Sequence record: MK373782.1 | DNA from: Escherichia phage vB_EcoM_KAW3E185 | Direction: 5' to 3' (one strand) | DNA: 64,000 nt | Part shown: in pieces, positions 1 to 64,000 of the stretch | Numbering within the stretch: position 1 is the stretch's first letter | Layout of the letters: each line of letters opens with the position of its first letter | Position numbers and translations under genes: made by a program | The notes under the pieces: generated by a model | Told to the model about the DNA's origin: nothing | The model's database searches: none | Seen by the model: only the letters and a program-made list of their open reading frames with translations

Positions 1-1563
1 GTCAAAACGATAATCAACATCTAATGGTTCGTCAACAGAAAGATTAGGATTATGCAATGCCTCTTTAATTATTTCACCATTACGTTGAGCTGCAAGCATA
101 TAACCTTTATGTTCTTTACGTTGATTAAAGACCTTAGTGATTTCAGTTGGAACTACACCATCACGGTCTTTATAATACATCATGCCGTTAGGAGAACAAC
201 TGTACACATCTGAAGGACGTTCAGCGATTGCGTTAATATAATCATGCAATGGAGCTACTTTAAACGTTCCTGCTATTGTTTCCGGGCTAATATTCACTTG
301 GCGAATAATACTTGGATACAGAGATGTAAGGTCGAAACTCATTACATATTTGTATCGATTTGGAATAGGTTCCTTAACAAAAGCGCCAGGATAAGGTTGA
401 ACCGGGTGAGAACGACCTTGTGGAATCACCTTGTTTTGTTCTTTAAGGCTATTAAAAATAATAGCATCCCAAGTTTTAATTGGACTGAACACAGATTGAA
501 TCTGAATTTTAGCATAATAACCCATGTCCAAACTCAAGTTGATGAACTGACGCTTAGCATCAATTTGCAATACACGATACACGTCGATAATGTTATAAGA
601 AATATATCGTTGGTGATTGCTTTCACGAAGCTTAGAAATAGGGCCGTCATATTTCAGTTTACCAACGTTCAATTCAAATTCTGAAATGTAATCCAGAGAA
701 TACGACGGTTGGTTCGTGAAAGAGAACTTTTTGTAAAGGTCAATGTAATCAAGAACAGAGATACCGAACAATGTAATGATTTCACGAGAACCATACATGT
801 TTTCGATAACTTTAACACGAGTTTTACGATGTGGTGATAAACGTTTCGCAGTAGATTCGCCAAAAATATTCTTGATTCGGTTATACACATATGGAATATC
901 AAATGACTCAACGTTCCATCCAGTCAAAATGACAGGAGTTTTCTGTTGCCAGAAGTTGAGATATTCCATCAACAATTCTTTTTCGTTATCGAACGGCATA
1001 TAAATGATTTTATCGATAATTTCGGATGGAACTTCATCACCACCTTGTTCTTGAAGCTTAGCCGCAATTTCGATAGACCATTCTTCTACATTACCATATG
1101 GAGAATTCAATAGATCAAATACGTAGAACCTGTCGTCAATTGAGTCATAATGGGTGATAGCATCAATCGGATGTTTTGCTTGTGACGGCTCAGGGAACCC
1201 ATCCGGAGATGTTACTTCGATGTCGAAGTTAGCCACACGAATTTTTGTATGGTCGTATTTGATTTCATAGTTATAAGTGTCAGACAAATACGCCAATTTG
1301 AAATCGTCCATGCCAAGTGCTTCAAGTCCGATATCTTCCATGCGTTTAATCCATTGGGAGGCATCACGCATATTAGCGAACAACTTACGAGTACACGGCT
1401 TACCGTAGATATCGAAATATTTCGTAGCCTGACTTTCTGGACAATGAGCAAACAGTGATGGTTTATATTCTACTTCACGAGTACGTTCACGGCCATTAGA
1501 ATCGATGTAACGTTCAAAAATTGAATCACCAATCTGTTCAACCGTTAAGTAAAATTCTTTCAT
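1..1563 (-). CDS. 43: DNA polymerase gp43, N-terminal 521 codons (gene runs off the window edge)
   Basis: ATG at 1563-1561; translation begins MKEFYLTVEQIGDSIFERYID, matching my recollection of T4 gp43 (MKEFYISIETVGNNIVERYID); in frame to position 1; lies downstream of regA as in T4. Confidence 0.9.
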   Translation of the reverse strand, partial: MKEFYLTVEQIGDSIFERYIDSNGRERTREVEYKPSLFAHCPESQATKYFDIYGKPCTRKLFANMRDASQWIKRMEDIGLEALGMDDFKLAYLSDTYNYEIKYDHTKIRVANFDIEVTSPDGFPEPSQAKHPIDAITHYDSIDDRFYVFDLLNSPYGNVEEWSIEIAAKLQEQGGDEVPSEIIDKIIYMPFDNEKELLMEYLNFWQQKTPVILTGWNVESFDIPYVYNRIKNIFGESTAKRLSPHRKTRVKVIENMYGSREIITLFGISVLDYIDLYKKFSFTNQPSYSLDYISEFELNVGKLKYDGPISKLRESNHQRYISYNIIDVYRVLQIDAKRQFINLSLDMGYYAKIQIQSVFSPIKTWDAIIFNSLKEQNKVIPQGRSHPVQPYPGAFVKEPIPNRYKYVMSFDLTSLYPSIIRQVNISPETIAGTFKVAPLHDYINAIAERPSDVYSCSPNGMMYYKDRDGVVPTEITKVFNQRKEHKGYMLAAQRNGEIIKEALHNPNLSVDEPLDVDYRFD

Positions 1564-1644
1564 TTAATTTCCTTTAGACGAGTTATTGTCTTTTGTTTGT
1601 TGATGAACTTATTATACTCCAAATGGGACCGAAGTCCCATTGCT

Positions 1645-2013
1645 TTAATTACCAATTGTATATTTTGCTTTCAAAGTCCAGTCATCTTTCTGTTTAAAAG
1701 AGATAACACGGAAGTTATTAGTCAGGCCAAACAGATCTTCACGAGCAGAGTCTTCAATAACAATCAATCCCCAGTCTTCAAGCAACTGGGCAATCGAATC
1801 ACGTCGCTGATAGTCTTCACCGTTAATATCAACCTGACGTCCATCCATACGCAACATTTCTTTAAAGTGGACGATGTAGTATTTACCTTGCTTTTGGAGG
1901 ATATGACAGGACTGATAAAGAACTTTATCCTTGTTATTAGCGATGCCCATACGGGTCAAAGTCTCTTTGACTTTCAGAAAATCTTCGGGGTTCTTCAATT
2001 TAATTTCAATCAT
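1645..2013 (-). CDS. regA: translational repressor RegA (122 aa)
   Basis: ORF 1645..2022; ATG at 2013 gives MIEIKLKNPEDFLKVKETLTRMGIANNKDKVLYQSCHILQ..., near-identical to recalled T4 RegA and of the same length. Confidence 0.9.
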   Translation of the reverse strand: MIEIKLKNPEDFLKVKETLTRMGIANNKDKVLYQSCHILQKQGKYYIVHFKEMLRMDGRQVDINGEDYQRRDSIAQLLEDWGLIVIEDSAREDLFGLTNNFRVISFKQKDDWTLKAKYTIGN

Positions 2014-2015
2014 TT

Positions 2016-2579
2016 TTACCATTCCAATGCTAATTTTTTAAATTGTTTTTGTTCTTTTACATTTTTTGTAACTTCTTTGAGAAACTCATCAGTGACCATG
2101 GCCTTCAGTTCTTTAAGGACTATTGGCAACTTGTTATTTTTTTCAAGGAGCCGCTTATACTCGGTAGCATCATTCATGTTGATTGTGTAACGTTTCATCA
2201 ACAGTTTGATAACTAGTAACTCTGAAGTGTCTTCGACTAGTTTAGCCCATTTAGAGAATCGACGACCACGTGGAATTGCCGCCATCATATAGTTGAAGTG
2301 CGCTTCATCACTTAATTCAGAACCGACTAAGTTCATCATGTAAACAGCTGGCATACATTCCGGGAACTGGGATAATGAGTTCTCAACCATAAATTTTGAG
2401 TAGTCGACCTGAGCAATTGACATAGATTTCTTTTCATTAATAGCATTAATGATTTTAAAGAATTCATTCTCAGGTTTTTCTTTAAACATGTCAGCACATT
2501 TTTGAATCGCATCAGCGTCATTAGACTTCCATGCAATTTGGTGCTCGTTAAGTTGGACGTCATCATCAAATAAGTTCAT
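2016..2579 (-). CDS. 62: clamp loader small subunit gp62 (187 aa)
   Basis: ATG start; length and position between regA and 44 match T4 gp62. Confidence 0.85.
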
Positions 2580-2580
2580 A

Positions 2581-3543
2581 TTATTTCCAAGACAGTTCGC
2601 AGGTCAGTTGAAGAAGCATATACATAACATGTAATTCAATATTACTTGCTAATCCATGAAACTTATTATTTTCGCCTGCAATTTCATAAAGCGAAATAAT
2701 ACTTTTACCTGGCGCAACTTTGTCATAACACTCAGAAACTAATTTATCGATGAACCATGAATAATCTGCGGCATATTTTGGAGCTAATGCACGAAGCTGT
2801 TTGATATCTTTGTTCTTCATTGCTTCGATAACATCATCTACCGTGCCACGATCATTGGTTACAATCGACAAAATACCTGCATCAAGAACACCTTTAGACG
2901 AGTACTGGTCTAATTGACCAATTGTACGTCGAAAGTCTGGGAAGTTCTTTTTAACCAGAGCTGCAACAACTTTCATATCAGCGATTTCGATATTTTCGTT
3001 CTTACAGATTTCAACCATGCGATGAATCATTTTCTTCATCATTGAGATTTTATCTTCTTCGGTTGGACGTCCGAATTCGATAACTCGACAACGACTACGT
3101 AACGGTTCGATAATTCCATCGATGTTGTTGGCAGTAATAATAATAGAACAGTTACTAGAGAATTCTTCCATGAATGTACGAAGGTGACGTTGTGATTCAG
3201 CGAGGCCACTACGGTCAAATTCATCAATAACAATAACTTTAGGCTTGCCTTCCATTGAGACTGAACGAGCGAATGCAGTTAATGGACCACGCACAAAATC
3301 AATCTTACAATCAGAACCGTTGACGAACATCATTTCGGCATTGATATCATTACATAATGCTTTTGCTACGGTTGTTTTACCGGTACCAGGAGATGGAGAG
3401 TGTAAAATAATATGAGGAAGTTTTCCTTTAGATACTAAAGACTTGAATGTTTCATGGTCATACGCAGGCAGAATACATTCGTCAATGGAAGAAGGACGAT
3501 ATTTCTGTTCTAGAATGTGTTCTTTGGAATTGATAGTAATCAT
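2581..3543 (-). CDS. 44: clamp loader ATPase gp44 (320 aa)
   Basis: Walker A motif [15 protein letters not shown]; AAA+ clamp-loader layout; directly upstream of 62 as in T4. Confidence 0.9.
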
Positions 3544-3618
3544 GTAATTTTCCTCATTATCATTAAACTGGAGGATTTCTCCTCCATAATCGTATCACAA
3601 TAAACGTAAAGCTTTGAC

Positions 3619-4305
3619 TTAGAAGTCGTGAGTAGAATCGGCTTCCATCGCAATAACATAACTTACTTGAGAGCTTTCAAACTTGGCTGCAACTTTATCA
3701 CCAGCTCCCCACAACATTACTTTATAGTTACCTGGCTGGATTTTCATATTAGCCATATTGATTACGAAGTTAAAGTTGTTAGAACCATCATAATCGGTAA
3801 GAGTCAAAGAATACTTAGGACGAGTTAGTCCGGAATCTTCAACTTTATTATAGCCATTGATAACAATTTTACCATCTTTATTTGTAATAGCAATTGTATC
3901 AATCTGAAGACCACGTGAAACTCGAAGCAATTGTTGAAGGTCTTCAGCTTTAATTTCAGTAATCACAGAAGCCACTGGGAATTGAATTGGCTTATTAGGA
4001 AAAACAATGGTGCTCTTGTCGGCAGCAGGCCAATAAACTGTGGAACGTGTATCTGCAATTTTAATATTGCCATCAGTATGCATTGAAATTTCGGCATCAT
4101 CAGACACTAGACTCAAAATGCTTAAGAAGCTATTCAAATCATAAAGTGCTACGTCAAAATCAATTTCATCAGAGATATTTGCTTCCGCATAAGTGGTGCC
4201 ATTAACTGCACGAGTCATAATAAATTTACCTTGACTCAGCAGAATGCCAGAGTTAATAGAGGCAAAGTTTTTCAGAATAGCGATAGTATCTTTAGACAGT
4301 TTCAT
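3619..4305 (-). CDS. 45: sliding clamp gp45 (228 aa)
   Basis: ATG at 4305 gives MKLSKDTIAILKNFASINSGI..., matching recalled T4 gp45 start and length; the ORF track extends 5 codons further upstream. Confidence 0.9.
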   Translation of the reverse strand: MKLSKDTIAILKNFASINSGILLSQGKFIMTRAVNGTTYAEANISDEIDFDVALYDLNSFLSILSLVSDDAEISMHTDGNIKIADTRSTVYWPAADKSTIVFPNKPIQFPVASVITEIKAEDLQQLLRVSRGLQIDTIAITNKDGKIVINGYNKVEDSGLTRPKYSLTLTDYDGSNNFNFVINMANMKIQPGNYKVMLWGAGDKVAAKFESSQVSYVIAMEADSTHDF

Positions 4306-4347
4306 TTTATTTCCTTTCAAGACAATTCAAAGTTTATAACAAATTTA

Positions 4348-4764
4348 TTATGCAGCAACCATCTGCTTTTTAATAGCTTCAGGCAGTGATTCAATATATT
4401 CTGGAATTTTAGAAGCAACAATTTCGCCAGCTGCAATTAGTTGTTCGTCGGCATCAACACAGTAAAAATCTTCAAGGCGTTCAGAACCGTCTTTATCAAG
4501 AACGATTTTAGCACCTGCTTCGATAGAATCTTTATAGTGCTTACGCATCAAATGAATCCACATATCAGACACATCGTTATCAATAAAACCATAAATCATA
4601 AAACGAGTTTCTTGTGGCAAAGATTGGAGTTTTTTAGCACTTGCGTCATCACAATGCAGGACCCATGCTTTACGAACACGATTATGGTTATGCGGGTTAG
4701 CGTCAGTACGGATAGAAGTAACTTTCAGATCAGCAGCGGTAAAACCTTTAGCAGTAGTAAACAT
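4348..4764 (-). CDS. rpbA: RNA polymerase-binding protein RpbA-like (138 aa)
   Basis: Assigned by position between 45 and 46 as in T4; ATG start; sequence identity not verified. Confidence 0.5.
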   Translation of the reverse strand: MFTTAKGFTAADLKVTSIRTDANPHNHNRVRKAWVLHCDDASAKKLQSLPQETRFMIYGFIDNDVSDMWIHLMRKHYKDSIEAGAKIVLDKDGSERLEDFYCVDADEQLIAAGEIVASKIPEYIESLPEAIKKQMVAA

Positions 4765-4776
4765 ATTATTTCTCTC

Positions 4777-4965
4777 TTATTCGTAGAAGTCGGTAACTGT
4801 CCATGCGGAATTGCGATTAGACATTATTTTATTATACTCATCTTTAAAAGCAGATTTGAGCATTTGTTCAGTGACAATATGTTCTTCACCTGAAAACGTA
4901 TTGGTCAAAACATATTTTTTAATTTCAGGGACAACGAGAAGATGTTGTCCAGTTGAATACTCCAT
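4777..4965 (-). CDS. hypothetical protein, 45.2 position (62 aa)
   Basis: ORF 4777..4977; internal ATG at 4965 with GGAGA upstream gives 62 aa, the size of T4 45.2. Confidence 0.45.
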   Translation of the reverse strand: MEYSTGQHLLVVPEIKKYVLTNTFSGEEHIVTEQMLKSAFKDEYNKIMSNRNSAWTVTDFYE

Positions 4966-5019
4966 GTTGTTCTCCATTTAATTTGATGTGGTCATTATAA
5001 CCACATCGTGTTAAAGCGT

Positions 5020-6708
5020 TTATGAAACAGTCATTACCGTAAATCGTCCAACTTTGCTCATTTGAAGATGTTGTCCATAAGCTTGTGGGTCATGGTCTCT
5101 GTGACTAATTATAAACACGTTTGCATCGGTTAGAGAGTTAAGAATTGTTGAAATGGCTTTAATACCTTCGGAATCAGTCGCGGAATCCATGACTTCGTCC
5201 ATAATTAATGTATTGATTCTAACACCAGAGACCTTTTCAGCAATATCTCGCCATGTAAACAACAATGCGATATCGATACGTGCCTTTTCACCTTGACTAA
5301 ATGAAGCATAACTGAACTCTTCACGACCGCGTGATTTTATAGATTCATTGAATTCTTCGTCAATAGAAAACACGTAATCAGCTTCCATGATTTTAAGATA
5401 ATGGTTAATCTGCTTGTTGAACAGAGGCACATATTTTTTAATGATAGCACCTTTAATACCAGAATCTTTTAACATATCTGTGATAATACCACGATGGTAT
5501 TTTTCAAGAACGATATCTGATTTTGTTTTAATGATTTTATCAAGTTCTTTTTGAAGCAAAGCTATCTCATCGGCATGGTCGATAAATTCTGCTGAGGCTT
5601 GCTCTATTGCAGCTTTAACTTTCTTAGCTTTATCAATAGTGGCAATCATTGCTTGTTTCTTGGTACGAATATCAGATGCAAGGTCCTGTTTAGTCTTAAC
5701 ATTAGCTCTATATTCATCAACTAGGACACTCAGATTATCTCTGTGACAGGTAAGTTGCTCGAATGAGTGATTACATTCATGAAGCTTATCGGTAATCTTA
5801 GAGACAATAGGGTCACCCTGGTGCAATTGTGATGCACAAGTAGGACATGTGCCACCGTCATGATACATCTTAATAACTTTGTTATATGAGTCGATTTTAG
5901 ATTTAATCAAGAATGCTTCTTGTCCTATCTTGTTGAATGCCTCAGTAGGGTCTTCATCAAGAACGATATTAAGTAGTCGCTCATTAGCTTCTTCGATTTC
6001 TGCTTTTAATGAACGAGCTTCTTTGGCTAGGTCGTCATACATATTCTGTAGACGCGCTACATTATCACCAGATAATTTCTTTTGACGTTCGATATTCTCA
6101 TTATAAATCTTAATTTGTTGGATAACACCATCTTTCTTGGCATCGAGAACTTGTCCCTGGGAATTAAGTTCTCGAACTTGAGACTTATTGATTTTATCCA
6201 TTTCAGCGAGTGTGCCGACTTCTAAAAGGTCTTCGACAAGTTTTCTACGAGCAGGGGTGCTAAGAGCCATGAAAGGGGTATACCCTGCCGTCCCAAGCAC
6301 AACGATCTGTTTAAAAGACGCGTATGACATTCCGATGCTACGTTCAAATTCTTCTTGGAAGTCACGACTGCTGGCAGATTCATCGAGACGAACACCGTCA
6401 ACGGAGATTTCGAAAATATTGGGCTTTTGGCCGCGTCTAATGAAGTATTTTTTATCATCGAATTCCATCCAAAGCTCAACTAAGAGCTCTTTCTTGTTCG
6501 TGCTATTAATGATTTGTCCTTTCTTAACATCACGAAATGGTTTACCGAAAAGTCCGAAAGTAATGGCTTCTAACATCGTAGATTTACCACCGCCATTTTT
6601 ACCAGTGATTAATGTCTTTTGGACTTTATCTAATTGGATATCAATAGGATTCCCACCTACCGACATGATGTTTTGATAACGAACACGATTTAATTTAAAT
6701 GATTTCAT
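5020..6708 (-). CDS. 46: recombination endonuclease subunit gp46 (SbcC/Rad50-like ATPase, 562 aa)
   Basis: N-terminal Walker A GKNGGGKST; long coiled-coil middle; central CPTC zinc hook; C-terminal ABC signature region; length matches T4 gp46. Confidence 0.9.
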   Translation of the reverse strand: MKSFKLNRVRYQNIMSVGGNPIDIQLDKVQKTLITGKNGGGKSTMLEAITFGLFGKPFRDVKKGQIINSTNKKELLVELWMEFDDKKYFIRRGQKPNIFEISVDGVRLDESASSRDFQEEFERSIGMSYASFKQIVVLGTAGYTPFMALSTPARRKLVEDLLEVGTLAEMDKINKSQVRELNSQGQVLDAKKDGVIQQIKIYNENIERQKKLSGDNVARLQNMYDDLAKEARSLKAEIEEANERLLNIVLDEDPTEAFNKIGQEAFLIKSKIDSYNKVIKMYHDGGTCPTCASQLHQGDPIVSKITDKLHECNHSFEQLTCHRDNLSVLVDEYRANVKTKQDLASDIRTKKQAMIATIDKAKKVKAAIEQASAEFIDHADEIALLQKELDKIIKTKSDIVLEKYHRGIITDMLKDSGIKGAIIKKYVPLFNKQINHYLKIMEADYVFSIDEEFNESIKSRGREEFSYASFSQGEKARIDIALLFTWRDIAEKVSGVRINTLIMDEVMDSATDSEGIKAISTILNSLTDANVFIISHRDHDPQAYGQHLQMSKVGRFTVMTVS

Positions 6709-6953
6709 ATGTATTCTCTTCGAATGAAGTCCTCTACATATTTTAACATGTCATCTCTATCAGCAAAATATTCATCTAGTTCCGCATACATAACAACACC
6801 TGGTGCATACTCGCAAGTAACATACATTGTTCCAAAGAAACGAGGAGTTGATTCCTCGTAATTCTCAGTCCATTCAACGATGCCAATATAACCGTCACCA
6901 ATACTAAATTCATGACGATGGATTTCATAATCAGTCTTCGTCATTATACGCAT
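6705..6953 (-). CDS. hypothetical protein, 46.1 position
   Basis: Small ORF between 47 and 46; ORF-track start is TTG, first ATG at 6953. Confidence 0.45.
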   Translation of the reverse strand: MRIMTKTDYEIHRHEFSIGDGYIGIVEWTENYEESTPRFFGTMYVTCEYAPGVVMYAELDEYFADRDDMLKYVEDFIRREYI

Positions 6954-7188
6954 CCTCAATACACGCTTCAGCCATTTTAAGAATAGAGCCGGGAGTATCG
7001 TTGTCCATTATATTAAAGCTAAATTCAATAGCCCAGTCGGTGCAGACATGAACTGCTTTAACTTCATTGCCTTCAACGCGTAATGGCTCAATCCAATACT
7101 TGATAGTGTTCTCGAATCCATCATCGTCTTTAACGTCCATTTCAACTTCAAGTCCAAGCCCAGCATTATTAAATTCATCTAAAGTCAT
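6931..7188 (-). CDS. hypothetical protein, 46.2 position (85 aa)
   Basis: ATG start; overlaps stop of gene 47 (ATGA-type junction). Confidence 0.5.
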   Translation of the reverse strand: MTLDEFNNAGLGLEVEMDVKDDDGFENTIKYWIEPLRVEGNEVKAVHVCTDWAIEFSFNIMDNDTPGSILKMAEACIEDAYNDED

Positions 7189-8204
7189 TGTGTTGCCTCA
7201 ATATAAAGTTCGTTGGAATATTTGACCAGCGCTTCTCTGTCTTCGTCTGAGATATCTGGAATCGCGTCAATATATTCTTTAATGATATCTTGAAGTGATT
7301 TAATCTCGATTTCCTGGTCATCATCAGATTCAACACTGTTATCAACTTTAGAAACCATACGAAGAGAGTGAACTACTTTTTCAAGTTCAGATTCAAACTT
7401 AGTCAACTCTGAATCAATTTCTGATACTATAACACGTACGGCTAGATTAGTATAATCAGAATAATTGATTTTGCCTTTAAACGGATAAGTGATTCGTCGA
7501 TGCCATGTTGTTTCATTAGGAATAAATTCCATACGTTCAACATCAGTGTCAAATACCCAGAATCCGCGCGGGTCGTTCTCATCGCCTGCAGTAAGGGTCC
7601 ATGGTGTCCCAATATATTTGACGTTAGCAGCTTCAGAGATTGTGTGGAAGTGGCCGGACCAGACTTGTTTATAGGTCTTTAAGAAATCAGGTTCAAGCCC
7701 ATGAGACTTCATTCCTTTATAGAAATAAAAGCCATTCAGTTCCCAGTGCCCAACACAATACGCTGCGGAAGAAGTCTTGATGTGCTCTAAGATTTCACCT
7801 GTATTTTCTTCACACATCCATGGAACGATATCAATCAGACATCCGTCAAAATCTACAGTAGTTGGATGTTCGTAAATAGTAAAGTTTTCAAATTGAGTTA
7901 ACAATTCAGAAACAGTGTTAGGTGTTATTGTATTCTTAAACGCCATGTCATGGTTTCCTATCGTGACATGAACGTGAATGCCTGCTTTAGAAATCATATC
8001 AACGATTTCACGATTGAATTCCATTGTACGATGTGTTATTGCTTTACGGACGTCAAACCAATCACCATACTGAATCCAAGTTTTAATCCCGTGTTTCTTA
8101 GAGTATTCAATTGCTTGACGAATACCATCACGTTGAATATCTTGAACCCATGGGTCGTCTTGTTTGACTCCGATATGGAAGTCGCCTAAGTGCAAAATTT
8201 TCAT
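7185..8204 (-). CDS. 47: recombination endonuclease subunit gp47 (SbcD/Mre11-like, 339 aa)
   Basis: Calcineurin-like phosphoesterase motifs (LHLGDFH near N-terminus, GNHD, GHWE, GHFH); length matches T4 gp47. Confidence 0.9.
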   Translation of the reverse strand: MKILHLGDFHIGVKQDDPWVQDIQRDGIRQAIEYSKKHGIKTWIQYGDWFDVRKAITHRTMEFNREIVDMISKAGIHVHVTIGNHDMAFKNTITPNTVSELLTQFENFTIYEHPTTVDFDGCLIDIVPWMCEENTGEILEHIKTSSAAYCVGHWELNGFYFYKGMKSHGLEPDFLKTYKQVWSGHFHTISEAANVKYIGTPWTLTAGDENDPRGFWVFDTDVERMEFIPNETTWHRRITYPFKGKINYSDYTNLAVRVIVSEIDSELTKFESELEKVVHSLRMVSKVDNSVESDDDQEIEIKSLQDIIKEYIDAIPDISDEDREALVKYSNELYIEATQ

Positions 8205-8250
8205 ATTATTTCCTCATTAGTTAATTCATTTTATCATCCGTTTATAAAGC

Positions 8251-8274
8251 AAAAAAGGAACTCCGAAGAGTTCC
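8251..8274 (-). terminator. rho-independent terminator (minus-strand RNA)
   Basis: Hairpin GGAACTC-ttcg-GAGTTCC followed on the minus-strand RNA by a run of six U (plus-strand A-run 8251-8256). Confidence 0.5.
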
Positions 8275-8447
8275 TATCCACATAGTACACCGTACAGAGG
8301 CTCATTTGAACTTTTAAATCGAATGGGCTTGTATGTAATAGTTCCTTCGGCTTTAGCTTTATCATAAGACTCTTTAAAACGTCTCATTCTTTCTGCTTTG
8401 CCTTTACGGATTTTATCGAAATTTTCAGAAGTCGGGATGTTCGTCAT
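8274..8447 (-). CDS. hypothetical protein (57 aa), 47.1 position
   Basis: ATG at 8447 preceded by GAGAGGTG; below the 60-aa ORF-track threshold; stop codon abuts the terminator hairpin. Confidence 0.4.
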   Translation of the reverse strand: MTNIPTSENFDKIRKGKAERMRRFKESYDKAKAEGTITYKPIRFKSSNEPLYGVLCG

Positions 8448-8486
8448 GCATAAGCACCTCTCAGAAAATGCCTAAATCAATTTCTC

Positions 8487-8693
8487 TCATCGTTTCCACC
8501 ATTTCTTAACTTGAAATGAATCGACCCACACGAGTTGTTTTGGGTCTGCCTTTACAATAGGCGGACAAATTTCTGTAATAGAACCGTCGTGATATTCCTT
8601 TTCAGAAATTTTAACACAAAGAGGACCTCCCAATTTAAGGGTGAACCCTGCGTTCAGCTTCAGACGTTTAAACTTTGTTTGAACTAGCGCCAT
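8487..8693 (-). CDS. hypothetical protein (68 aa)
   Basis: ORF 8487..8708 starts at TTG; first ATG at 8693. Confidence 0.4.
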   Translation of the reverse strand: MALVQTKFKRLKLNAGFTLKLGGPLCVKISEKEYHDGSITEICPPIVKADPKQLVWVDSFQVKKWWKR

Positions 8694-8991
8694 TAATGAT
8701 GTCCTCAATAGCCTGACGAGTAGTAACCCACTGGATTTTAATTAACTTGTCATTATATGGTTGTCGTAGAATATCCCGAGATTTCTTAATAGCATATTCG
8801 TAAGCTTCGAAGTTGTTTTGAATTGCTGCTTCTTGAGCATGAGCATAAAGGCGGTTTAGTTCAAAACGATTCTTTTTAAGAATCTTTTCGGATTTTTTAC
8901 GTGCTTCAGCTTCATTTTTCTTTTGGATTTCTTGTAGCATTTTAGCTACTGCATCTTCTGTTTCTTTATTTTCAATAATCTCGGTAGTCAT
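8668..8991 (-). CDS. hypothetical protein (107 aa), charged and helical
   Basis: ATG start; sits where T4 carries alpha-gt and its flanking small ORFs. Confidence 0.5.
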   Translation of the reverse strand: MTTEIIENKETEDAVAKMLQEIQKKNEAEARKKSEKILKKNRFELNRLYAHAQEAAIQNNFEAYEYAIKKSRDILRQPYNDKLIKIQWVTTRQAIEDIINGASSNKV

Positions 8992-8992
8992 A

Positions 8993-9208
8993 TTATCTCA
9001 TTAAATTAAAATAAAAACGTCCATCCTCTTCAATACAGAACTCATACTCAACCGGAGTCCCATTTATCGAAAATGACACGTCATGTGGGTTCAAAGGGTC
9101 GATGTCAAAATTAATTTTAAATTCACGACCCAACAGTTTTACTAAATAAGGGATTGCTTCGTCAAAAGGTTCTTCTAAGTAGTTAGAGATGTCAATTGTC
9201 ATCCTCAT
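8993..9208 (-). CDS. hypothetical protein (about 71 aa)
   Basis: ORF 8993..9286 overlaps the end of gene 55; internal ATG at 9208 chosen. Confidence 0.4.
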
Positions 9209-9749
9209 ATAAAAAATCCAAACTAGGCGAATCGCTAACAACTTCCTTCTTTTCAGCCCCAGGAGCTTTATAAGCGGATTCTTCATAATGCGTCATTTTA
9301 TCGTAGATGTCTTGAATAAACGTTTCATCTACCAACGCTACCATATCATCGTCATGACTGTCGTAGACATTATGAACGAAGTAACTATATTTCTTTGCAA
9401 CTTCCTTACGTTCTTTTTTGATACGTTGGACAAAAGCATTAAAACAAGCTCGAGTTATGTATGCATGTGGGTTATTGTACTTAGTTTCGTCGAAATTATG
9501 AAGTCCCTTAATAGAGGCTTCAATCCCATCTGCAATCATCTCCTGCTTCCAAGACTGGGTATATCCTGAAAAGTTGAAACGTTTAGACAGGCCTTCGGCA
9601 ATAAGCATAATTGCTAAACCGATGGTATCATTCTGACGAATAATTTTGTTTGGGTCTTTATTATTTAAGAGCTCCTTTTTCCACTCGATTATAGCGGCGA
9701 GAAGCTCTTTATTATTCACATAGTTATTTTTAGGTTTTTGTTCAGTCAT
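9192..9749 (-). CDS. 55: late-transcription sigma factor gp55 (185 aa)
   Basis: ATG at 9749 preceded by GAGG; translation [35 protein letters not shown]... matches recalled T4 gp55 and its length; ORF-track start at 9767 is TTG. Confidence 0.9.
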
Positions 9750-9821
9750 AAGTACCTCTTGGCTCAATTCATAGGTCTATTATATCATAATATTTAGAGA
9801 CCTATCTTAAAGCACGAGATA

Positions 9822-10091
9822 CTATCGGAGCAAACAATAAGCCTGAAACACCTTTTTCATTAAACGTTTGAACTCATAGATATCGATATAAAGCTCAGTA
9901 AGACCGGCGTTATAAAGAAAATCTAAAAAGTTCTCATGCGTTTCGTTATAGTCGCCTTCATTTAATTGAGATACATGAGTTTCCCAAAAACCAACACCTT
10001 TAACGAATGGAAAATACGTGACTTTCATGTATTCGTCAACATAAAATTCGCCCAGATTTTCTTCAGTTATACTGATTCGAGTTAATTTCAT
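9822..10091 (-). CDS. hypothetical protein (89 aa)
   Basis: ATG start; part of the small-ORF block between 55 and nrdH. Confidence 0.5.
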   Translation of the reverse strand: MKLTRISITEENLGEFYVDEYMKVTYFPFVKGVGFWETHVSQLNEGDYNETHENFLDFLYNAGLTELYIDIYEFKRLMKKVFQAYCLLR

Positions 10092-10315
10092 TCTAGTTCC
10101 TTTGCTGCTTCAAGAGCAGCATCCAGTGAATCAAATTGGTCAACGAAATCAATATTCAACGCATCGTCAGCCGTAGCATATAACCACCATTGTTTGAATT
10201 CGTATTCTAGGATAAATCCGGGCCCTTCAATCTGAGGAAGACCTAGGCTATTTGTACCAACTTCGTAACCAGCTAGACGCAGATCATTAATCAAAGTTTC
10301 TGTTAATACGCTCAT
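10088..10315 (-). CDS. hypothetical protein (75 aa), acidic
   Basis: ATG start; 4-nt overlap with the downstream gene. Confidence 0.5.
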   Translation of the reverse strand: MSVLTETLINDLRLAGYEVGTNSLGLPQIEGPGFILEYEFKQWWLYATADDALNIDFVDQFDSLDAALEAAKELE

Positions 10316-10644
10316 TTTACCGCCTTAACAATTTTTAAGTCAACGAATTTTTTCTTACGTTGATTTTTCATACGACGGATAGTCTTTTCAGAGATTTCAT
10401 GTTTCTGATAAGCTTTAGATTCAACACCAAATGCAGCAACGTCAAATTCAGAAAGAATATATTGTACTAGAATTTCACGAATAGAATTACGTCCAATTTT
10501 CTGGTCGTGTTTTTGCATGATTTCATAAAGACGGAATTCCAACGCATCAAGAACTTGAGGAGTAACAATATTGCCAGATTCCAGAAGAGCAACAACTTTA
10601 TCGAAAGCGAAAGAATTAACTACGTTTTTGATTTTAGTAGACAT
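10312..10644 (-). CDS. hypothetical protein (110 aa)
   Basis: ORF-track start at 10674 is TTG; ATG at 10644 is preceded by GAGGAA. Confidence 0.5.
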   Translation of the reverse strand: MSTKIKNVVNSFAFDKVVALLESGNIVTPQVLDALEFRLYEIMQKHDQKIGRNSIREILVQYILSEFDVAAFGVESKAYQKHEISEKTIRRMKNQRKKKFVDLKIVKAVK

Positions 10645-10675
10645 ATTATTTTCCTCGGTTATTTTATTATCCAAC

Positions 10676-10711
10676 GAGAGAATTATACTCTGCTCTCAAG
10701 AGTTTGTATAC
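10676..10711 (-). promoter_or_regulatory. sigma70-type early promoter (minus strand), -10 TATAAT
   Basis: Minus strand reads GTATAC-18nt-TATAAT; the 35-bp core is repeated at 39018..39052. Confidence 0.5.
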
Positions 10712-10950
10712 TATTTTTTAAGCATGAAAAGCAAGTAATTTGTATCGCGTGGAGTAATATCAACACCCATATCAAAGATGCCTTTATAGATTGGGTATTT
10801 GTTTTCGGTTGTATCGAAGCTGAAACTATTTCCATCACAACTAACAGTAATAGCATCTGTTAAAATGTCATACTCAATCCTAACAATTGAATCCCCAATT
10901 TTAACGTCGAGGTGTTTTTTGAATTTGATAAAATCTAATTCTTGGGCCAT
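10711..10950 (-). CDS. hypothetical protein (79 aa)
   Basis: ATG start. Confidence 0.5.
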   Translation of the reverse strand: MAQELDFIKFKKHLDVKIGDSIVRIEYDILTDAITVSCDGNSFSFDTTENKYPIYKGIFDMGVDITPRDTNYLLFMLKK

Positions 10951-10970
10951 GATATTTTCCTCATTTTAAG

Positions 10971-11010
10971 ACGATAGGAAGATAATAACATGTCTTCCTA
11001 TCGTTGTACA
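10971..11010 (-). promoter_or_regulatory. early promoter with 12-bp inverted repeat flanking the -10 (minus strand)
   Basis: Minus strand reads TGTACA-ACGATAGGAAGA-catgtTATTAT-TCTTCCTATCGT, then a Shine-Dalgarno sequence and ATG. Confidence 0.5.
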
Positions 11011-11013
11011 TTA

Positions 11014-11214
11014 TTAACCGAACTTTTTAGCGCCTTTCCAGCCTTCGTACATAACTGCACAAGTCAGTAGTACAGCGTGCTGGCATTCTTTGTATTTGTA
11101 AATCCAGAACCAGCGTAAGAAGTCTTCATCCTCAACGCCGTTGAGTTTCATATTGGCAAAGAATTCGGCACGTTCTTCACGAAGCTTTTGCGATAACATA
11201 GATTCAGGATTCAT
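11014..11214 (-). CDS. hypothetical protein (66 aa)
   Basis: ATG start. Confidence 0.5.
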   Translation of the reverse strand: MNPESMLSQKLREERAEFFANMKLNGVEDEDFLRWFWIYKYKECQHAVLLTCAVMYEGWKGAKKFG

Positions 11215-11345
11215 TTTGTGTTCCAGGCCCCATTTTCATCGATGAACTTAATCCAGTCATTTACAGACCATTTAGTTGTATCACCCTTTGGATTAACATT
11301 TAAAGTATATAATCCCTGCTTAAAAAGCATTCGTTTGATATTCAT
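11211..11345 (-). CDS. hypothetical small protein (about 44 aa; start uncertain)
   Basis: ORF 11211..11438 overlaps the upstream gene; ATG at 11345 follows GAGGAAA and the upstream stop. Confidence 0.3.
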   Translation of the reverse strand: MNIKRMLFKQGLYTLNVNPKGDTTKWSVNDWIKFIDENGAWNTK

Positions 11346-11352
11346 AATTTCC

Positions 11353-11646
11353 TCAACTGTAACGATAACATTCGTTAGCTTTACGTTTGGCTTCAGTATG
11401 AGAAGTATTATAATCATACTCTTCTTTACTGTAAACATCTTTTTTCAACTTACGAACTTCTTTGCGGAGTTGTCGATTCATTTCATTCTTGACTTCAGAA
11501 TCAACGCCTTTCATACGTTTCCATTTATCTGAGCGGAAGATGTTTTCAACCATGTCTTTGTGGCTAACACCGTCAGGAGCTTTACGCTTACCAAAATAGT
11601 CGTAATCGCGAACTTTCAAATCTTTACGACGATACGTTTTACCCAT
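11353..11646 (-). CDS. hypothetical basic protein (about 97 aa)
   Basis: ORF-track start is TTG; ATG at 11646; Lys/Arg-rich. Confidence 0.4.
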   Translation of the reverse strand: MGKTYRRKDLKVRDYDYFGKRKAPDGVSHKDMVENIFRSDKWKRMKGVDSEVKNEMNRQLRKEVRKLKKDVYSKEEYDYNTSHTEAKRKANECYRYS

Positions 11647-11653
11647 AAGTACC

Positions 11654-11902
11654 TCAGAGGTTGATTGATACAACGCGTTTGATAAAATTCACTTCACTTA
11701 CTGAAAGGTCTTTAAGACCGATTGATTCTAAACGCTGAGTAAGCGTCAACATCGGGATATAATCCCAATGAGTTTTAGTTGCTTGATAAGTACGAACTCC
11801 ATTAGCAATTTCAACGTTCAAATCGGAAATGGTAATGAATATCGGACGCTCGTCATTAACTTTAAGGGTTAGAACAACTTTCTTTGAATCTAAACTAATC
11901 AT
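11654..11902 (-). CDS. hypothetical protein (82 aa)
   Basis: ORF from the six-frame track, tiling with its neighbours. Confidence 0.45.
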   Translation of the reverse strand: MISLDSKKVVLTLKVNDERPIFITISDLNVEIANGVRTYQATKTHWDYIPMLTLTQRLESIGLKDLSVSEVNFIKRVVSINL

Positions 11903-12081
11903 GACTTAATTTCCTTCGCAATTGAACAGAAGATACCACGGTCACAAAGCATTTCACCAATTTCTGGATATTTGATTGAATGGTACCAAACATCCAGGCT
12001 TGAAACTCTGGTTATCTGTACTGCATTACCGTTGACAGAATAGTACTGGTCAACCTTAATTTCTTTATCTTCAATTGTCAT
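11899..12081 (-). CDS. hypothetical protein (60 aa)
   Basis: ORF 11899..12243 includes intergenic sequence; ATG at 12081 preceded by AGAGGAAAA; a GTTTAC-type promoter-like sequence lies upstream (about 12110..12143). Confidence 0.4.
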   Translation of the reverse strand: MTIEDKEIKVDQYYSVNGNAVQITRVSSLDVWYHSIKYPEIGEMLCDRGIFCSIAKEIKS

Positions 12082-12217
12082 TTTATTTTCCTCTATAGTA
12101 GATGGTTTAATCTTAACACATTTATTGAGGATGTAAACTGTTTTATGAAAATATTTTTTGATTTGAGAGGGGCACAAGGAGATAGTGAAGTGAAGATTCC
12201 AATGGATTATATTAGAA

Positions 12218-12249
12218 ATGAGATAAAGAAGACCAGGCGGCACCTGGTC
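12218..12249 (-). terminator. rho-independent terminator (minus strand)
   Basis: Hairpin GACCAGG-tgccg-CCTGGTC followed on the minus-strand RNA by a U-rich tract; overlaps the nrdH-like stop. Confidence 0.45.
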
Positions 12250-12571
12250 AATCTTCTATGATATCAGAGTCATATCCTAATGAAATCAAGGACTTTTTAA
12301 ACTCTGCAATATTCTTTTGTTTCTTATCATTTAAAAATATGACAGGATAACGAATATTAAGTGAAGTGAATCCTGCACGTTTAGCAAGAGATACGATTAA
12401 AGGACGGTCATATTCAATCTTACCATTATTAGTGAGGACTTTATAAAATGTATAAGGAGCATTGAGCTCCTTTAAAAGTTTTGTAACAGTATAACATCCT
12501 GGACAACGTCCAACTTCTTCAGGGATGCCATAAATTTCAATCTTGTTCTTTAAGTTCGAGTTTTGTTCCAC
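12248..12571 (-). CDS. nrdH: glutaredoxin/NrdH-like redoxin (about 107 aa)
   Basis: CPGC active-site motif (IYGIPEEVGRCPGCY); probable GTG start at 12571 with AAGGAA upstream; no in-frame ATG. Confidence 0.5.
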   Translation of the reverse strand: MEQNSNLKNKIEIYGIPEEVGRCPGCYTVTKLLKELNAPYTFYKVLTNNGKIEYDRPLIVSLAKRAGFTSLNIRYPVIFLNDKKQKNIAEFKKSLISLGYDSDIIED

Positions 12572-12854
12572 GAGAAATAATTCCTTGGTAAGCCCAATAA
12601 GGAGGATTAACAGAATCCTCACCAGAGTTTTCTTCAGGAAAATAAACCTGGATAACGAAGCCGGATTCATCAAAGGTAAAATAAACCGTAGGCAATTCAC
12701 CTAACAATTCGGCACGAGCATTAATTTCTTCTAGATCTCGTTCACGTCCAGCCCAAAAACTAGGATTTAGATTACATTCGTAAAAATAATAGTCATTACC
12801 GAACATATCAAAACCCTTCCAACTCTCTACCACATACCGCTCAAAACTAATCAT
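12537..12854 (-). CDS. hypothetical protein (105 aa)
   Basis: ATG start. Confidence 0.45.
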   Translation of the reverse strand: MISFERYVVESWKGFDMFGNDYYFYECNLNPSFWAGRERDLEEINARAELLGELPTVYFTFDESGFVIQVYFPEENSGEDSVNPPYWAYQGIISRGTKLELKEQD

Positions 12855-12856
12855 AA

Positions 12857-13072
12857 TTAAGCCTTTTTATCAAGAACAGAATTCAGTTTATTAGTAATTT
12901 TGTCCAAACGTTCATTGAATTCGCTGGAGGATAAACCCTTTTCTGGAGAAATTAAACTAATCACGAAAAATACACCAGTAAAAGGAATAAGAAAAATAGC
13001 TCCAACTGCCATAAACAGAAAGAATGTTACAGTTGTAAGAAAATCAGCTAAACCTTTACGAAATTTATACAT
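12857..13072 (-). CDS. hypothetical small membrane protein (71 aa)
   Basis: Hydrophobic stretch FLFMAVGAIFLIPFTGVFFVISLI; ATG start. Confidence 0.45.
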   Translation of the reverse strand: MYKFRKGLADFLTTVTFFLFMAVGAIFLIPFTGVFFVISLISPEKGLSSSEFNERLDKITNKLNSVLDKKA

Positions 13073-13190
13073 TTACATTTACCTTTAATTGATTAACCAA
13101 GCATTGATAATCATTAAACTATATTGCGAATAAAATTCTGGACCAAAACGAAAAATCATATCATTTATAGTATCCATAATGTAATTCAAT

Positions 13191-13661
13191 TTAATCATGT
13201 TTCCACACCCCATCGGTATTTGACCAAAGTCGCTGATTATCTGATCCTCGCCACAGCTTTTTAGTCGGAAGATTTTTCTCATACTTCCCATCAATAATAA
13301 CATCAACATATTTAAGCATTTCTAGTTGTTTAATATCTTCAAACTTATATCCTGTCCACAACCAAATGCTTTTATTGGGATAAAGATTTTTTACTGTTTG
13401 AGCAATGCGATGAATAACATCTCGGTTATCAGGATAGAGAGGGTCTCCTCCGGTTATAGTTAATCCTTCTATATAATCATTATTCAAACATTCAATCAAT
13501 TGTTCTAGTGTCTCTCCAGTGAATGGAATACCATTTCTAGCATTCCATGTTGATTTATTATAACACCCTTCACATTTATGCAAACAACCTGTAACGAAAA
13601 GAACGACCCTGCATCCAGGGCCATTCACAAAGCAGCACGGGTATATTCTGTCATAATTCAT
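13191..13661 (-). CDS. nrdG: anaerobic ribonucleotide reductase activating protein NrdG (156 aa)
   Basis: Radical-SAM-type cysteine cluster CLHKCEGC; ATG at 13661 gives MNYDRIYPCCFVNGPGCRVV and the T4 NrdG length; start overlaps the upstream stop (ATGA). Confidence 0.9.
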   Translation of the reverse strand: MNYDRIYPCCFVNGPGCRVVLFVTGCLHKCEGCYNKSTWNARNGIPFTGETLEQLIECLNNDYIEGLTITGGDPLYPDNRDVIHRIAQTVKNLYPNKSIWLWTGYKFEDIKQLEMLKYVDVIIDGKYEKNLPTKKLWRGSDNQRLWSNTDGVWKHD

Positions 13662-14488
13662 AATAATATCCAATTTTTCCAAGCTTCATCAGTAGAATTA
13701 CAGCGTTTTAGTATAAGATGTCTAGAAACTTTTATGGCATTTGAGCACTTTTTAATTGAATCATACTTAATACCGTCAACTGAAACGGTTTTGCTAGTTG
13801 GAGAAATTTTTCCATACATTGGATTTTTTGAACCAACTTGAAGTCCTTTTAAAGCTTTTGAAAGCTTTTGTCTAGATTCCAATGACATGGGAGAATTCTT
13901 TTTACCTTCAATAATTCGCTTGCGATGAAGTTCGCGTTCTTCTTCACTCAAAGAATTGTAATATTTTTTAACACCGTTTGATATAGATAATTTATCTTTC
14001 TCAGACCGCTCTCCAGCTAATTTACTTCTAACATCTTTTCGCTTCATAGCTATGCTTACGGCTTTATTTAAATTTGCTTGATGCTCTGGCGTACGTTTAT
14101 ATTTCTTTAAAGCACGTGAAATAGCTATTTTAGTTTCTTCTGTTCTCTTTTTACCTTTATTTGCTAAACTATTTTTGCGGCGATGTTCAAGTGTCTGTTC
14201 ATAGGCAGTTCCACCTTTTCCACCAGGTTTAATATTATATGTATTTTCTTTTAGACAATACTCTTCGGTTACGAGTTCAGCTTCTTTATCATACATTTGC
14301 TTTTCATTATCAAAAACATATAAAATTTCTTTATAAAAATTTTTTCTACCATATTTTAATAAAGCAGCACGAATCAATGTTCCTGATCCCATATAACCGT
14401 CATTTATGTTATCGGTGCTATGCGCACCGATATATTCCTTTGAATTAATTATATTTGTTATTTTATAAATTATATAATACCTATGCAT
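13658..14488 (-). CDS. free-standing GIY-YIG homing endonuclease (276 aa)
   Basis: N-terminal motif YYIIYKITNIINSKEYIGAHS (GIY...YIG); basic C-terminal repeats typical of Seg/I-TevI DNA-binding regions. Confidence 0.8.
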   Translation of the reverse strand: MHRYYIIYKITNIINSKEYIGAHSTDNINDGYMGSGTLIRAALLKYGRKNFYKEILYVFDNEKQMYDKEAELVTEEYCLKENTYNIKPGGKGGTAYEQTLEHRRKNSLANKGKKRTEETKIAISRALKKYKRTPEHQANLNKAVSIAMKRKDVRSKLAGERSEKDKLSISNGVKKYYNSLSEEERELHRKRIIEGKKNSPMSLESRQKLSKALKGLQVGSKNPMYGKISPTSKTVSVDGIKYDSIKKCSNAIKVSRHLILKRCNSTDEAWKNWILL

Positions 14489-15760
14489 GTTTTACTCGTT
14501 TTACCATTTCTTTCATTTTACCTAAATTCCATGGGACAACGCTAGGAGTTCCAAGATATCCGCATGTTCTTCTTATGGTATTCATCTTTTTAGGATCAGT
14601 TTCTCCACAAATAGAACAAACAAATCCGTTTTCAGTAGGAGTCATTTCATGGGTACTTCCACATGTAAAACATTTATCCACTGGCATATTAACACCAAAA
14701 TAATCTAAATGTTGTGCAGCATAATCCCAGACGGCCTCAAGCCCCTTTAAATTGTTTTTCATATCTGGAAGTTCAACATAAGAAATGTGACCGCCTGTCG
14801 CAATGAAATGATATGGGGCTTCGCGAGAAATCTTTTCAAACGGAGTGATATTTTCTTCTACTGAAACATGGAAACTGTTAGTGTACCATCCTTTATCGGT
14901 AACATCTTTTACACTTCCATATTTTTCAGTATCAAGTTTACAGAAGCGATAGCAAAGGTTTTCAGCAGGAGTAGAATACAAGCTAAAAGCAAAACCGGTT
15001 CTTTCGGTCCACTGCTTAAGACGAGCATTCATTTTAGTTAAAATTTCTTGTCCAATATCACGACCGACAAGAATATTCAATTCGTGAATACCGATGTATC
15101 CTAGGGACACTGAACTTCTACCGTTTTTAAATAACTCAATTATATCATCATCAGGTTTAAGACGGACCCCAAATGCACCTTCTTGGTAAAGAATAGGAGC
15201 AACAGTAGCTTTAACTCCTTTTAAGGAACTAATTCTACACATCAAGGCTTCAAAGCACAGATCCATTCGTTCATTAAATAACTCAACAAATTTCTGTTCA
15301 TTGAACTGTGTTCCAATATAAGAATCTAACGCGATGCGAGGAAGATTCAGTGTTACAACGCCAAGATTATTACGTCCATCAAGAATTTCATTACCAGTCG
15401 AATCTTTCCATACACTCAAGAAACTACGGCAGCCCATTGGAGAAACAGGAACTGAAGAACCGGTAATAGCTTTATTATTCTTAACCGAAATAATGTCAGG
15501 ATACATTCTTTTGCTTGCACATTCTAACGCAAGTTGTTTAATATCATAGTTCGGATCATCTTTATAAAGATTAACACCTTCTTCAACAAACATAACAAGT
15601 TTAGGAAAAATAGGAGTTATTCCATCACGACCAAGACCTTTAATGCGGTTTTTAAGAATTGCCTTCTGAATCATTCGTTCAGTCCAGTCAGTTCCCGTAC
15701 CAAATGTAATTGTTACAAAAGGCGTTTGTCCGTTTGAACTAAAGAGAGTATTTACTTCAT
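14481..15760 (-). CDS. nrdD: anaerobic ribonucleotide reductase NrdD, exon 2
   Basis: Encodes EVNTLFSSNGQ... to the C-terminal glycyl-radical motif RRTCGYLG; joining to exon 1 at the inferred splice sites gives 605 codons, the T4 NrdD length. Confidence 0.85.
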
Positions 15761-16805
15761 CATTATATTCAGCATGAGTCGCAAATTCATGCTCGTTTAT
15801 ATGAAACAACAAAATTTGGATAGTCCATAGATATGCAACGTTCTTTTATAGTGCTAGGATGAAAATTTAGCGCTTTAGCTGCTTCTATATAAGACGTATA
15901 CTTAATACCGTCAACAACCACATATTCAGGAACTTTATGAATAGTAGTCTTAATACTCAAAACAAGAGGATGAGTTTCGACTTCACTTTCAGTGCAATTT
16001 AAATATTCCGCTGCTTTTTTAAAACTTCTAAAAGTTTTATTTTTAAGCTTTATCGATACTTGTTTTTTACTTTTTCGACTATTGATATTATTTTGCACAT
16101 GTTCCTTAGATCTTCCGTTTTTAGCATAATATTCAGCTACAGAAGATTTTATATTGTTTTTATGAGATTCGGATAACACTTTACCCTTATGAGCATCTCT
16201 TAATTTTTGAATATGTTCTTCAGTATCCGGATGCTTATAAAACTTTTTACCGCCTATGGATTTATTTAAACATTTTTTGCTATAAAAATATTTACGTATG
16301 ACCTCTTCTTCATGTTTTAATGCATCTTTATAACTATCAAATGTTTTTAAAATTATCCATTTAGTAGGTGTATCAGTTTTTAAGCGTTCATTTATATACT
16401 TAGATGACGTTGTGTAAGTTTTCCAGTTTGTGGGCTTATTTTTAATTGTTCTAAATTTTTTATAACCGATATAAATGTCGCCATTAGAAAACTTAACTAA
16501 GTATGTAAATGCGTCTTTATCTTTTATTTTAGTACAACGTCTTTTTATCCATTTCATTGTTTCACCTCGTATTCATAAGATAATCTTATTTATACAAGAT
16601 GACTGCTGCATGTCGCCATGCAGATTAGACTATATCTTCATCTTTCGATGCCGGCCGTTTCGAATAGCATTAGCTTCTATTCTACACCGCTACATTCATC
16701 ACGGTTAGTCGTTAGGCATTTAGTTCAAAAGAACATTTAGCACGGGATTGTCTACTAGAGAGGTTCCCCGTTTAGACCGGTTTTACATGAGCCTGAATTA
16801 AATTA
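15761..16805 (-). mobile_element. group I self-splicing intron in nrdD (1045 bp)
   Basis: Minus-strand core CTAAACGGGGAACCTCTCTAGTAGACAATCCCGTGCTAAAT at 16735..16775, which I recall from T4 group I introns; 5' exon ends in U, intron ends in G; in-frame stop follows exon 1. Confidence 0.8.
15787..16557 (-). CDS. intron-encoded homing-endonuclease-like protein (256 aa)
   Basis: ATG start inside the intron's 3' extension; degenerate GIY-YIG-like N-terminus (FTYLVKFSNGDIYIGYKKF); Lys-rich with a helix-turn-helix-like C-terminus; no HNH cysteine pairs. Confidence 0.65.
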   Translation of the reverse strand: MKWIKRRCTKIKDKDAFTYLVKFSNGDIYIGYKKFRTIKNKPTNWKTYTTSSKYINERLKTDTPTKWIILKTFDSYKDALKHEEEVIRKYFYSKKCLNKSIGGKKFYKHPDTEEHIQKLRDAHKGKVLSESHKNNIKSSVAEYYAKNGRSKEHVQNNINSRKSKKQVSIKLKNKTFRSFKKAAEYLNCTESEVETHPLVLSIKTTIHKVPEYVVVDGIKYTSYIEAAKALNFHPSTIKERCISMDYPNFVVSYKRA

Positions 16806-17343
16806 ACTCATACGCCTGGAATGCGTCATAGACATCTTTTTCTGTTTTAGATTGAGCATAATTCAACGCATCAGCGATTTGCCATTTTTCTGCATCCTCA
16901 ATATGTTTTGCATAGGTGCGTTTAACATAAGGAGAAAGTACTTTATCTACATTAGCAAAAGTCGTTCCGCCGTATTGATGGGAAGCAACTTGTGCAGTAA
17001 TTTGTGCCATAATTGCAGTAGCAACACCAATAGATTTAGGCGTTTCAATTTGAGCATTGCCTAATTTAAATCCATTCTCAAGCATCCCCTTTAAATCGAC
17101 TAAACAGCAATTGGTAAACGGAAGAGCAGGAGAATAATCAATATCATGCATGTGAATGATTCCGCGTTCATGCGCATTCATAATAAAAGACGGGACCATA
17201 TTTTTGGCAATGTGTTTAGACACAATACCAGCCATAAGGTCCCGTTGAGTTGGAAAAACACGAGAATCTTTATTAGCATTCTCGTTCAAAAGATCTTTAT
17301 TAGTTTTATAAATTAATCCTTCAATTTCTTTTTCAATTTTCAT
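16806..17343 (-). CDS. nrdD: anaerobic ribonucleotide reductase NrdD, exon 1
   Basis: MKIEKEIEGLIYKTNKDLLNENANKDSRVFPTQRDLMAGIV... matches the recalled T4 NrdD N-terminus up to ...DAFQAYE. Confidence 0.85.
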
Positions 17344-17813
17344 TTTAAACTCTTTCTAAGCTGCTTTTTGAATGAAGCTATTAATTGTGTTTTAGTATCG
17401 GATTCATTATATTCAAATCCTCTTTGAAGCATCTCGGACATCATTTCCTCTTTACCTAGTCTTGAGAACTCTTTAGTTTTGTCTGGAACAAAATTAGGAT
17501 GGATATTATTATCAGAATAATCTTGTTTCAAATAAGCAAGAAGAGATTCAAGCCATTCGAGGTAATCAACGTTTTGACCTTTAAGACCAGAACGGTTGAA
17601 CTTATGCTTCATTTGACCTTCTGCTGTGTTGCACAGATTACAGAGTAACCCACGAACTCTACCGGCTTTTGGCCCGTTTAATTCGTGGTCGTGGTCAAGA
17701 TGGTTACCTTGAACATCAGGGTCTAATTCACGGTGGCAAATAGGACACTTACCGTTCTGTGCATCATAAAATTTTTGTTTTTCTTCTTTATATTTTGCGC
17801 CTGATAATAACAT
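17340..17813 (-). CDS. 49: endonuclease VII, Holliday-junction resolvase gp49 (157 aa)
   Basis: Zinc and catalytic motifs CPIC...HLDHDH...CNLCN; length matches T4 gp49. Confidence 0.9.
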   Translation of the reverse strand: MLLSGAKYKEEKQKFYDAQNGKCPICHRELDPDVQGNHLDHDHELNGPKAGRVRGLLCNLCNTAEGQMKHKFNRSGLKGQNVDYLEWLESLLAYLKQDYSDNNIHPNFVPDKTKEFSRLGKEEMMSEMLQRGFEYNESDTKTQLIASFKKQLRKSLK

Positions 17814-17848
17814 GATAAACCCTTACCTTAAATAGATAAGGGTATTTA

Positions 17849-18274
17849 TTAACTTAAACGTCTTTCTAAATATTCAATGTATTCTGCGGCTGCTTGCATC
17901 AGGTTACCTTCATAGCCGTCGTTATTTTCTTGTCCGGCTAATTTAGCTAATGCATAAGAAATTCGTTCACCTTCGAATTCGCCAAGTTTACTACCTAGCA
18001 CATCCGCAATATCAGCCGAATCAATTTCTTCGAGTTCATCTATTGAATGTGATTCCCAGAAGCACCAAAGAGAAGTATCACGGTCATAGATGCAAAGTTT
18101 CTCACCAGTGTTCAACATCACTTCAATAATGCCATGGTCGCCATAACCATCTTCGGTCGTAGTACCAATTACCTTGATGATTGTTCCTTTCTTTAATTCA
18201 GGAAACTTGACTTGTAGTTCTTCATCTTCTTTAACAATCTTGAACCATTTACCACGTGTGTCAGAAATATTCAT
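17849..18274 (-). CDS. hypothetical protein (141 aa), acidic
   Basis: ATG start. Confidence 0.5.
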   Translation of the reverse strand: MNISDTRGKWFKIVKEDEELQVKFPELKKGTIIKVIGTTTEDGYGDHGIIEVMLNTGEKLCIYDRDTSLWCFWESHSIDELEEIDSADIADVLGSKLGEFEGERISYALAKLAGQENNDGYEGNLMQAAAEYIEYLERRLS

Positions 18275-18275
18275 A

Positions 18276-18446
18276 TCAATATCCTCTATAAAAGTTGCGA
18301 TGCGTGCGTTTCGCTTTGCGAAGCTGACGTTTAGTTGGTCGAACCGTAAATGGTCGTCCGGAGAAAAAATTTGGTTCAGTTTTAATCAACACATACCAAT
18401 CGTGTTCGCCACTTTTTAATAAACGGTATAACAATTTAACTTGCAT
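18276..18446 (-). CDS. hypothetical basic protein (about 56 aa)
   Basis: ORF-track start is TTG; ATG at 18446 preceded by GGGAAGAG. Confidence 0.35.
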   Translation of the reverse strand: MQVKLLYRLLKSGEHDWYVLIKTEPNFFSGRPFTVRPTKRQLRKAKRTHRNFYRGY

Positions 18447-18574
18447 AATAATCTCTTCCCATTTCCAAATCAATCATATCGTTTACTGTAGGTTCATCAT
18501 AACACGTTTCTTCGTCGTTGTAAACTGTTTCGACGTCTGGCTCGACAGTTTCCCATCGAGCCGAATACCATGGC

Positions 18575-18931
18575 TTAACCCCGGAGTTTATTGAGCTCTT
18601 CATAATCAATCCAGGATTCTAGCCCTGACGGCAGGTCACATTCAATGTTCCACAGAAGCTCTTCAATGGCTTGCAGGCGATTATATTCTTCAACGGTAAT
18701 GGTAACCATTGGTGCAACCGGTTCTGCCTTTTTAACCATCATGTCGTTCATCAGGACGTAAAGGTCATCACGAACGACAGTGTCGTTCCAACCCCATGAT
18801 TTGGCTTCGTAAGCTAATGATGAAGGGAGCACATTTAAAACTTCAATAATAGTTGGAGCATCAGGACCAAGTTCATTGGCACAAACTTCGTATACATCTT
18901 GGAAATCTTTAAGATTTAATGAATATGTCAT
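18575..18931 (-). CDS. hypothetical protein (118 aa)
   Basis: ATG start overlapping the nrdC stop. Confidence 0.5.
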   Translation of the reverse strand: MTYSLNLKDFQDVYEVCANELGPDAPTIIEVLNVLPSSLAYEAKSWGWNDTVVRDDLYVLMNDMMVKKAEPVAPMVTITVEEYNRLQAIEELLWNIECDLPSGLESWIDYEELNKLRG

Positions 18932-19191
18932 TTAAAATATTCTCGCAGTTGGTCAAATCCACCAATATGACTTCCATCAGGAGCAAATACCTGAGGCATA
19001 GTCAATCCAACTTGTGATTCACGTCCTAGTTTATTCAGAAGCTCGTCAATTTTTTCTTCATCAAATACACCTTTCTCTGGCATCACGTTAATGAATTCGA
19101 ACGGCTGTTTCTTAACAGTCAGCAATCGTTTCGCATTATCACAATAAATGCATTTATGAATAGTAGAGTCATACCCGTACACTTTAAACAT
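18928..19191 (-). CDS. nrdC: phage thioredoxin/glutaredoxin NrdC (87 aa)
   Basis: ATG at 19191 gives MFKVYGYDSTIHKCIYCDNAKRLL...HIGGFDQLREYFK, near-identical to recalled T4 NrdC with its CxxC site. Confidence 0.9.
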   Translation of the reverse strand: MFKVYGYDSTIHKCIYCDNAKRLLTVKKQPFEFINVMPEKGVFDEEKIDELLNKLGRESQVGLTMPQVFAPDGSHIGGFDQLREYFK

Positions 19192-19597
19192 TATTTTTCC
19201 TTTCATCAATTAAATATGCAATGCCAAATACAATACATGTAATAAAACCTGTGATACAGATAGAAACCAACAACACTGTACCAAAGAACCAAATCAAGTT
19301 ATCTTTAGTAGTTTGTTTGATATCCATCTCACGAATTTCTATAGCTATCGTATCACCTTTATTCAGAAGCGTATAAAACGATGGCGATACACGCCTGTCA
19401 AAAACTCGTCCTTGCTCATCTTTATAGACTGCAATAAATTCTAATTTAGAATATTTTCCTGTAGATTGACCTGAGATTAGCTCTACTACCTCCACAGGAA
19501 TTACTTTAGTTTCCATGTAAGTATTTTGGCTGTTCCAAATGAATGGAATAATAGCAAAAACTAAAGCTGCGATAAAACAACGAAGGCTATATCTCAT
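19184..19597 (-). CDS. hypothetical membrane protein (137 aa)
   Basis: Hydrophobic segments at both ends; ATG start. Confidence 0.5.
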   Translation of the reverse strand: MRYSLRCFIAALVFAIIPFIWNSQNTYMETKVIPVEVVELISGQSTGKYSKLEFIAVYKDEQGRVFDRRVSPSFYTLLNKGDTIAIEIREMDIKQTTKDNLIWFFGTVLLVSICITGFITCIVFGIAYLIDERKNNV

Positions 19598-19902
19598 TAT
19601 AATGTTCTCTCAAATTTGTGGAAGCATTTACGGCATTTCAATTTCAAGTTATCAGTGGTCCAGTTAACCAGTTGGACTTGGATAGTTCCACATTCCGGGC
19701 ATGGATGTTTTGCTGCCGATTTGGCAGCATTTTCACGTCGTTCAACCATTTTCATTATTTCGTTCCATGCCGGAGGAACGAACTCTTCTTCACCGTGGAT
19801 TTTATCTCGCTGAACAAATTCAATCTTTGAACTATCGTCAATAAACTTAACCAAGCGGTGATTAGTGCTCATATCAATATCCTCTAAAAGGCGTAGTTTC
19901 AT
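19597..19902 (-). CDS. hypothetical zinc-ribbon protein (101 aa)
   Basis: CPECG...CRKC cysteine pairs near the C-terminus. Confidence 0.5.
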   Translation of the reverse strand: MKLRLLEDIDMSTNHRLVKFIDDSSKIEFVQRDKIHGEEEFVPPAWNEIMKMVERRENAAKSAAKHPCPECGTIQVQLVNWTTDNLKLKCRKCFHKFERTL

Positions 19903-20852
19903 TATAACACCTCAATGGCATTTCGTAAACCATCCGCTTTCGCATTCAGAGCTTTTAACGATTTAGTTTGTTCTGCAATCTGGGCTTCGACTTCTTTCAG
20001 ACGAGATTTGAGATATTCGCGTTCTTCTCTTAAGTTATCAACTTTTTCTGCTTTAGGCTCTTTAATAGACTTAGGCTTATACTCGTTAGGGTTCTTCAAC
20101 TTAATTTGAATGCGAGAACTGTATAACATTGAACCATTATCTTCGGTTTCATCATACATTTCTACCACGTCCATGATTCTTAACATCATGCGAAGTTTAT
20201 AAGACAGCGAACGAATGGTTTTATTGTGCTTCTTAATTTCTTCAACTTTCATGGTGCCGAGATTACGTGAGTAATAATAAGGAACCTGAATATCAATTGA
20301 TAATGATGCGGTACCATTACCGGTTGGTTTGAACACTGCAGTAACCCAATCTTTAGCATGAACTGTATTTGTACGATCATCGCCGCCTGTGAATAATTTA
20401 CGAGAATGTTTAAAAAGCATATTCACTTGGTTATTGAATTCACAAGCAAATTTATCAGCAAATTTAGTTTCAGGAATGGTAGTTAACCAATCAGCCAAAT
20501 GAGTCTTTTTAACATCATTAACAATAGTGAATTCAACCAAATCGGTTTTAGATGTCACAGATTTAATAAAGCTCGGCTTCATAAAGTTTTTAATGTTATC
20601 GCGAGCTACAGTAGAAGATAATAAACGAGAACGTTTGAACCATTGAAGCAGTGTCCCTAATGAATGAGAATATGCATTTTGAGTATCTTTACAGATATGA
20701 TTTTCTTGGCCTATGTATGTACCAAAATCTCGAAGAATACCACTTACTACATCTCGGTGTGGAACATCAAATCCTAGTACACCAGAAGCACGTTGGGCAT
20801 GAACGTTAGCGATAAGACCTGCAAAGTATTCAATGTAATGTGAACGTGTCAT
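19902..20852 (-). CDS. hypothetical protein with C-terminal coiled coil (316 aa)
   Basis: ATG start; heptad-like C-terminal 60 aa; promoter cassette immediately upstream. Confidence 0.55.
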   Translation of the reverse strand: MTRSHYIEYFAGLIANVHAQRASGVLGFDVPHRDVVSGILRDFGTYIGQENHICKDTQNAYSHSLGTLLQWFKRSRLLSSTVARDNIKNFMKPSFIKSVTSKTDLVEFTIVNDVKKTHLADWLTTIPETKFADKFACEFNNQVNMLFKHSRKLFTGGDDRTNTVHAKDWVTAVFKPTGNGTASLSIDIQVPYYYSRNLGTMKVEEIKKHNKTIRSLSYKLRMMLRIMDVVEMYDETEDNGSMLYSSRIQIKLKNPNEYKPKSIKEPKAEKVDNLREEREYLKSRLKEVEAQIAEQTKSLKALNAKADGLRNAIEVL

Positions 20853-20880
20853 AATATTTTCCTCTCGTTAAGATAAATTC

Positions 20881-20910
20881 ATTATACTCCAACCATCCTT
20901 GGTTGTAAAC
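20881..20910 (-). promoter_or_regulatory. early promoter cassette with spacer hairpin (minus strand)
   Basis: Minus strand reads GTTTAC-aCAACCAaggaTGGTTGgag-TATAAT; the 26-bp core is identical at 21901..21926. Confidence 0.55.
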
Positions 20911-20914
20911 TGAT

Positions 20915-21874
20915 TTATGATTTTAACGCATTCATTGCGTTAAAAAGTTTAGAATACTGCAACTGGAGATTCGTTACAACACTTTGAGCATCACGAAGCT
21001 TAGCTTGTGCTTTGTCAAGTTCAACAGACAGTTGGTCCATAGTGGCCTTGATTTGATTGTAATGGTAATCTTCGGCCGGAAGAAGGTCATTAGAAACATT
21101 TAGTTTTACTGCAGACAGTTTGCACACATTTGGCAAACCTTTAAACATTGATTTACCCGAAGTAGAATAAGCACTTAGGACTTCGGCCTGTTCAATTGGG
21201 GTCCCAGTAAGCGATGCTTCAAACAATGCATTTTCCTTTTTAAGATTTTGATAGTATTCAGAGTCTTTGTGCCACCATGGCGCAGGAACCTTTTTACCAA
21301 TAGATACACGAGCCTGGATAGCGATATTGCCCTTATTCTTGATAGGGTCGATAATATTAAGCTCACGAGAATAAATTGCTTTAATCTGGTGAATATTATC
21401 ACCTAACACTTCCAACGCTTGGTGGAATACACGAGCAACGTTATCATTCTTAGGTTTATACGTAAGAGTGAACTCGTTCTCACTGATAACCATGATTTCC
21501 AACTTATCGTAAGTATATTTCAAATGTTTCATGTTAATTGCTTGAGGACGAATACGAGAAGCAATGGCCATCAGATTGTTAAGGTTATTCCGGAACTGCT
21601 TAGCGAAATATTGTCCTTCACCGCCAATACAAAAATTACGAAGTTTCTGTTTGGCCAATAAACGGCTGAACTCGCCATTTTTAATGAACTCTTTAACGGG
21701 TGTGTTAGTAACGCATTCAAATTGAGTAAACTTACGAGAATTAATCCCATAATACGAACAGATTTCCTCAATCTCTTCAGGAGTCTTTACAGGCATACGG
21801 ATAGGATTAGGTCCTGGAGTATATGCGTTCGAGGTAAATTCTTTGATAAGTTCTCTACGTGTAATAAAAGCCAT
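20915..21874 (-). CDS. hypothetical protein with C-terminal coiled coil (319 aa)
   Basis: ATG start; same promoter cassette upstream. Confidence 0.55.
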   Translation of the reverse strand: MAFITRRELIKEFTSNAYTPGPNPIRMPVKTPEEIEEICSYYGINSRKFTQFECVTNTPVKEFIKNGEFSRLLAKQKLRNFCIGGEGQYFAKQFRNNLNNLMAIASRIRPQAINMKHLKYTYDKLEIMVISENEFTLTYKPKNDNVARVFHQALEVLGDNIHQIKAIYSRELNIIDPIKNKGNIAIQARVSIGKKVPAPWWHKDSEYYQNLKKENALFEASLTGTPIEQAEVLSAYSTSGKSMFKGLPNVCKLSAVKLNVSNDLLPAEDYHYNQIKATMDQLSVELDKAQAKLRDAQSVVTNLQLQYSKLFNAMNALKS

Positions 21875-21900
21875 TTTATATTCCTCATGTTGAAAAATTT

Positions 21901-21930
21901 ATTATACTCCAACCATCCTTGGTTGTACAT
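21901..21930 (-). promoter_or_regulatory. early promoter cassette with spacer hairpin (minus strand), second copy
   Basis: TGTACA-aCCAAGGATGGTTGgag-TATAAT; duplicate of the 20881 cassette. Confidence 0.55.
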
Positions 21931-22925
21931 CATTCCTTAAGAAGTTTTACTACTTGAATAAGATTAGCTCGTTCTGTTTTATTTTTACCGTTTAAGCCTG
22001 CTAATCGTGAGATTTCATCGTCAGTCTGTTGAATAGTTACATTAAGTTCGTTAATCAAAGCTTCAAAGTATTTGATTTGCTCAGCATGTTTTGATTCAAA
22101 TTTCTGAACCGGAATAACGTCTTGGTTCAGTTCATCAATAAGGTCTTTAAGAGCATCTTCTTGGTTGATATCATATTCAACTTCTTTTATTTCTTCAACG
22201 AGCTCGTCTTTATATCTAACGTCTTTTAGTCCTGGAGCTGGTCCTGAAATCTCTTCTTTAAGAGTACAAACATACCCAATACGGTATCCAACGCCGTCTC
22301 GCTTGATATCAACTTCGTCGATAAATCCACAATGTTTAAGTCCAGAGCCGATTATGTCAAAATATCCTTGACGTCGTCCTTCAAACGTTACACGAACTAC
22401 TAAGACGGTTTTGCCACCGACCTTTTGAAGCTCACATTTATAAAAGTTTGTTGAACCTGAATAACATGGATGAGTTTTAAAGTTCATCTGACGATCTAGG
22501 CCCATTTGTAAACGTGCTGTTACGGCCATAAAACGTGTTTGGTTCTCGTTAAGATGAGCAACAATCCATTTCAAAGGCATTTTACCCTGTTCACGGCCGA
22601 ACAAATCAGTACGTCCTAGATTACGCAGGATGTTGTTAGAGTTAATCATCGACAGAACGTTAAGTTTATTCAGCGCGCTGAAGATTCCATCAGCCATTGA
22701 TTTTCCATAACCTTTACACGCTTTAATAAGTGCTCGCGGCAGATTAGTATAGATTTCAGACGGCATATGAAAATCAAATTTACTAACCAGTAATTGATGA
22801 ACTTGGATAGCAATTTGTTCATAATTAAGTGCTCTGCGATCGTTATGGTCTTTAAACCACACTTTAATCTGTGAAGCACATAAACCGTTAATTTCATGTT
22901 TTACCGCATCAGATGTAATGCTCAT
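21930..22925 (-). CDS. hypothetical protein with C-terminal coiled coil (331 aa)
   Basis: ATG start; upstream carries a GCTTTA box 13 nt from TATAAT (middle-promoter-like, weak). Confidence 0.55.
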   Translation of the reverse strand: MSITSDAVKHEINGLCASQIKVWFKDHNDRRALNYEQIAIQVHQLLVSKFDFHMPSEIYTNLPRALIKACKGYGKSMADGIFSALNKLNVLSMINSNNILRNLGRTDLFGREQGKMPLKWIVAHLNENQTRFMAVTARLQMGLDRQMNFKTHPCYSGSTNFYKCELQKVGGKTVLVVRVTFEGRRQGYFDIIGSGLKHCGFIDEVDIKRDGVGYRIGYVCTLKEEISGPAPGLKDVRYKDELVEEIKEVEYDINQEDALKDLIDELNQDVIPVQKFESKHAEQIKYFEALINELNVTIQQTDDEISRLAGLNGKNKTERANLIQVVKLLKE

Positions 22926-22987
22926 AACTATTTCCTCAGATTGAATTGGAACTCAAAACCATTATAACCCGTCCTTGGGTAAAGCGT

Positions 22988-23515
22988 TTATGCGTGAACC
23001 GTCTTTAAACGTTCTTCAAATTTCCGAAGAGTACTAATACGTTCTGCTTTCTGTTTTGTATAGTTTGCAATACGTTCTGAAGTGAGAGCGTATCGTTCGT
23101 TTACTGATTCTTTCATGAAGTCAGGGATTTCACGAGAAGCTTTAATTTCATCAAACTTATCGAGTACTGCCTGGTCTTCAGCGATTAAATTTTCGTACAT
23201 CTCGATATCTTTCTTGATAAACTCGATATCTTCCTGGGTTACTTTGGATAAACGAGATGCTTTATCCTTTTTGTACTGCTCGTTAGTTTCACGAGACCAG
23301 AATAATGTACGTTTTTTGTTAGTGTTTTTGTAGACTTCCACAATTCCAACTGAATCGATGATAACAATCCAATTCCAGCGAGATTTGAAAATCTGACCTC
23401 CGTCCACGGTAATCTCGTTACCATAAGCAACGTCATTAAAGAACTTGCTTTGTGCTTCAGATTTAAATTTACCGTCGTTATAATTTACCAGGTTGAAAAT
23501 ATCTTTAGCGTTCAT
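22988..23515 (-). CDS. hypothetical protein (175 aa)
   Basis: ATG start; GGAGG upstream. Confidence 0.5.
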   Translation of the reverse strand: MNAKDIFNLVNYNDGKFKSEAQSKFFNDVAYGNEITVDGGQIFKSRWNWIVIIDSVGIVEVYKNTNKKRTLFWSRETNEQYKKDKASRLSKVTQEDIEFIKKDIEMYENLIAEDQAVLDKFDEIKASREIPDFMKESVNERYALTSERIANYTKQKAERISTLRKFEERLKTVHA

Positions 23516-23534
23516 GTTTTACCTCCAGTAGTTG

Positions 23535-23571
23535 ATAGGTCTATAATAACATAACCATAGACCTTGTAAAC
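23535..23571 (-). promoter_or_regulatory. early promoter with inverted repeat around the -10 (minus strand)
   Basis: GTTTAC-17nt-TATTAT flanked by AGGTCTAT...ATAGACCT. Confidence 0.5.
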
Positions 23572-23573
23572 AA

Positions 23574-23861
23574 CTAAAAGAAACTTTTTTCGGTATTTTT
23601 TCCACTGAACCAAACAGACTTCGGGATTTTTTGTAATTTTTCAGATTTAAGTTTCTCTTCCTGTTCTTTCTTATATACACCCTTGTCGTACTGGAGCACC
23701 TCTATGGCATTCTTTTGCAAACGATCTAAGGTAATTAAGGCTTTAGTTTTTCCTTTCAAGGAAGAGTCCTGGCGAACCTCCTCGCTATATTGCATTGTAG
23801 AACTAACCATACGATGAGCATACAGTTCTACTGCGGCTTTAATTTTTTGCATAAAATCCAT
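23574..23861 (-). CDS. hypothetical protein (95 aa)
   Basis: ATG start. Confidence 0.45.
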   Translation of the reverse strand: MDFMQKIKAAVELYAHRMVSSTMQYSEEVRQDSSLKGKTKALITLDRLQKNAIEVLQYDKGVYKKEQEEKLKSEKLQKIPKSVWFSGKNTEKSFF

Positions 23862-24000
23862 AACATATCCTCTTTGATTTGTACATCATTATTTTTAAAT
23901 ATTTCTATGCCCTCAGTAGGTTCCTGGTGTCCTTCTTTGAGGTAAGCCATATGATTATTCATCTTTATAGCTTTTGTTACCTCAGAACTTCCTATAAAGC

Positions 24001-24468
24001 TTATTTCAGTAAAGTAACTTCCGAGATTTCTTCCCAACCATCTTTATCAGTTGAAATAAAATCTGCTACATAAAGAGCCGTACGTAATGATACATTGCGA
24101 AGACGAGATACGTTAGCCTTCATCCAGGACAATGCTTTATACGTTTCTGCATCAGTCAGACCACGTTTCTGCATCATGTCAGTAGATAATATTACATCTT
24201 CAACTCGAACCATAATCTCTTCATTAGAGTGTACTCCAAGGTCGAGATACACTGAACGAGATACTAAAGCTTGAAGGTGTGGAGCAAGTTTAGAACCGCG
24301 TTCTAACTCTTTATCGATATCAACGTTTGTAATGAAAACGATAGTACCTTCAAACTCAAATTCTTTATCAATACCCTTATCCTCGAGATAAGATGACGCA
24401 GTGCTCCAACAAACTTTGCGTTTATCGCCGGTATCTAATGCTGCTTTAAGAAGGTTCAAGATGTCCAT
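24001..24468 (-). CDS. hypothetical protein (155 aa from first ATG; reading frame stays open upstream to 24573)
   Basis: ATG at 24468; same frame has no stop for 35 further codons upstream, and a 56-aa ATG ORF (24495..24665) in another frame overlaps that stretch. Confidence 0.4.
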   Translation of the reverse strand: MDILNLLKAALDTGDKRKVCWSTASSYLEDKGIDKEFEFEGTIVFITNVDIDKELERGSKLAPHLQALVSRSVYLDLGVHSNEEIMVRVEDVILSTDMMQKRGLTDAETYKALSWMKANVSRLRNVSLRTALYVADFISTDKDGWEEISEVTLLK

Positions 24469-24684
24469 ATCTGAGAATACGTCAACGTCGTCGATTAAGA
24501 GAACGCTGTCTGCATCACGGTTGAGCCAAAGTTGTTCGTAAAGGCCAATACCGGAGATTTTACCATACTCGCTTCAATAAGATTCACTATGCCGTTTACC
24601 ATGTTATAGGTAAACATCGGATAATTGTATTGTACTACAACATAAGCGATAAGCAAAAGTTTCATTTTGTTCTCCGTTCGTTTT

Positions 24685-24723
24685 GATAGGACTACTATAA
24701 TATAGTCCTACCAAGATGTAAAC
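24685..24723 (-). promoter_or_regulatory. early promoter with inverted repeat GATAGGACTA/TAGTCCTA around the -10 (minus strand)
   Basis: GTTTAC-18nt-TATAGT, then AAAAC, GGAG and ATG. Confidence 0.5.
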
Positions 24724-24956
24724 TACCGATTGTGTTTTAAATGTTGATAAAGTTCTTCAACTTGTTTAGGGTCCAAAACAATTAAGTCATTTTCTTGACG
24801 AAGATAAATCCATCCCTTATCCCCAGGGCCATTTTTACAAAACATCACCACCATATCATCATCTTCAGCGCTTTCAGGTAAAAGTTCAAGTACACCGTCT
24901 TCAGATTTTCCAGTATAATCGTAAAGCATAATGTCCTCACATAATCTCGTTAACAT
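24723..24956 (-). CDS. hypothetical protein (77 aa)
   Basis: ATG start. Confidence 0.45.
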   Translation of the reverse strand: MLTRLCEDIMLYDYTGKSEDGVLELLPESAEDDDMVVMFCKNGPGDKGWIYLRQENDLIVLDPKQVEELYQHLKHNR

Positions 24957-25116
24957 ACATTTGCAATTCGGTGTGGGCTTCGGCCATCTTTTTCATAGCT
25001 CTGTTAATGTCGATGTCTCCATCTTCGCAACCATGAGCATTTTCCCAATCGGATACCGCATTAGCGTACTCTTCAATCAAAAACATCAACTTAGAAATCT
25101 TTTCTTTACGTGACAT
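24937..25116 (-). CDS. hypothetical protein (about 59 aa)
   Basis: ORF 24937..25185; ATG at 25116 preceded by AGAGGAG. Confidence 0.35.
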   Translation of the reverse strand: MSRKEKISKLMFLIEEYANAVSDWENAHGCEDGDIDINRAMKKMAEAHTELQMYVNEIM

Positions 25117-25143
25117 AACGTTCTCCTCTAGTAAGTAAGGTTT

Positions 25144-25172
25144 ACTATAACACAACCTGAGGAGAAGTAAAC
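25144..25172 (-). promoter_or_regulatory. early promoter GTTTAC-17-TATAGT (minus strand)
   Basis: Spacer sequence closely resembles the regB promoter at 28780..28825. Confidence 0.5.
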
Positions 25173-25183
25173 TGATAGATGCC

Positions 25184-25211
25184 AAAAAGCCCCAACCTTT
25201 CGGAAGGGGCT
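25184..25211 (-). terminator. rho-independent terminator (minus strand)
   Basis: GCCCC...GGGGC hairpin followed by UUUUU on the minus-strand RNA; same module as at 39955 and 40498. Confidence 0.55.
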
Positions 25212-25217
25212 AGTAAA

Positions 25218-25520
25218 TTAGATAGATGTAGGCTCTAATTTTATTTTCATGAACTCGGCAAATTGTCTGGCAGTTTTTATGCCTTGTTCATGACATTCAA
25301 ATGCATCATCACAGGGACTATTTTTGTAATGCTTTGCCATATACTTATAGAATTTTTCAGAATTCTCGACATTTTGAATTTCAAACAAAGTATATACGTT
25401 TTTAATCCCTGATTCCATAAAGTTATCAAAATATGGGTCGATATGTGCAGTACCAACGATAGGAGTTGTTGCTGCAAAAAACCCCAGCATCGCTATGACA
25501 GCTATCGCTCTTAAGGCCAT
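25218..25520 (-). CDS. hypothetical secreted/periplasmic protein (100 aa)
   Basis: N-terminal signal-peptide-like segment MALRAIAVIAMLGFFAATTPIVGTA. Confidence 0.5.
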   Translation of the reverse strand: MALRAIAVIAMLGFFAATTPIVGTAHIDPYFDNFMESGIKNVYTLFEIQNVENSEKFYKYMAKHYKNSPCDDAFECHEQGIKTARQFAEFMKIKLEPTSI

Positions 25521-25532
25521 ATAGGCCTCCTG

Positions 25533-25745
25533 TTAATTTTGGCCAGTATTTATTTTTCGCCTTTGGACGGCCTTAACATCTGCGAGGTATTTTTCCAGCT
25601 TGCGCTTGCGTGTATAATCAGCTTTAGAACCAGTTTGACGGATATCCTCGTTTAAATGAGAAATAGAATGTCCTAATTCTCTTCGGATTTCATCCAATTG
25701 GGTTACAGTAAGATTACGAAGTTGTCTTTCGTTTAATTGCTGCAT
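25533..25745 (-). CDS. hypothetical protein (70 aa)
   Basis: ATG start. Confidence 0.45.
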
Positions 25746-25772
25746 ATATACCTCTTGGTTAGATATTAGTAT

Positions 25773-26354
25773 TTATAACAACCCTGTCAAATCATTCCAA
25801 TGCTTCCGGCATAATGACACGTATCTATCGGTATCACCAATTTCAATTTGACTGCCATCTGTAATTGGAAGTCCGTCTTCCGTGACTCTAGCTACCATTG
25901 TGGCCTTTTTACCACAATGACAGACACCTTTAAGTTCAACAAGCTTATCGGCAATAGCCATTAATGCTTGAGAACCTTCAAATAGATTACCTTTAAAATC
26001 TGTTCGTAGTCCATATGCCATTACCGGCACATTGTACACGTCAACAATACGACTAAGTTGATACACCTTTTCAGTAGTTAAGAACTGAGCTTCGTCAACA
26101 AATACGCAGTGAATATCCTTTTGTGCTGCAGCCCATTTATAAAATTCAAAGATATCCATGTCTTTTGTAATTATATTGGCGTCCTGACGAATACCAATAC
26201 GAGAGACTATTTCACCTTTTGAATCGCGAGTATCAATAGCCGGTTTAAGAACTAATACACCCATGCCACGTTCTTTATAGTTATGTGCGGCAGTAAGTAA
26301 TGAAGCAGACTTACCAGCGTTCATAGCGGCATAGGTAAAAATTAAACTAGCCAT
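25773..26354 (-). CDS. tk: thymidine kinase (193 aa)
   Basis: P-loop AAMNAGKSASLL; C-terminal zinc-ribbon cysteines; length matches T4 Tk. Confidence 0.9.
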   Translation of the reverse strand: MASLIFTYAAMNAGKSASLLTAAHNYKERGMGVLVLKPAIDTRDSKGEIVSRIGIRQDANIITKDMDIFEFYKWAAAQKDIHCVFVDEAQFLTTEKVYQLSRIVDVYNVPVMAYGLRTDFKGNLFEGSQALMAIADKLVELKGVCHCGKKATMVARVTEDGLPITDGSQIEIGDTDRYVSLCRKHWNDLTGLL

Positions 26355-26363
26355 AAGAGTCCC

Positions 26364-26546
26364 TTATAGTGAATTCACGTAGTCAATGAGTTCTTGTTCT
26401 TTCCTGTCAAATGATTCCAACAATGCTTGATATTCTTCGTCCGTCAAAGGAGCATATTCATCATACGCATTGGTGGCTGCTTGCTCATCCAATAGGTCAT
26501 GGATAAGTTCGAACAGTTTAGCTTTCTCTTCTTTAGTTAATTTCAT
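26364..26546 (-). CDS. hypothetical acidic protein (60 aa)
   Basis: ATG start. Confidence 0.4.
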   Translation of the reverse strand: MKLTKEEKAKLFELIHDLLDEQAATNAYDEYAPLTDEEYQALLESFDRKEQELIDYVNSL

Positions 26547-26749
26547 TTAGGTTCACCTTCTTTAACGAAATCTGGGTAAGGGTAAAATCCTGAGTAAAAC
26601 CCTTCACCTTTATGATTGCTACAACCTTTGTTCGAACAGTAACACCAATAATCAAAATCACAAGCCATTTCGTCATTGCATAAAGCAAAAACTACAGGCC
26701 ATTCGCATTTTTCGCATTTAGCACCTGTAAGAATTTTTGTTTGACTCAT
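26543..26749 (-). CDS. hypothetical Cys-rich small protein (about 68 aa)
   Basis: ATG at 26749 overlaps the upstream stop (ATGA); about 10 cysteines. Confidence 0.45.
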   Translation of the reverse strand: MSQTKILTGAKCEKCEWPVVFALCNDEMACDFDYWCYCSNKGCSNHKGEGFYSGFYPYPDFVKEGEPK

Positions 26750-26958
26750 AGCCATGTCACCTTTAAGCAATATTCTTCTACATGTTGTTTACGGCCTTTC
26801 TTATCAATAAAGGTATATTCAACGAATGTTCCGATGTAGTCTTTATCTACATCATGTGGACTATTAATTGGACATTTGGTACGGCAAATGCGTTCCCATT
26901 GACGAATAATTACTGCCTTATTCTTTGGGTCATATGGATGTGGATAATGTATATTCAT
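26746..26958 (-). CDS. hypothetical protein (about 70 aa)
   Basis: ATG at 26958 overlaps the upstream stop. Confidence 0.45.
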   Translation of the reverse strand: MNIHYPHPYDPKNKAVIIRQWERICRTKCPINSPHDVDKDYIGTFVEYTFIDKKGRKQHVEEYCLKVTWL

Positions 26959-27452
26959 AATAACGGTTCCCAATCAACAATCACAATTTCTAGTTTAGTA
27001 GAATACGTATCTAAAATCTCTTCGATGACATCCCAGTTTCCACCACCAATACCTGCACCAATTCTTGGCATATAAATTACAGGCTTTATTATCTTATTCT
27101 TTCCGAATTCATTTAATTCTATTATACAATTCATTAAAGCAGAGTACTCAAAATTAGGTCCCGGCTCAAACTGTGTATAAAGATTAAAGCAATAAGCTTT
27201 ATGGGTCTTAAAATATTTTTCATAAACCGAATAAGTCCCGAGTTTAGACTCGTCTCCGAATTCGGTTTGAAGTTTATCGGCTTCCAGAATTTTTGGATAA
27301 GCCTTTGCTAATTGGCCTGCTACACCGGCGCCCATTGTATGAAAACAATTACACCCATGAGCAATATTATTACCTTTAGAAAACAGGGCGACAATATCGC
27401 CCTTGATATAGTTTTTAATCACTTGCTGCAAGTCCTCTATTATAAGAGTCAA
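26955..27452 (-). CDS. macro-domain-like protein (putative ADP-ribose binding/hydrolase, 165 aa)
   Basis: IAHGCNCFHTMGAGVAGQL aligns with the macro NAAN...GGGV motif and PRIGAGIGGGNW with the second glycine-rich motif. Confidence 0.55.
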   Translation of the reverse strand: MTLIIEDLQQVIKNYIKGDIVALFSKGNNIAHGCNCFHTMGAGVAGQLAKAYPKILEADKLQTEFGDESKLGTYSVYEKYFKTHKAYCFNLYTQFEPGPNFEYSALMNCIIELNEFGKNKIIKPVIYMPRIGAGIGGGNWDVIEEILDTYSTKLEIVIVDWEPLL

Positions 27453-27762
27453 CTAGACGGTCCACCATAGAATTGCATGCTGCCTTATCTTTAGGTTCCG
27501 CCACCGAGCATTCTAATATTTGCCATTTTTTATAGTATCTTTTAATTAAGGTAGACGCCTTGAACCTACTAGACGCCCCGTCTTTTTCTCCGTCTTTATA
27601 CGCATATAACAATTTTTGTGAAAAATCTACTTTACACTCTTGACTTTTACCACAGTAATCAGACGCCGTTCTGTTTGTATACTCCGTTACATCAGTATAT
27701 GTAGTATTAGCAAGAGCGTTAAATGAAACCAAGCCAACTATTAAAGCCAACATTTTGGTCAT
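27415..27762 (-). CDS. hypothetical secreted Cys-containing protein (115 aa); positional candidate for T4 vs
   Basis: Signal-peptide-like N-terminus MTKMLALIVGLVSFNALA; sits in the vs position at the T4 vs length, but identity is unverified. Confidence 0.45.
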   Translation of the reverse strand: MTKMLALIVGLVSFNALANTTYTDVTEYTNRTASDYCGKSQECKVDFSQKLLYAYKDGEKDGASSRFKASTLIKRYYKKWQILECSVAEPKDKAACNSMVDRLVDSYNRGLAASD

Positions 27763-28301
27763 TCTTTTATTTCCAGTAGTTTATTTGATTTAAGGTAATT
27801 AGCCTTTTCTAGGACTTCAGAAGCATATTTACTTCCGGCACTTGTCTTCCATCCCGCATTATATGAGGATATAGCTTTTCTTATATCCCCGTTATGTATA
27901 TTTAACCAATAAGAAAATTCGATATAAGCCCATCTGGCTGAATTAGACCGCTTAGATAGCATTTTCTTAATTTGGGCATCAGTCATATTATAACCAAGCT
28001 GGTTAATTCTTGCCCTCATTGTCGGTAGATAATTTTGGAACATTCCATACGCATGGTGACCTTTCTTATCTTTAAGATTAATACCGGCAGATGATTCCTG
28101 CCATAGTATTGCGGCCATTATGTATCCAAGTCCTTTCTTATGCATATTTTCATGCGTTTTAAATTTTCCATCCTTAGAAAACTGTTCCCCAAACTGATAA
28201 GCATAATTCAAGTTATCGAGTTGGACATTACTAAAAGTATGCTCGGAGCTATGTGCTGATAACGAAAGAGCAAATAGACCAGCGAGTAGTGCTTTTCTCA
28301 T
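27759..28301 (-). CDS. secreted lytic-transglycosylase-like protein (SLT motif, 180 aa)
   Basis: Signal peptide MRKALLAGLFALSLSAHS; ILWQESSAG...YGMFQ resembles the SLT catalytic Glu-Ser and GLMQ motifs. Confidence 0.55.
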   Translation of the reverse strand: MRKALLAGLFALSLSAHSSEHTFSNVQLDNLNYAYQFGEQFSKDGKFKTHENMHKKGLGYIMAAILWQESSAGINLKDKKGHHAYGMFQNYLPTMRARINQLGYNMTDAQIKKMLSKRSNSARWAYIEFSYWLNIHNGDIRKAISSYNAGWKTSAGSKYASEVLEKANYLKSNKLLEIKE

Positions 28302-28309
28302 GTTTACCT

Positions 28310-28768
28310 CTAGATTTTAATCACTGCTTTAGAAGCTTTTCCTGGTAGTCGTTTACTGTTAATAATAGCCATTCTGCATTGAAGAGTCTTCATTTTGAAT
28401 GCTGGATTTTCGCGACAAACTGTAAGTCCTAACCAAAGATTTCCGTCAGTTATTTCTAAACGGCCTGGGCGATATTCGACACCTTCGACAAAATCTTCAT
28501 CAACATCTGGACGGGCCGGCATTGATAAAAATTCTGCAACTTCTTTAACATGATTTTTTACTTTATGAAATAATTCAAAAACGTAATTCTCATCTATTTC
28601 TCTCTGGATGGCACGATCTAAGAGATGTTGAGAATACTTGATATGAAAGCCTGGTAGTCCAAGAGACTTTGCAGCATCTTTTATACCGGCATTTATTTTG
28701 CGGAACTCCGTTTCAAAGATTCGACGGAGTTTATTACGGCGGATAAAAACGTCTGAATTGATAGTCAT
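28310..28768 (-). CDS. regB: endoribonuclease RegB (152 aa)
   Basis: MTINSDVFIRRNKLRR...QCRMAIINSKRLPGKASKAVIKI, near-identical to recalled T4 RegB. Confidence 0.9.
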   Translation of the reverse strand: MTINSDVFIRRNKLRRIFETEFRKINAGIKDAAKSLGLPGFHIKYSQHLLDRAIQREIDENYVFELFHKVKNHVKEVAEFLSMPARPDVDEDFVEGVEYRPGRLEITDGNLWLGLTVCRENPAFKMKTLQCRMAIINSKRLPGKASKAVIKI

Positions 28769-28779
28769 TTTGATTTCTC

Positions 28780-28825
28780 CTCTAGTTGACAGGTCTATAG
28801 TAACACAACTAGAGGAGAAGTAAAC
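28780..28825 (-). promoter_or_regulatory. early promoter of regB with 9-bp inverted repeat around the -10 (minus strand)
   Basis: GTTTAC-17nt-TACTAT flanked by CTCTAGTTG...CAACTAGAG. Confidence 0.5.
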
Positions 28826-28829
28826 TACT

Positions 28830-29045
28830 TTATTGATAAAATGGAGTTAAAGCCCAAGATTCTTTAGATACCATATTGGCGAAATGCCTCATCTCTTCGA
28901 TTTGGCGTCGACGCTGGTCAGCATAGTCTTCTTCGCCTTCTTCCTTACAATCTTCAAGGTCTTCTTCAAGATACTTTAAGTATTCACTACAAATTTTGTT
29001 GACCTTTTCTTGAAAGTCCAATAACCCAGTAATAGTAGAAGCCAT
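28830..29045 (-). CDS. hypothetical acidic protein (71 aa)
   Basis: ATG start; vs.3 position. Confidence 0.45.
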   Translation of the reverse strand: MASTITGLLDFQEKVNKICSEYLKYLEEDLEDCKEEGEEDYADQRRRQIEEMRHFANMVSKESWALTPFYQ

Positions 29046-29311
29046 TAGTATTTTTCCTCAGGTCGAAATACTGCACGACACGCCCACATGCTGGCTTCTT
29101 TTAGATGTTGCTTAGCATACTTAAGAGCCTGCACTGCATCCATATCTTCTTTGGTTTGTTGCTCTGTTTCATTTTCTTTCAAGATATATGCTTCTTCAAT
29201 CAGAGCATCAAACAACAATCCAAGACGGACTTCTGCATCTTTAATAGCGTTCACTTTACCGATTTTATCATCGGTATGCGGCTTGTAGCCTTTGATGTCT
29301 TCAATCGACAT
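29045..29311 (-). CDS. hypothetical protein (88 aa); positional candidate for vs.4 (Acb2 anti-CBASS sponge)
   Basis: ATG at 29311 preceded by GAGGAAA; size and position relative to regB fit T4 vs.4, but the sequence match is not verified. Confidence 0.4.
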   Translation of the reverse strand: MSIEDIKGYKPHTDDKIGKVNAIKDAEVRLGLLFDALIEEAYILKENETEQQTKEDMDAVQALKYAKQHLKEASMWACRAVFRPEEKY

Positions 29312-29525
29312 AAGGAATTTCCTCATCAGTGGCAAGGTCATATTCGACCAATTGGATAGGCTCATTAATACCATATCCACGTACAGTGATATCAGTTGTC
29401 GGATAGTTTCCGGTAATATCACCCATTCTAAATGCTTCAGTGAATGATTGCTCGCCTGAGCAACTAAACCAGGCGGCAAAACATTTTAAAACATCTTCAG
29501 ACCCTTCTATAATCAATTTAGCCAT
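29301..29525 (-). CDS. hypothetical protein (74 aa)
   Basis: ATG start. Confidence 0.4.
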   Translation of the reverse strand: MAKLIIEGSEDVLKCFAAWFSCSGEQSFTEAFRMGDITGNYPTTDITVRGYGINEPIQLVEYDLATDEEIPYVD

Positions 29526-29887
29526 TATAGACTCTCAGTAAAGGTGCGAGCGATAACGTCGCGCTGCTGTTCCGGAGTCAGGGAGTTAAAGCGAACTGCA
29601 TAACCAGATACACGGATGGTCAGCTGCGGATATTTTTCTGGATGCTTAACTGCATCTTCTAGAGTTTCACGACGCAGAACGTTAACGTTCAGATGTTGAC
29701 CACCTTCAATTTTAACTTTAGGGTAATGTTCAATTTCAATTTCACGGGCATGCAAACCGTAGAAAATTTCCGGGTCTACAATAGCGTCTTCTTTAAAAGT
29801 CTTAGAGACAATAATCCGGGCTTGAGTACCGTCTTCAAAATAAATAGTGCCTTTGTGTGTGCCTTCAAGAATTTGATATGCTTTCAT
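29525..29887 (-). CDS. autonomous glycyl-radical cofactor (GrcA/YfiD-like, 120 aa)
   Basis: C-terminal 60 aa ([60 protein letters not shown]) match what I recall of E. coli GrcA, including the RVSGY glycyl-radical motif. Confidence 0.85.
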
Positions 29888-29893
29888 ATAACC

Positions 29894-30202
29894 TCAATTA
29901 GAAAATAAATTTATCCAAGTTTTTTCTTTAATCAAAAATGGGTCGGAATTAAACGCCATTAAACTTTGAGTGATTAATCCCTTAAATGGCCCGTCAATAA
30001 ATTCCATTTTGAAATGTGGAATACTAGTCATCAACCGTGCATTAGGAGCAGTACAAAGAACCTGCTGCCCTGCGAACGGGCCTTTAGTCAAACGGTATCG
30101 TTTAGGTTTAAAATGGTAAATCTCGTAATTTTCTACAAGGGCCCTTTTATTGCATACTGGGCTGTTATAACAATATTCAAAAACTTCAATAGTGGTCATC
30201 AT
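29894..30202 (-). CDS. hypothetical protein (102 aa)
   Basis: ATG start. Confidence 0.45.
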   Translation of the reverse strand: MMTTIEVFEYCYNSPVCNKRALVENYEIYHFKPKRYRLTKGPFAGQQVLCTAPNARLMTSIPHFKMEFIDGPFKGLITQSLMAFNSDPFLIKEKTWINLFSN

Positions 30203-30738
30203 TGCATTCCAATCACAAAAAATTGAGGACGAGCATTACCGCCGATGCAATATTTGCTTTTGCAACAGTGTTGGACTGTTTTAATATGTACATTGTAAAT
30301 CTTATCCATATCAGGAGCTTTAATAGGCTCGTCAATTATATACAGAATACGAGAAAGCGTTAATCCACGGAATTTAGAACCTTCATTGCCAATAAAACTA
30401 CGAACAGAATCAGTAAATAAACGGAATCGAATATCGTCGCTAGAATAACGAGAAAATTCTTTTTCAATGTTGCCAGCAGAAATTTTAGCATAAGCTGAAG
30501 TATTAGAAAGAACAATAACCGTTCCACCATCATACAGCCAATTAGCAGCAAAGTTAGTCACAGCAATTGATTTACCTGATTGTCGGCCGCCGTCTAAACG
30601 AAGTGTACAGTACTGCTTGAGTACGTCTTCAAATGGTGGGACATAACCGTTCTTACAAATTTCTTCTACTCTAGCATCAGAATGGTGTGTAAAAGCATTC
30701 ATCAGGGATAGATAAGGTCCAGTTAAAAATGTTCTCAT
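30199..30738 (-). CDS. hypothetical P-loop protein (about 179 aa)
   Basis: Walker-A-like LDGGRQSGKSIA; ATG at 30738 preceded by AAGAGAAA; ORF track extends to 30774. Confidence 0.5.
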   Translation of the reverse strand: MRTFLTGPYLSLMNAFTHHSDARVEEICKNGYVPPFEDVLKQYCTLRLDGGRQSGKSIAVTNFAANWLYDGGTVIVLSNTSAYAKISAGNIEKEFSRYSSDDIRFRLFTDSVRSFIGNEGSKFRGLTLSRILYIIDEPIKAPDMDKIYNVHIKTVQHCCKSKYCIGGNARPQFFVIGMQ

Positions 30739-30914
30739 ATTATTTCTCTTAAGGTTTGGGCCATTCCGTGGCACATGTTAGGTCCTTCGACTCGCTATGT
30801 AAACCCATTACCGCATTGCGCTCGACCTTATTACAGGTTGGAAAAGGTACATCACTCAGAGGACTCGACGTTCATAAGGAGAGGTTGCGTTTCCCTTTAT
30901 TAGACAGGAATTAT

Positions 30915-31175
30915 TTAAGCTTTACCACCAGAAACAATTCCAAAGTTATCAAAATCGTATTCAATATCATCAACATCCACTTTAGGTCCCGCTACGATGT
31001 ATGCGATTTCGCGGCGCTTTGCATAGGTATTGATTTCTTTACCGTCACCACCTAAGAAAGAATATCCATTACGTTTTAATGAGCCAAAGTCTTCAGCATC
31101 ACCTGCGAATGCTTTAACTTTAAATTTAGGGCCTTTAACGACTGCTTCTGTGATAAATTCTTGATACGTTTTCAT
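30915..31175 (-). CDS. internal-protein-like gene with capsid-targeting leader (about 86 aa)
   Basis: Starts MKTYQEFITEA, the T4 internal-protein targeting sequence with the LxE-type prohead-protease site. Confidence 0.6.
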   Translation of the reverse strand: MKTYQEFITEAVVKGPKFKVKAFAGDAEDFGSLKRNGYSFLGGDGKEINTYAKRREIAYIVAGPKVDVDDIEYDFDNFGIVSGGKA

Positions 31176-31190
31176 TTTTATGTCCATTAG

Positions 31191-31604
31191 TTAGTAAATT
31201 GATTTGCCATAATATTTGTACCAAGACGGCCGTTGAGCAATTTTTTCATCTAAGCGTGCTTGACTTATCGCAATGGACGCTTCGGACGGGTCATAATTAT
31301 TACGAAATTCGGCAGGGATGTCGGAAATATCCTGGACTGTCGTGTCCTTGATTTTGAAACCACGTTTCAAGCATTCAGCGATTAGCTCGATTTGACGTAA
31401 ACGTAAAAATTCGAGTTTGTCGTAAAAGAATGTTACGTGACCTGTGCCTAAGATAAATGTTGGAGAGATTTTAAAATCCTTTACACGTTTACCGTTTTGA
31501 ACATGTTTACGGACTGCACCAAATACGCGTGGTAATTCACGATACTCAGCCATAAGATGTTGGTCGGCCAGTTCAGAAACAAGTGTTAAATTGATACGAG
31601 TCAT
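31191..31604 (-). CDS. denV: endonuclease V, pyrimidine-dimer DNA glycosylase DenV (137 aa)
   Basis: ATG at 31604 gives [34 protein letters not shown]..., near-identical to recalled T4 endonuclease V. Confidence 0.9.
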
Positions 31605-31624
31605 AATTTCCTCCAAGTAGTTGA

Positions 31625-31661
31625 TGAATGTATAGTATCAAAGTCCTTGGAGGAAGTAAAC
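31625..31661 (-). promoter_or_regulatory. early promoter of denV, GTTTAC-18-TACTAT (minus strand)
   Basis: Spacer contains the recurring CCAAGGA core; followed by GGAGG and the denV ATG. Confidence 0.5.
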
Positions 31662-31662
31662 A

Positions 31663-31944
31663 CTATTTTTCTGAAGCGCCTGAAATATATTTTTCAAGAC
31701 GTTGTTTCATTAGCGAGCCGTTCTTAGCGATTTCTTCCGGTTTATCGCACATACGTAACAAGGCTTCAAGCTTAGCGATATCGCTGGTACGTTCAAATTT
31801 GCGAGTATCTATCTTACTAGCAAGTTCAGAAATACGTGCTAATAGACTTTCGGCTTCAACCAAAGCTGCACCTAGCTTAGTTGCAAATGTGTCAGTAGCT
31901 TCGTTAAGAATAGATTCTGATAAAAATTCACTATATGTTTTCAT
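31663..31944 (-). CDS. internal-protein-like gene with capsid-targeting leader (about 93 aa)
   Basis: ATG at 31944 overlaps the e stop (ATGA); starts [11 protein letters not shown]. Confidence 0.6.
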
Positions 31945-32429
31945 ATATACGCTTTCCAAGTTCCTGTTTTAAATGTTGAGATTACGCGTTTCGCGCGATT
32001 AGGTGTCTGACGATACCATTTAGATTGGGCTAGATTTACTGCCGCTTCATCCCAACGTTTCTGTTGAAGCATACGAAGAGAATTAGTAAAACCGGCGACG
32101 CCTGATATACCCATTTGGAAGACCATATTGACCAATGCACACCGACGAACCGCATCTAAAGAATCATATACCGGTTTAAGTTTAGCATTACCCAAGATTC
32201 CGCGAACGGCTTTATCAACGTCTTCATTAAATAGCTTTTCAGCCTCATCAAGAGTAATTGTACCGTTGCATTTACGTCCGATCATTCTGTCAAGTTCAGC
32301 TTTAGCTACGGCTAAAGACGGGTTCTTTGTTACTAAATGGCCTATGCCAATAGTCCAAAAGCCTTCGGTGTCTTTGTATAAAGTCAGTCTAAGACCTTCG
32401 TCATTACGAAGCATTTCAAATATATTCAT
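31941..32429 (-). CDS. e: lysozyme (endolysin) e (162 aa)
   Basis: ATG at 32429 preceded by GGAGGTAT gives [31 protein letters not shown]..., matching recalled T4 lysozyme with the catalytic Glu-8x-Asp-5x-Thr triad; ORF-track start at 32441 is GTG. Confidence 0.95.
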
Positions 32430-32463
32430 AATACCTCCCACGTTTATAGGAGGTATTTATTAC

Positions 32464-32919
32464 TTATAGGAGTGTAGTGAGCACCTTATATAATGATTTG
32501 CCCATTACATATTCCCATTGAGAAGGTTTAATTAAAGCGAATGCATCAAATTCAGGAATCTGTCGTCCGTCTGGGAATGTATGATAGGAATTACAAACAC
32601 TGTTTCTGAATTGCTCGTGCTCTACAGGGATGGTATATAGGAACAGATGAATATTCTTATTGTCTGAGTAATGATGTTCACCTAGGTCTTTCAGGAAGGC
32701 AGGGTCATATTGTGTAAACCCAGTTTCTTCTTCGCATTCACGAATAGCGGCTTCAATAGGAGATTCACCCGGCTCGACACGTCCTTTAGGAATATCCCAC
32801 CGATGAGCTAAAGAACCTTTAGGACGAGAACCAGTTACACGCCCCATGAATAATTCTTTATCTTCGGTAAGGAAAATAATACCGGCTGATAGTTCTTTCA
32901 CTTTATTTTTCTTACTCAT
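32464..32919 (-). CDS. nudE: Nudix hydrolase NudE (151 aa)
   Basis: Nudix box GRVEPGESPIEAAIRECEEETG; immediately upstream of e as T4 e.1/nudE. Confidence 0.85.
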   Translation of the reverse strand: MSKKNKVKELSAGIIFLTEDKELFMGRVTGSRPKGSLAHRWDIPKGRVEPGESPIEAAIRECEEETGFTQYDPAFLKDLGEHHYSDNKNIHLFLYTIPVEHEQFRNSVCNSYHTFPDGRQIPEFDAFALIKPSQWEYVMGKSLYKVLTTLL

Positions 32920-33148
32920 CATCTCGGTCCCATGATTTGGCCATTAATCCGGACATAAATTCTTCAATGCGCGTTTCTTTAGATGGACTTTCACTATTAG
33001 AGACCGCAAGTTTGTAATCTGCAATAGGACAGAACATATCAAGGTCCATATTAAGGTCGTCTTTGATTTTTTCTTCTGACACATCTTTATCGTATGTGTA
33101 CAGATAACTATCACATGATTCTGATTTAATGTAAATTGCTATACTCAT
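32912..33148 (-). CDS. hypothetical protein (about 78 aa)
   Basis: ATG at 33148 preceded by AGGAA inside the recurring junction cassette. Confidence 0.45.
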   Translation of the reverse strand: MSIAIYIKSESCDSYLYTYDKDVSEEKIKDDLNMDLDMFCPIADYKLAVSNSESPSKETRIEEFMSGLMAKSWDRDDE

Positions 33149-33624
33149 CTCAAATTCCTGCATTCGGTAATAAAACGTTCAACTTCATTATTCTTGGCTT
33201 TTATCTTGTCTTTATGTTCTTGTAAACTACTTTTAATAAGATTAATAATGATAGCGACAGTGCCGCCGCCAATGATGCCACCAATAATACTTACGATAGT
33301 AGATGCTAATAAGATAGCAATAATATCAACAAAACCGAAAGAACTCACCTTAGTACTAAAAAACCATACCGATGGTACAAATATAATCCATCCTGCTATC
33401 CATTGGCACTTATTGAAAAACTTTTCAAGATCAGCTTGAGTTGTTCGTATTACTTCATCGATAGGTTGATAACCGTTAATGTATCTGTTCACGATAATAC
33501 CTGCTGGCTGGTCGATTTTAAATTCTTGGCAAATACGTTTAACTAAGTAGGATGGACATCCTGTCCAATCTACTGAATAGTATGAAATACCTTTATTGCC
33601 GTCGTCTATATTATTGTTAATCAT
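33145..33624 (-). CDS. hypothetical membrane protein (159 aa)
   Basis: Two or three hydrophobic segments; C-terminus ERFITECRNLR. Confidence 0.5.
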   Translation of the reverse strand: MINNNIDDGNKGISYYSVDWTGCPSYLVKRICQEFKIDQPAGIIVNRYINGYQPIDEVIRTTQADLEKFFNKCQWIAGWIIFVPSVWFFSTKVSSFGFVDIIAILLASTIVSIIGGIIGGGTVAIIINLIKSSLQEHKDKIKAKNNEVERFITECRNLR

Positions 33625-34310
33625 TACCAGCCTTCCATAGGGAATTCCAGATAAACTTGAGCGTTGACACGAATTTCATTGGTAATCTTTTTAACTCGGT
33701 CTGTATTACGAGATACACGTCCGAACCAACGCCATCCATTACTAATTGCACGAGAACCAGTGTGCCATGTTTGCCAATCAAACTGAAGAAGAGTACGGTC
33801 TGGAGCTTCCCATTTCTCTAGTTCACCTTTTTCAATTTTTTCGAGGACTTCTTTGTGCCACTGGCGATAGATAAGTTCGCCATCAGGAATCTGACTGAAC
33901 TCTGCAGTTCCTGTTGCAAAATGAGTAGGACACACATCAGCGTTAACAAGACCAAGAATATGTTCAGAATGGTAACGAGGGTTGTCATAGTCAGGTTGTC
34001 CTGCAGTAATAAAGTGTTGACCAACTGGAATATCAGGGCGAGGAACATCGTCATGGTGGTATCCAGGGATAGCAGGATACCACCCAGGCATCAGCATATG
34101 AACCCGAGAATCAAATACAACATGTTGATTAGTCCAATCAATTGGGAGATTGGCAATAAAGCTACGAGTGATTGAGCCACCATTATCCCAAGCAAAACCC
34201 AAATCACAATTAAAGAACATTGGTTCATTTTTGATTCGGTCATTTTGTACGTTATGTGCAAAACTACCAACTGCACGAGCTTGACTATTAAAAGTTTTAG
34301 AACTATTCAT
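33624..34310 (-). CDS. hypothetical protein (228 aa)
   Basis: ATG start; His/Asp/Trp-rich. Confidence 0.5.
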   Translation of the reverse strand: MNSSKTFNSQARAVGSFAHNVQNDRIKNEPMFFNCDLGFAWDNGGSITRSFIANLPIDWTNQHVVFDSRVHMLMPGWYPAIPGYHHDDVPRPDIPVGQHFITAGQPDYDNPRYHSEHILGLVNADVCPTHFATGTAEFSQIPDGELIYRQWHKEVLEKIEKGELEKWEAPDRTLLQFDWQTWHTGSRAISNGWRWFGRVSRNTDRVKKITNEIRVNAQVYLEFPMEGW

Positions 34311-34311
34311 A

Positions 34312-34617
34312 TTATTTTCCTCGACATTCTTTAATGAAATTTTCTAGATTGGTAGATTCAATAGCTTTTTTACGAGCTTCTGCGTGTTCTTCTTCAGACA
34401 ATTTACATTTATAATTGACCCAGACGTTATGGTCGAAACTAGTCGTGGCATATAATAACAATGCTCCAACGAATAGCAAAAACGGCGATAAGAATACAAA
34501 ACCAGGAACACCATCCATACTGTAAGCCTTTTGTAATACTGCAACAGAAAGAGCTGCGTAAAAAAGTGATACAAATATTGTTAAAAGACCAATTCGGTTG
34601 GTTTCGCCTAATTTCAT
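34312..34617 (-). CDS. hypothetical membrane protein (101 aa)
   Basis: Hydrophobic N-terminal half; C-terminus NLENFIKECRGK. Confidence 0.5.
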   Translation of the reverse strand: MKLGETNRIGLLTIFVSLFYAALSVAVLQKAYSMDGVPGFVFLSPFLLFVGALLLYATTSFDHNVWVNYKCKLSEEEHAEARKKAIESTNLENFIKECRGK

Positions 34618-34636
34618 AATATTCTCCTCATGTTTT

Positions 34637-34676
34637 AATAGGACTACTATAACATAGTCCTATCAGTTTGTACACT
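34637..34676 (-). promoter_or_regulatory. early promoter with inverted repeat TAGGACTA/TAGTCCTA around the -10 (minus strand)
   Basis: TGTACA-spacer-TATAGT, then AAAAC, GAGGAGAA and ATG. Confidence 0.5.
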
Positions 34677-34876
34677 TATTTTGACATTTCTTCGATGTCA
34701 CGACGATACCCATCACGAACTTCACGAAGAGCTTCAAGGCCACACATAGGCTCGATACCAGTAATGTGAACTTGATTAATCTGATACTCTACATCTTCTA
34801 ACTGAGCGAAAACATAACGACGTTCTGCTGCACAACCAGGTTTAGCTTTACCGAAACGTTTATTCAAAGTAGTCAT
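34676..34876 (-). CDS. hypothetical protein (about 66 aa)
   Basis: ORF-track start is GTG; ATG at 34876 preceded by GGAG. Confidence 0.45.
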   Translation of the reverse strand: MTTLNKRFGKAKPGCAAERRYVFAQLEDVEYQINQVHITGIEPMCGLEALREVRDGYRRDIEEMSK

Positions 34877-34904
34877 TTTTATATCTCCATTCACTCATTT
34901 GTTT

Positions 34905-34944
34905 TGATAGGTCTATAGTATCAACAACTACAGACCTTGTAAAC
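34905..34944 (-). promoter_or_regulatory. early promoter cassette with inverted repeat AGGTCT/AGACCT (minus strand)
   Basis: GTTTAC at 34944..34939 with TATAGA/TATAGT-like -10 inside the repeat. Confidence 0.45.
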
Positions 34945-34956
34945 TGTTTTGTGAAA

Positions 34957-35913
34957 TTATTTGAAAGGTTTTACCATATGAAAGTTTTGTTTGAAACGCT
35001 TGACGTAATCGTCGTGTCCTAAGCTTTGGTACATACTTACTACTTTGCTATAATTTTCCCAAGCGAACTCACGGAACCATCCTGATGTGATTGATGTACA
35101 GACCTTTTCAAGGGCCATCATAAAACTATCACGTGGATGGATTTCAAAGTTATTAGGAATCTGAGAACGTTCTAACGCTAGTACACATGATTCTTCGTAT
35201 ACGCCGGCCAATTTGACCATTTCTGGTAATGATTCGAACTTCTCGCGTGAGGTCATGACTTCAGAACCATCTTTCATATAAAATGTATACGCTGGACGGT
35301 CTGTTAGTGCAATGGCTTCGTGAATAGTATCATGATCGTATGTGTAGATGTCATCTTTAAAGAATGCGCTTTTAGAAGTGTCAAGAACCGGGTGAGCATA
35401 ATTCAAAGTTTCTTTCTGGCGTTTCAGCATAATTTCAGTAAGTTCATCGTTCAGTGTAACACCTTTACCACGAAGATACTGAATATGGTTCATAGTCTTT
35501 AAAAAGAATGGATTATTTTTCTTGAAACGATGAGACATCTTAATTGCAAGACATATCTCAGGAGTTGCCCAGTAAAACCCGTTCAAACGGTCTTTAGTCA
35601 AATTTTTCTTGGCGTATTTTAAAAGGTCATAAGAAGACGTGAAATCTTCAGGAGTGAGTTCACCGACTAATTCACGGACATTAGTGATTGCCGGAACAAT
35701 ATATGCTTCAAAATGAGTTTCGCGTCCATTATGGAAGCATTTGAAAACTTGGACATCAGGGTTATCTTGGTGAACATATACACCCATCATTTGATTTTTG
35801 AATGCATTCCAAGAACCTTGGTCCGCAATAAAGTCCCAATCACTATTTTTAATAGCGCTAGAATCAATAAGACCGTGATAGTGAAGTGCACGAGAACCAA
35901 TAACTAACATCAT
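34957..35913 (-). CDS. hypothetical protein (318 aa)
   Basis: ATG start; N-terminal IGSRALHYHG...SDWDF loosely resembles a GS...DxD nucleotidyltransferase motif (weak). Confidence 0.55.
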   Translation of the reverse strand: MMLVIGSRALHYHGLIDSSAIKNSDWDFIADQGSWNAFKNQMMGVYVHQDNPDVQVFKCFHNGRETHFEAYIVPAITNVRELVGELTPEDFTSSYDLLKYAKKNLTKDRLNGFYWATPEICLAIKMSHRFKKNNPFFLKTMNHIQYLRGKGVTLNDELTEIMLKRQKETLNYAHPVLDTSKSAFFKDDIYTYDHDTIHEAIALTDRPAYTFYMKDGSEVMTSREKFESLPEMVKLAGVYEESCVLALERSQIPNNFEIHPRDSFMMALEKVCTSITSGWFREFAWENYSKVVSMYQSLGHDDYVKRFKQNFHMVKPFK

Positions 35914-35941
35914 AATATTTTCCTCGGATTAATTCATTAAC

Positions 35942-36193
35942 TTAAATTTCACGACATGCGATATTATATTCATCCCAGAGGTCATCATGTGAAGCCTCTA
36001 CCAATGGAACGATTGTACCGTTTATGTCTTCATTATAAGGGCAAATTGTACAGTGCGCATCTTCGAATCGGATGCCTTTGTGTTCAGATTTTTTATAACG
36101 CATATCGAATATCTTTGCAAACTTTTCACGAGTAATGGTTTTAGCAACCACTTTAGTTCCGATACTTTCGTAATAAATCATTGTGGACTCCAT
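35942..36193 (-). CDS. hypothetical protein (83 aa)
   Basis: ATG start. Confidence 0.5.
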   Translation of the reverse strand: MESTMIYYESIGTKVVAKTITREKFAKIFDMRYKKSEHKGIRFEDAHCTICPYNEDINGTIVPLVEASHDDLWDEYNIACREI

Positions 36194-36200
36194 TTGTTTT

Positions 36201-36239
36201 GATAGGACTACTATAACATAGCCCTATCTTGTTGTAAAC
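36201..36239 (-). promoter_or_regulatory. early promoter with inverted repeat GATAGGACTA/TAGCCCTATC (minus strand)
   Basis: GTTTAC-spacer-TATAGT cassette of the same family as at 24685 and 43145. Confidence 0.5.
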
Positions 36240-36243
36240 TGTT

Positions 36244-36441
36244 TTAGCAAGAATAACTAGATGATACCCAGCCTTGAACAGTGATACTATTGTGGGATAA
36301 TGAGATCGCGTCCTGGAGATTCAGACCTGCGTTATCTTCAATCCATAATGTAACTTCTTCGCGTTCTTCTGTTGCAATTTGGAACAGGTTTTCCAGAGCA
36401 GCTACTGCCGTACGTACAGCACAATCTAATTCACGAGACAT
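36244..36441 (-). CDS. hypothetical protein with conserved C-terminal tail (65 aa)
   Basis: Ends ...ITVQGWVSSSYSC; one of three tandem genes sharing the tail. Confidence 0.5.
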   Translation of the reverse strand: MSRELDCAVRTAVAALENLFQIATEEREEVTLWIEDNAGLNLQDAISLSHNSITVQGWVSSSYSC

Positions 36442-36450
36442 ATTGTTTCC

Positions 36451-36723
36451 TTAGCAAGTGTGAGAAGATGCGACCCAACCACCGGTTTCGAGGCTCAGGT
36501 TGTAGTCGTATTGGTAAACGTCAGCCCATTCAGCATAGCCGTTTTTTGCACAACGTTCAAGATCGGCTTTAAGATGTCCGGGTGAATGATAGGTTCCACC
36601 CATACCATAAGCTGGGTACAAGTTGAATGTTGTGTTTTGTTTATCAGCAATTTCTTTGGCAGCCTCAATAGCTGCATAGATTTTTGCTACAGCTTCAGCC
36701 AGTTCGGTTTGTTCTTTAGACAT
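36451..36723 (-). CDS. hypothetical protein with conserved C-terminal tail (90 aa)
   Basis: Ends ...LETGGWVASSHTC. Confidence 0.5.
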   Translation of the reverse strand: MSKEQTELAEAVAKIYAAIEAAKEIADKQNTTFNLYPAYGMGGTYHSPGHLKADLERCAKNGYAEWADVYQYDYNLSLETGGWVASSHTC

Positions 36724-36732
36724 AATGATTCC

Positions 36733-37038
36733 TTAGCACAACGCAGAAGACGAAACCCAAGCACCTTCAGTAATAACGTATCCATTACCTTCACGCTTAA
36801 CATCGCCGCCATTATTTTCAATTTCATCTTTCATCCACTGGGATACGATTTCACCCTTAGGATAATAAGTACGACCGCTACCATAATCACCTACAGAAAA
36901 TGATACGGCATATTGGTCTGCGATCTTTGTTGCTTCTTCTTCGATACGTTCAGCTTGATTCAGAAGTTTATAAATTGCATCTGAAGCGGATTTGGCATCA
37001 TTAAACTCTGGTACTTTAATTTCAATAATCTTACTCAT
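36733..37038 (-). CDS. hypothetical protein with conserved C-terminal tail (101 aa)
   Basis: Ends ...ITEGAWVSSSALC. Confidence 0.5.
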   Translation of the reverse strand: MSKIIEIKVPEFNDAKSASDAIYKLLNQAERIEEEATKIADQYAVSFSVGDYGSGRTYYPKGEIVSQWMKDEIENNGGDVKREGNGYVITEGAWVSSSALC

Positions 37039-37394
37039 TTTCTACATTCCTTAATAAAGTTTTCGATTGTTTCATTTTCACGTTTAGCTAGAAGTTCATT
37101 ATAACTAATCATTTGAGAAGCGTAAATCTTTTTATTTTTCTTGTTATGGTTTATAAAATCGTAGTAAAAATAGACTACAGTACAAAATGATGCGATGGAT
37201 GCAAAGGCTTGGGTATACCGTAAGTCCTGCCATTGGTCTGTGAATCCACCAGTGTTCCCTATAAATCCTAACACAACGCCGTCAATAAGAAATCCAACTA
37301 ATCCAAAGGCAAATCCCATGCCAATACTCATAATAAAAATTAGAATGTTCTCACCAAGAGAAGGCCATACGGTTAAGAGTTGAGGCTTTTGCAT
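37035..37394 (-). CDS. hypothetical membrane protein (119 aa)
   Basis: Glycine-rich hydrophobic N-terminal half; C-terminus IENFIKECRK. Confidence 0.5.
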   Translation of the reverse strand: MQKPQLLTVWPSLGENILIFIMSIGMGFAFGLVGFLIDGVVLGFIGNTGGFTDQWQDLRYTQAFASIASFCTVVYFYYDFINHNKKNKKIYASQMISYNELLAKRENETIENFIKECRK

Positions 37395-37768
37395 CTTATT
37401 TCCTTAACGAATTCCATAGCTTCTTCATATTCATACTTTTTAACAGCCTCGTCATATTGGGCTCTTGCTTTTGCACATTGAATTTTCCATTCACGTACTC
37501 GAGCTCTATAATGACGTCCTTGGTACCAATATCCCACCCAATTAATAGGCATTAATAAAAATGGCACAATAAACGACCCGGCTATAATAAGTAAAAACAC
37601 TGCATCAGACGATATAACTTCACTAGAATCTAAAACAGCTCCTATAATCATAAAGATTAAAAATGCTAAAGCTAAAATAGGGCCAAATAGTACTTCATTT
37701 GGGATTAATTTACGCTTGTATTCATACGCCCAGGGCTTACTTGGTATGTATAGGGTTGGCTTTGACAT
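37373..37768 (-). CDS. hypothetical membrane protein (about 131 aa)
   Basis: ATG at 37768 within the junction cassette; two hydrophobic segments. Confidence 0.5.
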   Translation of the reverse strand: MSKPTLYIPSKPWAYEYKRKLIPNEVLFGPILALAFLIFMIIGAVLDSSEVISSDAVFLLIIAGSFIVPFLLMPINWVGYWYQGRHYRARVREWKIQCAKARAQYDEAVKKYEYEEAMEFVKEIRCKSLNS

Positions 37769-38339
37769 ATTCTCTACATTCCATAATAAATTGCTCAAGG
37801 ATTAAATTGTTAGTGAAATTAGGACTAACAACCATGGTTTCATAAAGCGCATCAATAGCACTTAAAGCATCAACTCTTTTAAGCAAAGGCTTGCCTTCAT
37901 ACATAGTTTCAGAATCGACGATTAACGTAAAGTAATATTTTTTATTATCGACTAGAACTTCTGTATCGATATAAAACATATTAGACCTCAGAAGCTTATC
38001 TCTAAAACCATAATAATCTTCTGAACGTTCACTGATATATTCCCATTCAGTGTTTAAACAACAAACAGACCATGTAGGAGCAACGAAATCAGTGAATCTA
38101 ATATCATGGTCTGCAACTAGTTTAGCAATAGCTCCGATATCATGAATCATAATACCTGGGGCTAATAAAGATTTTCTGCTATGGCTAGCCGTTTTCTCAG
38201 TAGTCTCATAAGAAGACGACCAGTACCATTTACGTCCGGTTGCAACATATCGTAATGAATCAACTAAAGACGTAGGTGGATTTACCTTATCTCGGAACTC
38301 TTCGAACATTGAGTCAATATCATTATTTTGGTTTCGCAT
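37737..38339 (-). CDS. hypothetical protein (about 200 aa)
   Basis: ORF-track start is TTG; ATG at 38339 preceded by GGAG. Confidence 0.5.
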   Translation of the reverse strand: MRNQNNDIDSMFEEFRDKVNPPTSLVDSLRYVATGRKWYWSSSYETTEKTASHSRKSLLAPGIMIHDIGAIAKLVADHDIRFTDFVAPTWSVCCLNTEWEYISERSEDYYGFRDKLLRSNMFYIDTEVLVDNKKYYFTLIVDSETMYEGKPLLKRVDALSAIDALYETMVVSPNFTNNLILEQFIMECREYVKANPIHTK

Positions 38340-38356
38340 GTTAACTCCTTTATTAT

Positions 38357-38380
38357 CCAAAAGGAGGACCGGAGTCCTCC
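38357..38380 (-). terminator. rho-independent terminator (minus strand)
   Basis: GGAGGAC...GTCCTCC hairpin followed by UUUUGG on the minus-strand RNA. Confidence 0.45.
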
Positions 38381-38388
38381 GTATTATT

Positions 38389-38982
38389 TTATTTCAAAGA
38401 GTTAATATATTCTTGTACATCAGCAGAAGTGGTTTCGACACCGGCTGGAGTGCCATTGAACGTTTCAACACGAGTCAGAGTGTCTTCGATATCAACCTTA
38501 GTCAGTGCAGCGATTTCAATTACATCATCAGCCGTAGAGATACCAAGGGCATTGGCTGCTCGAGTTTCACGAATGTATTCGAGTTTGATTGCCAGGTTCT
38601 GACGAGCATCGTCAAGTTCAACCACCTTACGAGCAATTTCAATTCGCATAGCGGCATACCCGTCAGCTTTTGTATTAAGTTGTTCGGCAGTTCGACGATA
38701 CAGAAGACCAAGCTTAGCATGCATGGTAACATCTTGTCCTTCGGCCAAGAGCTTACGAATTTCACGTTCCTTAGAAGCGGCTTGCTTATTCTTTTCAATA
38801 ACAAGTTCGCGAATACGTTTTTCTTCATTAATAGATTTAACAGAAGCCGTTTTTAGTTCTTTGATTTGGGTAATCAACTTATCTGCAGCTGCGTTATACT
38901 GTTCTTCGACAGTCAGATTTTTAGCCATAGCAGTACCCAGTTTAGTGCGGATGAATTCAACAAGTTTCTTCAGTGTGTTCAT
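38389..38982 (-). CDS. coiled-coil protein, PspA/IM30-like (about 197 aa)
   Basis: ATG at 38982; long amphipathic coiled-coil sequence throughout; family assignment from pattern only. Confidence 0.45.
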
Positions 38983-39017
38983 ATTATTACCTTTCAATTG
39001 GTGGTCTATTATCCAAT

Positions 39018-39052
39018 GAGAGCATTATACTCTGCTCTCAAGAGTTTGTAAA
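39018..39052 (-). promoter_or_regulatory. early promoter TTTACA-17-TATAAT (minus strand)
   Basis: Core TATACTCTGCTCTCAAGAGTTTGTA is identical to the copy at 10676..10711. Confidence 0.5.
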
Positions 39053-39280
39053 TTATTTTTTAATCAAATTGACATAAAACTCGGCGTCTTCTGGGTGCAT
39101 GCCTTCACAGTATTCTTCAACCATGAACTTCTTAACAGCTTCATAAGGACCACTCAGATTAAGCTCAGTTGTCCAGAACTTGGAATCTTGGACCGAATCG
39201 ATACGAACGTCAGGGTGACGGTTGCGAATAACTTCTTCAGTATATTCATAATCAACGACATCAATACTAACTTTAGCCAT
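39053..39280 (-). CDS. hypothetical acidic protein (75 aa)
   Basis: ATG start. Confidence 0.5.
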   Translation of the reverse strand: MAKVSIDVVDYEYTEEVIRNRHPDVRIDSVQDSKFWTTELNLSGPYEAVKKFMVEEYCEGMHPEDAEFYVNLIKK

Positions 39281-39308
39281 TTTGTTTTCCTCTTGATTTG
39301 ATGTGATT

Positions 39309-39338
39309 ACTATAACATAAACTTACTTAGATGTAAAT
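39309..39338 (-). promoter_or_regulatory. early-promoter-like sequence TTTACA-17-TATAGT (minus strand)
   Basis: Sequence pattern only. Confidence 0.35.
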
Positions 39339-39490
39339 TATTTCAACGTCACCTTTAGCGGCTTTATAACCTTCAGCCCAAGATACAACAGAGTTTTTAT
39401 CTGAGGATTCAAATTCAGGCATTGGACTTTCACCAATATTCACACAGTATGTTTCTTCATTTTCATCGAACCAAATAATTAAAGTAGTCA
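39326..39490 (-). CDS. hypothetical small protein (54 aa)
   Basis: ATG at 39490 preceded by GAGGAG; below the ORF-track threshold. Confidence 0.3.
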
Positions 39491-39510
39491 TTTTGTTTAC
39501 TCCTCTGTAG

Positions 39511-39550
39511 TTGATAAGTCTATAGTATCACCATCCTTGGTGCTTGTACA
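39511..39550 (-). promoter_or_regulatory. early promoter cassette with spacer hairpin CACCAaggaTGGTG (minus strand)
   Basis: TGTACA at the -35 position; same CCAAGGATGG core as the 20881 cassette. Confidence 0.45.
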
Positions 39551-39559
39551 TCATTATTT

Positions 39560-39865
39560 TTAATTTTTCCAACTTAACAACTTGTAGTGGCCTTCATTCA
39601 TACGTGGTTTATCCCAAGAAATACTAATATATGATTCACTGTCAATAGAAGTCGCCGGGTTTTTCTCTACCGTAAGACCTTCACTTTCCAGCCATTCAAT
39701 AGTATTTGCACATAAATCAGAAGAACACCTAATCGGAAACCGGCAAGATTTTTCACCTTTAGCTGCAGCGTTATACATCTTTTCTAAAATACGCTTTTGC
39801 ACGTTTTTAAAAATAGTTTCAGCAGATTCTTCGGATTTTTTATTCAGTTCAGTATAAAGACTCAT
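39560..39865 (-). CDS. hypothetical protein (101 aa)
   Basis: ATG start. Confidence 0.5.
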   Translation of the reverse strand: MSLYTELNKKSEESAETIFKNVQKRILEKMYNAAAKGEKSCRFPIRCSSDLCANTIEWLESEGLTVEKNPATSIDSESYISISWDKPRMNEGHYKLLSWKN

Positions 39866-39884
39866 AACATTTTCCTCTGCGGTT

Positions 39885-39922
39885 GATAAGTCTATAGTAT
39901 CATGTCCTTAGAAGAAGTAAAC
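39885..39922 (-). promoter_or_regulatory. early promoter GTTTAC-17-TACTAT (minus strand)
   Basis: Followed by GAGGAAAA and ATG. Confidence 0.5.
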
Positions 39923-39954
39923 ATCTTTATGAAATATTTTTATGCCCTAGATAC

Positions 39955-39982
39955 CAAAAAGCCCCAACCGTAAGGAAGGGGC
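39955..39982 (-). terminator. rho-independent terminator (minus strand)
   Basis: GCCCCttccttacggttGGGGC hairpin followed by UUUUU; near-identical to the copy at 40498. Confidence 0.55.
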
Positions 39983-39988
39983 ATTCTA

Positions 39989-40453
39989 TTATTTAATTTG
40001 TTTAGCAGACCAGATACGGTCTTTAATAAGTTTTTGGATATCTTCAACATACTCAAGGCTATGAGCGTGAGGATTATCTTTGAAACTACGTGCTCGTGCC
40101 AGTTTCTGGCCTTCTGTTTTGATTACTAAAAGCTCTTTAAGAATTGCTTCATACTTAGAAATAATTCCTTTAACGATATTTTTTTCTTGAGCTGTTTTAG
40201 GGTCAGTTTTTGGCGCAGGTGCTTTACCTGTAGCTTTCTGGAACAATTCACCTGATGCAGCTAGGCTTTTAAAAACTCGGCTAACAGTATTAGCATTAGT
40301 AAAACCTTCGGCTTTAAAATCTCTAATAAAACGGAAACGTTCTTCATCGGAGGCGTCTTTGTAAGAATATTTACCTGCTTGAATTGCTGCAATCGCAGCG
40401 GCTTTTACATCTGAACTAGATTGTTCAGTCAAAAATTCAGCGTATGATTTCAT
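39989..40453 (-). CDS. internal-protein-like gene with capsid-targeting-like leader (154 aa)
   Basis: Starts MKSYAEFLTEQ (variant of MKTYQEFI...E); Ala/Lys-rich. Confidence 0.5.
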   Translation of the reverse strand: MKSYAEFLTEQSSSDVKAAAIAAIQAGKYSYKDASDEERFRFIRDFKAEGFTNANTVSRVFKSLAASGELFQKATGKAPAPKTDPKTAQEKNIVKGIISKYEAILKELLVIKTEGQKLARARSFKDNPHAHSLEYVEDIQKLIKDRIWSAKQIK

Positions 40454-40497
40454 GTTGCTTTTCCTAAGTTAATTAACTTATCTATTTATTATTATGC

Positions 40498-40526
40498 CAA
40501 AAAGCCCCAACCGTAAGGAAGGGGCT
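40498..40526 (-). terminator. rho-independent terminator (minus strand)
   Basis: Same hairpin module followed by UUUUU; lies just downstream of the tRNA-like RNA. Confidence 0.55.
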
Positions 40527-40565
40527 AAGCCTTGCGGCAACCTTGTCGGGGTTCCACCTGCTAAG

Positions 40566-40722
40566 GCAAGTGTTTGTACGAAACGCCGGGATTCGAACCC
40601 GGTTATTAAGCAGTTGACGCTACTCAATATTTTTAAAAGGCCATATCTCGACCATATCCGAACGTTCCGTCAAAAACGCTACTCGGCTTACGGCAAAGAT
40701 ATTTCCTCGAATCGATAATTCG
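40566..40722 (-). ncRNA. tRNA-like structured RNA (about 155 nt; possibly a species-1/2-type stable RNA)
   Basis: Minus-strand RNA has 5' GAAACGGCG pairing with 3' CGGCGUUUCG (one mismatch) and a canonical T-arm CCGGGUUCGAAUCCCGG; boundaries approximate. Confidence 0.4.
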
Positions 40723-40832
40723 GTGCGCCGTTTCTGTTGTGATAGTAAAGAATCAGAACACAGTAAAACTGTGGGAGAAACTATACTCCAGGGAACATCA
40801 GTCCGACGACTTACCGGTAGCGACCCGGTTTC

Positions 40833-41177
40833 TCATTTTGGCATATCATCAATTTGCTCTCGACGCCGACGCCATAGATTAATCGCTTCATTAACACATT
40901 CGGCGTTTGGTATATGACGGCAATAATATAATGATTCGCGTTTCTGGAACCGATGTTGCAACGGGATTTCGTTTAAAAGATCTTTACGATCAAAGTATTC
41001 AAAACTAGTTAACCCTGAACGGTTTTTAATGAACTTCCAATGGCCGAATTCATTTTGAACATAGATGTAATCGGCATGCTGATAAAGTGAATTAATCAAT
41101 CGATGAGAAATAACTGTATCATATTCATTAAAATAAAACGTTAAATCATGAACTACCAAATAAATATTGCCTTTCAT
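40833..41177 (-). CDS. hypothetical protein (about 114 aa)
   Basis: ATG at 41177 preceded by GAGGA, just downstream of tRNA-Arg; the ORF track extends into the tRNA. Confidence 0.45.
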   Translation of the reverse strand: MKGNIYLVVHDLTFYFNEYDTVISHRLINSLYQHADYIYVQNEFGHWKFIKNRSGLTSFEYFDRKDLLNEIPLQHRFQKRESLYYCRHIPNAECVNEAINLWRRRREQIDDMPK

Positions 41178-41195
41178 ATTTTCCTCACTTATAAT

Positions 41196-41272
<77 letters not shown>

Positions 41273-41275
41273 GAT

Positions 41276-41352
41276 TGGTGACCCAGACCAGATTCGAACT
41301 GGTAACCTTTCCCTTATGAGGGGACTGCTGCTAACCGTTGAGCTACAGGGCC
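41276..41352 (-). tRNA. tRNA-Ile (anticodon CAU, Ile2-type)
   Basis: Minus-strand GGCCCTGTAGCTCAACGGTTAGCAGCAGTCCCCTCATAAGGG...TTCGAATC...CACCA; anticodon loop CUCAUAA; called Ile rather than Met from the T4 tRNA set. Confidence 0.75.
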
Positions 41353-41431
41353 TAAATAACTTTCTATTATGAAAGGCACTTTAGAGCACCTTTGGTAATA
41401 GAGGGTATGAATTAATAATAACACATAATTC

Positions 41432-41947
41432 TTAAAGCAAATCAATCATTTTAACAGTTGGCAAAACGATTTCTTCTTCAATATAAGCAAATTCAACACA
41501 TTCAACTACACACAAGAAATCATAATCATAATATTCAGAAGCATGTCCAAGAATACCAACGAGACCTTCTGATACTAAATATCCATTCTCACAGAACAGG
41601 TCGAATACACGCGATTCGTCTTCTTCAGATTTATTACCAAGGTCGACTTCAATATCAAAGACCTTTTTAATGAATTCTGGATAAAGATGGTCTGAGAACA
41701 GTCCTTCAACCAGATATTCGTAGATAATAAGCGAGCAATCACTGAATGGTGTATTACCACAGTAACGTTCAGCTTTAGTGCTAGAATGACGACTCTTAAA
41801 TTTCTTCAAGAGATATTTAAACTGTTGGAGCTCATGCTCTTCTACACCAAATAATGTTTTGGTTTTATAGTTGTCGCCGTCATTTTCCGAAGTAGTGACA
41901 TCAATTACGTAACCTTTAGGGATTGTACTGCCTAAACAAATATTCAT
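41432..41947 (-). CDS. hypothetical acidic protein (171 aa)
   Basis: ATG start. Confidence 0.5.
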   Translation of the reverse strand: MNICLGSTIPKGYVIDVTTSENDGDNYKTKTLFGVEEHELQQFKYLLKKFKSRHSSTKAERYCGNTPFSDCSLIIYEYLVEGLFSDHLYPEFIKKVFDIEVDLGNKSEEDESRVFDLFCENGYLVSEGLVGILGHASEYYDYDFLCVVECVEFAYIEEEIVLPTVKMIDLL

Positions 41948-41951
41948 TTAC

Positions 41952-42242
41952 TCACCGTACCATATTAATGTAATTATATTCAATGCAACGTAATTTCAAA
42001 GTGTTCTTGAAAATATCGTATTCAAGAGGGCCTGATTCAGTTTCAATAAAGAAATCAAAATTAACTGTGTTAAATTTATTGTCTTCACAGAGTAATTTAA
42101 CCTGTGAAGATGAACGGTCGATATAAACCTTTTCAACCTCAAAGTTAGTCAGAATACCGTAGTCATCGACTAGTGCTTTAGCTGCACGTTGGTCGCTTTC
42201 ATATCCATTCTCAACGGATTTTACCTTAGCATAAAGAATCAT
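41952..42242 (-). CDS. hypothetical protein (96 aa)
   Basis: ATG start. Confidence 0.5.
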   Translation of the reverse strand: MILYAKVKSVENGYESDQRAAKALVDDYGILTNFEVEKVYIDRSSSQVKLLCEDNKFNTVNFDFFIETESGPLEYDIFKNTLKLRCIEYNYINMVR

Positions 42243-42601
42243 GAATGTTCCACCACTTCAAAGGTATGAGCATCAACAATATGATACCAGTCAAAATTTT
42301 CTTCTGAGTTTTTATAAATTTCGCGAAGAGCTTCAACAGTTTTTCCTGTAGCAACAAGATCATCAATACCACCAAGAGGATAACAGTCATAACCAGCAAA
42401 CAGAAGGAAATTAATAGTTTCTGTAGGTTCTGGATGCAGAACACCGTTATCGTCTACCACTTCAAAGAAAGTGTAAGAAGGAGTACAAGTTTTAATCCAA
42501 GCCCAGGCTTGAGCTGCTGAATCAAATGGTCCGCGTATCAAACGACAATCAGGGTCTTTAGAAGGATTTGCTTCAAAATCTGCATATACATGATATTTCA
42601 T
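42239..42601 (-). CDS. hypothetical protein (about 120 aa)
   Basis: ORF-track start is TTG; ATG at 42601 preceded by AAAGGTGA. Confidence 0.5.
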   Translation of the reverse strand: MKYHVYADFEANPSKDPDCRLIRGPFDSAAQAWAWIKTCTPSYTFFEVVDDNGVLHPEPTETINFLLFAGYDCYPLGGIDDLVATGKTVEALREIYKNSEENFDWYHIVDAHTFEVVEHS

Positions 42602-42602
42602 T

Positions 42603-42788
42603 TTACTCACCTTTTGCAATTTTATCCATAACGATAGCGATTAAGCCGATTAGAAATGCTACTACCAATGAGATAGAATTTTCTGTTGTTGTCAGTAGTC
42701 CACAAATGAATCCTACAAACATCGAAAAACTAAAAGCCATTGAAGCAATTACTACAGCAACATTACGAATCAGTTCAGCGCGTTTCAT
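42603..42788 (-). CDS. hypothetical small membrane protein (about 61 aa)
   Basis: ATG at 42788 preceded by GGAG; single hydrophobic helix. Confidence 0.45.
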   Translation of the reverse strand: MKRAELIRNVAVVIASMAFSFSMFVGFICGLLTTTENSISLVVAFLIGLIAIVMDKIAKGE

Positions 42789-42814
42789 TTTATTTCTCCA
42801 TTTACTCATTTGTT

Positions 42815-42855
42815 TTGATAGGACTACTATATCATATCCCTATAGGCTTGTATAC
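42815..42855 (-). promoter_or_regulatory. early promoter cassette, GATAGGACTA family (minus strand)
   Basis: GTATAC-spacer-TATAG with TAGGACTA... repeat, then AAAAC. Confidence 0.45.
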
Positions 42856-42857
42856 CT

Positions 42858-43121
42858 TTATTTCAAATATATTGCGTATTTTTTATAGCCACCAGGCTCG
42901 TGTCGAAGACCTTTATCATTTGCAAAACGTTGAATGTTATTGAACTGATTTTCATCAAGTTCAGACGTGTCAAATATGAAAAAGTTTCGTTTGTTACCAA
43001 GCGTGATATGCGGAGTTAAGTCAATGTTATACAAATTAAGAATATCAACAATAACCTGATTGACCGCTTTGTTAATTTTCACACCAGACGATTCTGAGAT
43101 GAATTCGTTGAAAGTTTTCAT
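42858..43121 (-). CDS. internal-protein-like gene with capsid-targeting leader (about 87 aa)
   Basis: Starts MKTFNEFISES. Confidence 0.55.
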   Translation of the reverse strand: MKTFNEFISESSGVKINKAVNQVIVDILNLYNIDLTPHITLGNKRNFFIFDTSELDENQFNNIQRFANDKGLRHEPGGYKKYAIYLK

Positions 43122-43144
43122 TTTAGGTTCCATTTGGTTGTTTT

Positions 43145-43183
43145 GATAGGACTACTATAACATAGTCCTATCAGCATGTAAAC
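43145..43183 (-). promoter_or_regulatory. early promoter with inverted repeat GATAGGACTA/TAGTCCTATC around the -10 (minus strand)
   Basis: GTTTAC-18nt-TATAGT, then AAAAC. Confidence 0.5.
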
Positions 43184-43186
43184 TAC

Positions 43187-43474
43187 TTACAGAAGAGTTT
43201 TTGCAATAATTTTAAGCTGAGCTACAGAAATATGCTTAGCTTTAAACAGTGCAGTCTCTTCAGCCGGAGAGATAACAATAGTAGCGCCATCTTTCTTAGC
43301 AGACCATCCATCCCCTAAGTAAACAGTACCTTTTACTTCTTCACCATCAACCAGACTAATCATTGGTTTACCCTCACGTCCTTTATTTGTTTTAATAACT
43401 TCAGAAGTAAGGGATGCTTCGGTCAGAGTAGAAACGTTAGCAACAGGTGATATAAATTCTTTATAGGTTTTCAT
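43187..43474 (-). CDS. internal-protein-like gene with capsid-targeting leader (95 aa)
   Basis: Starts MKTYKEFIS...TE; ATG start; own promoter upstream. Confidence 0.55.
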   Translation of the reverse strand: MKTYKEFISPVANVSTLTEASLTSEVIKTNKGREGKPMISLVDGEEVKGTVYLGDGWSAKKDGATIVISPAEETALFKAKHISVAQLKIIAKTLL

Positions 43475-43501
43475 TTTATTTCCTTGAGGTTGTTTATTTG
43501 A

Positions 43502-43538
43502 TAGGATGATAGTAACACACCATCATCCTTATGTAAAC
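43502..43538 (-). promoter_or_regulatory. early promoter with 9-bp inverted repeat AGGATGATG/CATCATCCT around the -10 (minus strand)
   Basis: GTTTAC-18nt-TACTAT. Confidence 0.5.
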
Positions 43539-43551
43539 TGTTTTGTGAAAA

Positions 43552-44237
<686 letters not shown>

Positions 44238-44241
44238 TTTA

Positions 44242-44976
44242 TTACCTTAAGATTGTTTCAATTTTAGAATAAAGCTCTTCTAAAGAGCCGTCGTTTGTAA
44301 TAACTAAATCGCCTTCTTCAATAGGCAACCCAGCTTCTGTAATATGTTTATCGGTGGATTCCGTACCAGAGCGAACCACATGAATAACTGTAGCACCCAT
44401 CGCTCTAGCGGTTTCCATTTCATGGACTTGGCGTGTATCGGTCACAACATAGTAATCGAAATCACTTCCAATATAATCCGTATAGTTTAATGCAAAAAGT
44501 TTAACCCAATACATACGGTCAAATAAATTAACGACAACATCCGTACCGAGGGCTTGCATAAGACGGCGGATTGACCATGTGTCGTTGATATTATTTATAG
44601 CTTCACGCAGGGCTTCATATGGTTTAATATCTAGATACGAATATCCACCTTCTAACGATGATAATACTTTAACATTATTAATCGGTAAATATTGACTTTG
44701 CAAATAAATTAGCGCTTCTTCCAATAATTCAATAACATCCAACTTATTGAGATTTAATGGTGTTTCACGGTCGTATCCAATGCCTTCAAAGTATTCGTAT
44801 TTCAACTCTGTGAATACATCAGGATTTTCAGCATGCCTACGTCCCCAGGCTATTGCTAGAGCGTCTTTAATTGGATATGCTAATTGGTATTTTACGGATT
44901 TAAAGTTTGAATTGATGTAATCAGCAGTGGTGTCTTTACCACTACGTTTGATGCCACTTAAAAAGATTAGCTCCAT
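44242..44976 (-). CDS. 1: dNMP kinase gp1 (244 aa)
   Basis: MELIFLSGIKRSGKDTTADYI... and ...WSIRRLMQALGTD...MGATVIHVVR... match recalled T4 gp1. Confidence 0.9.
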   Translation of the reverse strand: MELIFLSGIKRSGKDTTADYINSNFKSVKYQLAYPIKDALAIAWGRRHAENPDVFTELKYEYFEGIGYDRETPLNLNKLDVIELLEEALIYLQSQYLPINNVKVLSSLEGGYSYLDIKPYEALREAINNINDTWSIRRLMQALGTDVVVNLFDRMYWVKLFALNYTDYIGSDFDYYVVTDTRQVHEMETARAMGATVIHVVRSGTESTDKHITEAGLPIEEGDLVITNDGSLEELYSKIETILR

Positions 44977-45029
44977 AGGTTTTCCTCATATAATTTATGA
45001 GTGATTATAACATACGGAGCTAGAAGCGA

Positions 45030-45614
45030 TTAACGCAAGGAAGGGTGTCTAGAAATGGATTTAGATTCGACTGCTTGACGTGGTTGTTGAGATACAATGA
45101 CTTCACCATCCTTTTCTATCGTCATGTACGCATAGTGAATAGTTGCTACGCACGTAACGGCAGGGTCAGAGTCTTCGGTGTAACTAAATTCAATTTCACT
45201 CAAATCAGAAATCCATGGTTTATAGAAATTCGCCGTCAAAACTACTTCAGTCTTATTGTTGTTTAAAATGTGCAAAGTAACAAACTCAGGACCATCGGAG
45301 TGGGCCGTATTATGTCCGGTTATATAGTTATTAGTGCTGAGCATCCATTTATACATGTTCATCCAGGACGTCATGTCTTCATCAACTATAAATCGTACAA
45401 CAAAAGGGTCGTATTCAAATGTGGTGCCTGCACGCATTGCACGTCCTAACCCCATCGTGCCTGTCACAGTTTCAACAACAGGAATTCTCACACCTGGCAA
45501 TGGAGCCGTTTGGGCATTGAGCACAAAACCTGAAGTTCGTGTACTATCTGGGATATCCACAACAAAGTTTGTTATATTTGTTTGGTTAAAAATCTGTCTC
45601 GTTGGACGAGTCAT
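45030..45614 (-). CDS. 3: tail completion/sheath stabilizer gp3 (about 194 aa)
   Basis: Position between genes 1 and 2; ATG at 45614 (ORF-track start at 45620 is GTG). Confidence 0.8.
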   Translation of the reverse strand: MTRPTRQIFNQTNITNFVVDIPDSTRTSGFVLNAQTAPLPGVRIPVVETVTGTMGLGRAMRAGTTFEYDPFVVRFIVDEDMTSWMNMYKWMLSTNNYITGHNTAHSDGPEFVTLHILNNNKTEVVLTANFYKPWISDLSEIEFSYTEDSDPAVTCVATIHYAYMTIEKDGEVIVSQQPRQAVESKSISRHPSLR

Positions 45615-45716
45615 AAGCACCTCAAAAACGCTTTAATAAAAATGCAGTATAATGGTTTTAGGTCTCTTCCATTAATCCGGTTCAACAGAATATCAGAAGA
45701 ACGGAAGAGAATAGAA

Positions 45717-46538
45717 TTAAGATTTCCAAACAGTATTCGCAGAGAAACGTTTTCCTTTTGACATAAACTGCTGAGTAGGTAACATGATTATGTTAGCCCA
45801 GTCTTTAGGAGCTATTTCTGTTATTGTTCCTCTAATGTGGCCTGGCAGGTATGCTTTAATCATTTTGTCAGCACCTTGAAATCCTTTCACCTTGCTCCAG
45901 TCTATCTTCAACTTTGTGTTATTAGTAATAGTAGTTGTGCTAGCATATTGCTTCAGCAATTCTTCAAGAAACTGTTGTCGTGCTTTAGGTGGGATATAGT
46001 GCAAGTTTAACCCGTACATCAAATTATGTTTACCTAATCCTAAATAAATAATCAAAGGATATCGGTCCCAGTATGGCAGAGTATCTTTATGTTTAGCATC
46101 ATACACGTAAGTATAAATTTTGCCTGGCGTAGGCTTGACTACTTTATGACCTTTTACACTTTTTTTAATTGTTTCAACAAACCACTTAGATGATTTGTTG
46201 TTTACTGCTGCGCCTTCATTTCTAATCTTTTCTCGTATTGAACTGCGAAACGAGTTTATCATCAGAAGTTGACGTTCTTGCTTATTGAGTTTATTTTTAG
46301 GTTTAGATTCAAGCGTTTCAATTTTCTGTGCAGTCTTAATAGATGATGCATATCTAGACATTGCAGATGTAAACGACGAGTATTTTATTCCTTTTGATTC
46401 TGCAAATGCTTTTGCAGTGATTCCTTTCTCTTTAGCTTTCTTGTATTCTAATCCTATCTCAATCCATTTTCTTTCATTCATAGACTGAGCAATCTTAGGG
46501 GCTTGTACGCCTTCAGATATAATTTGGAATATGCTCAT
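45717..46538 (-). CDS. 2: DNA end-protector protein gp2 (273 aa)
   Basis: Length and position match T4 gp2. Confidence 0.85.
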
Positions 46539-46540
46539 AA

Positions 46541-46990
46541 TTACCCCTTGTATCCGAGTTTTCTAAGACCATCTTCGGTTAGAACTCGAAATTTTATATT
46601 TCTCTTTTCAGCAACAGCTGAGGCAGCTTTCCATTTGTCGCAGTTCACAGACCAGGTATATATTTCATTCATATAACGTTTCTTAGCCGCAGTTGTAAGA
46701 TTCACCGGTTTAATAGGTGGCTGAGTTTCTTTCTTTGGTTTTATTTCTACAAAGAACTCTTGACCTGATGCATCTTTCATCCATATGTCCATGTAGTATC
46801 GACGTTTCTTGCCTTCAGCATTACAAAAATATGGAATTACTGCTGTTTCACTACCCCATGCAATAATTTCTGGATTTTTATCCAACCATTCGAAAAAGAA
46901 TTTTTCCCAGTTTGAACGATACGTTATTTTGGTATGGTCTCCACGGTATTTTTTTAAATTTTTTGGGACCCATTTACCAGAGTAGGCCAT
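46541..46990 (-). CDS. 4: head completion protein gp4 (149 aa)
   Basis: ATG at 46990 preceded by GGAGG gives [14 protein letters not shown]..., about the T4 gp4 length; ORF track extends 48 codons upstream. Confidence 0.8.
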
Positions 46991-47001
46991 GTTGTCCTCC
47001 T

Positions 47002-47009
47002 TATAAATA
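47002..47009 (+). promoter_or_regulatory. late promoter TATAAATA (plus strand) upstream of gene 53
   Basis: Exact T4 late-promoter consensus 43 nt upstream of the gene 53 start. Confidence 0.6.
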
Positions 47010-47016
47010 GTATTAT

Positions 47017-47024
47017 TATTTATA
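47017..47024 (-). promoter_or_regulatory. late promoter TATAAATA (minus strand) upstream of gene 4
   Basis: Plus-strand TATTTATA is the reverse complement of TATAAATA, about 30 nt upstream of the gene 4 ATG. Confidence 0.55.
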
Positions 47025-47051
47025 CCAATTTCATATTGGAAGGAGACTATC

Positions 47052-47627
47052 TTGTTATTTACATTCTTCGACCCAATAGGATATAGTGCTAAAACAGTTG
47101 ATAAGAATGCACCTACTATTCCTATGACAGACATATTTCGTAACTATAAAGAGTACTTTAAGCGTGTTGCTGCCAATTATAGATTACGTTCTTATTATAT
47201 TAAAGGCTCTCCGCGTCCTGAAGAACTAGCGAATATCATTTATGGCAACCCTCAATTATACTGGGTTCTTTTGATGTGTAATGACAACTACGACCCGTAT
47301 TATGGTTGGATTACATCTCAGGAAGCAGCGTATCAAGCTTCTATTCAGAAATATGCTAATGCAGGCGGCGACCAAATTCTTTATCATATTAACGAGAACC
47401 GTGAGAAATTTTACAATTTAGTTTCATATCCTGACGAGCCTTTAGTGTGGTACGATAAAGGTGATGAAGCTCGTAAGTATCCGCAATATAAAGGACCTTT
47501 AGCTGCAGTAGATATTTATGAAGCGGCTGTATTAGATAACGAAAAACTTCGTAAAATAAAAATTGTTGCAAAAGAAGATATAAACTCGTTTATTACTGAT
47601 TTGATTCGTGAGATGGAGATTGCATAA
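47052..47627 (+). CDS. 53: baseplate wedge protein gp53 (191 aa)
   Basis: TTG start 6 nt after AGGAG; MLFTFFDPIGYSAKTVDKNAPTIPMTDIFRNYKEYFKR... resembles recalled T4 gp53. Confidence 0.8.
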   Translation: MLFTFFDPIGYSAKTVDKNAPTIPMTDIFRNYKEYFKRVAANYRLRSYYIKGSPRPEELANIIYGNPQLYWVLLMCNDNYDPYYGWITSQEAAYQASIQKYANAGGDQILYHINENREKFYNLVSYPDEPLVWYDKGDEARKYPQYKGPLAAVDIYEAAVLDNEKLRKIKIVAKEDINSFITDLIREMEIA

Positions 47628-49360
47628 TGGAAATGATTAGCAGTAGCCTTAATTGGTTCGTGGGTGTTGTCGAGGACAGAATGGACCCATTAAAACAAGG
47701 GCGAGTTCGAGTTCGAGTCGTTGGTCTTCATCCAGCACAGAGAGCACAAGGTGATGTACAAGGTATTCCTACAGAAAAACTTCCATGGATGACTGTTATT
47801 CAACCTATTACGTCTGCATCAATGTCAGGTATTGGTGGTTCTGTTACAGGTCCTGTTGAAGGAACTCGAGTATATGGTCATTTCTTAGACAAATGGAAAA
47901 CAAACGGGATTGTACTTGGTACATACGGTGGAATCGTACGTGAAAAGCCTAATAGACTTGAAGGTTTTTCAGACCCGACAGGCCAGTATCCACGACGTTT
48001 AGGTAATGATACGAACGTATTAAACCAAGGTGGTGAAGCTGGTTATTATTCAAACTCTAACGTAATTCAAGATAACAACTTGGATTATGGTATAAACCCA
48101 GATGATACAGATTTAGCAAATATTCCAGAAGATGATGACCCTAATTTTACAATAACAGAAATGTTACGTCGTGACGAAGGTCTTCGTGATAAAGTGTATT
48201 GGGACCATCTCGGATATCCTACCGTAGGTATTGGACACCTTATCGTAATGGAAAAGACCCGAGATATGTCTCGAATTAATAAATTGTTATCCGATCAAGT
48301 AGGGCGTGAAGTAACAGGAAATCCGGGAACTATTACATTAGAAGAAGCAACAGCGTTATTTGAGAAAGACCTTGCTAAGATGCAGAAAGACATTCGTTCT
48401 AATTCTAAAGTAGGTCCTGTTTATGCTAAAATGAACAGGTCTCGTCAAATGGCATTAGAAAACATGTGTTTCCAAATGGGCGTTGGTGGTGTAGCAAAAT
48501 TCAATACTATGCTTAAAGCAATGGCCGCAGGCGATTGGAAAACTGCATACAAATCTGGACGCGATTCATTATGGTTCCAACAGACTAAAGGACGCGCTTC
48601 ACGTGTAACAACAATTATTTTAACCGGTAACATGGAATCATATGGTGTTCCTGTTAAAACGCCGCCTTCACCAGGAGTTGGTGCCGATTTAGTTACTAGA
48701 AATACCGATCCAGAAGACCCAGCTGGTCCTCCTGTTCCATTAGATTCACGCATCCTTTTTAAAGAACCGGAATCAAGTTATCGTGGTGAGTATCCATACG
48801 TTCATGCTATGGAAACAGAAAGCGGTCATATCCAAGAATTTGACGATACTCCAGGTAATGAACGTTATCGCTTAGTTCATCCAACAGGGTCATATGAGGA
48901 AGTTTCTCCGTCTGGGCGTCGTACTCGTAAAACTGTAGAAGACCTTTTTGACATCACTAATGGCGATGGGAACTTTTTGATTTCTGGCGATAAGCTTGTT
49001 AACGTTGGTGCTAATGAAATATATTATAACATGGCAGACCGCCTCCATCAAATAGACGGCAATGACACAATCTTTATTCGTGGTAATCAATCTAAAACTG
49101 TTGAAGGCGATGGAACTCTTTACGTTAAGGGTAATATCAAAATAGTTGTTGACGGAAATGCAGATATTCTTGTTAAAGGTGATGCAAAAACTCAGGTCGA
49201 AGGGAATCATGATTACACCGTCAACGGAAACGTTAAATGGACTGTTAATGGTAATGTTGATATGACTGTTGCCGGGGATTGGGCAGAAACAATGTCTACA
49301 ATGAGCTCAGTAGCTTCAGGACAATACACTGTTGACGGATCTCGTATTGATATTGGGTAA
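47627..49360 (+). CDS. 5: baseplate hub/tail lysozyme gp5 (577 aa)
   Basis: MEMISSSLNWFVGVVEDRMDP...; central lysozyme domain (...DEGLRDKVYWDHLGYPTVGIGHL...); C-terminal VxGxxxxx beta-helix repeats. Confidence 0.95.
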   Translation: MEMISSSLNWFVGVVEDRMDPLKQGRVRVRVVGLHPAQRAQGDVQGIPTEKLPWMTVIQPITSASMSGIGGSVTGPVEGTRVYGHFLDKWKTNGIVLGTYGGIVREKPNRLEGFSDPTGQYPRRLGNDTNVLNQGGEAGYYSNSNVIQDNNLDYGINPDDTDLANIPEDDDPNFTITEMLRRDEGLRDKVYWDHLGYPTVGIGHLIVMEKTRDMSRINKLLSDQVGREVTGNPGTITLEEATALFEKDLAKMQKDIRSNSKVGPVYAKMNRSRQMALENMCFQMGVGGVAKFNTMLKAMAAGDWKTAYKSGRDSLWFQQTKGRASRVTTIILTGNMESYGVPVKTPPSPGVGADLVTRNTDPEDPAGPPVPLDSRILFKEPESSYRGEYPYVHAMETESGHIQEFDDTPGNERYRLVHPTGSYEEVSPSGRRTRKTVEDLFDITNGDGNFLISGDKLVNVGANEIYYNMADRLHQIDGNDTIFIRGNQSKTVEGDGTLYVKGNIKIVVDGNADILVKGDAKTQVEGNHDYTVNGNVKWTVNGNVDMTVAGDWAETMSTMSSVASGQYTVDGSRIDIG

Positions 49361-49363
49361 TAT

Positions 49364-49879
49364 ATGGCACAAATACTTCCTTTAAATACCGACTTAGGAG
49401 AAGACATGGAAGGGGCGTCAATAGACGCCCTTTTTACTCCACAGTTAGAAACAACCGAAACTTTAGTGTCAATAAATATAACAGATTATGAACCGACACA
49501 AGGCATTACGGTAGATGGTAATCGTTTATATGGAACATATGAAAGTGTGTTTAGCTTTTCTTCGGACGCATTGAAATACCGATTAAATGATGATTTTGAA
49601 ACCGCATCTTCATGGGATGATTTACCAAAAGATGAGTCCACACAGTTATATTTGTGGAGAGCTCCTCAGAATCTTCGTAAAGTGTTTAGTTATACGGTTG
49701 AAATGATTTATAACTACCAAGAAGAAAGTTCATCAGGCGGTTCTAGAAGTGACTCTGGTACAGAACCTCCACCGGCTCCAGTACAAAAAACTCTTACTAA
49801 GGTTTATACAAAAACTATAGTAGGAAATTGGAGCAAATGGGCTCATCAATTACGAAACTATGTTTATGTGAGGCCGTGA
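49364..49879 (+). CDS. hypothetical protein, 5.1 position (171 aa)
   Basis: ATG start; between genes 5 and 5.4. Confidence 0.55.
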
Positions 49880-49881
49880 AA

Positions 49882-50175
49882 ATGTCTGGCTTAAGTTACG
49901 ACAAGTGCGTTACAACAGGTCATGAAGCATGGCCTCCTACTGTAATAAATGCTTCCCAATCTAAAGTGTTCACCGGCGGTATTCCTGTTCTTGTGGCAGG
50001 AGACCAAATAACACCTCATACAGAAATTAAAAAACCATACGAGACTCATGGAGGTGTTACTGAACCTCGTACATCTAAAGTATACGTCACCGGTAAAAAG
50101 GCCGTTCAAATGGCTGACCCAATTTCATGCGGGGATACTGTTTCTCAGGCCTCGTCAAAAGTCTTTATAAAATAG
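49882..50175 (+). CDS. 5.4: PAAR-repeat spike-tip protein gp5.4 (97 aa)
   Basis: ATG at 49882 gives 97 aa, the T4 gp5.4 length; PAAR-like sequence (...[15 protein letters not shown]...). Confidence 0.7.
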
Positions 50176-50183
50176 GAATTAAA

Positions 50184-52157
50184 ATGGCAAACACTCCTGT
50201 AAATTATCAATTAACCCGAACAGCGAATGCTATTCCCGAGATTTTTATCGGGGGCACATTTGCCGAAATCAAACAGAACATTATCGAATGGCTCAATGGA
50301 CAGAATGAATTTCTTGATTATGATTTTGAAGGTTCACGCTTAAACGTATTGTGCGACCTTTTAGCATATAACACTCTTTACATCCAACAGTTCAGTAATA
50401 GTGCAGTGTATGAAAGTTTTATGCGTACTGCAAACTTGCGTAGTTCTGTTGTACAAGCGGCTCAAGATAACGGATATCTGCCTTCATCTAAATCAGCAGC
50501 ACAAACAGAAATTATGCTCACATGTACAGATGCATTAAATAGAAACTATATCACCATTCCACGTGGCACTCGTTTCTTAGCATACGCTAAAGATACTTCT
50601 GTTAACCCGTATAACTTTGTTTCTACTGAAGATGTCATTGTAGTTAAAGACAAAAATAACCAATATTTTCCACGTCTTCGATTAGCTCAAGGACGTATTG
50701 TTCGCACTGAATTAACATTTGATAGATTAAAACCTATCATTATTCGTGATAAGAATATTGACCGTAATTTGGTTAAGTTGTATGTTGACGGAGCAGAATG
50801 GATTAACTGGACTCGTAAGTCGATGGTTCACGCTGGTTCTACGTCAACAATCTATTATATGCGTGAAACAGTTGATGGGAACACCGAATTTTATTTTGGT
50901 GAAGGCGAAATCTCTATTAACACGTCAGAAGGTGCGTTAACATCTAACTATATTGGTGGCCTTAAACCTGTTCAGGGTTCTAAAATCGTAATTGAGTATA
51001 TTTCTACTAATGGCGCAGATGCTAACGGTGCTGTAGGATTTTCTTATGCTGATACATTAGCTAATATCACGGTAATAGATATTAATGAGAACCCTAGCAA
51101 TAACCCAGACTTTGTTGGGGCCGACGGCGGTGGTGACCCTGAAGATATTGAACGTATCCGCGAATTAGGCACAATTAAACGCGAAACTCAACAACGTTGT
51201 GTAACCGCTTCCGACTATGACACATTCGTTTCTGAGCGGTTTGGTTCTATTATTCAGGCGGTTCAAACATTCACAGATTCATCTAAACCAGGGTACGCAT
51301 ATATTGCTGCTAAGCCTAAATCTGGATTGTATTTGACTTCTGTCCAACGTGATGATATCAAAAACTATTTGAATGATTATAACTTAGGGACTATTACACC
51401 TGTTGTTATTTCGCCTGATTATTTGTTTATCAAAATGAATATCAAAGTTACATACGCGTTGAATAAACTTCAAGAATCAGAGCAATATCTTGAAGGGCAA
51501 ATTATTAATAAAATTGACCGATATTATATTGAAGATGTAGAAATTTTTAACTCATCGTTTGCAAAATCTAAAATGCTAACTTATGTCGATGATGCAGATA
51601 TTTCTATTATTGGTTCTTCAGCTACTATTCAAATGGTTCGCGAAGTACAAAACTTCTATAAAACGCCTGAGGCCGGTATTAAATACAATAATCAGATTAA
51701 AGATAGATCGATGGAATCTAATATATTCTCGTTTGATTCGCACAGACCTAATCCAGAAAATGCAAACGAAACTATTAAATATGGTGTTCGCATAGTATCT
51801 TCTGACCGTAATGACCGTGGCATAGGTCAAGTTATTATTGGTCCATTTGCGGACGGTGATGTTGTTGAAAACGAAAATATACAACCTTATACAGGTAATG
51901 ATTTTAATAAACTTACTGTTACTGACGGACGAAACAAATACTATTCAATTGGTGAAGTGAATTATCCTGCCGATTCGATTTATTGGAACATTGCTAAAAT
52001 TGACCTCACTTCAGACCGTTTTGAAGTTCAAACAATTGAACTTTATTCCGACCCTGCAGATGATATTATTTTTACAAAGGATGGTTCTTTAATCGTATTC
52101 GAAAATGACTTACGTCCTCAGTACTTAACTATAGATTTGGAGCCTATTTCACAATGA
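50184..52157 (+). CDS. 6: baseplate wedge protein gp6 (657 aa)
   Basis: ATG at 50184 (MANTPVNYQLT...); stop overlaps the gene 7 start (ATGA). Confidence 0.9.
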   Translation: MANTPVNYQLTRTANAIPEIFIGGTFAEIKQNIIEWLNGQNEFLDYDFEGSRLNVLCDLLAYNTLYIQQFSNSAVYESFMRTANLRSSVVQAAQDNGYLPSSKSAAQTEIMLTCTDALNRNYITIPRGTRFLAYAKDTSVNPYNFVSTEDVIVVKDKNNQYFPRLRLAQGRIVRTELTFDRLKPIIIRDKNIDRNLVKLYVDGAEWINWTRKSMVHAGSTSTIYYMRETVDGNTEFYFGEGEISINTSEGALTSNYIGGLKPVQGSKIVIEYISTNGADANGAVGFSYADTLANITVIDINENPSNNPDFVGADGGGDPEDIERIRELGTIKRETQQRCVTASDYDTFVSERFGSIIQAVQTFTDSSKPGYAYIAAKPKSGLYLTSVQRDDIKNYLNDYNLGTITPVVISPDYLFIKMNIKVTYALNKLQESEQYLEGQIINKIDRYYIEDVEIFNSSFAKSKMLTYVDDADISIIGSSATIQMVREVQNFYKTPEAGIKYNNQIKDRSMESNIFSFDSHRPNPENANETIKYGVRIVSSDRNDRGIGQVIIGPFADGDVVENENIQPYTGNDFNKLTVTDGRNKYYSIGEVNYPADSIYWNIAKIDLTSDRFEVQTIELYSDPADDIIFTKDGSLIVFENDLRPQYLTIDLEPISQ

Positions 52158-55100
52158 CAGTAAAAGCGCCAGCAGTCACAAGTCTCAGAATATCCAAGTT
52201 GTCCGCTAACCAAGTTCAAATACGCTGGGATGACGTTGGTGCTAATTTCTACTATTTCGTAGAAATCGCTGAGACTAAAACGGCAGACGGGGAAATAATT
52301 CCCCCTGCCAGCTACAGATGGATAAATTTAGGATATACTCCTAATAGCAACTGGTTCGAAAGTAGCTTAGACCCATTAACTTCTTATATTATTCGTGTAT
52401 CAACTGCCGCCGAAGGCTTCGAGAGATCTGATTGGGTATATACCGAAATATTTGAATCATTTCAGACTAACGCGTATACATTTCAACATATGATTGAAAT
52501 GCAATTGGCTAACACTTTTATTAGAGAAAAATTTACAAATAACAACATGTCTTATGTCGATTTTAATAACGACACTATAATGGCAGCTCTAATGAATGAA
52601 TCGTTCCAATTTAGCCCTGCTTATGCGGATATTTCATCTATTAAAAATTTCATTATTGGCGAAAATGAGTATCATGAAATTCAAGGTTCGATTCAACAGG
52701 TGTGTCATGATATAAACCGTGTTTATTTGATGGAATCCGAAGGAATTCTTTATTTGTTTGAACGATATCAGCCTGTGGTTAAAGTCTCTAATGATAAGGG
52801 ACAAACCTGGAAATCGGTTAAATTGTTTAATGACCGTGTAGGGTACCCTGTATCAAGAACAGTGTATTACCAGACAGGTTATACCACGTATGTTCTTGGG
52901 TATGATAAATTATTTTACGGCCGTAAATCAACTGACGTTCGTTGGTCTGCTGATGATGTGAGATTTAGTTCTCAAGATATAACATTTGCTAAAATTGGTG
53001 ACCAGTTAAATTTAGGATTTGATGTAGAAATATTTGGTAACTACGCATCATTACCTGCTAACGTATCACGTATTGCAGAAGCTATCGTTTGCAACGACGA
53101 TTATGTATACGTTGCTGCTCGAGATAAAGTTCGTTTTATTAAAACTAGTAATGCCCCTATTGATTCAGACCCGTTATCTCCGACATATTCCGAACGTTTG
53201 TTTGAACAAGAAACATTTAACATCACAGGTAACCCTAAGGCAGTTTGCTATAAAATGGATTCTGTTGGCGGTAAAATATTTGCACTGATTATCGGCGAAG
53301 TTGTTAATCTTAATGACGACCCGAGGACCACTCCTATTGTTGATTCTGCTGATAAGGGCGTTTACGTTCTAGACCATGATGCTGGCACATTTAAACGTGT
53401 GTTTGGTAATACTGAAGAAGAACGCCGTCGTATTGAACCTGGGTACACCAGTATGTCTACTGATGGTGTTGAGTTATCTATTTCATCTAGTAATTTTAAA
53501 TTTCTAGAATCGGATATTGTTGATGACCCAAAAACACAAATCAAGTACGGTTTAATCGGTGCTGTTAAATATGAGTATCCTCGCGAATGGTTGGCTGATA
53601 AACATTATCATATGATGGCATTTATTTCAACTGAAGACTCTCAATGGGAATCGTTCACTCCTCAACCGATGGAATACTATGCTGAGCCATTCTTTAGTTA
53701 TTCTAGAAAGTCCGGTACTCGATGTTGGATTAATAACTCAGACAAGGCTGTTGTAATTTATTCTGATTTACTTTACACTAAGGTTATTGAGAATCATCCA
53801 CTTAGTTCTTCAGACCGTGAAGTTCATGAATATTGGAAGGACGGTGACTGTACAATAGTGATGCCTAACGTAGATTTCACCGGATTTAAAAAATATGCAT
53901 CCGGCATGATTTTCTATAAATCATCAGGTGAGATTATTTCTTATTATGATTTTAGTTATCGTGTTAGAGATAATGTTTCTATAATTTGGAAGCCTACTAA
54001 TATATTCTTAACAGCATCGTTACAAAACCAAGAAAAAGATACCACATGGACTCCTGTAGAAGAGAATGGTATTGCAGACCCAGATTTACGACCATTGCTC
54101 ACTACAATGATGCCGGAGTCTTATCTTTTAGATAATACAAACTTCGAAGCATTCTGCGAGGCTTATATTCAGTATCTTTCTGACGGTTATGGGACCCATT
54201 ATAACAACCTTTTGAATCTTATTAAAAATCAATATCCGCGCGAAGAACATGCGTGGGAATACTTATGGTCTGAGATTTATAAACGAAACATTTACTTAAA
54301 CGCCGAAAAACGCGATTTAGTGTCTCGTTTCTTTGAATCAAGAAGTTATGACTTCTATTCAACTAAAGGAACTGAAGCGTCATATAAATTCTTGTTTAAA
54401 GTGCTTTATAACGAAGATGTTGAAATTGAAATTGAATCTAGTTCCGGGACAGAATATGATATCATCATTGAATCTGATTCGTTGACAGAAGATTTGGTCG
54501 GACAAACCATATACACCGCTACAGGACGTTGTAATGTGACGTATATCGAGAGAAGTTACTCTAAAGGTAAATTACAATGGACTGTAACAATTCACAACCT
54601 CTTAGGTCGTTTAATCCAAGGACAGGAAGTTAAAGCTGAAAGACTCCCTGGGTTTGAAGGTGAAATTGTTCGTGGTATTAAAGGTAAAGAGCTTTCTCAG
54701 AACAACATCGATTACATAAATCGTGGTAGAGCATACTACGTAATGAAGATTAAATCTAAACTTCCATCATCTCGTTGGAAATCAGACGTATTACGTTTTG
54801 TTCATCCGGTTGGATTTGGATTTATCGCAATTACCCTTCTCACAATGTTTATTAACACCGGATTAACACTTAAACATGTTGAAACCATTATTAATAAATA
54901 TAAAAACTATAAGTGGGATTCTGGATTACCGACTAAATATGCAGACCGAGTGGCTAAATTAGACCCACAAGGAAATGTTGAGTTTGACCCTATTACAGAT
55001 AAAGCGATATATGAAATAGGCCCTATGGCTGGTCAAGATTATCCATTGCCTGAAGATTATAACGCTGAAAACAATAACTCCATATTTCAAGGTCAACTTC

Positions 55101-55252
55101 CATCGGAACGACGTAAACTGATGAGCCCATTATTTGATGCGTCCGGAACAACATTCTCTAGATTTAGAGATTTGGTTGAACAACGGTTAATCGATAATGT
55201 AGGAAATCCAAGAGACCCCGTGAATCCACCACAGGTTAAATTAGATGAATGA
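52154..55252 (+). CDS. 7: baseplate wedge protein gp7 (1032 aa)
   Basis: Length identical to T4 gp7; located between 6 and 8. Confidence 0.9.
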   Translation: MTVKAPAVTSLRISKLSANQVQIRWDDVGANFYYFVEIAETKTADGEIIPPASYRWINLGYTPNSNWFESSLDPLTSYIIRVSTAAEGFERSDWVYTEIFESFQTNAYTFQHMIEMQLANTFIREKFTNNNMSYVDFNNDTIMAALMNESFQFSPAYADISSIKNFIIGENEYHEIQGSIQQVCHDINRVYLMESEGILYLFERYQPVVKVSNDKGQTWKSVKLFNDRVGYPVSRTVYYQTGYTTYVLGYDKLFYGRKSTDVRWSADDVRFSSQDITFAKIGDQLNLGFDVEIFGNYASLPANVSRIAEAIVCNDDYVYVAARDKVRFIKTSNAPIDSDPLSPTYSERLFEQETFNITGNPKAVCYKMDSVGGKIFALIIGEVVNLNDDPRTTPIVDSADKGVYVLDHDAGTFKRVFGNTEEERRRIEPGYTSMSTDGVELSISSSNFKFLESDIVDDPKTQIKYGLIGAVKYEYPREWLADKHYHMMAFISTEDSQWESFTPQPMEYYAEPFFSYSRKSGTRCWINNSDKAVVIYSDLLYTKVIENHPLSSSDREVHEYWKDGDCTIVMPNVDFTGFKKYASGMIFYKSSGEIISYYDFSYRVRDNVSIIWKPTNIFLTASLQNQEKDTTWTPVEENGIADPDLRPLLTTMMPESYLLDNTNFEAFCEAYIQYLSDGYGTHYNNLLNLIKNQYPREEHAWEYLWSEIYKRNIYLNAEKRDLVSRFFESRSYDFYSTKGTEASYKFLFKVLYNEDVEIEIESSSGTEYDIIIESDSLTEDLVGQTIYTATGRCNVTYIERSYSKGKLQWTVTIHNLLGRLIQGQEVKAERLPGFEGEIVRGIKGKELSQNNIDYINRGRAYYVMKIKSKLPSSRWKSDVLRFVHPVGFGFIAITLLTMFINTGLTLKHVETIINKYKNYKWDSGLPTKYADRVAKLDPQGNVEFDPITDKAIYEIGPMAGQDYPLPEDYNAENNNSIFQGQLPSERRKLMSPLFDASGTTFSRFRDLVEQRLIDNVGNPRDPVNPPQVKLDE

Positions 55253-56249
55253 TTCAAGTGTTATCTATCGTGCAATAGTTACATCAAAATTTAGAACAGA
55301 GAAAATGCTGAATTTTTATAATTCAGTTGGGGATGGAGACGATAAGAACTCCATTTATATTACGTTTGGACGTTCAGAGCCTTGGGCGTCAAATGAAAAT
55401 GAGGTGGGCTTCGCCCCACCTTATCCTACAGATTCTGTTCTTGGTGTTACTGATATGTGGACCCATATGATGGGTACCGTTAAAGTTTTACCTTCAATGT
55501 TAGATTCTGTTATTCCTAGACGTGATTGGGGAGATGTGAGATATCCAGACCCTTACACGTTTAGAATTAACGATATAGTCGCATGTAATACTGCTCCGTA
55601 CAACGCGACAGAAGTTGGAGCTGGTTGGTTAATTTACCGTTGTTTAGATGTCCCTGACGTAGGGCTCTGTTCAATAGAATCTTTAGATAATAAAGATGAA
55701 TGTCTTAAATTGGGTGGTAAATGGACTCCGTCTGTTCGTTCTATGTCTCCTCCTGAAGGCAGAGGCGATGCTAATGGGATTATCGAAACCGGTGATGGAT
55801 ATATTTGGGAATATCTTTATGAGATTCCTGCCGATGTGTCAATTAACCGTTGCACTAACGAATATCTTGTAGTTCCATGGCCGGAAGAAATTAAAGAAGA
55901 CCCCACCCGTTGGGGATATGAAAATAACTTAACTTGGCAACAAGATGACTACGGTTTGATTTACCGTGTTAAAGCTAATACGATGCGGTTTAAAGCATAT
56001 TTTGATTCTGTTTATTTCCCTGAGGCAGCTTTGCCTGGTAACAAGGGTTTTAGACAGATATCAATTATCGCAAACCCGTTAGAAGCTAAGAAAAATCCAA
56101 ATGACCCTAATGTTAAAGCAGAAAAGGATTATTACGACCCTAGAGACCTGCAACGTCATTCTGGTGAAATGATTTATATGGAAAACCGCCCACCTGTTAT
56201 TATGGCAATGGACCAAACAGAAGAAATTAACATTTTGTTTATGTTTTAA
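55245..56249 (+). CDS. 8: baseplate wedge protein gp8 (334 aa)
   Basis: MNDSSVIYRAIVTSKFRTEKMLNFYNS... matches recalled T4 gp8. Confidence 0.95.
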   Translation: MNDSSVIYRAIVTSKFRTEKMLNFYNSVGDGDDKNSIYITFGRSEPWASNENEVGFAPPYPTDSVLGVTDMWTHMMGTVKVLPSMLDSVIPRRDWGDVRYPDPYTFRINDIVACNTAPYNATEVGAGWLIYRCLDVPDVGLCSIESLDNKDECLKLGGKWTPSVRSMSPPEGRGDANGIIETGDGYIWEYLYEIPADVSINRCTNEYLVVPWPEEIKEDPTRWGYENNLTWQQDDYGLIYRVKANTMRFKAYFDSVYFPEAALPGNKGFRQISIIANPLEAKKNPNDPNVKAEKDYYDPRDLQRHSGEMIYMENRPPVIMAMDQTEEINILFMF

Positions 56250-56252
56250 TTA

Positions 56253-56277
56253 GGGAGCCTTCGGGCTCCCATTTTTG
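56253..56277 (+). terminator. rho-independent terminator (plus strand) after gene 8
   Basis: GGGAGCC-ttcg-GGCTCCC hairpin followed by ATTTTTG. Confidence 0.6.
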
Positions 56278-56281
56278 TATC

Positions 56282-56289
56282 TATAAATA
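56282..56289 (+). promoter_or_regulatory. late promoter TATAAATA upstream of gene 9
   Basis: Exact consensus 33 nt upstream of the gene 9 ATG. Confidence 0.6.
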
Positions 56290-56321
56290 GAATATAATAT
56301 CGGACAACAAAAGGCAGAATT

Positions 56322-57194
56322 ATGGCATTTTTTAAGCAAACTCCTAAACAATTAATCGATACCGGCGAAATTGGTAATGCCTCAACAGGTGATATCTTAT
56401 TCGACGGTGGTAATAAAATAAATGACGATATCAACGCTATTTACAATGCATTTGGCGATCAACGTAAAATGGCCGTAGCAGATGGAACCGGACCTACAGG
56501 TCAAACTATTCATGCCACAGGTTATTATCAAAAAGGAAAGGCGATCGATTATCAAACTCCTATTAAACCCGGCACCATGCATGATATTGATGCTTCTGAT
56601 GGCGGTGTGATTGTTATTATTGACCGTCCTGAATTAGGTGATTCTGTAGAATTCATAAACTCTAATGGGTCTATTTCTGTTAACAATCCTTTAAGTATCC
56701 AAGTAACCGATGGTTCAATTAAAGGTGTTCTTAATAATCTTGTTATTTCCACCCCTTATACCCATGTTGTTCTTCGTTGTGTTGAACTTAACGGGCCAAC
56801 TTCAGTATGGAATTATTCTACTGATAGCATGTTTGGGCAGAAAGAATCTCCTGTCGATGGGACTTGGAGTCTTACAGGAAACTCAGTTTCTATTCCTCTG
56901 TTTTATCGCACAGATTATAACATGGCTAAATTGCTTGTTACATGCCAATCCGCCGACGGTAGAAAAATAAAAACATGCGAAATAAATATTCTAATAGATA
57001 CAATTAACTCAGAAGTTCTTTCTACCGAATTTGCAGTAATGCGAGTTGGTAATGTAGATGAAACCGACGAGATTGCTAATATTAGCTTTAGTATTATTAA
57101 CAACTTTGCTACTATGACGATTACATCCGATATTATTGGATTACGTTCAGCAGTTAAAATTATCTCAACTCAGAAAATTGGGGTCGCTCAATAA
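56322..57194 (+). CDS. 9: baseplate protein gp9, long-tail-fiber socket (290 aa)
   Basis: Length and position match T4 gp9. Confidence 0.9.
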   Translation: MAFFKQTPKQLIDTGEIGNASTGDILFDGGNKINDDINAIYNAFGDQRKMAVADGTGPTGQTIHATGYYQKGKAIDYQTPIKPGTMHDIDASDGGVIVIIDRPELGDSVEFINSNGSISVNNPLSIQVTDGSIKGVLNNLVISTPYTHVVLRCVELNGPTSVWNYSTDSMFGQKESPVDGTWSLTGNSVSIPLFYRTDYNMAKLLVTCQSADGRKIKTCEINILIDTINSEVLSTEFAVMRVGNVDETDEIANISFSIINNFATMTITSDIIGLRSAVKIISTQKIGVAQ

Positions 57195-58999
57195 TGAAAC
57201 AAAATATTAAAATTGGTAACGTCGTTGATGACGGACAAGGCGATTACCTTCGTCGAGGTGGTGAAAAAATAAATGAGAACTTTGACGAAATCTATTATGA
57301 ATTAGGTGATGGTGAAGTTCCTTATGCCGCTGGCGCATGGAAGACTTATGATGCGGCTGATGGTCTTAATCTTAAGGCTGCTTGGGGTAAATCTTATGCA
57401 ATTAATACTACTTCTGGACGAGTTTCGGTAAATCTTCCTAAAGGGACAATTGCAGACTATAATAAAGTTATTCGTGCTCGTGACGTATTTGCAACTTGGA
57501 ACATTAACCCTGTTACTTTAATTCCGGCAAACGGGGACACGATTAAAGGTTCTTCATCTCCGGTAGAAATTAACGTTCAGTTCTCTGATTTAGAATTAGT
57601 TTATTGTGCTCCTGGACGTTGGGAATACATCAAGAACAAACAAATTGATAAAATAGTTAGCTCTGACATTAGTAATGTTGCTCGTAGAGAATATCTGGTT
57701 GAAACCCAAGGTCAGACCGATTTCATGGATGTTTTTAACGGGACCTCTTATAACGTTAACAACATTCGCGTAAAACATCGTGGCAACGAATTGTATTATG
57801 GTGATGTATTCAGTGATAATAGTGATTTTGGTTCTCCAGGCGCTAATCCTGGTGAACTGGTTGCACTTGATGGATTTAATATTAGATTACGCCAACCATG
57901 TAATGTTGGGGACACTGTACAAATTGAGACATTCCTAGACGGTGTTTCTCAGTGGCGTAGTTCATATACTCGTCGCCAAGTTCGCATTTTAGATAGTAAA
58001 TTAACTGCTAAAAAGTCTATTGATGGAAGTATTTACGTTACTGATTTGAGTACATTCAGGTCTATTCCATTTACAGCATTTGGTATTAATCCTACAGAAC
58101 CACCTAACCCGAATTCATTAGAAGTTCGCTTCAATGGTATTCTCCAAGAATTAGCTGGTACTGTTGGAACTCCTATTTTCCGTTGTGAAGGTGTGGATGC
58201 TGATTCTGAAGAGTCATGCGCTAATCTCGGTGGGACATGGACTCAATCGTATACAGATTATGCGATTGAATATACTGATAATATCCCTAGCGCAATTCTG
58301 TTTGACCGTCAATTTGAAGACCAAGACATTATTACCATCACATGGTTTAATAACGATTTAGGAACTCTTCTTGAAATGGAAGAAATTCTTGATGTCGCTG
58401 ATGAGAAATATGTTTCTCAAGGGTCTAACATTGAAATTACTGGTGACGTTGCATTAACCGATTTCGATAAAATTGGATGGCCTAATGTAGAACCTGTTCC
58501 TAAGTATGAACGTGAATTCTCGACTATCTCAGCAATATTTGATACAATTTATCCTGTCGGGACTATTTACGAAAATGCGGTTAACCCTAATAATCCGGCC
58601 ACTTATTTAGGTTTTGGTTCATGGAAAATTTGGGGACAAGGCAAAGTATTAGCAGGTTGGAATGACGACGCGTCGGATCCTAATTTTGCATTAAATAATA
58701 ATGACCTTGACGTCAATGGTAACCCTACTCATACTGCAGGTGGTACCGTTGGTGTAACAACCATCACATTAGAAAATGCTGATTTACCAGCTACACAAAC
58801 CGATGAAAAGGTTCTTATTTCTGATGATAATGGTACAGTAATTATAGGCGGTTGCCAATACGACCCGGATGAAGAAGGTCCTATTTACACTAAATATCGT
58901 GAAGACCATGCAAAGACTAATGAATCTCATGTTCCAGCGCGTTCTATAACTAATATTCAGCCATCTATAACTGTATACCGTTGGGTAAGGATTGCATAA
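57194..58999 (+). CDS. 10: baseplate wedge/short-tail-fiber attachment protein gp10 (601 aa)
   Basis: Length and position match T4 gp10. Confidence 0.9.
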
Positions 59000-59658
59000 T
59001 GACTGTACTTAATACAAAGGCGGGAGTTATTTCCCGCCATGCTGATTTTTTGAATTACAGAAAAAATCCAGCTCAAATTGATGTTTTAAACAACCAAGCT
59101 GTAGGTTCCGTGACTATTTCTCAGTTAGCTCGCGGTTTTTATGATGCTAACGTAGAATCTGCAATAAATGATGTCCATAATATGGCACGAGCTGATATTG
59201 GTACTGTTGTCACAAACACTTCAGGCATATCGCCTGAAGGTACAGCACAAGTTGATTATTGGACTTTTTCTGGTGATGTTCTCGACGATACTTTGGCCCC
59301 TGGAACGCCGGTCGTTATTAACGTATTTGGACTTGCTGTTAAAGCAACAATTGGTATGACTGATAACGAATTAACGGCACAAGTTCGTATAGCTTTACAA
59401 GAAGCCATTGCTAATCAAATCGCTATTTCTTCTTATAAAGACCATCCGTCTGAAGGTAATAAACTTCAGGTGACATATTTAGATAACCAACGTCATGTGT
59501 TGCCAACATATGCTTCGTTTGGTGTAACAATTTCGCAAGAAATTTTGTCTGAAGCAAAATCCGGATACGGAACATGGAATTTATTGGGTGCCCAAACGGT
59601 TACTCTTGATAACCATGATACTCCTACCGTTTTCTACCACTTTGTGAGAGCCTCATGA
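58999..59658 (+). CDS. 11: baseplate wedge protein gp11 (219 aa)
   Basis: ATG at 58999 overlapping the gp10 stop (TAATG); [18 protein letters not shown]... matches recalled T4 gp11 and its length. Confidence 0.9.
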
Positions 59659-61238
59659 GTAATAACAATACATACCAACACGTTTCAAATGAATCTATTT
59701 ACGTTGAATTCGACCCTACGGGGTCGAATTTTCCAGACACAGTCACTAATGTCCAAGCCGCATTAGCTGCCATTTCTCCTTCAGGTGTTAATGGCGTACC
59801 GGAAGCAACAACTACTACACCTGGAATTATTCAAATAGCTACTCCACAAGAAGTTATTGATGGATTAGATAATAGTAAAGCTGTTACTCCGGCAACACTG
59901 AATGCTCGTCTACAATATCCTAATGCAACCGAAACTCAATATGGCTTAACTCGTTATGCTACTGAAGATGAAGCAGTAACAGGAACTATTGACGATGCAT
60001 CAATTACTCCGCTTAAATTGAATCAAAAAATAGACAATGTATTTCAGACAAAAGTGTCAACAGAAGCAACAAATGGTGTAATTAAAATTTCAACTTCTGC
60101 TGCGGCATTAGCTGGTTCTGACGATACAACGGCAATGACCCCGTTAAAAACACAACAATTAGCAATTAAACTTATTTCACAAATTGCTCCAAATAATGGT
60201 GACGCCACCGAATCTATTACCGGTGTTGTTCGTTTGGCTACAGTTGCTCAAGCACAACAAGGCACCCTGCGTGAAGGCTATGCAATTTCACCTTATACCT
60301 TTATGAATTCAGTAGCATCAGAAACTAATAAAGGTGTCGTTAAACTAGGGACACAGACTGAAGTAAATAGTAACAACTCTTCGGTTGTAGTGACCGGCGC
60401 AACATTAAACGGGCGTGGTGCTACAACTTCTTTACGTGGAGTTGTTCGTTTAACTACACAAGCGGGTAGCCAATCAGGTGGTGATGGTTCTTCTGCCCTT
60501 GCTTGGAATGCTGATGTTATCCACCAACGAGGCGGACAAACTATTAATGGCACACTTCGCATTAATAATACGTTGACGGTTGGTTCTGGTGGCGCTAATA
60601 TAACGGGTAATGTCAATATGACCGGCGGTTATATTCAAGGCAATCGTATTGTGACTCAAAATGAATTAGACCGAATTCTTCCAGTTGGCGCTATTACAAT
60701 GTGGGCTGCAGATAGTTTACCGAGTTCTGACTGGCGCTTCTGCCACGGTGGGACCGTTTCTGCTTCAGAATGTCCGGTATATGCTTCCAGAATTGGGACA
60801 CGATATGGTGGTAGTTCTTCTAACCCAGGCTTGCCTGATATGCGTGGATTATTTGTTCGCGGCTCAGGTCGTGGTAACCATTTAACTAACCCTAATGTTA
60901 ATGGTAATGACCAATTCGGTAAGCCTCGTCTGGCGGTAGGTTGTACCGGTGGATATGTCGGTGAAGTGCAAAAACAACAGATGTCGTATCATAAGCATGC
61001 TGGTGGTTTTGGCGAACATGACGATTCCGGTGCATTTGGTAATACTCGTCGTTCAAACTTTGTTGGTACTCGTAAAGGACTTGACTGGGATAACCGTTCA
61101 TATTTTACTAACGAAGGATATGAAATTGATCCAGCGTCTCAGCGTAACTCTAAATATACCATGAATCGCCCAGAATTAATTGGAAATGAAACTCGTCCAT
61201 GGAATATTTCTTTAAACTATATCATTAAGGTAAAATAA
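59655..61238 (+). CDS. 12: short tail fiber protein gp12 (527 aa)
   Basis: Length identical to T4 gp12; Gly/Thr-rich repeats and a C-terminal receptor-binding region. Confidence 0.9.
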
Positions 61239-62686
61239 TGGCTGATATAACTCTGGTAGATTTACCATATGTTGACGGCCCGCCAGACGCGGGTCAGAGT
61301 CGTATTGAATGGATTAAAAACGATGAAGAAATAACAGGTGCTGACACAAAATACGGTTCTGAAGGTGTAATGAACCGTCCTATTGTTGAAGTTCAACGTA
61401 ACGTAGAAGCGTTAGATGTTAATATTAAAACTATAGCATCTTCTTTGAATACGGCCAATGAAGATATCAAAGTTATTCAAGGTATTTTAGATGTTTCTGG
61501 GGATGTTGATGCTCTTGCACAGATAGGCCAGAACACCCAAGATATCGATGTCATTAAAGTCACAGTTCAAACCCATGCTAGTGAATTGAATGATTTGAAT
61601 GAACATATTGATGCGAATACTGATGATATTGGTGTTTATAATCAGGAAACAGATTCAGTTTATAGAACGGTTCGTAATGACCTGCTTTGGATTAAAAATG
61701 AATTAGGACAATATACTGGTCAAGATATTAATGGGGTTCCTACTCCAGGAAATGATAGCACTGGTATGAAACGCCGTATTATGACTAATAGCTCCGTAAT
61801 TGTTGACCATGGTGTTCGATTAACTGATTTAGAAACTAAATTTGCTGATTCTGACGTCGGCTCTTTAACTATTGAAGTCGAACACTTGCGCGAAGAAATG
61901 GGGCCTCGTACTTCTTTCACTACTCCAGTGTTTAGTCGTCTTTCCGGTATTGATTTAACTTTGTCGCGTCAAAATGCTGACTTGGATGGCATTAAACAGT
62001 CTATTGGGTATCCTAATACGACTTCTATTATTACTACCACTAATGCAAATAGTTCAGCAATAAATGACATTAATCTTGAGCTCAATCAATCAGGTGGTAT
62101 TAAACCTCGTTTGACTACGGTAGAAACTGCCATTGGCGCTGATGATTTGCCTACTACAATCCAAGGACGTATTAAACTCAATACTGATGCTATCGGAGCA
62201 TTGAACACTGTTGTCGGCTCTGATTCTTCGTCAGGACTGCGTTTTAATGTGTCATGGTTAAATAACGTAGTCGGTGTTGACGCTTCAGGTGGGAAACCGG
62301 AACCAGACGGCTCTTTGCTTTATCGTACTCGAGAGCTTGAAGGAACTATCGGTGGGATGAGTAATGACATTCAGAACATTCAAACTGATGTTGGGACTAA
62401 TTCCACAGGAATTAAGGGTTCTGTAAACACATTAAATACTCTTATAAATGGCACCAACCCAAATGGTTCGACTGTTGAAGAACGCGGTATATTGCCTACA
62501 GTTAAAAGTCATGATATGACAATTAATGGTTTAACTTCTAGAATTGCTACTCTTGAAACTGATTTGGCCGCTGCAGAAGCTGAAATCCAAACTCTTAAGG
62601 ACGCTGGATATATTGAAGATGCTCCTTCAGACGGTAAATTCTATGTTCGCAAAGATGGCGCATGGGTTGAACTTCCTACAGCTTAA
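61238..62686 (+). CDS. wac: fibritin, neck whiskers (482 aa)
   Basis: Long segmented coiled coil; C-terminal foldon-like sequence GYIEDAPSDGKFYVRKDGAWVELPTA. Confidence 0.9.
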   Translation: MADITLVDLPYVDGPPDAGQSRIEWIKNDEEITGADTKYGSEGVMNRPIVEVQRNVEALDVNIKTIASSLNTANEDIKVIQGILDVSGDVDALAQIGQNTQDIDVIKVTVQTHASELNDLNEHIDANTDDIGVYNQETDSVYRTVRNDLLWIKNELGQYTGQDINGVPTPGNDSTGMKRRIMTNSSVIVDHGVRLTDLETKFADSDVGSLTIEVEHLREEMGPRTSFTTPVFSRLSGIDLTLSRQNADLDGIKQSIGYPNTTSIITTTNANSSAINDINLELNQSGGIKPRLTTVETAIGADDLPTTIQGRIKLNTDAIGALNTVVGSDSSSGLRFNVSWLNNVVGVDASGGKPEPDGSLLYRTRELEGTIGGMSNDIQNIQTDVGTNSTGIKGSVNTLNTLINGTNPNGSTVEERGILPTVKSHDMTINGLTSRIATLETDLAAAEAEIQTLKDAGYIEDAPSDGKFYVRKDGAWVELPTA

Positions 62687-62691
62687 TGAAA

Positions 62692-62712
62692 AGGGCCTTC
62701 GGGCCCTAAAGG
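62692..62712 (+). terminator. possible terminator/RNA hairpin after wac (weak)
   Basis: AGGGCC-ttcg-GGCCCT hairpin; downstream tract is only moderately T-rich. Confidence 0.3.
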
Positions 62713-62718
62713 ATTTAT

Positions 62719-64000
<1,282 letters not shown>

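Follow-up and report, generated by a model that had tools for sequence, protein, structure and literature searches.

Three neighbouring genes of similar size lie on the minus strand of the window (the whole stretch of 64,000 nucleotides analysed here), and they raise the question of whether they were brought in one after another as unrelated modules, each behind its own promoter cassette, as a sequence-only reading had proposed, or form an old array that has been reshuffled since, and what their products might do for the phage. The source is a Mosigvirus, that is, an RB69-like T-even phage, and the array region is 99.6% identical to Mosigvirus genomes. The three reading frames (331, 319 and 316 aa) were confirmed, and homologues in T4 were found for all of them:

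21930..22925, minus strand: 331-aa gene, homologue of T4 NrdC.6 (BLASTP and phrog_2257)
20915..21874, minus strand: 319-aa gene of the DUF7235/NrdC.5 family (Pfam PF23882)
19902..20852, minus strand: 316-aa gene, orthologue of T4 NrdC.3 (BLASTP and phrog_1435)

Over the N-terminal 139 aa, the 331-aa protein shares 37% identity with T4 NrdC.6 (E 1e-19); it also matches phrog_2257 (E 6e-127), and its last 50 aa are 60% identical to the 295-aa NrdC.6 of other Tequatroviruses; PF26899 is precomputed on its relatives. The 319-aa protein gives a full-length match to PF23882 (DUF7235; residues 15-318, model positions 1-307) with 411.3 bits (E 3.7e-123), above the gathering score of 30 bits, and T4 NrdC.5 scores 420.6 bits against the same model (E 5e-126). 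The two proteins align directly with 25% identity over 308 aa (E 3e-11), and the RB69 homologue carries the name NrdC.5 in its source record. As for the 316-aa protein, full-length alignment with T4 NrdC.3 gives 56% identity (317 columns, E 9e-121); the protein matches phrog_1435, and PF26897 is precomputed on all 33 of its relatives. With the flanking proteins NrdC.8 and NrdC.2 (84% and 51% identical to those of T4, respectively), the gene order nrdC.8, nrdC.6, nrdC.5, nrdC.3, nrdC.2 is collinear with T4, and a GAGGAA ribosome-binding site stands 6-7 nt upstream of each ATG of the three genes (at 22937..22932 for the 331-aa gene). Equating the 331-aa and 319-aa genes with T4 nrdC.5 and nrdC.4, by gene order, was ruled out by BLASTP; judged by these alignments, their true T4 partners are nrdC.6 and nrdC.5. 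T4 nrdC.6, nrdC.5 and nrdC.3 are little-studied early genes.

The N-terminal domains had been called dissimilar, and at the sequence level they are: pairwise comparison of the three array proteins by BLASTP, HMMER and hhalign revealed no significant mutual similarity. In hhalign, NrdC.3/4 against NrdC.5 reached only E 7e-4 to 1e-3, and NrdC.6 gave nothing. As these comparisons were negative or borderline, we do not claim that the three proteins are paralogues. NrdC.3 and T4 NrdC.4, in turn, are detectable tandem paralogues, with 25% BLASTP identity over 270 aa (E 3e-7) and an hhalign probability of 93-94%; a library-wide search with the NrdC.3 profile retrieved an NrdC.4-like protein at E 4.8e-6. 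The word-indexed protein search with the three proteins returned close relatives only, an exhaustive HMMER search using the profile of NrdC.3 retrieved five proteins among 1.84 billion, and IMG/VR contained seven loci only; the NrdC.3 family is confined to T-even phages, among which it is kept in 653 phage records. Pfam recognised DUF7235 in the 319-aa protein and no detectable domain in the NrdC.3 and NrdC.6 proteins. Weak Pfam matches of coiled-coil type include a phage scaffold family. NCBIfam and PDB sequence searches, the latter with the three family profiles, gave no match.

Structure prediction was of limited help. The AlphaFold2 alignments (18 sequences for the 319-aa family and 29 for the 316-aa family) were too shallow, and with whole-model pLDDT values of 40 and 51, respectively, confidence is low and any fold is tentative. 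Foldseek recovered the own orthologue of the 316-aa model in BFVD, its other matches being low-TM, similar-sized proteins of other T4-like phages, and against the PDB there was no match below E 0.017. A weak trend to YbjN/type III chaperone-like folds in the structure search comes from a low-confidence model and is not relied on.

Each protein does end in a heptad-patterned helix, as had been noticed from the sequence; the tails are, however, about 40-55 aa long and not 60, and that of the 331-aa protein is interrupted:

21933..22100, minus strand: heptad-like helical tail of the 331-aa protein, about aa 276-331 (heptad scan)
20918..21079, minus strand: coiled-coil-like helix of the 319-aa protein, aa 266-319 (AlphaFold2 and heptad scan)
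19905..20030, minus strand: coiled-coil-like helix of the 316-aa protein, aa 275-316 (AlphaFold2 and heptad scan)

In the heptad scan, windows starting at 267-292 of the 319-aa protein and at 267-289 of the 316-aa protein beat all 200 shuffles. For the 331-aa protein the signal is less strong (windows 281-283, equalled by 2 of 200 shuffles), and the helix is broken at AGLNGKN. AlphaFold2 placed a C-terminal helix at 266-318 of the 319-aa protein (pLDDT 53-76) and at 275-315 of the 316-aa protein (pLDDT 75-84). These two proteins show a continuous heptad pattern in a long helix, and the helices may associate into dimers or trimers. Among the window's 72 ORFs with 100 aa or more, only four reach such a C-terminal heptad score, three of them being the array genes. 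The tail is also the most conserved part in each of the three families: against T4 NrdC.5 the 319-aa protein shows 39% identity in the tail and 19% in the rest, and against T4 NrdC.3 the 316-aa protein shows 63% and 53%. Such conservation fits a shared oligomerisation or partner-binding role. The endings are alike throughout, (R/K)xxLxxA(I/L)xxL(K), and T4 NrdC.4 has the same overall plan.

The promoters of the array belong to one class, marked by a hairpin in the spacer:

22961..22985, minus strand: middle-promoter-like site of the 331-aa gene, GCTTTA at 22985..22980 and TATAAT at 22966..22961
21901..21929, minus strand: promoter cassette copy 1, ahead of the 319-aa gene, TGTACA-17-TATAAT (-35 TGTACA 21929..21924; hairpin AACCA-AGGA-TGGTT 21924..21911; GGAG 21910..21907; -10 TATAAT 21906..21901)
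20881..20909, minus strand: promoter cassette copy 2, ahead of the 316-aa gene, TTTACA-17-TATAAT (-35 TTTACA 20909..20904; hairpin (C)AACCA-AGGA-TGGTT(G) 20904..20891; GGAG 20890..20887; -10 TATAAT 20886..20881)
39518..39550, minus strand: fourth promoter of the same hairpin class, outside the array, with TGTACA, hairpin CACCA-AGGA-TGGTG and TATAGA

The repeated cassette is real, exact and present in two copies, although its length is 27 bp and not the 26 bp first given: TACAACCAAGGATGGTTGGAGTATAAT stands at 21927..21901 and at 20907..20881 and thus occurs twice in 64 kb, where 100 shuffles gave an expectation of 0.00. Copy 2 is the best sigma-70-type match in the interval 17-27 kb (11 of 12 positions), and a promoter is annotated at the corresponding site in phage NBG1; the -35 box of copy 1 is overlapped by the TGA stop of the 331-aa gene. 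We suppose that both copies act as sigma-70-type early promoters. The GCTTTA-TATAAT sequence described upstream of the 331-aa gene could be read directly, with a 13-nt spacing, and its spacer holds an imperfect hairpin, ACCCA-AGGA-CGGGT (22980..22967). T4 nrdC.7 is preceded by a homologous site, GCTTTA-12-TATAAT, with the hairpin TACCA-AGGA-TGGTA, while the T4 site orthologous to copy 2, upstream of nrdC.3, carries a compensatory stem change (AGCCA-AGGA-TGGCT). Among six distinct cassettes, 88.9% of the stem cells are paired vs 65.6% in shuffles, and four of the six base pairs have changes on both sides; the covariation score was unreached in 500 shuffles, and slid controls were far lower. The 5-bp spacer hairpin is conserved and covarying. 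A terminator it is not, since the fold is weak (-6.9 kcal/mol for the RNA hairpin of the copy 1 spacer) and lacks a U-tract, and the terminator scan found none on the minus strand at the cassette positions. Measured from hairpin to hairpin, the units of the array are 1056 and 1020 bp long; in T4 the corresponding length is 1057 bp. The fourth promoter stands ahead of a 54-aa ORF (39491..39327).

The comparison of presence and absence across relatives, which the sequence-only reading had called for, found the 1020-bp unit (the 319-aa gene plus one cassette) in 132 of 153 related genomes and an empty site in the remaining 21. In the latter, exactly the 1020 bp between the repeat copies are missing and one hybrid cassette remains, flanked on its left side as copy 1 is and on its right side as copy 2 is; the junction lies exactly in the 27-bp repeat. 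ESCO47, the most divergent Mosigvirus sampled, has the empty site, and moha, a divergent Mosigvirus too, has the filled one. Elsewhere in the locus, EC121 is without nrdC.4, its junction falling within ACTCGTAA, which is common to both gene starts; the HY03 match shows a gap of similar length, and ACG-C40 has a larger deletion in the nrdC locus. Homologous recombination, either between repeated cassettes or between the starts of paralogous genes, accounts for the gain and loss of units. Since the order is collinear with T4, the array seems to be ancestral, and deletion is the simpler reading of the empty sites, the direction of loss being suggested by synteny.

As to the function, T4 NrdC.5 is reported to counteract Dsr1, a SIR2-type defence, and T4 nrdC.5 restores infection of dsr1-bearing cells (Srikant, Guegler and Laub, 2022, PMC9391042). 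The nrdC locus is dispensable on K-12 (PMC9391042), and another T4 gene of this locus, nrdC.1, is an inhibitor of Septu (bioRxiv 10.1101/2025.11.20.689424). Its family makes the 319-aa protein the candidate counterpart of T4 NrdC.5 against Dsr1; however, with 25% identity the same target is not guaranteed. The array genes are probably host-range or counter-defence genes.

Taken together, the data are explained best, and in our opinion with a fair margin of doubt left, by an ancestral array of accessory genes with promoters of their own, probably serving in counter-defence, which has been reshuffled by recombination at PeSL-like cassettes. The locus is the central part of the nrdC hyperplastic region, with tandem early-gene units of about 1.0 kb that would stem from the common ancestor with T4, each unit consisting of a hairpin-bearing promoter cassette (two putatively sigma-70-type early and one MotA-type middle-like), a GAGGAA site and a gene whose product has about 320 aa. 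The N-terminal and central parts of the proteins evolve fast, the coiled-coil-patterned C-terminal helix of 40-55 aa being conserved. The proteins may be dispensable accessory factors that suit the phage to certain hosts, and they would most likely do this by attaching to defence proteins of the host and neutralising them. Target recognition would fall to the variable body, and the conserved tail would be responsible for oligomerisation or for the binding of a common partner.

The proposal that three unrelated genes were inserted serially as foreign cassette-borne modules, by integration of PeSL mini-circles into an ancestral empty site, seems unlikely to us. The cassettes do bound an indel module, as the 21 exact empty sites among 153 genomes demonstrate, and a hybrid single-cassette junction is equally expected before circle integration; mini-circles are on record in RB49/phi1 (PMC2839356), ESCO47 has the empty site, the 319-aa protein is only 25% identical to T4 NrdC.5, and the three proteins have no detectable sequence similarity to each other. 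Insertion of unrelated modules is nevertheless left unsupported by the collinearity with T4, where the 3' end of the DUF7235 gene is linked to a GTTTAC hairpin cassette too, by the filled site in divergent Mosigviruses such as moha, and by the protein searches, which found no donor for any array gene outside T-even phages. The tandem paralogy of NrdC.3 and nrdC.4 points to duplication and unequal crossing-over rather than to insertion. The common C-terminal coil and the similar sizes could also be coincidental or convergent, the genes being merely neighbours; coiled-coil segments are common and of low complexity, and significant cross-family similarity was not found. This we hold to be very improbable, given that the array genes are three of the four C-terminal heptad-positive ORFs among 72, that the tail is more conserved than the body in every family and ends alike, and that the same plan recurs in T4 NrdC.4, a proven paralogue of NrdC.3.

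It is also possible, though we would not expect it, that the T4 NrdC.5 result does not extend to the array proteins and that they serve, instead of in counter-defence, as host-takeover or housekeeping accessories (acting, for example, on host transcription, the nucleoid or metabolism) or as structural, scaffold-like coiled coils. The phage scaffold family among the weak Pfam matches would agree with this, as would the presence of NrdC.3 in 653 phage records, which makes it more conserved than many anti-defence genes, and the domain and structure searches gave no match to any known anti-defence protein. What speaks against it is that the promoters are of early or middle type, not late, that the locus is dispensable on laboratory hosts (PMC9391042), that array genes are lost in natural isolates and that two genes of the T4 locus have experimentally shown anti-defence roles. 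A bolder reading, which we consider doubtful, would unite NrdC.3, NrdC.4, NrdC.5 and NrdC.6 in one fast-diverging T-even counter-defence superfamily, in which the coiled coil would assemble homo- or hetero-oligomers and the variable body, possibly YbjN/type III chaperone-like, would have its own target among the host immune proteins in every paralogue and neutralise it, as Dsr1 is neutralised by NrdC.5; the hairpin promoter would then be a dedicated element that drives the units, gives a RegB/S1 processing site (GGAGUAUAAU) in the read-through mRNA and is the site of the recombination by which phages exchange units.

T-even phages are widely used in therapy and as models, yet most of their accessory genes are without known function. 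The array offers candidate host-range genes in a locus where two T4 genes defeat the defences Dsr1 and Septu, and natural isolates differing by the exact 1020-bp unit provide a ready test of whether the 319-aa gene determines the E. coli strains open to infection by a phage. The conserved coiled-coil tail is a handle for finding partners of four opaque protein families, and the exact junctions reveal, at base-pair resolution, how phage accessory genes are reshuffled by repeated promoters.

Compared with T4, the 316-aa and 331-aa genes agree with nrdC.3 and nrdC.6 in position, strand and size class, although the T4 NrdC.6 reading frame of the reference genome is without the C-terminal tail of the Mosigvirus and other Tequatrovirus genes, and nrdC.4 is absent from the source phage. 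The 319-aa protein aligns with T4 NrdC.5 over the full length, the C-terminal helix being best conserved, and both genes lie between nrdC.6 and nrdC.3 and are followed by the GTTTAC hairpin promoter; in contrast, T4 nrdC.5 follows nrdC.6 without a promoter, whereas the Mosigvirus gene has its own copy and is a presence/absence polymorphism within the genus.

The middle-promoter-like site may be compared with the MotA box, (a/t)(a/t)(a/t)TGCTT(t/c)A, which has its centre near -30 and is followed, 11-13 bp further downstream, by a TAnnnT -10 box. The site ahead of the 331-aa gene reads aaaCGCTTTA-13-TATAAT, agreeing with T4 middle promoters in the GCTT core and the spacing but with C in place of the T before GCTT; the same variant is present upstream of T4 nrdC.7. 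The site may be a MotA-type, middle-like promoter. The consensus TGCTTtA is also given by Comeau et al. (2014, PMC4122927).

As for the PeSLs (Arbiol et al., 2010, PMC2839356; Comeau et al., 2014, PMC4122927), they are described as strong early promoters of sigma-70-like type that recur between the non-essential genes of a hyperplastic region, with a stem-loop just upstream of the promoter to which a terminator role is ascribed. The early-promoter consensus for T4-type PeSLs is TTTACW-N17-TAYWAT in the T4/PST group (PMC4122927); copy 2 fits it and copy 1 has one mismatch. The nrdC cassettes likewise lie in the hyperplastic region, at indel breakpoints between related phages, and an SD sequence and a start codon follow each of them. 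They differ in that they have no upstream stem-loop, the stop codon abutting or overlapping the -35 box, and in that their hairpin, of 5-6 bp with an AGGA loop and no U-tract, is placed inside the promoter spacer.

The three adjacent genes of the nrdC region form a pattern that is real and more than chance. They belong to named but uncharacterised T4 gene families, and the cassette repeated between them is a known kind of mobile promoter cassette; what is new is that four neighbouring families share one plan with a conserved tail, that NrdC.3 and NrdC.4 are paralogues, that exact presence and absence alleles occur naturally, and that a covarying hairpin lies within the promoter spacer. Mosigvirus (RB69-like) genomes, among them vB_Eco_NicPhage, share 99.6% identity with the 3-kb region (mar005P1, 99.5%), at least 80% of which is covered by 131 phage records. 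In the annotated record of phage NBG1 it is located between nrdC (thioredoxin) and the NrdC.11 nucleotidyltransferase gene, downstream of endonuclease VII. It represents the hyperplastic nrdC region of T-even phages, and every gene in it lies on the window's minus strand. The reading of the ORFs and their T4 counterparts are as follows.

22925..21930, minus strand: 331-aa ORF, counterpart of T4 NrdC.6 (37% identity over the N-terminal 139 aa, E 1e-19)
21874..20915, minus strand: 319-aa ORF, counterpart of T4 NrdC.5 (25% identity over 308 aa, E 3e-11)
20852..19902, minus strand: 316-aa ORF, counterpart of T4 NrdC.3 (56% identity, E 9e-121)

Both the 319-aa protein and T4 NrdC.5 match Pfam DUF7235 (E about 1e-123 to 1e-126), and the RB69 homologue of the former is named NrdC.5 by its source. 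Pairing by position, which would equate the 331-aa protein gene with T4 nrdC.5 and the 319-aa one with nrdC.4, was ruled out by BLASTP. Since the flanking genes encode homologues of NrdC.8 (84% vs T4) and NrdC.2 (51% vs T4), and the genes between them match NrdC.6, NrdC.5 and NrdC.3, the array is collinear with that of T4, minus nrdC.4 and nrdC.7. The position of nrdC.7 has changed relative to T4: a 137-aa membrane protein encoded next to nrdC (19184-19597, minus strand) is a homologue of T4 NrdC.7 (41% identity, E 5e-27) and occupies the T4 place of nrdC.1, the reported Septu inhibitor, no counterpart of which was seen at this position.

The NrdC.3, NrdC.5 and NrdC.6 families occur only in T-even phages. 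Searched against 1.84 billion representatives, the profile of NrdC.3 retrieved NrdC.3 proteins or fragments and one NrdC.4-like protein (E 4.8e-6), and nothing else; by tblastn, 653 phage records contain NrdC.3 and 132 contain the 319-aa protein in its Mosigvirus form, and neither the PDB sequence search with all three families nor the NCBIfam search gave a match. Judging from the BLASTP (25% identity over 270 aa, E 3e-7) and hhalign (probability 93-94%, E 3e-8) alignments, NrdC.3 and T4 NrdC.4 are paralogues. Among the three window proteins HMMER found no relationship; hhalign of NrdC.3/4 against NrdC.5 was borderline both locally (E 7e-4, with FACEFNNQVNMLFKHSRKLF aligned with FAKQFRNNLNNLMAIASRIR) and globally (E 2e-4 to 1e-3), and for NrdC.6 it gave no signal. 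The TRxxYIxxF-like start of NrdC.3/4/5, the SRLLSxxxxRDxIxNF-like motif, the similar order of secondary-structure elements in two low-confidence models and the common ending (R/K)xxLxxA(I/L)xxL(K) are only suggestive of relatedness. Common ancestry of the NrdC.3/4/5/6 families is possible but unproven.

The sequence-only reading had described coiled-coil tails of about 60 residues; the tails are present, though the heptad scan and AlphaFold2 put them at 40-55 residues. In the 319-aa protein (windows beginning at 267-292) and the 316-aa protein (267-289) the scan exceeded all 200 shuffles; it was weaker in the 331-aa protein (reached by 2 of 200 shuffles), where AGLNGKN breaks the helix. The AlphaFold2 models are poor overall (pLDDT 40 and 51 for the 319-aa and 316-aa proteins, respectively), the long terminal helix (266-318 and 275-315) being their most confident part. 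C-terminal heptad scores this high occur in four of the 72 window ORFs of at least 100 aa, three of them being these neighbours. The only other one, a 482-aa ORF (61238-62686, plus strand), has the strongest heptad score in the window and several coiled segments. The NrdC.8 homologue (175 aa; 22988-23515, minus strand) has a helical, weakly heptad-like end (windows 146-148, reached by 8 of 200 shuffles).

In each of the three families the last 50 residues are better conserved between genera than the remainder of the protein:

NrdC.3: last 50 residues 63%, rest 53%
NrdC.5: last 50 residues 39%, rest 19%
NrdC.6: last 50 residues 60%, rest 26%

A fast-changing body with a conserved coiled-coil tail would fit a protein whose body tracks a variable target and whose tail keeps a constant role, e.g., oligomerisation or partner binding. 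Ahead of its tail, the 319-aa protein has a linker (columns 270-320 of the homologue alignment, residues about 215-260) that is hypervariable, with several indels and substitutions among Mosigvirus homologues otherwise 87-95% identical. As to NrdC.6, the T4 reference gene (NC_000866; about 8010-8066 of the comparison sequence, minus strand) is annotated as 275 aa with an early stop, past which the next frame reads ...SKAKSEREKLIKIVDLLKS*. As this frame matches both the C-terminus of the 331-aa protein (window 21930-21990) and that of the 295-aa NrdC.6 found in other Tequatroviruses, the T4 reference nrdC.6 looks frameshifted and devoid of the coiled-coil tail.

The exact repeat TACAACCAAGGATGGTTGGAGTATAAT stands at 21927..21901 (copy 1, before the 319-aa protein gene) and 20907..20881 (copy 2, before the 316-aa one), with 0 expected by chance (100 shuffles); the repeated cassette reported earlier as 26 bp is therefore present, at a length of 27 bp. 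A query across the 319-aa protein gene matched some genomes over its whole length; in others just two pieces, together 781 of its 1801 bases, were matched, and the 1020 bp lacking there equal the spacing between the two copies. At the junction in phage p000v the end of the 331-aa protein gene is followed by TGATG, a single 27-bp cassette and, after it, the 316-aa protein gene's 5' leader and start, i.e., the left flank of copy 1 is joined to the right flank of copy 2. A junction probe gave 21 records with the empty site and 132 split (filled) ones, 153 Mosigvirus records in all; mar005P1 and NBG1 are among the filled-site phages, and AV114 and F2, like p000v, have the empty site.

Losses were also observed in T4-type genomes. 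In EC121 (2745-2850 of its sequence), the one nrdC.4-loss junction of this type that was read, a 1059-bp nrdC.4 unit is missing and the break falls inside ACTCGTAA, common to the first codons of nrdC.4 and nrdC.3, so that the nrdC.4 promoter now drives nrdC.3; HY03 has a gap of about the same size, judged from the match alone. ACG-C40 (5805-6213) carries a 71-aa N-terminal NrdC.5 fragment directly followed by the final 72 nrdC.3 codons (80.6% identity with the window protein), a natural deletion that takes out most of nrdC.5, nrdC.4 and nrdC.3. In the Tequatrovirus IMG/VR contig 2974742932 (5910-6942), nrdC.4 looks like a pseudogene, being split into two ORFs (193 and 158 aa), and the nrdC.3 promoter copy shows both a mismatch in the stem and decay of the -10 box (TACAAA).

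The exact junctions and the T4-type losses show that the array evolves through homologous recombination, with repeated cassettes and paralogous gene ends as the recombining sites. The cassette-bounded modules of the sequence-only reading are borne out by the exact 1020-bp empty and filled junctions, but their serial insertion is not, given the collinearity with T4 and the NrdC.3/NrdC.4 paralogy. The reverse direction, with an empty ancestral site and a gained 319-aa unit, is possible. Considering the T4-like gene order and the GTTTAC hairpin promoter that follows the DUF7235 gene here as in T4, we take the filled site to be ancestral, with deletions giving the empty sites; on this reading, whose direction comes from synteny, the array is ancestral and shaped by duplication and deletion.

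On MG1655 with ECOR17 dsr1, a T4 deletion mutant plates again when T4 nrdC.5 is expressed from a plasmid, and the genes removed in that mutant are non-essential on MG1655 (PMC9391042); T4 nrdC.1, from the same locus, inhibits Septu (bioRxiv 10.1101/2025.11.20.689424). Together with the early/middle-type promoters, dispensable genes, losses in natural isolates and fast-evolving bodies, these results make a case for an accessory host-range or counter-defence function. We regard a putative counter-defence role of the array as an evenly balanced proposition, and the 319-aa protein as a candidate anti-Dsr1 factor with less confidence than that.

The early promoters are TGTACA-17-TATAAT in copy 1 and TTTACA-17-TATAAT in copy 2, the latter being the best sigma-70-type match within 17-27 kb and annotated as a promoter in the NBG1 record. 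Upstream of the 331-aa protein gene, the middle-promoter-like GCTTTA-TATAAT noticed earlier was confirmed (GCTTTA, 13 nt, TATAAT). A 5-bp inverted repeat around an AGGA loop, placed between the -35 (or MotA) box and the -10 box, is found upstream of all three genes, before T4 nrdC.3, nrdC.4 and nrdC.7, and in a fourth window promoter at about 39.5 kb:

39518-39550, minus strand: same-class promoter with TGTACA, hairpin CACCA-AGGA-TGGTG and TATAGA, before a 54-aa ORF (39491..39327)

This promoter is far from the nrdC locus, and its stem, too, is perfectly complementary, with a sequence of its own. The outer stem positions co-change (AACCA/TGGTT, CACCA/TGGTG, TACCA/TGGTA, AGCCA/TGGCT, CCACA/TGTGG): among six distinct cassettes 88.9% of cells are paired vs 65.6% in shuffles, four of the six pairs show changes on both sides, and the covariation score was reached by 0 of 500 shuffles, with slid controls far lower. 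The stem covaries, which in this small sample of related sequences is supportive rather than conclusive. A terminator function was ruled out by weak energies (-6 to -11 kcal/mol) and the lack of a U-tract. In most of the window's other early promoters (GTTTACA-N17-TATAGT or TACTAT) an inverted repeat flanks the -10 box instead (on the minus strand, e.g., at 24722, 43182, 36238, 34943 and 23570), with arms such as TAGGACTA..TATAGT AGTCCTA and AGGTCTA..TATTAT AGACCT; these also covary between promoters, in a geometry different from that of the spacer hairpin.

On the minus strand, GGAG stands straight after each hairpin (20887-20890 and 21907-21910), with UAUAAU(A/G)A next to it. At 9 of 11 positions the segment GGAGUAUAAU(A/G)A agrees with GGAGRAYARAA, the consensus for RegB/S1 cleavage (PMC1702504), and, speculatively, it may be a putative RegB/S1 processing site in read-through early mRNA. 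The cassettes fit the T4-group promoter consensus of the promoter-early stem-loops (PeSLs) of T4-type phages, and their association with indels; however, in published PeSLs (PMC4122927) the stem-loop is upstream of the promoter, whereas here the hairpin lies inside the promoter spacer.

Follow-up and report, generated by a model that had tools for sequence, protein, structure and literature searches.

The tk.4 gene of a T4-like Escherichia phage: an orthologue of the anti-DarTG2 factor AdfM with glutamine at the position of the catalytic lysine of DarG

What does the small macro-domain-like protein that is encoded near tk in a T4-like phage do for the phage, and with what active site does it do so? 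The locus lies in a 64,000-nucleotide stretch of the DNA of Escherichia phage vB_EcoM_KAW3E185 (sequence record MK373782.1; the window, in what follows). A preliminary description, made from the sequence without database searches, had singled out a 165-aa ORF among the tk-proximal accessory genes and proposed that its product handles ADP-ribose adducts, perhaps countering host systems that use ADP-ribose derivatives. The ORF runs on the minus strand of the window from 27452 to 26955, and its 165-aa translation holds both of the glycine-rich motifs, IAHGCNCFHTMGAGVAGQL and PRIGAGIGGGNW, to which that description had drawn attention.

The ORF is part of a packed minus-strand gene series made up of tk (25773..26354), three small ORFs, the ORF itself, and then ORFs of 115, 180 and 152 aa. 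Named by function, the order in the window is tk, three small ORFs, tk.4, vs, vs.1, regB, in agreement with the placement near tk that had been described. The counterparts in phages JK45, RB32 and T4 are tk, tk.1-tk.3 (variable), tk.4, vs, vs.1 and regB, and it is this common gene order that identifies the ORF as tk.4 of a T4-like phage. A 2.5-kb query covering the tk-regB region shares 99.4% identity with Escherichia phage APCEc01 and 99.3% with Shigella phage JK45, and matches 657 phage records in total; judged by its sequence, the window is Tequatrovirus DNA. The downstream junction of tk.4 is of the ATGA kind, the ATG of tk.3 (26958..26956) overlapping the TGA of tk.4 (26957..26955). A DarT-like ORF is not found near tk.4 in the ORF list or in the JK45 annotation mapped onto the window, the neighbors being vs and tk.3. 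Extrapolation from the offset to the T4 map would place the genes for the ADP-ribosyltransferases Alt, ModA and ModB outside the window. A scan for σ70-like promoters yields 16 sites versus 19.2 expected from shuffled sequence, that is, no excess.

Some features of the surrounding DNA are recorded here in their own right. A 120-aa ORF on the minus strand (29525..29887) ends in a glycyl-radical motif (RVSGYAVRF) and is the counterpart of T4 vs.6, which is annotated as the autonomous glycyl radical cofactor GrcA. The 64-kb window contains two tRNA genes only (Arg-TCT and Met-CAT, adjacent on the minus strand at 41196..41352), whereas T4 has eight. The public annotation of JK45 attaches the name 'endoribonuclease' to the vs.1 homologue (4760..5302) and to the counterparts of T4 vs.7 and vs.8 (6895..7739; positions are those within the JK45 locus). 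In T4 only regB has that function, so these names look like propagated mis-annotations.

The start codon of tk.4 is most likely the GTG at 27422, which gives a protein of 155 aa. Thus, the preliminary description was right about the existence of the ORF and its minus-strand location, but not about the length of the protein: 165 aa is what results from applying the rule that an ORF begins at the first ATG, GTG or TTG after a stop. In alignments with T4 and RB32, this GTG falls on the ATG of tk.4; tblastn matches in other phages set in at residue 10-11 of the longer ORF; and the annotated CDS of the near-identical phage JK45 is 468 nt, the same length as 26955..27422. In T4, an in-frame TAG directly precedes the tk.4 ATG, so that no N-terminal extension of the T4 protein is possible. 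On these grounds the TTG at 27452 has been rejected as the start. The GTG is also favored by the putative Shine-Dalgarno-like GAGG 11 nt before it (Table 1), part of a GAGGA element that is kept in T4, RB32 and JK45. The origin of the longer frame can be read from the vs/tk.4 junction (27415..27452), where one nucleotide of the T4 sequence is missing from the window. The deletion alters the C-terminus of vs and changes the overlap of the two genes from 4 nt, at an ATG, in T4 to 8 nt, at a GTG, in the window. It also opens the frame upstream of tk.4, and hence creates the spurious ten-codon extension.

Table 1. Position of tk.4, its neighbors and its putative functional elements in the window
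Feature	Position	Strand	Basis and remarks
tk.4 / adfM CDS	26955..27422	-	155 aa; GTG start, TGA stop; single macrodomain
vs (valyl-tRNA synthetase modifier), upstream neighbor	27415..27762	-	TAA stop (27417..27415) overlaps tk.4 GTG by 8 nt
tk.3, downstream neighbor	26746..26958	-	JK45 annotation mapped onto the window; T4 gene order
Ten-codon 5' extension (TTG start)	27423..27452	-	Inside the 3' end of vs; most likely untranslated as part of the tk.4 protein
GAGG, Shine-Dalgarno-like	27434..27437	-	11 nt upstream of GTG; putative, read from sequence
Terminator-like hairpin, AGGGCGAT-ATT-GTCGCCCT then GTTTTC	27376..27403	-	Pattern scan; stem-loop 27403..27385
Substrate-binding loop, residues 22-36, HGCNCFHTMGAGVAG (HGCNC...MGAGVAG)	27315..27359	-	Alignments and mutational data on equivalents
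NLYTQ, residues 80-84, end of predicted β strand 75-84 (AlphaFold2 model)	27171..27185	-	
Phosphate-binding loop, residues 119-130, PRIGAGIGGGNW	27033..27068	-	Three alignments

The 5' end of tk.4 contains a terminator-like hairpin with an 8-bp stem and a 3-nt loop, which begins 20 nt into the gene and 12 nt past the vs stop codon and so falls within the first 50 nt of tk.4. Its nucleotide sequence is kept in T4, RB32, fPS-65 and KMB42 and, among the phages compared, is absent from Moon and F48; the fPS-65 record labels it 'terminator'. This element may serve to attenuate read-through transcription from vs into tk.4. The KMB42 homologue (positions 370..880 of the KMB42 locus) presents a separate point. 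Its upstream 30 nt and first ~40 nt match T4, and the protein as a whole is only 58% identical to that of the window, which suggests a mosaic gene with a recombination breakpoint just past the hairpin.

Assignment of the protein to the macrodomains is well beyond chance, and so the central proposal of the preliminary description stands. The profile search that it had called for gives a match to Pfam PF01661 (Macro) with E=2e-6; it scores 28.2 bits, where the gathering score is 22, and extends over positions 2-117 of the 118 in the profile. PHROG 335 is matched with E=2e-66. In the PDB, a direct search with the sequence turns up BT1257 (8e-11), yeast Poa1p, SCO6735, DarG and TARG1. DarG is the sole match in PADLOC (E=1.2e-9, covering positions 4-145 of a 329-position model) and, as equivalog NF048014, in NCBIfam (profile positions 4-146 of 338), where it scores 33.3 bits and the cut-off is 250. 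The fold likewise comes out as proposed: the AlphaFold2 model, built with 66 homologues as input, has a mean pLDDT of 95.3 and a pTM of 0.90, and predicts the three-layer α/β/α macro fold, in which two Gly-rich loops form the ADP-ribose cleft. A profile of the phage family ranks TARG1 (9e-17), BT1257 (2e-16), SCO6735 (3e-14), DarG (1e-13) and Poa1p (1.8e-13) ahead of all others (at least 3e-4), and alignment of the phage family with the DarG macrodomain family by hhalign has a probability of 99.2% over 147 columns. The class of the domain is ALC1/TARG1/DarG-like: by structure as by profile, its nearest neighbors are TARG1, DarG, SCO6735/BT1257, Poa1p and ALC1, and it is clearly set apart from the MacroD, viral nsP3 and PARG types. 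Within this class, the Tk.4-type proteins are a subgroup of their own, roughly equidistant from the subgroups that have been characterized.

By alignment and position, the window gene is the orthologue of T4 tk.4, now named adfM (anti-DarT factor, macrodomain). The two proteins are of equal length (155 aa) and align without gaps; 132 of 155 residues are identical (85%; 95% similar; T4 Tk.4 is NP_049723). The genes occupy the same place between vs and tk.3, all family-invariant residues are identical, and the 23 differences all lie outside the invariant and near-invariant columns of the family. One of them is at position 127, in the phosphate-binding loop, where the window has the Gly of the family consensus and T4 has Lys (GAGIGKGNW). 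Thus it is the T4 allele, the one that has been tested experimentally, that is atypical at this residue.

The gene is already known: its annotation as a macro/A1pp protein goes back to that of the T4 genome, and it has counted as an anti-DarTG2 factor since 2025. The T4 record has described tk.4 from the first as 'phosphatase; contains A1pp phosphatase motif', and its orthologues appear in many phage records as 'macro domain protein' or 'Poa1p_like family'. The function comes from genetics. T4 lacking both adfA and adfN (gene 30.3, a NADAR) stays resistant to DarTG2, which predicted a further factor (PMC11825919). In the HIDEN-SEQ preprint of November 2025, tk.4 is the single significant match in a T4 transposon library grown on a DarTG2 host; a clean tk.4 knockout makes T4 sensitive to DarTG2, and the gene was renamed accordingly (bioRxiv 10.1101/2025.11.20.689424). 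On plain E. coli K-12, T4 can do without tk.4, and the gene is reported to be conditionally essential solely when the host has DarTG2, the evidence being that of a preprint with the T4 allele and one, plasmid-expressed, DarTG2 system (bioRxiv 10.1101/2025.11.20.689424). The same authors find that the predicted structure of T4 Tk.4 resembles the DarG macrodomain, and consider that removal of ADP-ribose from DNA by T4 AdfM 'seems likely' (bioRxiv 10.1101/2025.11.20.689424). The earlier proposal that the protein counters a host ADP-ribose system is thereby supported through the T4 orthologue, and plating on DarTG hosts, which had been suggested as an experiment, is what the published work on T4 bore out (bioRxiv 10.1101/2025.11.20.689424). 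(In other words, a reader of raw sequence had picked a real counter-defense gene and proposed an experiment that later proved right.)

What is new is confined to the predicted active site, with Gln in place of Lys, and to what this implies for mechanism and origin. An invariant Gln at the position of the DarG and TARG1 lysine is not mentioned in the T4 literature on Tk.4/AdfM cited here. The analysis rests on an alignment of 66 Tk.4-type sequences, ranging down to 39% identity, and a set of 37 DarG-type sequences. In the substrate-binding loop, conservation among the 66 homologues is 90% or higher at H22, G23, C24, N25 and M30, and complete at C26, G33 and A35. H22 and N25 are the equivalents of His24 and Asn27 of SCO6735, and N25 also corresponds to N22 of DarG and N23 of PhiKZ AdfM (profile-profile alignment; MAFFT); mutational data on these equivalents have been published (PMC9411070, PMC13309987). 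N80, Y82, T83 and Q84, at the end of the predicted β strand, are invariant. Q84 sits at the catalytic Lys of DarG (K80) and TARG1 (K84), and at Gln85 of SCO6735. K80 is invariant in the 37 DarG-type sequences, as is Q84 in the 66 of Tk.4 type. In the phosphate-binding loop, the invariant residues include P119, I121, G122 and G124, the last of which corresponds to SCO6735 Gly128; G126 is found where TARG1 has its catalytic Asp125. Equivalents of the entire SCO6735 catalytic set (H22, N25, Q84 and G124) are thus, throughout the phage family, either invariant or conserved to 90% or more.

The register on which this reading depends, Q84 = DarG K80 = TARG1 K84 = SCO6735 Q85, is accepted because three alignments agree on it. 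The profile-profile alignment to DarG (99.2% probability) places Q84 on the invariant K80 and also pairs N80 with N76, T83 with T79 and N25 with N22. A MAFFT alignment of 106 sequences, including SCO6735, BT1257 and ALC1, has the same register, with Q84 on Gln85 of SCO6735. The family profile aligned to TARG1 pairs K84 with Gln and D125 with Ala/Gly. (Pairwise HMMER alignments to BT1257 and Poa1p, and a five-sequence MAFFT alignment, give registers that are displaced by 1 to 7 residues and conflict with one another; these have been set aside.) With Gln at the Lys position and Gly at the Asp position, T4-type AdfM lacks the catalytic residues of DarG and of TARG1.

How, then, might the protein protect the phage? 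The probable answer is that it is a free-standing 155-aa macrodomain, the orthologue of T4 AdfM, that hydrolyzes ADP-ribose off DarT2-modified thymidines in single-stranded phage DNA. According to this scheme, the host's DarT2, the toxin of DarTG2, would ADP-ribosylate thymidines in single-stranded phage DNA and so block replication. AdfM would hold the ADP-ribose moiety by its two Gly-rich loops, HGCNC...MGAGVAG and PRIGAGIGGGNW, and hydrolyze the N-glycosidic bond between thymine and ribose, with water presumably positioned by the invariant Gln84 together with Asn25, as has been proposed for SCO6735; neither a DarG-like Lys nor a TARG1-like Lys/Asp pair would take part. Unmodified DNA would be restored, allowing phage replication to resume. 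The anti-DarTG2 role itself rests on genetics in T4 and would apply, by orthology, to the 85%-identical allele of the window; enzymatic action of the T4-type protein on thymidine-linked ADP-ribose we infer from its characterized relatives. The SCO6735 mechanism may not transfer directly, since the mobile loop of the T4-type protein is five residues shorter.

Protection without hydrolysis is conceivable, because the catalytically dead Q85A mutant of SCO6735 still inhibits DarT in vitro (PMC9411070). The protein might, in that event, protect against DarTG2 mainly by binding, either as a stoichiometric inhibitor of DarT2 or as a shield over ADP-ribosylated sites. That DarG also neutralizes DarT by direct interaction (PMC9411070, PMC9967889) speaks for such a role, as does the observation that dead SCO6735 Q85A, DarG K80A and TARG1 K84A all lower DarT activity in vitro, SCO6735 most of all (PMC9411070; PMC9967889); absence of the canonical catalytic Lys from the T4-type protein points the same way. 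Nevertheless, binding as the main mode of protection is improbable: the protein has only 155 aa and lacks the C-terminal DarT-binding domain of DarG, and the residues that SCO6735 uses for hydrolysis are kept across a very diverse phage family, as is expected of an enzyme and not of a binder of a single toxin. An eraser, moreover, works whichever DarT wrote the mark.

Hydrolysis of DarT2-made marks must also be weighed against the action on other substrates that existing names imply. It is very unlikely that the protein serves small-molecule metabolism, as a Poa1p-like ADP-ribose-1''-phosphate phosphatase or an O-acetyl-ADP-ribose deacetylase that clears NAD-derived by-products. In its first loop, H22 and T29 align with H23 and S30 of Poa1p (pairwise PDB-search alignment), a protein of which mutant structures are present in the PDB. 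The phosphatase and deacetylase names come from homology alone, and the match of the family profile to Poa1p (1.8e-13) is weaker than those to TARG1, BT1257 and SCO6735, and about equal to that of DarG. We know of no pathway in T4 infection that produces Appr1p, and the sole phenotype on record is specific to DarTG2 (bioRxiv 10.1101/2025.11.20.689424). Other marks might be erased instead, those that phage Alt, ModA and ModB place on host proteins or RNA, or those that other host toxins place on RNA; reversal of ADP-ribosylation in a phage with transferases of its own had been raised in the preliminary description. Alt and the Mod enzymes modify arginine, and to our knowledge this linkage is not cleaved by TARG1-like macrodomains. 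T4-type phages do encode ADP-ribosyltransferases (PMC9503650), and TARG1, DarG and SCO6735 also take ADP-ribose off uracil in RNA (PMC13036486), yet even so this is the least probable of the readings considered. The mRNA ADP-ribosylating system CmdTAC still defends robustly against T-even phages that have tk.4 (PMC11618068); its modification of adenine is described as irreversible (PMC13036486), and tk.4 is dispensable when DarTG2 is absent (bioRxiv 10.1101/2025.11.20.689424). Thoeris hosts had also been named in the preliminary description for plating; nothing found speaks for a role against that system, or for reversal of marks made by the phage's own Alt, ModA and ModB.

Proteins of this type are widespread. 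tblastn detects relatives in 2,798 of 50,697 phage records, distributed over Tequatrovirus and other T4-like genera, rV5-like and Felixounavirus-like phages, and phages of Vibrio, Acinetobacter, Pseudomonas and Bacillus, and a large protein database holds 369 clusters, mostly nameless. Should these proteins constitute a Gln-type branch, a suggestion taken up below, erasers of thymidine-linked ADP-ribose would have been recruited by phages at least twice, as the Lys type in PhiKZ and as the Gln type in T4-like, rV5-like, Felixounavirus-like and other phages. The range of the Gln type might then extend to, for example, uracil-linked ADP-ribose on RNA, as in SCO6735. Biochemistry on the Gln-type family would gauge how far Lys-independent reversal of DNA ADP-ribosylation has spread.

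Comparison with known macrodomains brings out what is shared and what is particular. Human TARG1 (OARD1; PDB 4J5S) is the best match of the family profile, and its loop after the catalytic position is equally long. It removes thymidine-linked ADP-ribose (PMC12879935). TARG1 K84A is inactive, as is DarG K80A, and TARG1 also uses Asp125 (PMC9967889). The catalytic pair Lys84 + Asp125 of TARG1 is, however, represented in the window protein by Gln84 and Gly126. The macrodomain of DarG from DarTG2 (PDB 5M3I, 5M31, 7OMU) has in common with Tk.4 its fold, its class, the Asn of the first loop and a GxGxGG..W phosphate loop, and DarG and T4-type AdfM share the same biological opponent, DarT2. On the other hand, DarG has Lys80 (in FPTK) and Trp83, whereas the Tk.4 type has Gln84 and, where Trp83 aligns, no equivalent residue, and DarG continues into a C-terminal DarT-binding domain whereas the Tk.4 protein ends after its macrodomain. 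That the window protein is itself a DarG has been considered and rejected: Lys80 and the C-terminal domain are lacking, no darT is adjacent, and the score falls at 33.3 bits versus 250.

PhiKZ gp104 is the other phage protein for comparison, an orphan macrodomain of a chimallivirus that acts against DarTG2 and bears the same name, AdfM, as the T4 protein (PMC13309987). It strips DarT2-made ADP-ribose from DNA in vitro and rescues cells from DarT2 (PMC13309987). Gp104 is imported into the phage nucleus, and is Lys-type and DarG-like, with an FPTK motif; it falls within the DarG family alignment and is 36% identical to M. tuberculosis DarG. The T4-type proteins form a separate, Gln-type subgroup. 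These different catalytic types and subgroups imply that T4 and PhiKZ probably acquired their AdfM independently.

The closest likeness in catalytic residues is to SCO6735 of Streptomyces coelicolor and BT1257 of Bacteroides (PDB 5E3B, 2FG1), which are Gln-type and ALC1-like, and have a His, Asn, Gln, Gly set in common with the Tk.4 family. SCO6735 is a cellular, DNA-damage-inducible protein whereas Tk.4 is viral. It cleaves thymidine-linked ADP-ribose more rapidly than either DarG or TARG1 does, and it protects E. coli against DarT; its Q85A mutant has lost all activity, His24, Asn27 and Gly128 contribute, and G128E lowers activity (PMC9411070). What marks the SCO6735/BT1257 subgroup is a mobile loop that exceeds those of DarG and TARG1 by five residues (PMC9411070). 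In the Tk.4 type, this loop after the Gln is five residues shorter than in SCO6735 and BT1257, and thus of TARG1 length: the span Q84-Y93 is 9 residues in the window protein, as is K84-Y93 in TARG1, and the corresponding spans are 14 residues in BT1257 and 13 in SCO6735. Conversely, the hairpin that precedes the Gln position is ~3 residues longer in the Tk.4 type than in SCO6735/BT1257. T4-type AdfM can therefore be thought of, tentatively and with the balance still somewhat against it, not as a captured DarG but as an independent Gln-type branch of the ALC1-like macrodomains, which would combine the catalytic set of SCO6735 with the short loop of TARG1.

What the first reader, a model, noticed from the sequence alone, without database searches (positions are those of the whole stretch)
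27415..28301. Two adjacent genes with signal peptides, one with a lytic-transglycosylase motif
The 180-aa protein has a signal peptide and an SLT-like catalytic motif (WQESS...GMFQ), and the neighbouring 115-aa Cys-containing protein also has a signal peptide. An exported muramidase separate from lysozyme e and the gp5 tail lysozyme could act in the periplasm during infection or superinfection.
Basis: partly seen in the sequence, partly recalled or inferred. Interest (0 to 1): 0.35.

Follow-up and report, generated by a model that had tools for sequence, protein, structure and literature searches.

The report
T4-type vs.1–vs exported gene pair
These are the known T4-family genes vs.1 (a secreted cell-wall-cutting enzyme of the lytic transglycosylase type) and vs (the textbook "valyl-tRNA synthetase modifier"); the new point is that Vs itself looks like a secreted, disulfide-bonded protein that is always paired with vs.1.

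Summary
On the minus strand, 27759-28301 (180 aa) and 27415-27762 (115 aa) overlap by ATGA. Both begin with a Sec-type signal sequence.

The window is an RB69-like T4-type phage (Mosigvirus, 99.6% identical to phage APCEc01). The two ORFs are vs.1 and vs, between regB and tk.4/adfM.

Vs.1 is a divergent GH23/SLT lytic transglycosylase:
- The Pfam SLT score is just below threshold for this protein, but 43 of 48 homologues match.
- The ES, GxxQ and YNxG motifs are invariant.
- E69 aligns with the catalytic Glu of Slt70.
This resemblance was published in 2006, so the finding as written is already known.

Across the family only four Cys and two Gly are invariant. Some members carry a lipoprotein box. 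The gene follows vs.1 in 56 of 70 vs.1 loci and was never found without it (34 of 34). In published transposon data for two phages, only these two genes in the neighbourhood show a shared fitness cost.

My best reading is a conserved periplasmic two-protein module, with Vs modulating Vs.1. That role is inferred, not shown. The conflict with the ValRS role of Vs is unresolved.

The parts
27759..28301 (-). vs.1 CDS (180 aa, stop included): exported GH23/SLT-type lytic transglycosylase
28248..28301 (-). Vs.1 signal sequence, residues 1-18 (MRKALLAGLFALSLSAHS), predicted cleavage AHS|SE
   Evidence: The hydrophobic character is conserved while the sequence varies across 70 loci. pLDDT is about 60 for residues 1-20 and above 90 afterwards.
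28089..28103 (-). SLT motif I, WQESS (residues 67-71), with the predicted catalytic Glu69
   Evidence: E69 and S71 are invariant in 48 homologues. hhalign places WQES on RQES of E. coli Slt70, i.e. precursor E505, which I equate with the catalytic E478 of the mature protein from memory.
28035..28046 (-). SLT motif II, GMFQ (residues 86-89)
   Evidence: G86, Q89 and N90 are invariant. The motif aligns with GLMQ of Slt70.
27852..27866 (-). SLT motif III, SYNAG (residues 146-150)
   Evidence: Y147, N148 and G150 are invariant.
28307..28310 (-). Shine-Dalgarno GAGG of vs.1, overlapping the regB stop codon
   Evidence: Sequence TCTAGAGGTAAACATG.
27415..27762 (-). vs CDS (115 aa, stop included): orthologue of T4 Vs ('valyl-tRNA synthetase modifier'), predicted exported four-helix protein with two disulfides
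   Evidence: phrog_1256 E=1.8e-35. PF26829. 67% identical to the representative of the cluster that holds T4 Vs (VS_BPT4). AlphaFold four-helix bundle, pLDDT 86.
27709..27762 (-). Vs signal sequence, residues 1-18 (MTKMLALIVGLVSFNALA), predicted cleavage ALA|NT
   Evidence: pLDDT is below 50 for residues 1-13. Homologues in Karamvirus-type loci carry a lipobox LSGC at this position.
27634..27654 (-). Cys37 and Cys43 (CX5C) at the turn between helix 1 and helix 2
   Evidence: Invariant in 21 diverse family members. The disulfide is inferred; it was not measured on the model.
27475..27510 (-). Cys85 and Cys96 (CX10C; CX8C in distant members) at the turn between helix 3 and helix 4
   Evidence: Invariant. 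The disulfide is inferred.
27759..27762 (-). ATGA overlap of the vs.1 stop and the vs start (translational coupling)
   Evidence: The same tight junction, with a gap of -8 to +7 nt, occurs in the 54 loci with an intact Vs-like gene.
28310..28768 (-). regB, the upstream neighbour in the same tightly packed gene string
   Evidence: Pfam REGB_T4 E=6e-69.
26955..27422 (-). tk.4/adfM macrodomain gene, the downstream neighbour; its probable GTG start overlaps the vs stop by 8 nt
   Evidence: Pfam Macro E=2e-6. Annotation of SA79RD. Junction sequence. AdfM function from bioRxiv 10.1101/2025.11.20.689424.

Best explanation
The two ORFs are vs.1 and vs of an RB69-like T4-type phage. They form a conserved, translationally coupled module of two exported proteins.

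Vs.1 (shown by sequence and fold; activity inferred). It is made as a precursor with a Sec signal and released into the periplasm as a basic single-domain enzyme of about 18.7 kDa. It belongs to the GH23/SLT lytic transglycosylase class, with Glu69 as the general acid. By analogy it should cut MurNAc-GlcNAc bonds of murein and leave 1,6-anhydroMurNAc ends.

Vs (export inferred from several independent sequence features). It is exported as well. The mature protein of about 11 kDa is a four-helix bundle. Each of its two helical hairpins is probably stapled by a disulfide, using the four invariant Cys.

Expression (taken from T4 data). In T4 the RNA appears early and the proteins in the middle phase, long before lysis.

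Most likely mechanism (inferred). Vs acts in the periplasm on or with Vs.1, as a regulator, inhibitor or targeting partner. The phage thereby gets limited, controlled remodelling of the host murein during infection rather than lysis. This improves phage yield and matters more in minimal medium.

Open point. The textbook role of Vs as a binder of cytoplasmic valyl-tRNA synthetase is not explained by this architecture. It may be a secondary property of the T-even clade.
For: Identity:
- 99.6% DNA identity to Mosigvirus phages, with the same gene order regB, vs.1, vs, tk.4.
- phrog_600 and phrog_1256 matches.

Vs.1 as an SLT-type enzyme:
- SLT match in 43 of 48 homologues.
- Invariant E69, S71, G86, Q89, N90, Y147, N148 and G150.
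- Model pLDDT 90.
- E69 aligns with the catalytic Glu of Slt70.

Export of both proteins:
- Signal-sequence features pass a filter that only 7 of 111 window ORFs pass.
- The N-terminal hydrophobic segment is conserved in character but not in sequence.
- The N-termini have low pLDDT.
- Across the wide Vs family only M1, four Cys and two Gly are invariant.
- Karamvirus-type Vs homologues have a lipobox, LSGC.
- Full-length N-terminally His-tagged T4 Vs was insoluble when made in the E. coli cytoplasm (PMC8076793).

Module:
- ATGA overlap of the two genes.
- A Vs-like gene lies directly 3' of vs.1 in 56 of 70 IMG/VR loci: 54 intact, one frameshifted, one with an internal deletion. These include Acinetobacter, Klebsiella, Serratia and Enterobacter phages.
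- All 34 loci found by searching with Vs-type queries are on contigs that also carry vs.1 (searches compared with 57).

Function in vivo (published data for T4 and Bas37, not this phage):
- Both proteins are detected by mass spectrometry, with early RNA and middle-phase protein (PMC9697503).
- Transposon insertions in vs and vs.1, but not in regB, vs.3, tk.4 or tk.3, are several-fold to more than 20-fold under-represented in T4.
- The same holds in a second phage, Bas37: vs 23.5 and vs.1 73.8, against 324-537 for the neighbours.
- Both drop further in M9 medium: vs log2FC -2.19, adjusted p 0; vs.1 log2FC -0.87, p 0.0055, adjusted p 0.155.
Against: - No enzymatic or localisation experiment exists for either protein.
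- The Pfam SLT score of this particular protein is below the gathering threshold (18.8 against 21.3). No PDB relative is detectable by sequence alone.
- No dedicated signal-peptide predictor could be run.
- Classical genetics and biochemistry assign Vs to a cytoplasmic target, ValRS, including in vivo effects on a temperature-sensitive ValRS host. I recall this and could not re-read it here.
- The shared transposon phenotype could partly be a polar effect of vs.1 insertions on vs.
- 14 of 70 vs.1-like loci lack a Vs-like gene, so Vs.1 can work without it.
Confidence: 0.55

Rival explanations
1. Textbook reading. Vs is a cytoplasmic protein of about 10-13 kDa that binds host valyl-tRNA synthetase. 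Its hydrophobic N-terminus is not used for export, or only a fraction of the protein is exported. Its position next to vs.1 is just the tight gene packing typical of T4 early regions. Vs.1 acts alone as a periplasmic transglycosylase.
For: - All databases name the family 'valyl-tRNA synthetase modifier'.
- Papers cite Muller and Marchin 1975/1977 for binding to ValRS.
- The T4 vs deletion has a defect specific to nutrient-poor M9Glc medium, which fits a translation-related role.
- The T-even-type clade has a strongly conserved C-terminal motif, SMVDRLVDSYNRGL, that the wider family lacks. It could be a clade-specific binding surface.
- vs is depleted more strongly than vs.1 in M9.
Against: - Vs has a canonical n-h-c signal sequence with ALA|N (ASA|D in T4).
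- The only invariant residues of the family are four Cys and two Gly.
- Some members carry a lipobox.
- vs is strictly linked to vs.1, which is itself exported.
- There is no internal Met that could give a signal-less form.
- The full-length protein was insoluble in the cytoplasm.
Confidence: 0.25
2. Effector-immunity type pair. Vs.1 on its own is harmful to the infected cell because it causes premature murein damage. Vs is its dedicated periplasmic inhibitor and keeps it in check until late infection or lysis. This is a specific sub-case of the best explanation.
For: - The gene order is enzyme then small exported protein, with translational coupling.
- Some Vs-like proteins are predicted lipoproteins, as I recall several lysozyme inhibitors are.
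- Most Vs-like proteins are acidic to neutral (median pI 6.5), while Vs.1 is always basic (pI 8.3-10.1).
- In M9, loss of vs alone (log2FC -2.19) is worse than insertions in vs.1 (log2FC -0.87).
Against: - vs.1 insertions are themselves under-represented in LB in both T4 and Bas37. Vs.1 is therefore beneficial, not merely toxic.
- The Vs of this window and of T4 is basic (pI 8.3-8.9).
- 14 of 70 vs.1-like genes have no Vs partner.
Confidence: 0.2
3. Vs.1 is an accessory lysis or superinfection factor: a third lysozyme-like enzyme that speeds lysis or acts on the wall when further phages attack.
For: - It is a periplasmic murein-cleaving fold, separate from e and gp5.
- Nolan et al. 2006 also suggested 'some role in cell lysis'.
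Against: - Early RNA and middle-phase protein, not late.
- A Sec-exported active enzyme made minutes after infection would not wait for the holin.
- The gene is non-essential, and its insertion phenotype is a mild fitness cost rather than the near-absence of insertions seen for the holin gene t (1 of 65 TA sites hit).
- No lysis phenotype is reported in the papers I could read.
Confidence: 0.15
4. Mis-assignment. The ORF called vs is not the gene for the ValRS-modifying tau factor. Another small ORF of the rI-e interval (for example vs.3 or vs.4) encodes tau, and 'vs' has only a periplasmic function.
For: - The predicted export conflicts with the cytoplasmic target.
- Several ORFs of 70-90 aa lie nearby.
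Against: - I could not read the original cloning and sequencing papers.
- From memory, the assignment rested on cloned fragments.
- The mature Vs mass of 11.0 kDa fits the reported tau size of about 10 kDa, which favours the ORF being right.
Confidence: 0.07

Closest known systems
Bacteriophage T4 Vs.1 (UniProt P13311, Y06E_BPT4) and its orthologues across Straboviridae
   Same: Orthologue: 83% identity, the same length, the same position between regB and vs, the same signal sequence and the same SLT motifs.
   Different: Nothing of substance. This is the Mosigvirus (RB69-type) allele. The function is as untested here as it is in T4.
Bacteriophage T4 Vs (UniProt P13310, VS_BPT4), 'valyl-tRNA ligase modifier', Pfam PF26829 / phrog_1256
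   Same: Orthologue: 67-70% identity, 115 aa, the same four Cys, the same C-terminal SMVDRLVDSYNRGL motif, and the same overlap with vs.1.
   Different: The sequence architecture (signal sequence, invariant Cys pairs, lipobox variants, obligatory linkage to an exported enzyme) is not what the family name implies. ValRS binding was not testable here.
Family 1 (GH23) lytic transglycosylases: E. coli Slt70, MltE/EmtA, MltC; Pseudomonas MltF and Slt
   Different: - Only 13-18% identical.
- Below the Pfam threshold for this protein.
- A minimal single domain of about 160 aa with its own conserved N-terminal helix (invariant Q27, N30, A34, G38).
- Soluble, not a lipoprotein.
- Encoded by a virus and expressed before lysis.
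Specialised small transglycosylases controlled by a partner protein (EtgA with EscI in type III secretion; VirB1-type enzymes)
   Different: No secretion machine is known to be served here. Vs is unrelated in fold to EscI. The partnership is inferred from gene linkage only.
T4 Spackle (Sp) and bacterial periplasmic inhibitors of lysozymes and transglycosylases (Ivy, MliC/PliC, PliG; T6SS immunity proteins such as Tsi3)

Membership tests
SLT / GH23 family 1 lytic transglycosylase (Pfam PF01464) | Match to the SLT profile at or above the curated threshold | tested here: inconclusive
   This protein scores 18.8 bits against a cut-off of 21.3, E=1.3e-3. 43 of 48 homologues match at E<0.01, best 1.3e-7. 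Many homologues carry a precomputed PF01464 hit.
SLT / GH23 family 1 lytic transglycosylase (Pfam PF01464) | Lysozyme-like all-helical GH23 fold | tested here: met
SLT / GH23 family 1 lytic transglycosylase (Pfam PF01464) | Catalytic Glu in an E-S motif, aligned with Slt70 Glu478 | tested here: met
   E69 and S71 are invariant in 48 sequences. hhalign puts WQES on RQES of Slt70, precursor residue 505, which I equate with Glu478 of the mature protein from memory (the alignment is short and weak on its own, E=0.13).
SLT / GH23 family 1 lytic transglycosylase (Pfam PF01464) | Motif II (G-L/M-M/F-Q) and motif III (A/S-Y-N-x-G) | tested here: met
   GMFQN at residues 86-90 and SYNAG at residues 146-150. 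G86, Q89, N90, Y147, N148 and G150 are invariant.
SLT / GH23 family 1 lytic transglycosylase (Pfam PF01464) | Non-hydrolytic cleavage giving 1,6-anhydroMurNAc products | not testable with these tools
   Needs purified enzyme, sacculi and HPLC-MS. The lack of a second acidic catalytic residue was not examined on the structure.
Sec (type I signal peptidase) exported proteins | A basic n-region, a hydrophobic h-region of 10-20 residues, and a c-region with small residues at -3 and -1 | tested here: met
   Both proteins pass a crude filter that 7 of 111 window ORFs pass. The feature is conserved in all homologues although the sequence varies. SignalP itself was not available.
T4 Vs family (PF26829, phrog_1256, 'valyl-tRNA synthetase modifier') | Sequence orthology and synteny with T4 vs | tested here: met
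   phrog_1256 E=1.8e-35. PF26829 on all homologues. 67% identity to the representative of the T4 Vs cluster. The same position 3' of vs.1.
T4 Vs family (PF26829, phrog_1256, 'valyl-tRNA synthetase modifier') | Binds and alters host valyl-tRNA synthetase | not testable with these tools
   Known only from biochemistry of the 1970s, cited. The original papers are not held.
T4 Vs family (PF26829, phrog_1256, 'valyl-tRNA synthetase modifier') | Cytoplasmic location, as implied by the named function | tested here: not met
   The sequence predicts export: a signal sequence, only the four Cys and two Gly invariant, and lipobox variants. This is a prediction, not a localisation experiment.
Periplasmic proteinaceous inhibitors of lysozymes and transglycosylases (Ivy, MliC/PliC, PliG, Spackle, Tsi3) | Shared fold or sequence with a known inhibitor family | tested here: not met
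Periplasmic proteinaceous inhibitors of lysozymes and transglycosylases (Ivy, MliC/PliC, PliG, Spackle, Tsi3) | Exported or lipoprotein, and genetically linked to the enzyme | tested here: met
   Signal sequence or lipobox. Directly 3' of vs.1 in 56 of 70 loci, and never found without it (34 of 34).
Periplasmic proteinaceous inhibitors of lysozymes and transglycosylases (Ivy, MliC/PliC, PliG, Spackle, Tsi3) | Binds and inhibits the enzyme | not tested
It needs in vitro work.

The most novel reading that the evidence does not exclude
Vs, known for 50 years as the 'valyl-tRNA synthetase modifier' of T-even phages, is primarily a Sec-exported, disulfide-stapled periplasmic protein. It works with the Vs.1 lytic transglycosylase as a conserved two-gene murein-remodelling module of T4-type phages. 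The minimal-medium fitness defect of T4 delta-vs would then come from the cell envelope, not from translation. Under this reading the ValRS effect is a secondary, clade-specific property, or even binding that happens after the cells are broken open.
Probability: 0.3. Interest if true: 0.65.

Novelty: already known. Interest (0 to 1): 0.38.

Why it matters
As written, the finding re-discovers two catalogued T4 genes. The SLT resemblance of vs.1 is in the literature and in some GenBank annotations.

What may matter is the neighbour. The biological role of the T4 ValRS modification is still described as unknown (bioRxiv 10.1101/2025.11.20.689424). vs was the strongest minimal-medium hit in that screen. 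The sequence evidence gathered here says Vs is built like a secreted protein and is locked to a secreted murein enzyme across T4-type phages of many hosts.

That gives simple, cheap experiments that could either confirm a long-standing annotation or overturn it:
- localisation of Vs;
- epistasis of delta-vs and delta-vs.1;
- a signal-less Vs.

It would also define why large lytic phages export a transglycosylase well before lysis.

It further flags widespread annotation drift: vs.1 homologues are called 'RegB', and Vs is called 'valyl-tRNA synthetase'.

Tried and rejected
- Sequence search of both proteins, and of the vs.1 profile, against PDB chains gave nothing significant. NCBIfam gave no hit for either protein.
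- The exhaustive phmmer search with Vs against 1.8 billion representatives found only 7 hits, one of them a spurious repeat protein. A profile search with the wide Vs alignment found only small PF26829 proteins. There was no fusion to an SLT domain or to any other domain.
- The promoter and terminator scan of 26800-29600 was no better than shuffled sequence and shows no promoter between regB, vs.1 and vs. I draw no conclusion from it.
- hhalign of the vs.1 profile against single-sequence Slt70 is weak (probability 0.5%, E 0.13). I use it only to show which residues pair.
- The original T4 literature (Miller 2003, Muller and Marchin 1975, Valerie 1986) is not held. Statements about tau size and the in vivo ValRS data rest on my memory.
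- The SignalP table of Nolan 2006 lists only novel ORFs, not vs or vs.1.
- I considered that vs.1 could be a lipoprotein or membrane-anchored. No lipobox is seen in this or most orthologues.
- I considered an internal start that would give a cytoplasmic Vs. There is no Met between residues 4 and 99.
- A reverse locus search with the wide Vs alignment failed for lack of a conserved stretch. I replaced it with two narrower searches.
Full report
**What is there**

The window carries two minus-strand ORFs at exactly the stated coordinates: 27759-28301 (180 aa) and 27415-27762 (115 aa). The stop of the first overlaps the start of the second in ATGA. The first has a strong GAGG ribosome-binding site that overlaps the stop codon of the gene upstream.

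A 1.9-kb stretch around the pair is 99.6% identical to Escherichia phage APCEc01 and 98.9-99.5% identical to the other best-matching phages. One of these, vB_EcoM_SA79RD, is classified as Mosigvirus, the RB69-like group. Those annotated genomes, and T4 itself, show the gene order regB, vs.1, vs, tk.4, then tk.3 to tk.

The neighbours confirm the setting:
- 28310-28768 is RegB (Pfam E=6e-69).
- 26955-27452 is the Macro-domain gene tk.4, recently named adfM, an anti-DarT2 factor.

The 180-aa protein is Vs.1 (phrog_600, E=3.7e-67; 83% identical to T4 Vs.1). The 115-aa protein is Vs, the 'valyl-tRNA synthetase modifier' (phrog_1256, E=1.8e-35; PF26829; 67% identical to the representative of the T4 Vs cluster).

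**Checking the observation**

The WQESS and GMFQ motifs are residues 67-71 and 86-89. A third SLT motif, SYNAG, is residues 146-150.

Both N-termini have the three parts of a Sec signal:
- Vs.1: MRK-ALLAGLFALSLSAHS|SE.
- Vs: MTK-MLALIVGLVSFNALA|NT.

No signal-peptide predictor was available, so I wrote a crude filter. It requires a basic residue in the first 8 positions, an uncharged run of at least 10 residues with high hydropathy, and small residues at -3 and -1. Only 7 of 111 ORFs of at least 80 aa in the window pass. Three of these are opposite-strand ORFs that I take to be spurious, and one I take to be the exported lysis-inhibition protein rI; neither reading was checked. Two adjacent real genes both passing is not a chance pattern.

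In alignments of homologues, the first 20 or so residues change freely in sequence but stay hydrophobic. AlphaFold gives them low confidence, while the rest of each protein is above 90.

Lysozyme e (about 32.4 kb) and the gp5 lysozyme domain (about 48.2 kb) are also in the window. Vs.1 is therefore a third murein-directed protein.

**Vs.1 is a divergent SLT/GH23 enzyme**

Sequence evidence:
- The Pfam SLT profile scores 18.8 bits, just under the cut-off of 21.3.
- 43 of 48 homologues match SLT at E<0.01, best 1.3e-7.
- Across 48 homologues down to 41% identity, the invariant residues include E69, S71, G86, Q89, N90, Y147, N148 and G150. These make up the three classical family 1 motifs: E-S, G-x-x-Q and Y-N-x-G.
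- Sequence searches against PDB chains find nothing.

Structural evidence:
- The AlphaFold model is confident (pLDDT 90, pTM 0.83).
- Foldseek agrees, at weaker E-values.
- A profile alignment to E. coli Slt70 pairs WQES with RQES at precursor residue 505, which I equate with the catalytic Glu478 of the mature protein. It pairs YGMFQ with SGLMQ.

Whether the enzyme makes 1,6-anhydro products cannot be tested here.

This resemblance is not new. Nolan et al. 2006 reported a marginal but conserved SLT match for vs.1 in six T4-like phages and cited earlier PSI-BLAST results (PMC1524935). Some GenBank records already call the gene 'SLT transglycosylase', and NCBI names homologues 'transglycosylase SLT domain-containing protein'. 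The family is large. tblastn finds it in 2052 phage records, including Ackermannviridae and Felixounavirus.

**Vs looks like an exported protein**

Searches with Vs reach few relatives. An exhaustive phmmer search finds 7 hits among 1.8 billion representatives. tblastn finds it in 795 phage records.

I then looked directly downstream of vs.1 in 70 IMG/VR loci:
- 54 have an ORF of 99-122 aa starting within -8 to +7 nt of the vs.1 stop. Each has a hydrophobic N-terminus and a pattern of four Cys, CX5-6C then CX8-10C.
- Two more have the same gene in damaged form: one frameshifted (L040) and one with an internal deletion (L025).
- An HMM built only from the T-even-type Vs proteins recognises all but one of these ORFs.
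- Pfam PF26829 covers the proteins found with a profile of 21 diverse family members.

The family therefore extends to T4-type phages of Acinetobacter, Klebsiella, Enterobacter and Serratia (examples).

In an alignment of 21 diverse members, the only invariant positions are Met1, the four Cys and two Gly. That is the signature of a disulfide-stabilised extracytoplasmic protein.

The Karamvirus-type members start MKKLFVLLVVFALSGCK, a textbook lipoprotein box.

The AlphaFold model of Vs (pLDDT 86) is a four-helix bundle. Cys37 and Cys43 flank the turn between helix 1 and helix 2. Cys85 and Cys96 flank the turn between helix 3 and helix 4. I could not measure S-S distances, so the disulfides are inferred.

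Full-length N-terminally tagged T4 Vs was insoluble when made in the E. coli cytoplasm (PMC8076793). That is what one expects of an uncleaved precursor that needs disulfides, but it is weak evidence.

Predicted cleavage gives a mature Vs of 11.0 kDa in both this phage and T4, against 12.9-13.1 kDa for the precursor.

**The two genes form a module**

Linkage:
- The linkage runs one way. 14 of 70 vs.1-like loci lack a Vs-like gene: Aeromonas-type phages, phages of about 178 kb, and two jumbo contigs.
- All 34 loci recovered with Vs-type queries lie on contigs that also carry vs.1 (searches compared with 57).
- No fusion protein was found.

Expression. In T4 both genes have early RNA and middle-phase protein, and both proteins are seen by mass spectrometry (PMC9697503).

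Transposon data from the HIDEN-SEQ preprint:
- Both genes are non-essential.
- In T4 liquid LB competitions, insertions average 26.6 (vs) and 22.6 (vs.1) reads per site. The neighbours average 178.6 (regB), 652 (vs.3), 289.6 (tk.4) and 767 (tk.3).
- A second LB control gives 33.9 (vs) and 15.0 (vs.1) against 650 for vs.3.
- In a second phage, Bas37, the values are 23.5 (vs) and 73.8 (vs.1) against 324-537 for the neighbours.
- In M9 glucose, vs drops further (log2FC -2.19, adjusted p 0). So does vs.1, more weakly (log2FC -0.87, p 0.0055, adjusted p 0.155).
- The authors confirmed the M9 plaque defect with a clean vs deletion and noted that the role of the ValRS modification is unknown.

These two genes, and only these two in the neighbourhood, share a mild fitness phenotype in two phages. 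A polar effect of vs.1 insertions on vs could contribute. However, insertions in regB, which lies just upstream, are not depleted.

**How it most likely works**

Supported by sequence and predicted fold: Vs.1 is an exported single-domain GH23/SLT enzyme with an intact catalytic centre.

Well supported by sequence: Vs is exported and its fold depends on four Cys.

Shown by comparative genomics: the two genes are inherited as a coupled pair.

Inferred: Vs acts on or with Vs.1 in the periplasm, giving controlled murein remodelling well before lysis.

There are precedents for a small SLT enzyme being governed by a partner protein, such as EtgA with EscI (PMC10880428, listed). From my own knowledge, Ivy inhibits lytic transglycosylases and T4 Spackle inhibits the gp5 lysozyme.

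A pure toxin-antidote relation is unlikely, because vs.1 insertions are themselves costly. Still, vs loss is worse than vs.1 loss in M9, and most Vs-like proteins are acidic to neutral while Vs.1 is always basic. Both points leave room for a restraining role.

**The unresolved conflict**

The textbook function of Vs is to bind cytoplasmic valyl-tRNA synthetase. I could not re-read the original work. From memory, it includes a tau factor of about 10 kDa and in vivo effects on a temperature-sensitive ValRS host.

The mature mass of 11.0 kDa fits the reported size better than the precursor does. That would mean the purified factor had been processed.

The T-even-type clade has an invariant C-terminal motif, SMVDRLVDSYNRGL, that the wider family lacks. 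ValRS binding could therefore be a clade-specific addition.

I cannot decide between three options: dual location, a secondary property, and a mis-assigned ORF. The experiments are listed under next steps.

**Verdict**

The finding is real, but as stated it re-describes known genes with a known SLT resemblance, so its novelty is 'already known'.

The early-to-middle expression and the mild, non-lysis phenotype argue against a lysis role.

The added value is the evidence that Vs is a secreted partner of Vs.1. That makes an old open question about T4 directly testable.

Noticed in passing
L005:1399-2013 (Salmonella phage SS9); also the records and source names listed: Several vs.1 homologues are annotated or named 'RegB', 'endoribonuclease' or 'site-specific RNA endonuclease'. 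Examples are SS9 QEI24293, slur04, JK23, and the UniRef names of P0010 and P0044. The SS9 protein has a signal sequence and the W-R-E-S / FQN / SYNAG motifs, so it is an SLT protein. The name has drifted over from the neighbouring regB gene.
   Followed up: partly
many phage records: Vs is often mis-annotated as 'valyl-tRNA synthetase' (the enzyme) instead of its modifier.
   Followed up: no
L040:3040-3400 (Enterobacter phage PG7-type contig) and L025 (vB_EcoM_005-like contig): Two naturally damaged Vs-like genes. In L040 the lipobox-type gene is split by a frameshift. In L025 an 85-aa form lacks the segment that holds the first Cys pair. Both phages keep an intact vs.1.
   Followed up: partly
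L036, L037, L038 and L061, directly downstream of vs.1: Karamvirus-type Vs homologues start MKKLFVLLVVFALSGCK, a lipoprotein box with Lys at position +2. They are probably outer-membrane lipoproteins, whereas the T4 and RB69 forms look soluble.
   Followed up: partly
window 29525-29887 (-): The vs.6 product (120 aa) ends with a glycyl-radical motif (RVSGYAVRF), like the small stand-alone glycyl-radical proteins of bacteria (GrcA/YfiD type). The Gly_radical match is already noted in Nolan et al. 2006.
   Followed up: no
window 26955-27452 (-): tk.4, a Macro-domain protein, was recently named AdfM, an anti-DarT2 factor in T4. The longest ORF starts at a TTG at 27452. Annotated relatives start at the GTG at 27422, which overlaps the vs stop by 8 nt.
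   Followed up: partly
window 25218-25520 (-) and 34312-34617 (-): Two more small proteins have hydrophobic N-termini. One is a 100-aa protein just downstream of the tk cluster, probably the lysis-inhibition protein rI. The other is an unassigned 101-aa protein with an N-terminal transmembrane-like segment.
   Followed up: no
protein cluster of P0002: The 90%-identity cluster whose representative is T4-type Vs.1 (181 aa) also lists several 113-aa members named 'valyl-tRNA ligase modifier'. This is odd for two unrelated proteins. It may reflect the overlapping gene calls or a clustering artefact.
   Followed up: no
T4 and Bas37 transposon tables (bioRxiv 10.1101/2025.11.20.689424): In the LB versus M9 comparison, insertions in nrdA, nrdB and td become less harmful (log2FC +1.4 to +2.3), and regA insertions become more depleted (log2FC -1.40). 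This is unrelated to the finding.
   Followed up: no
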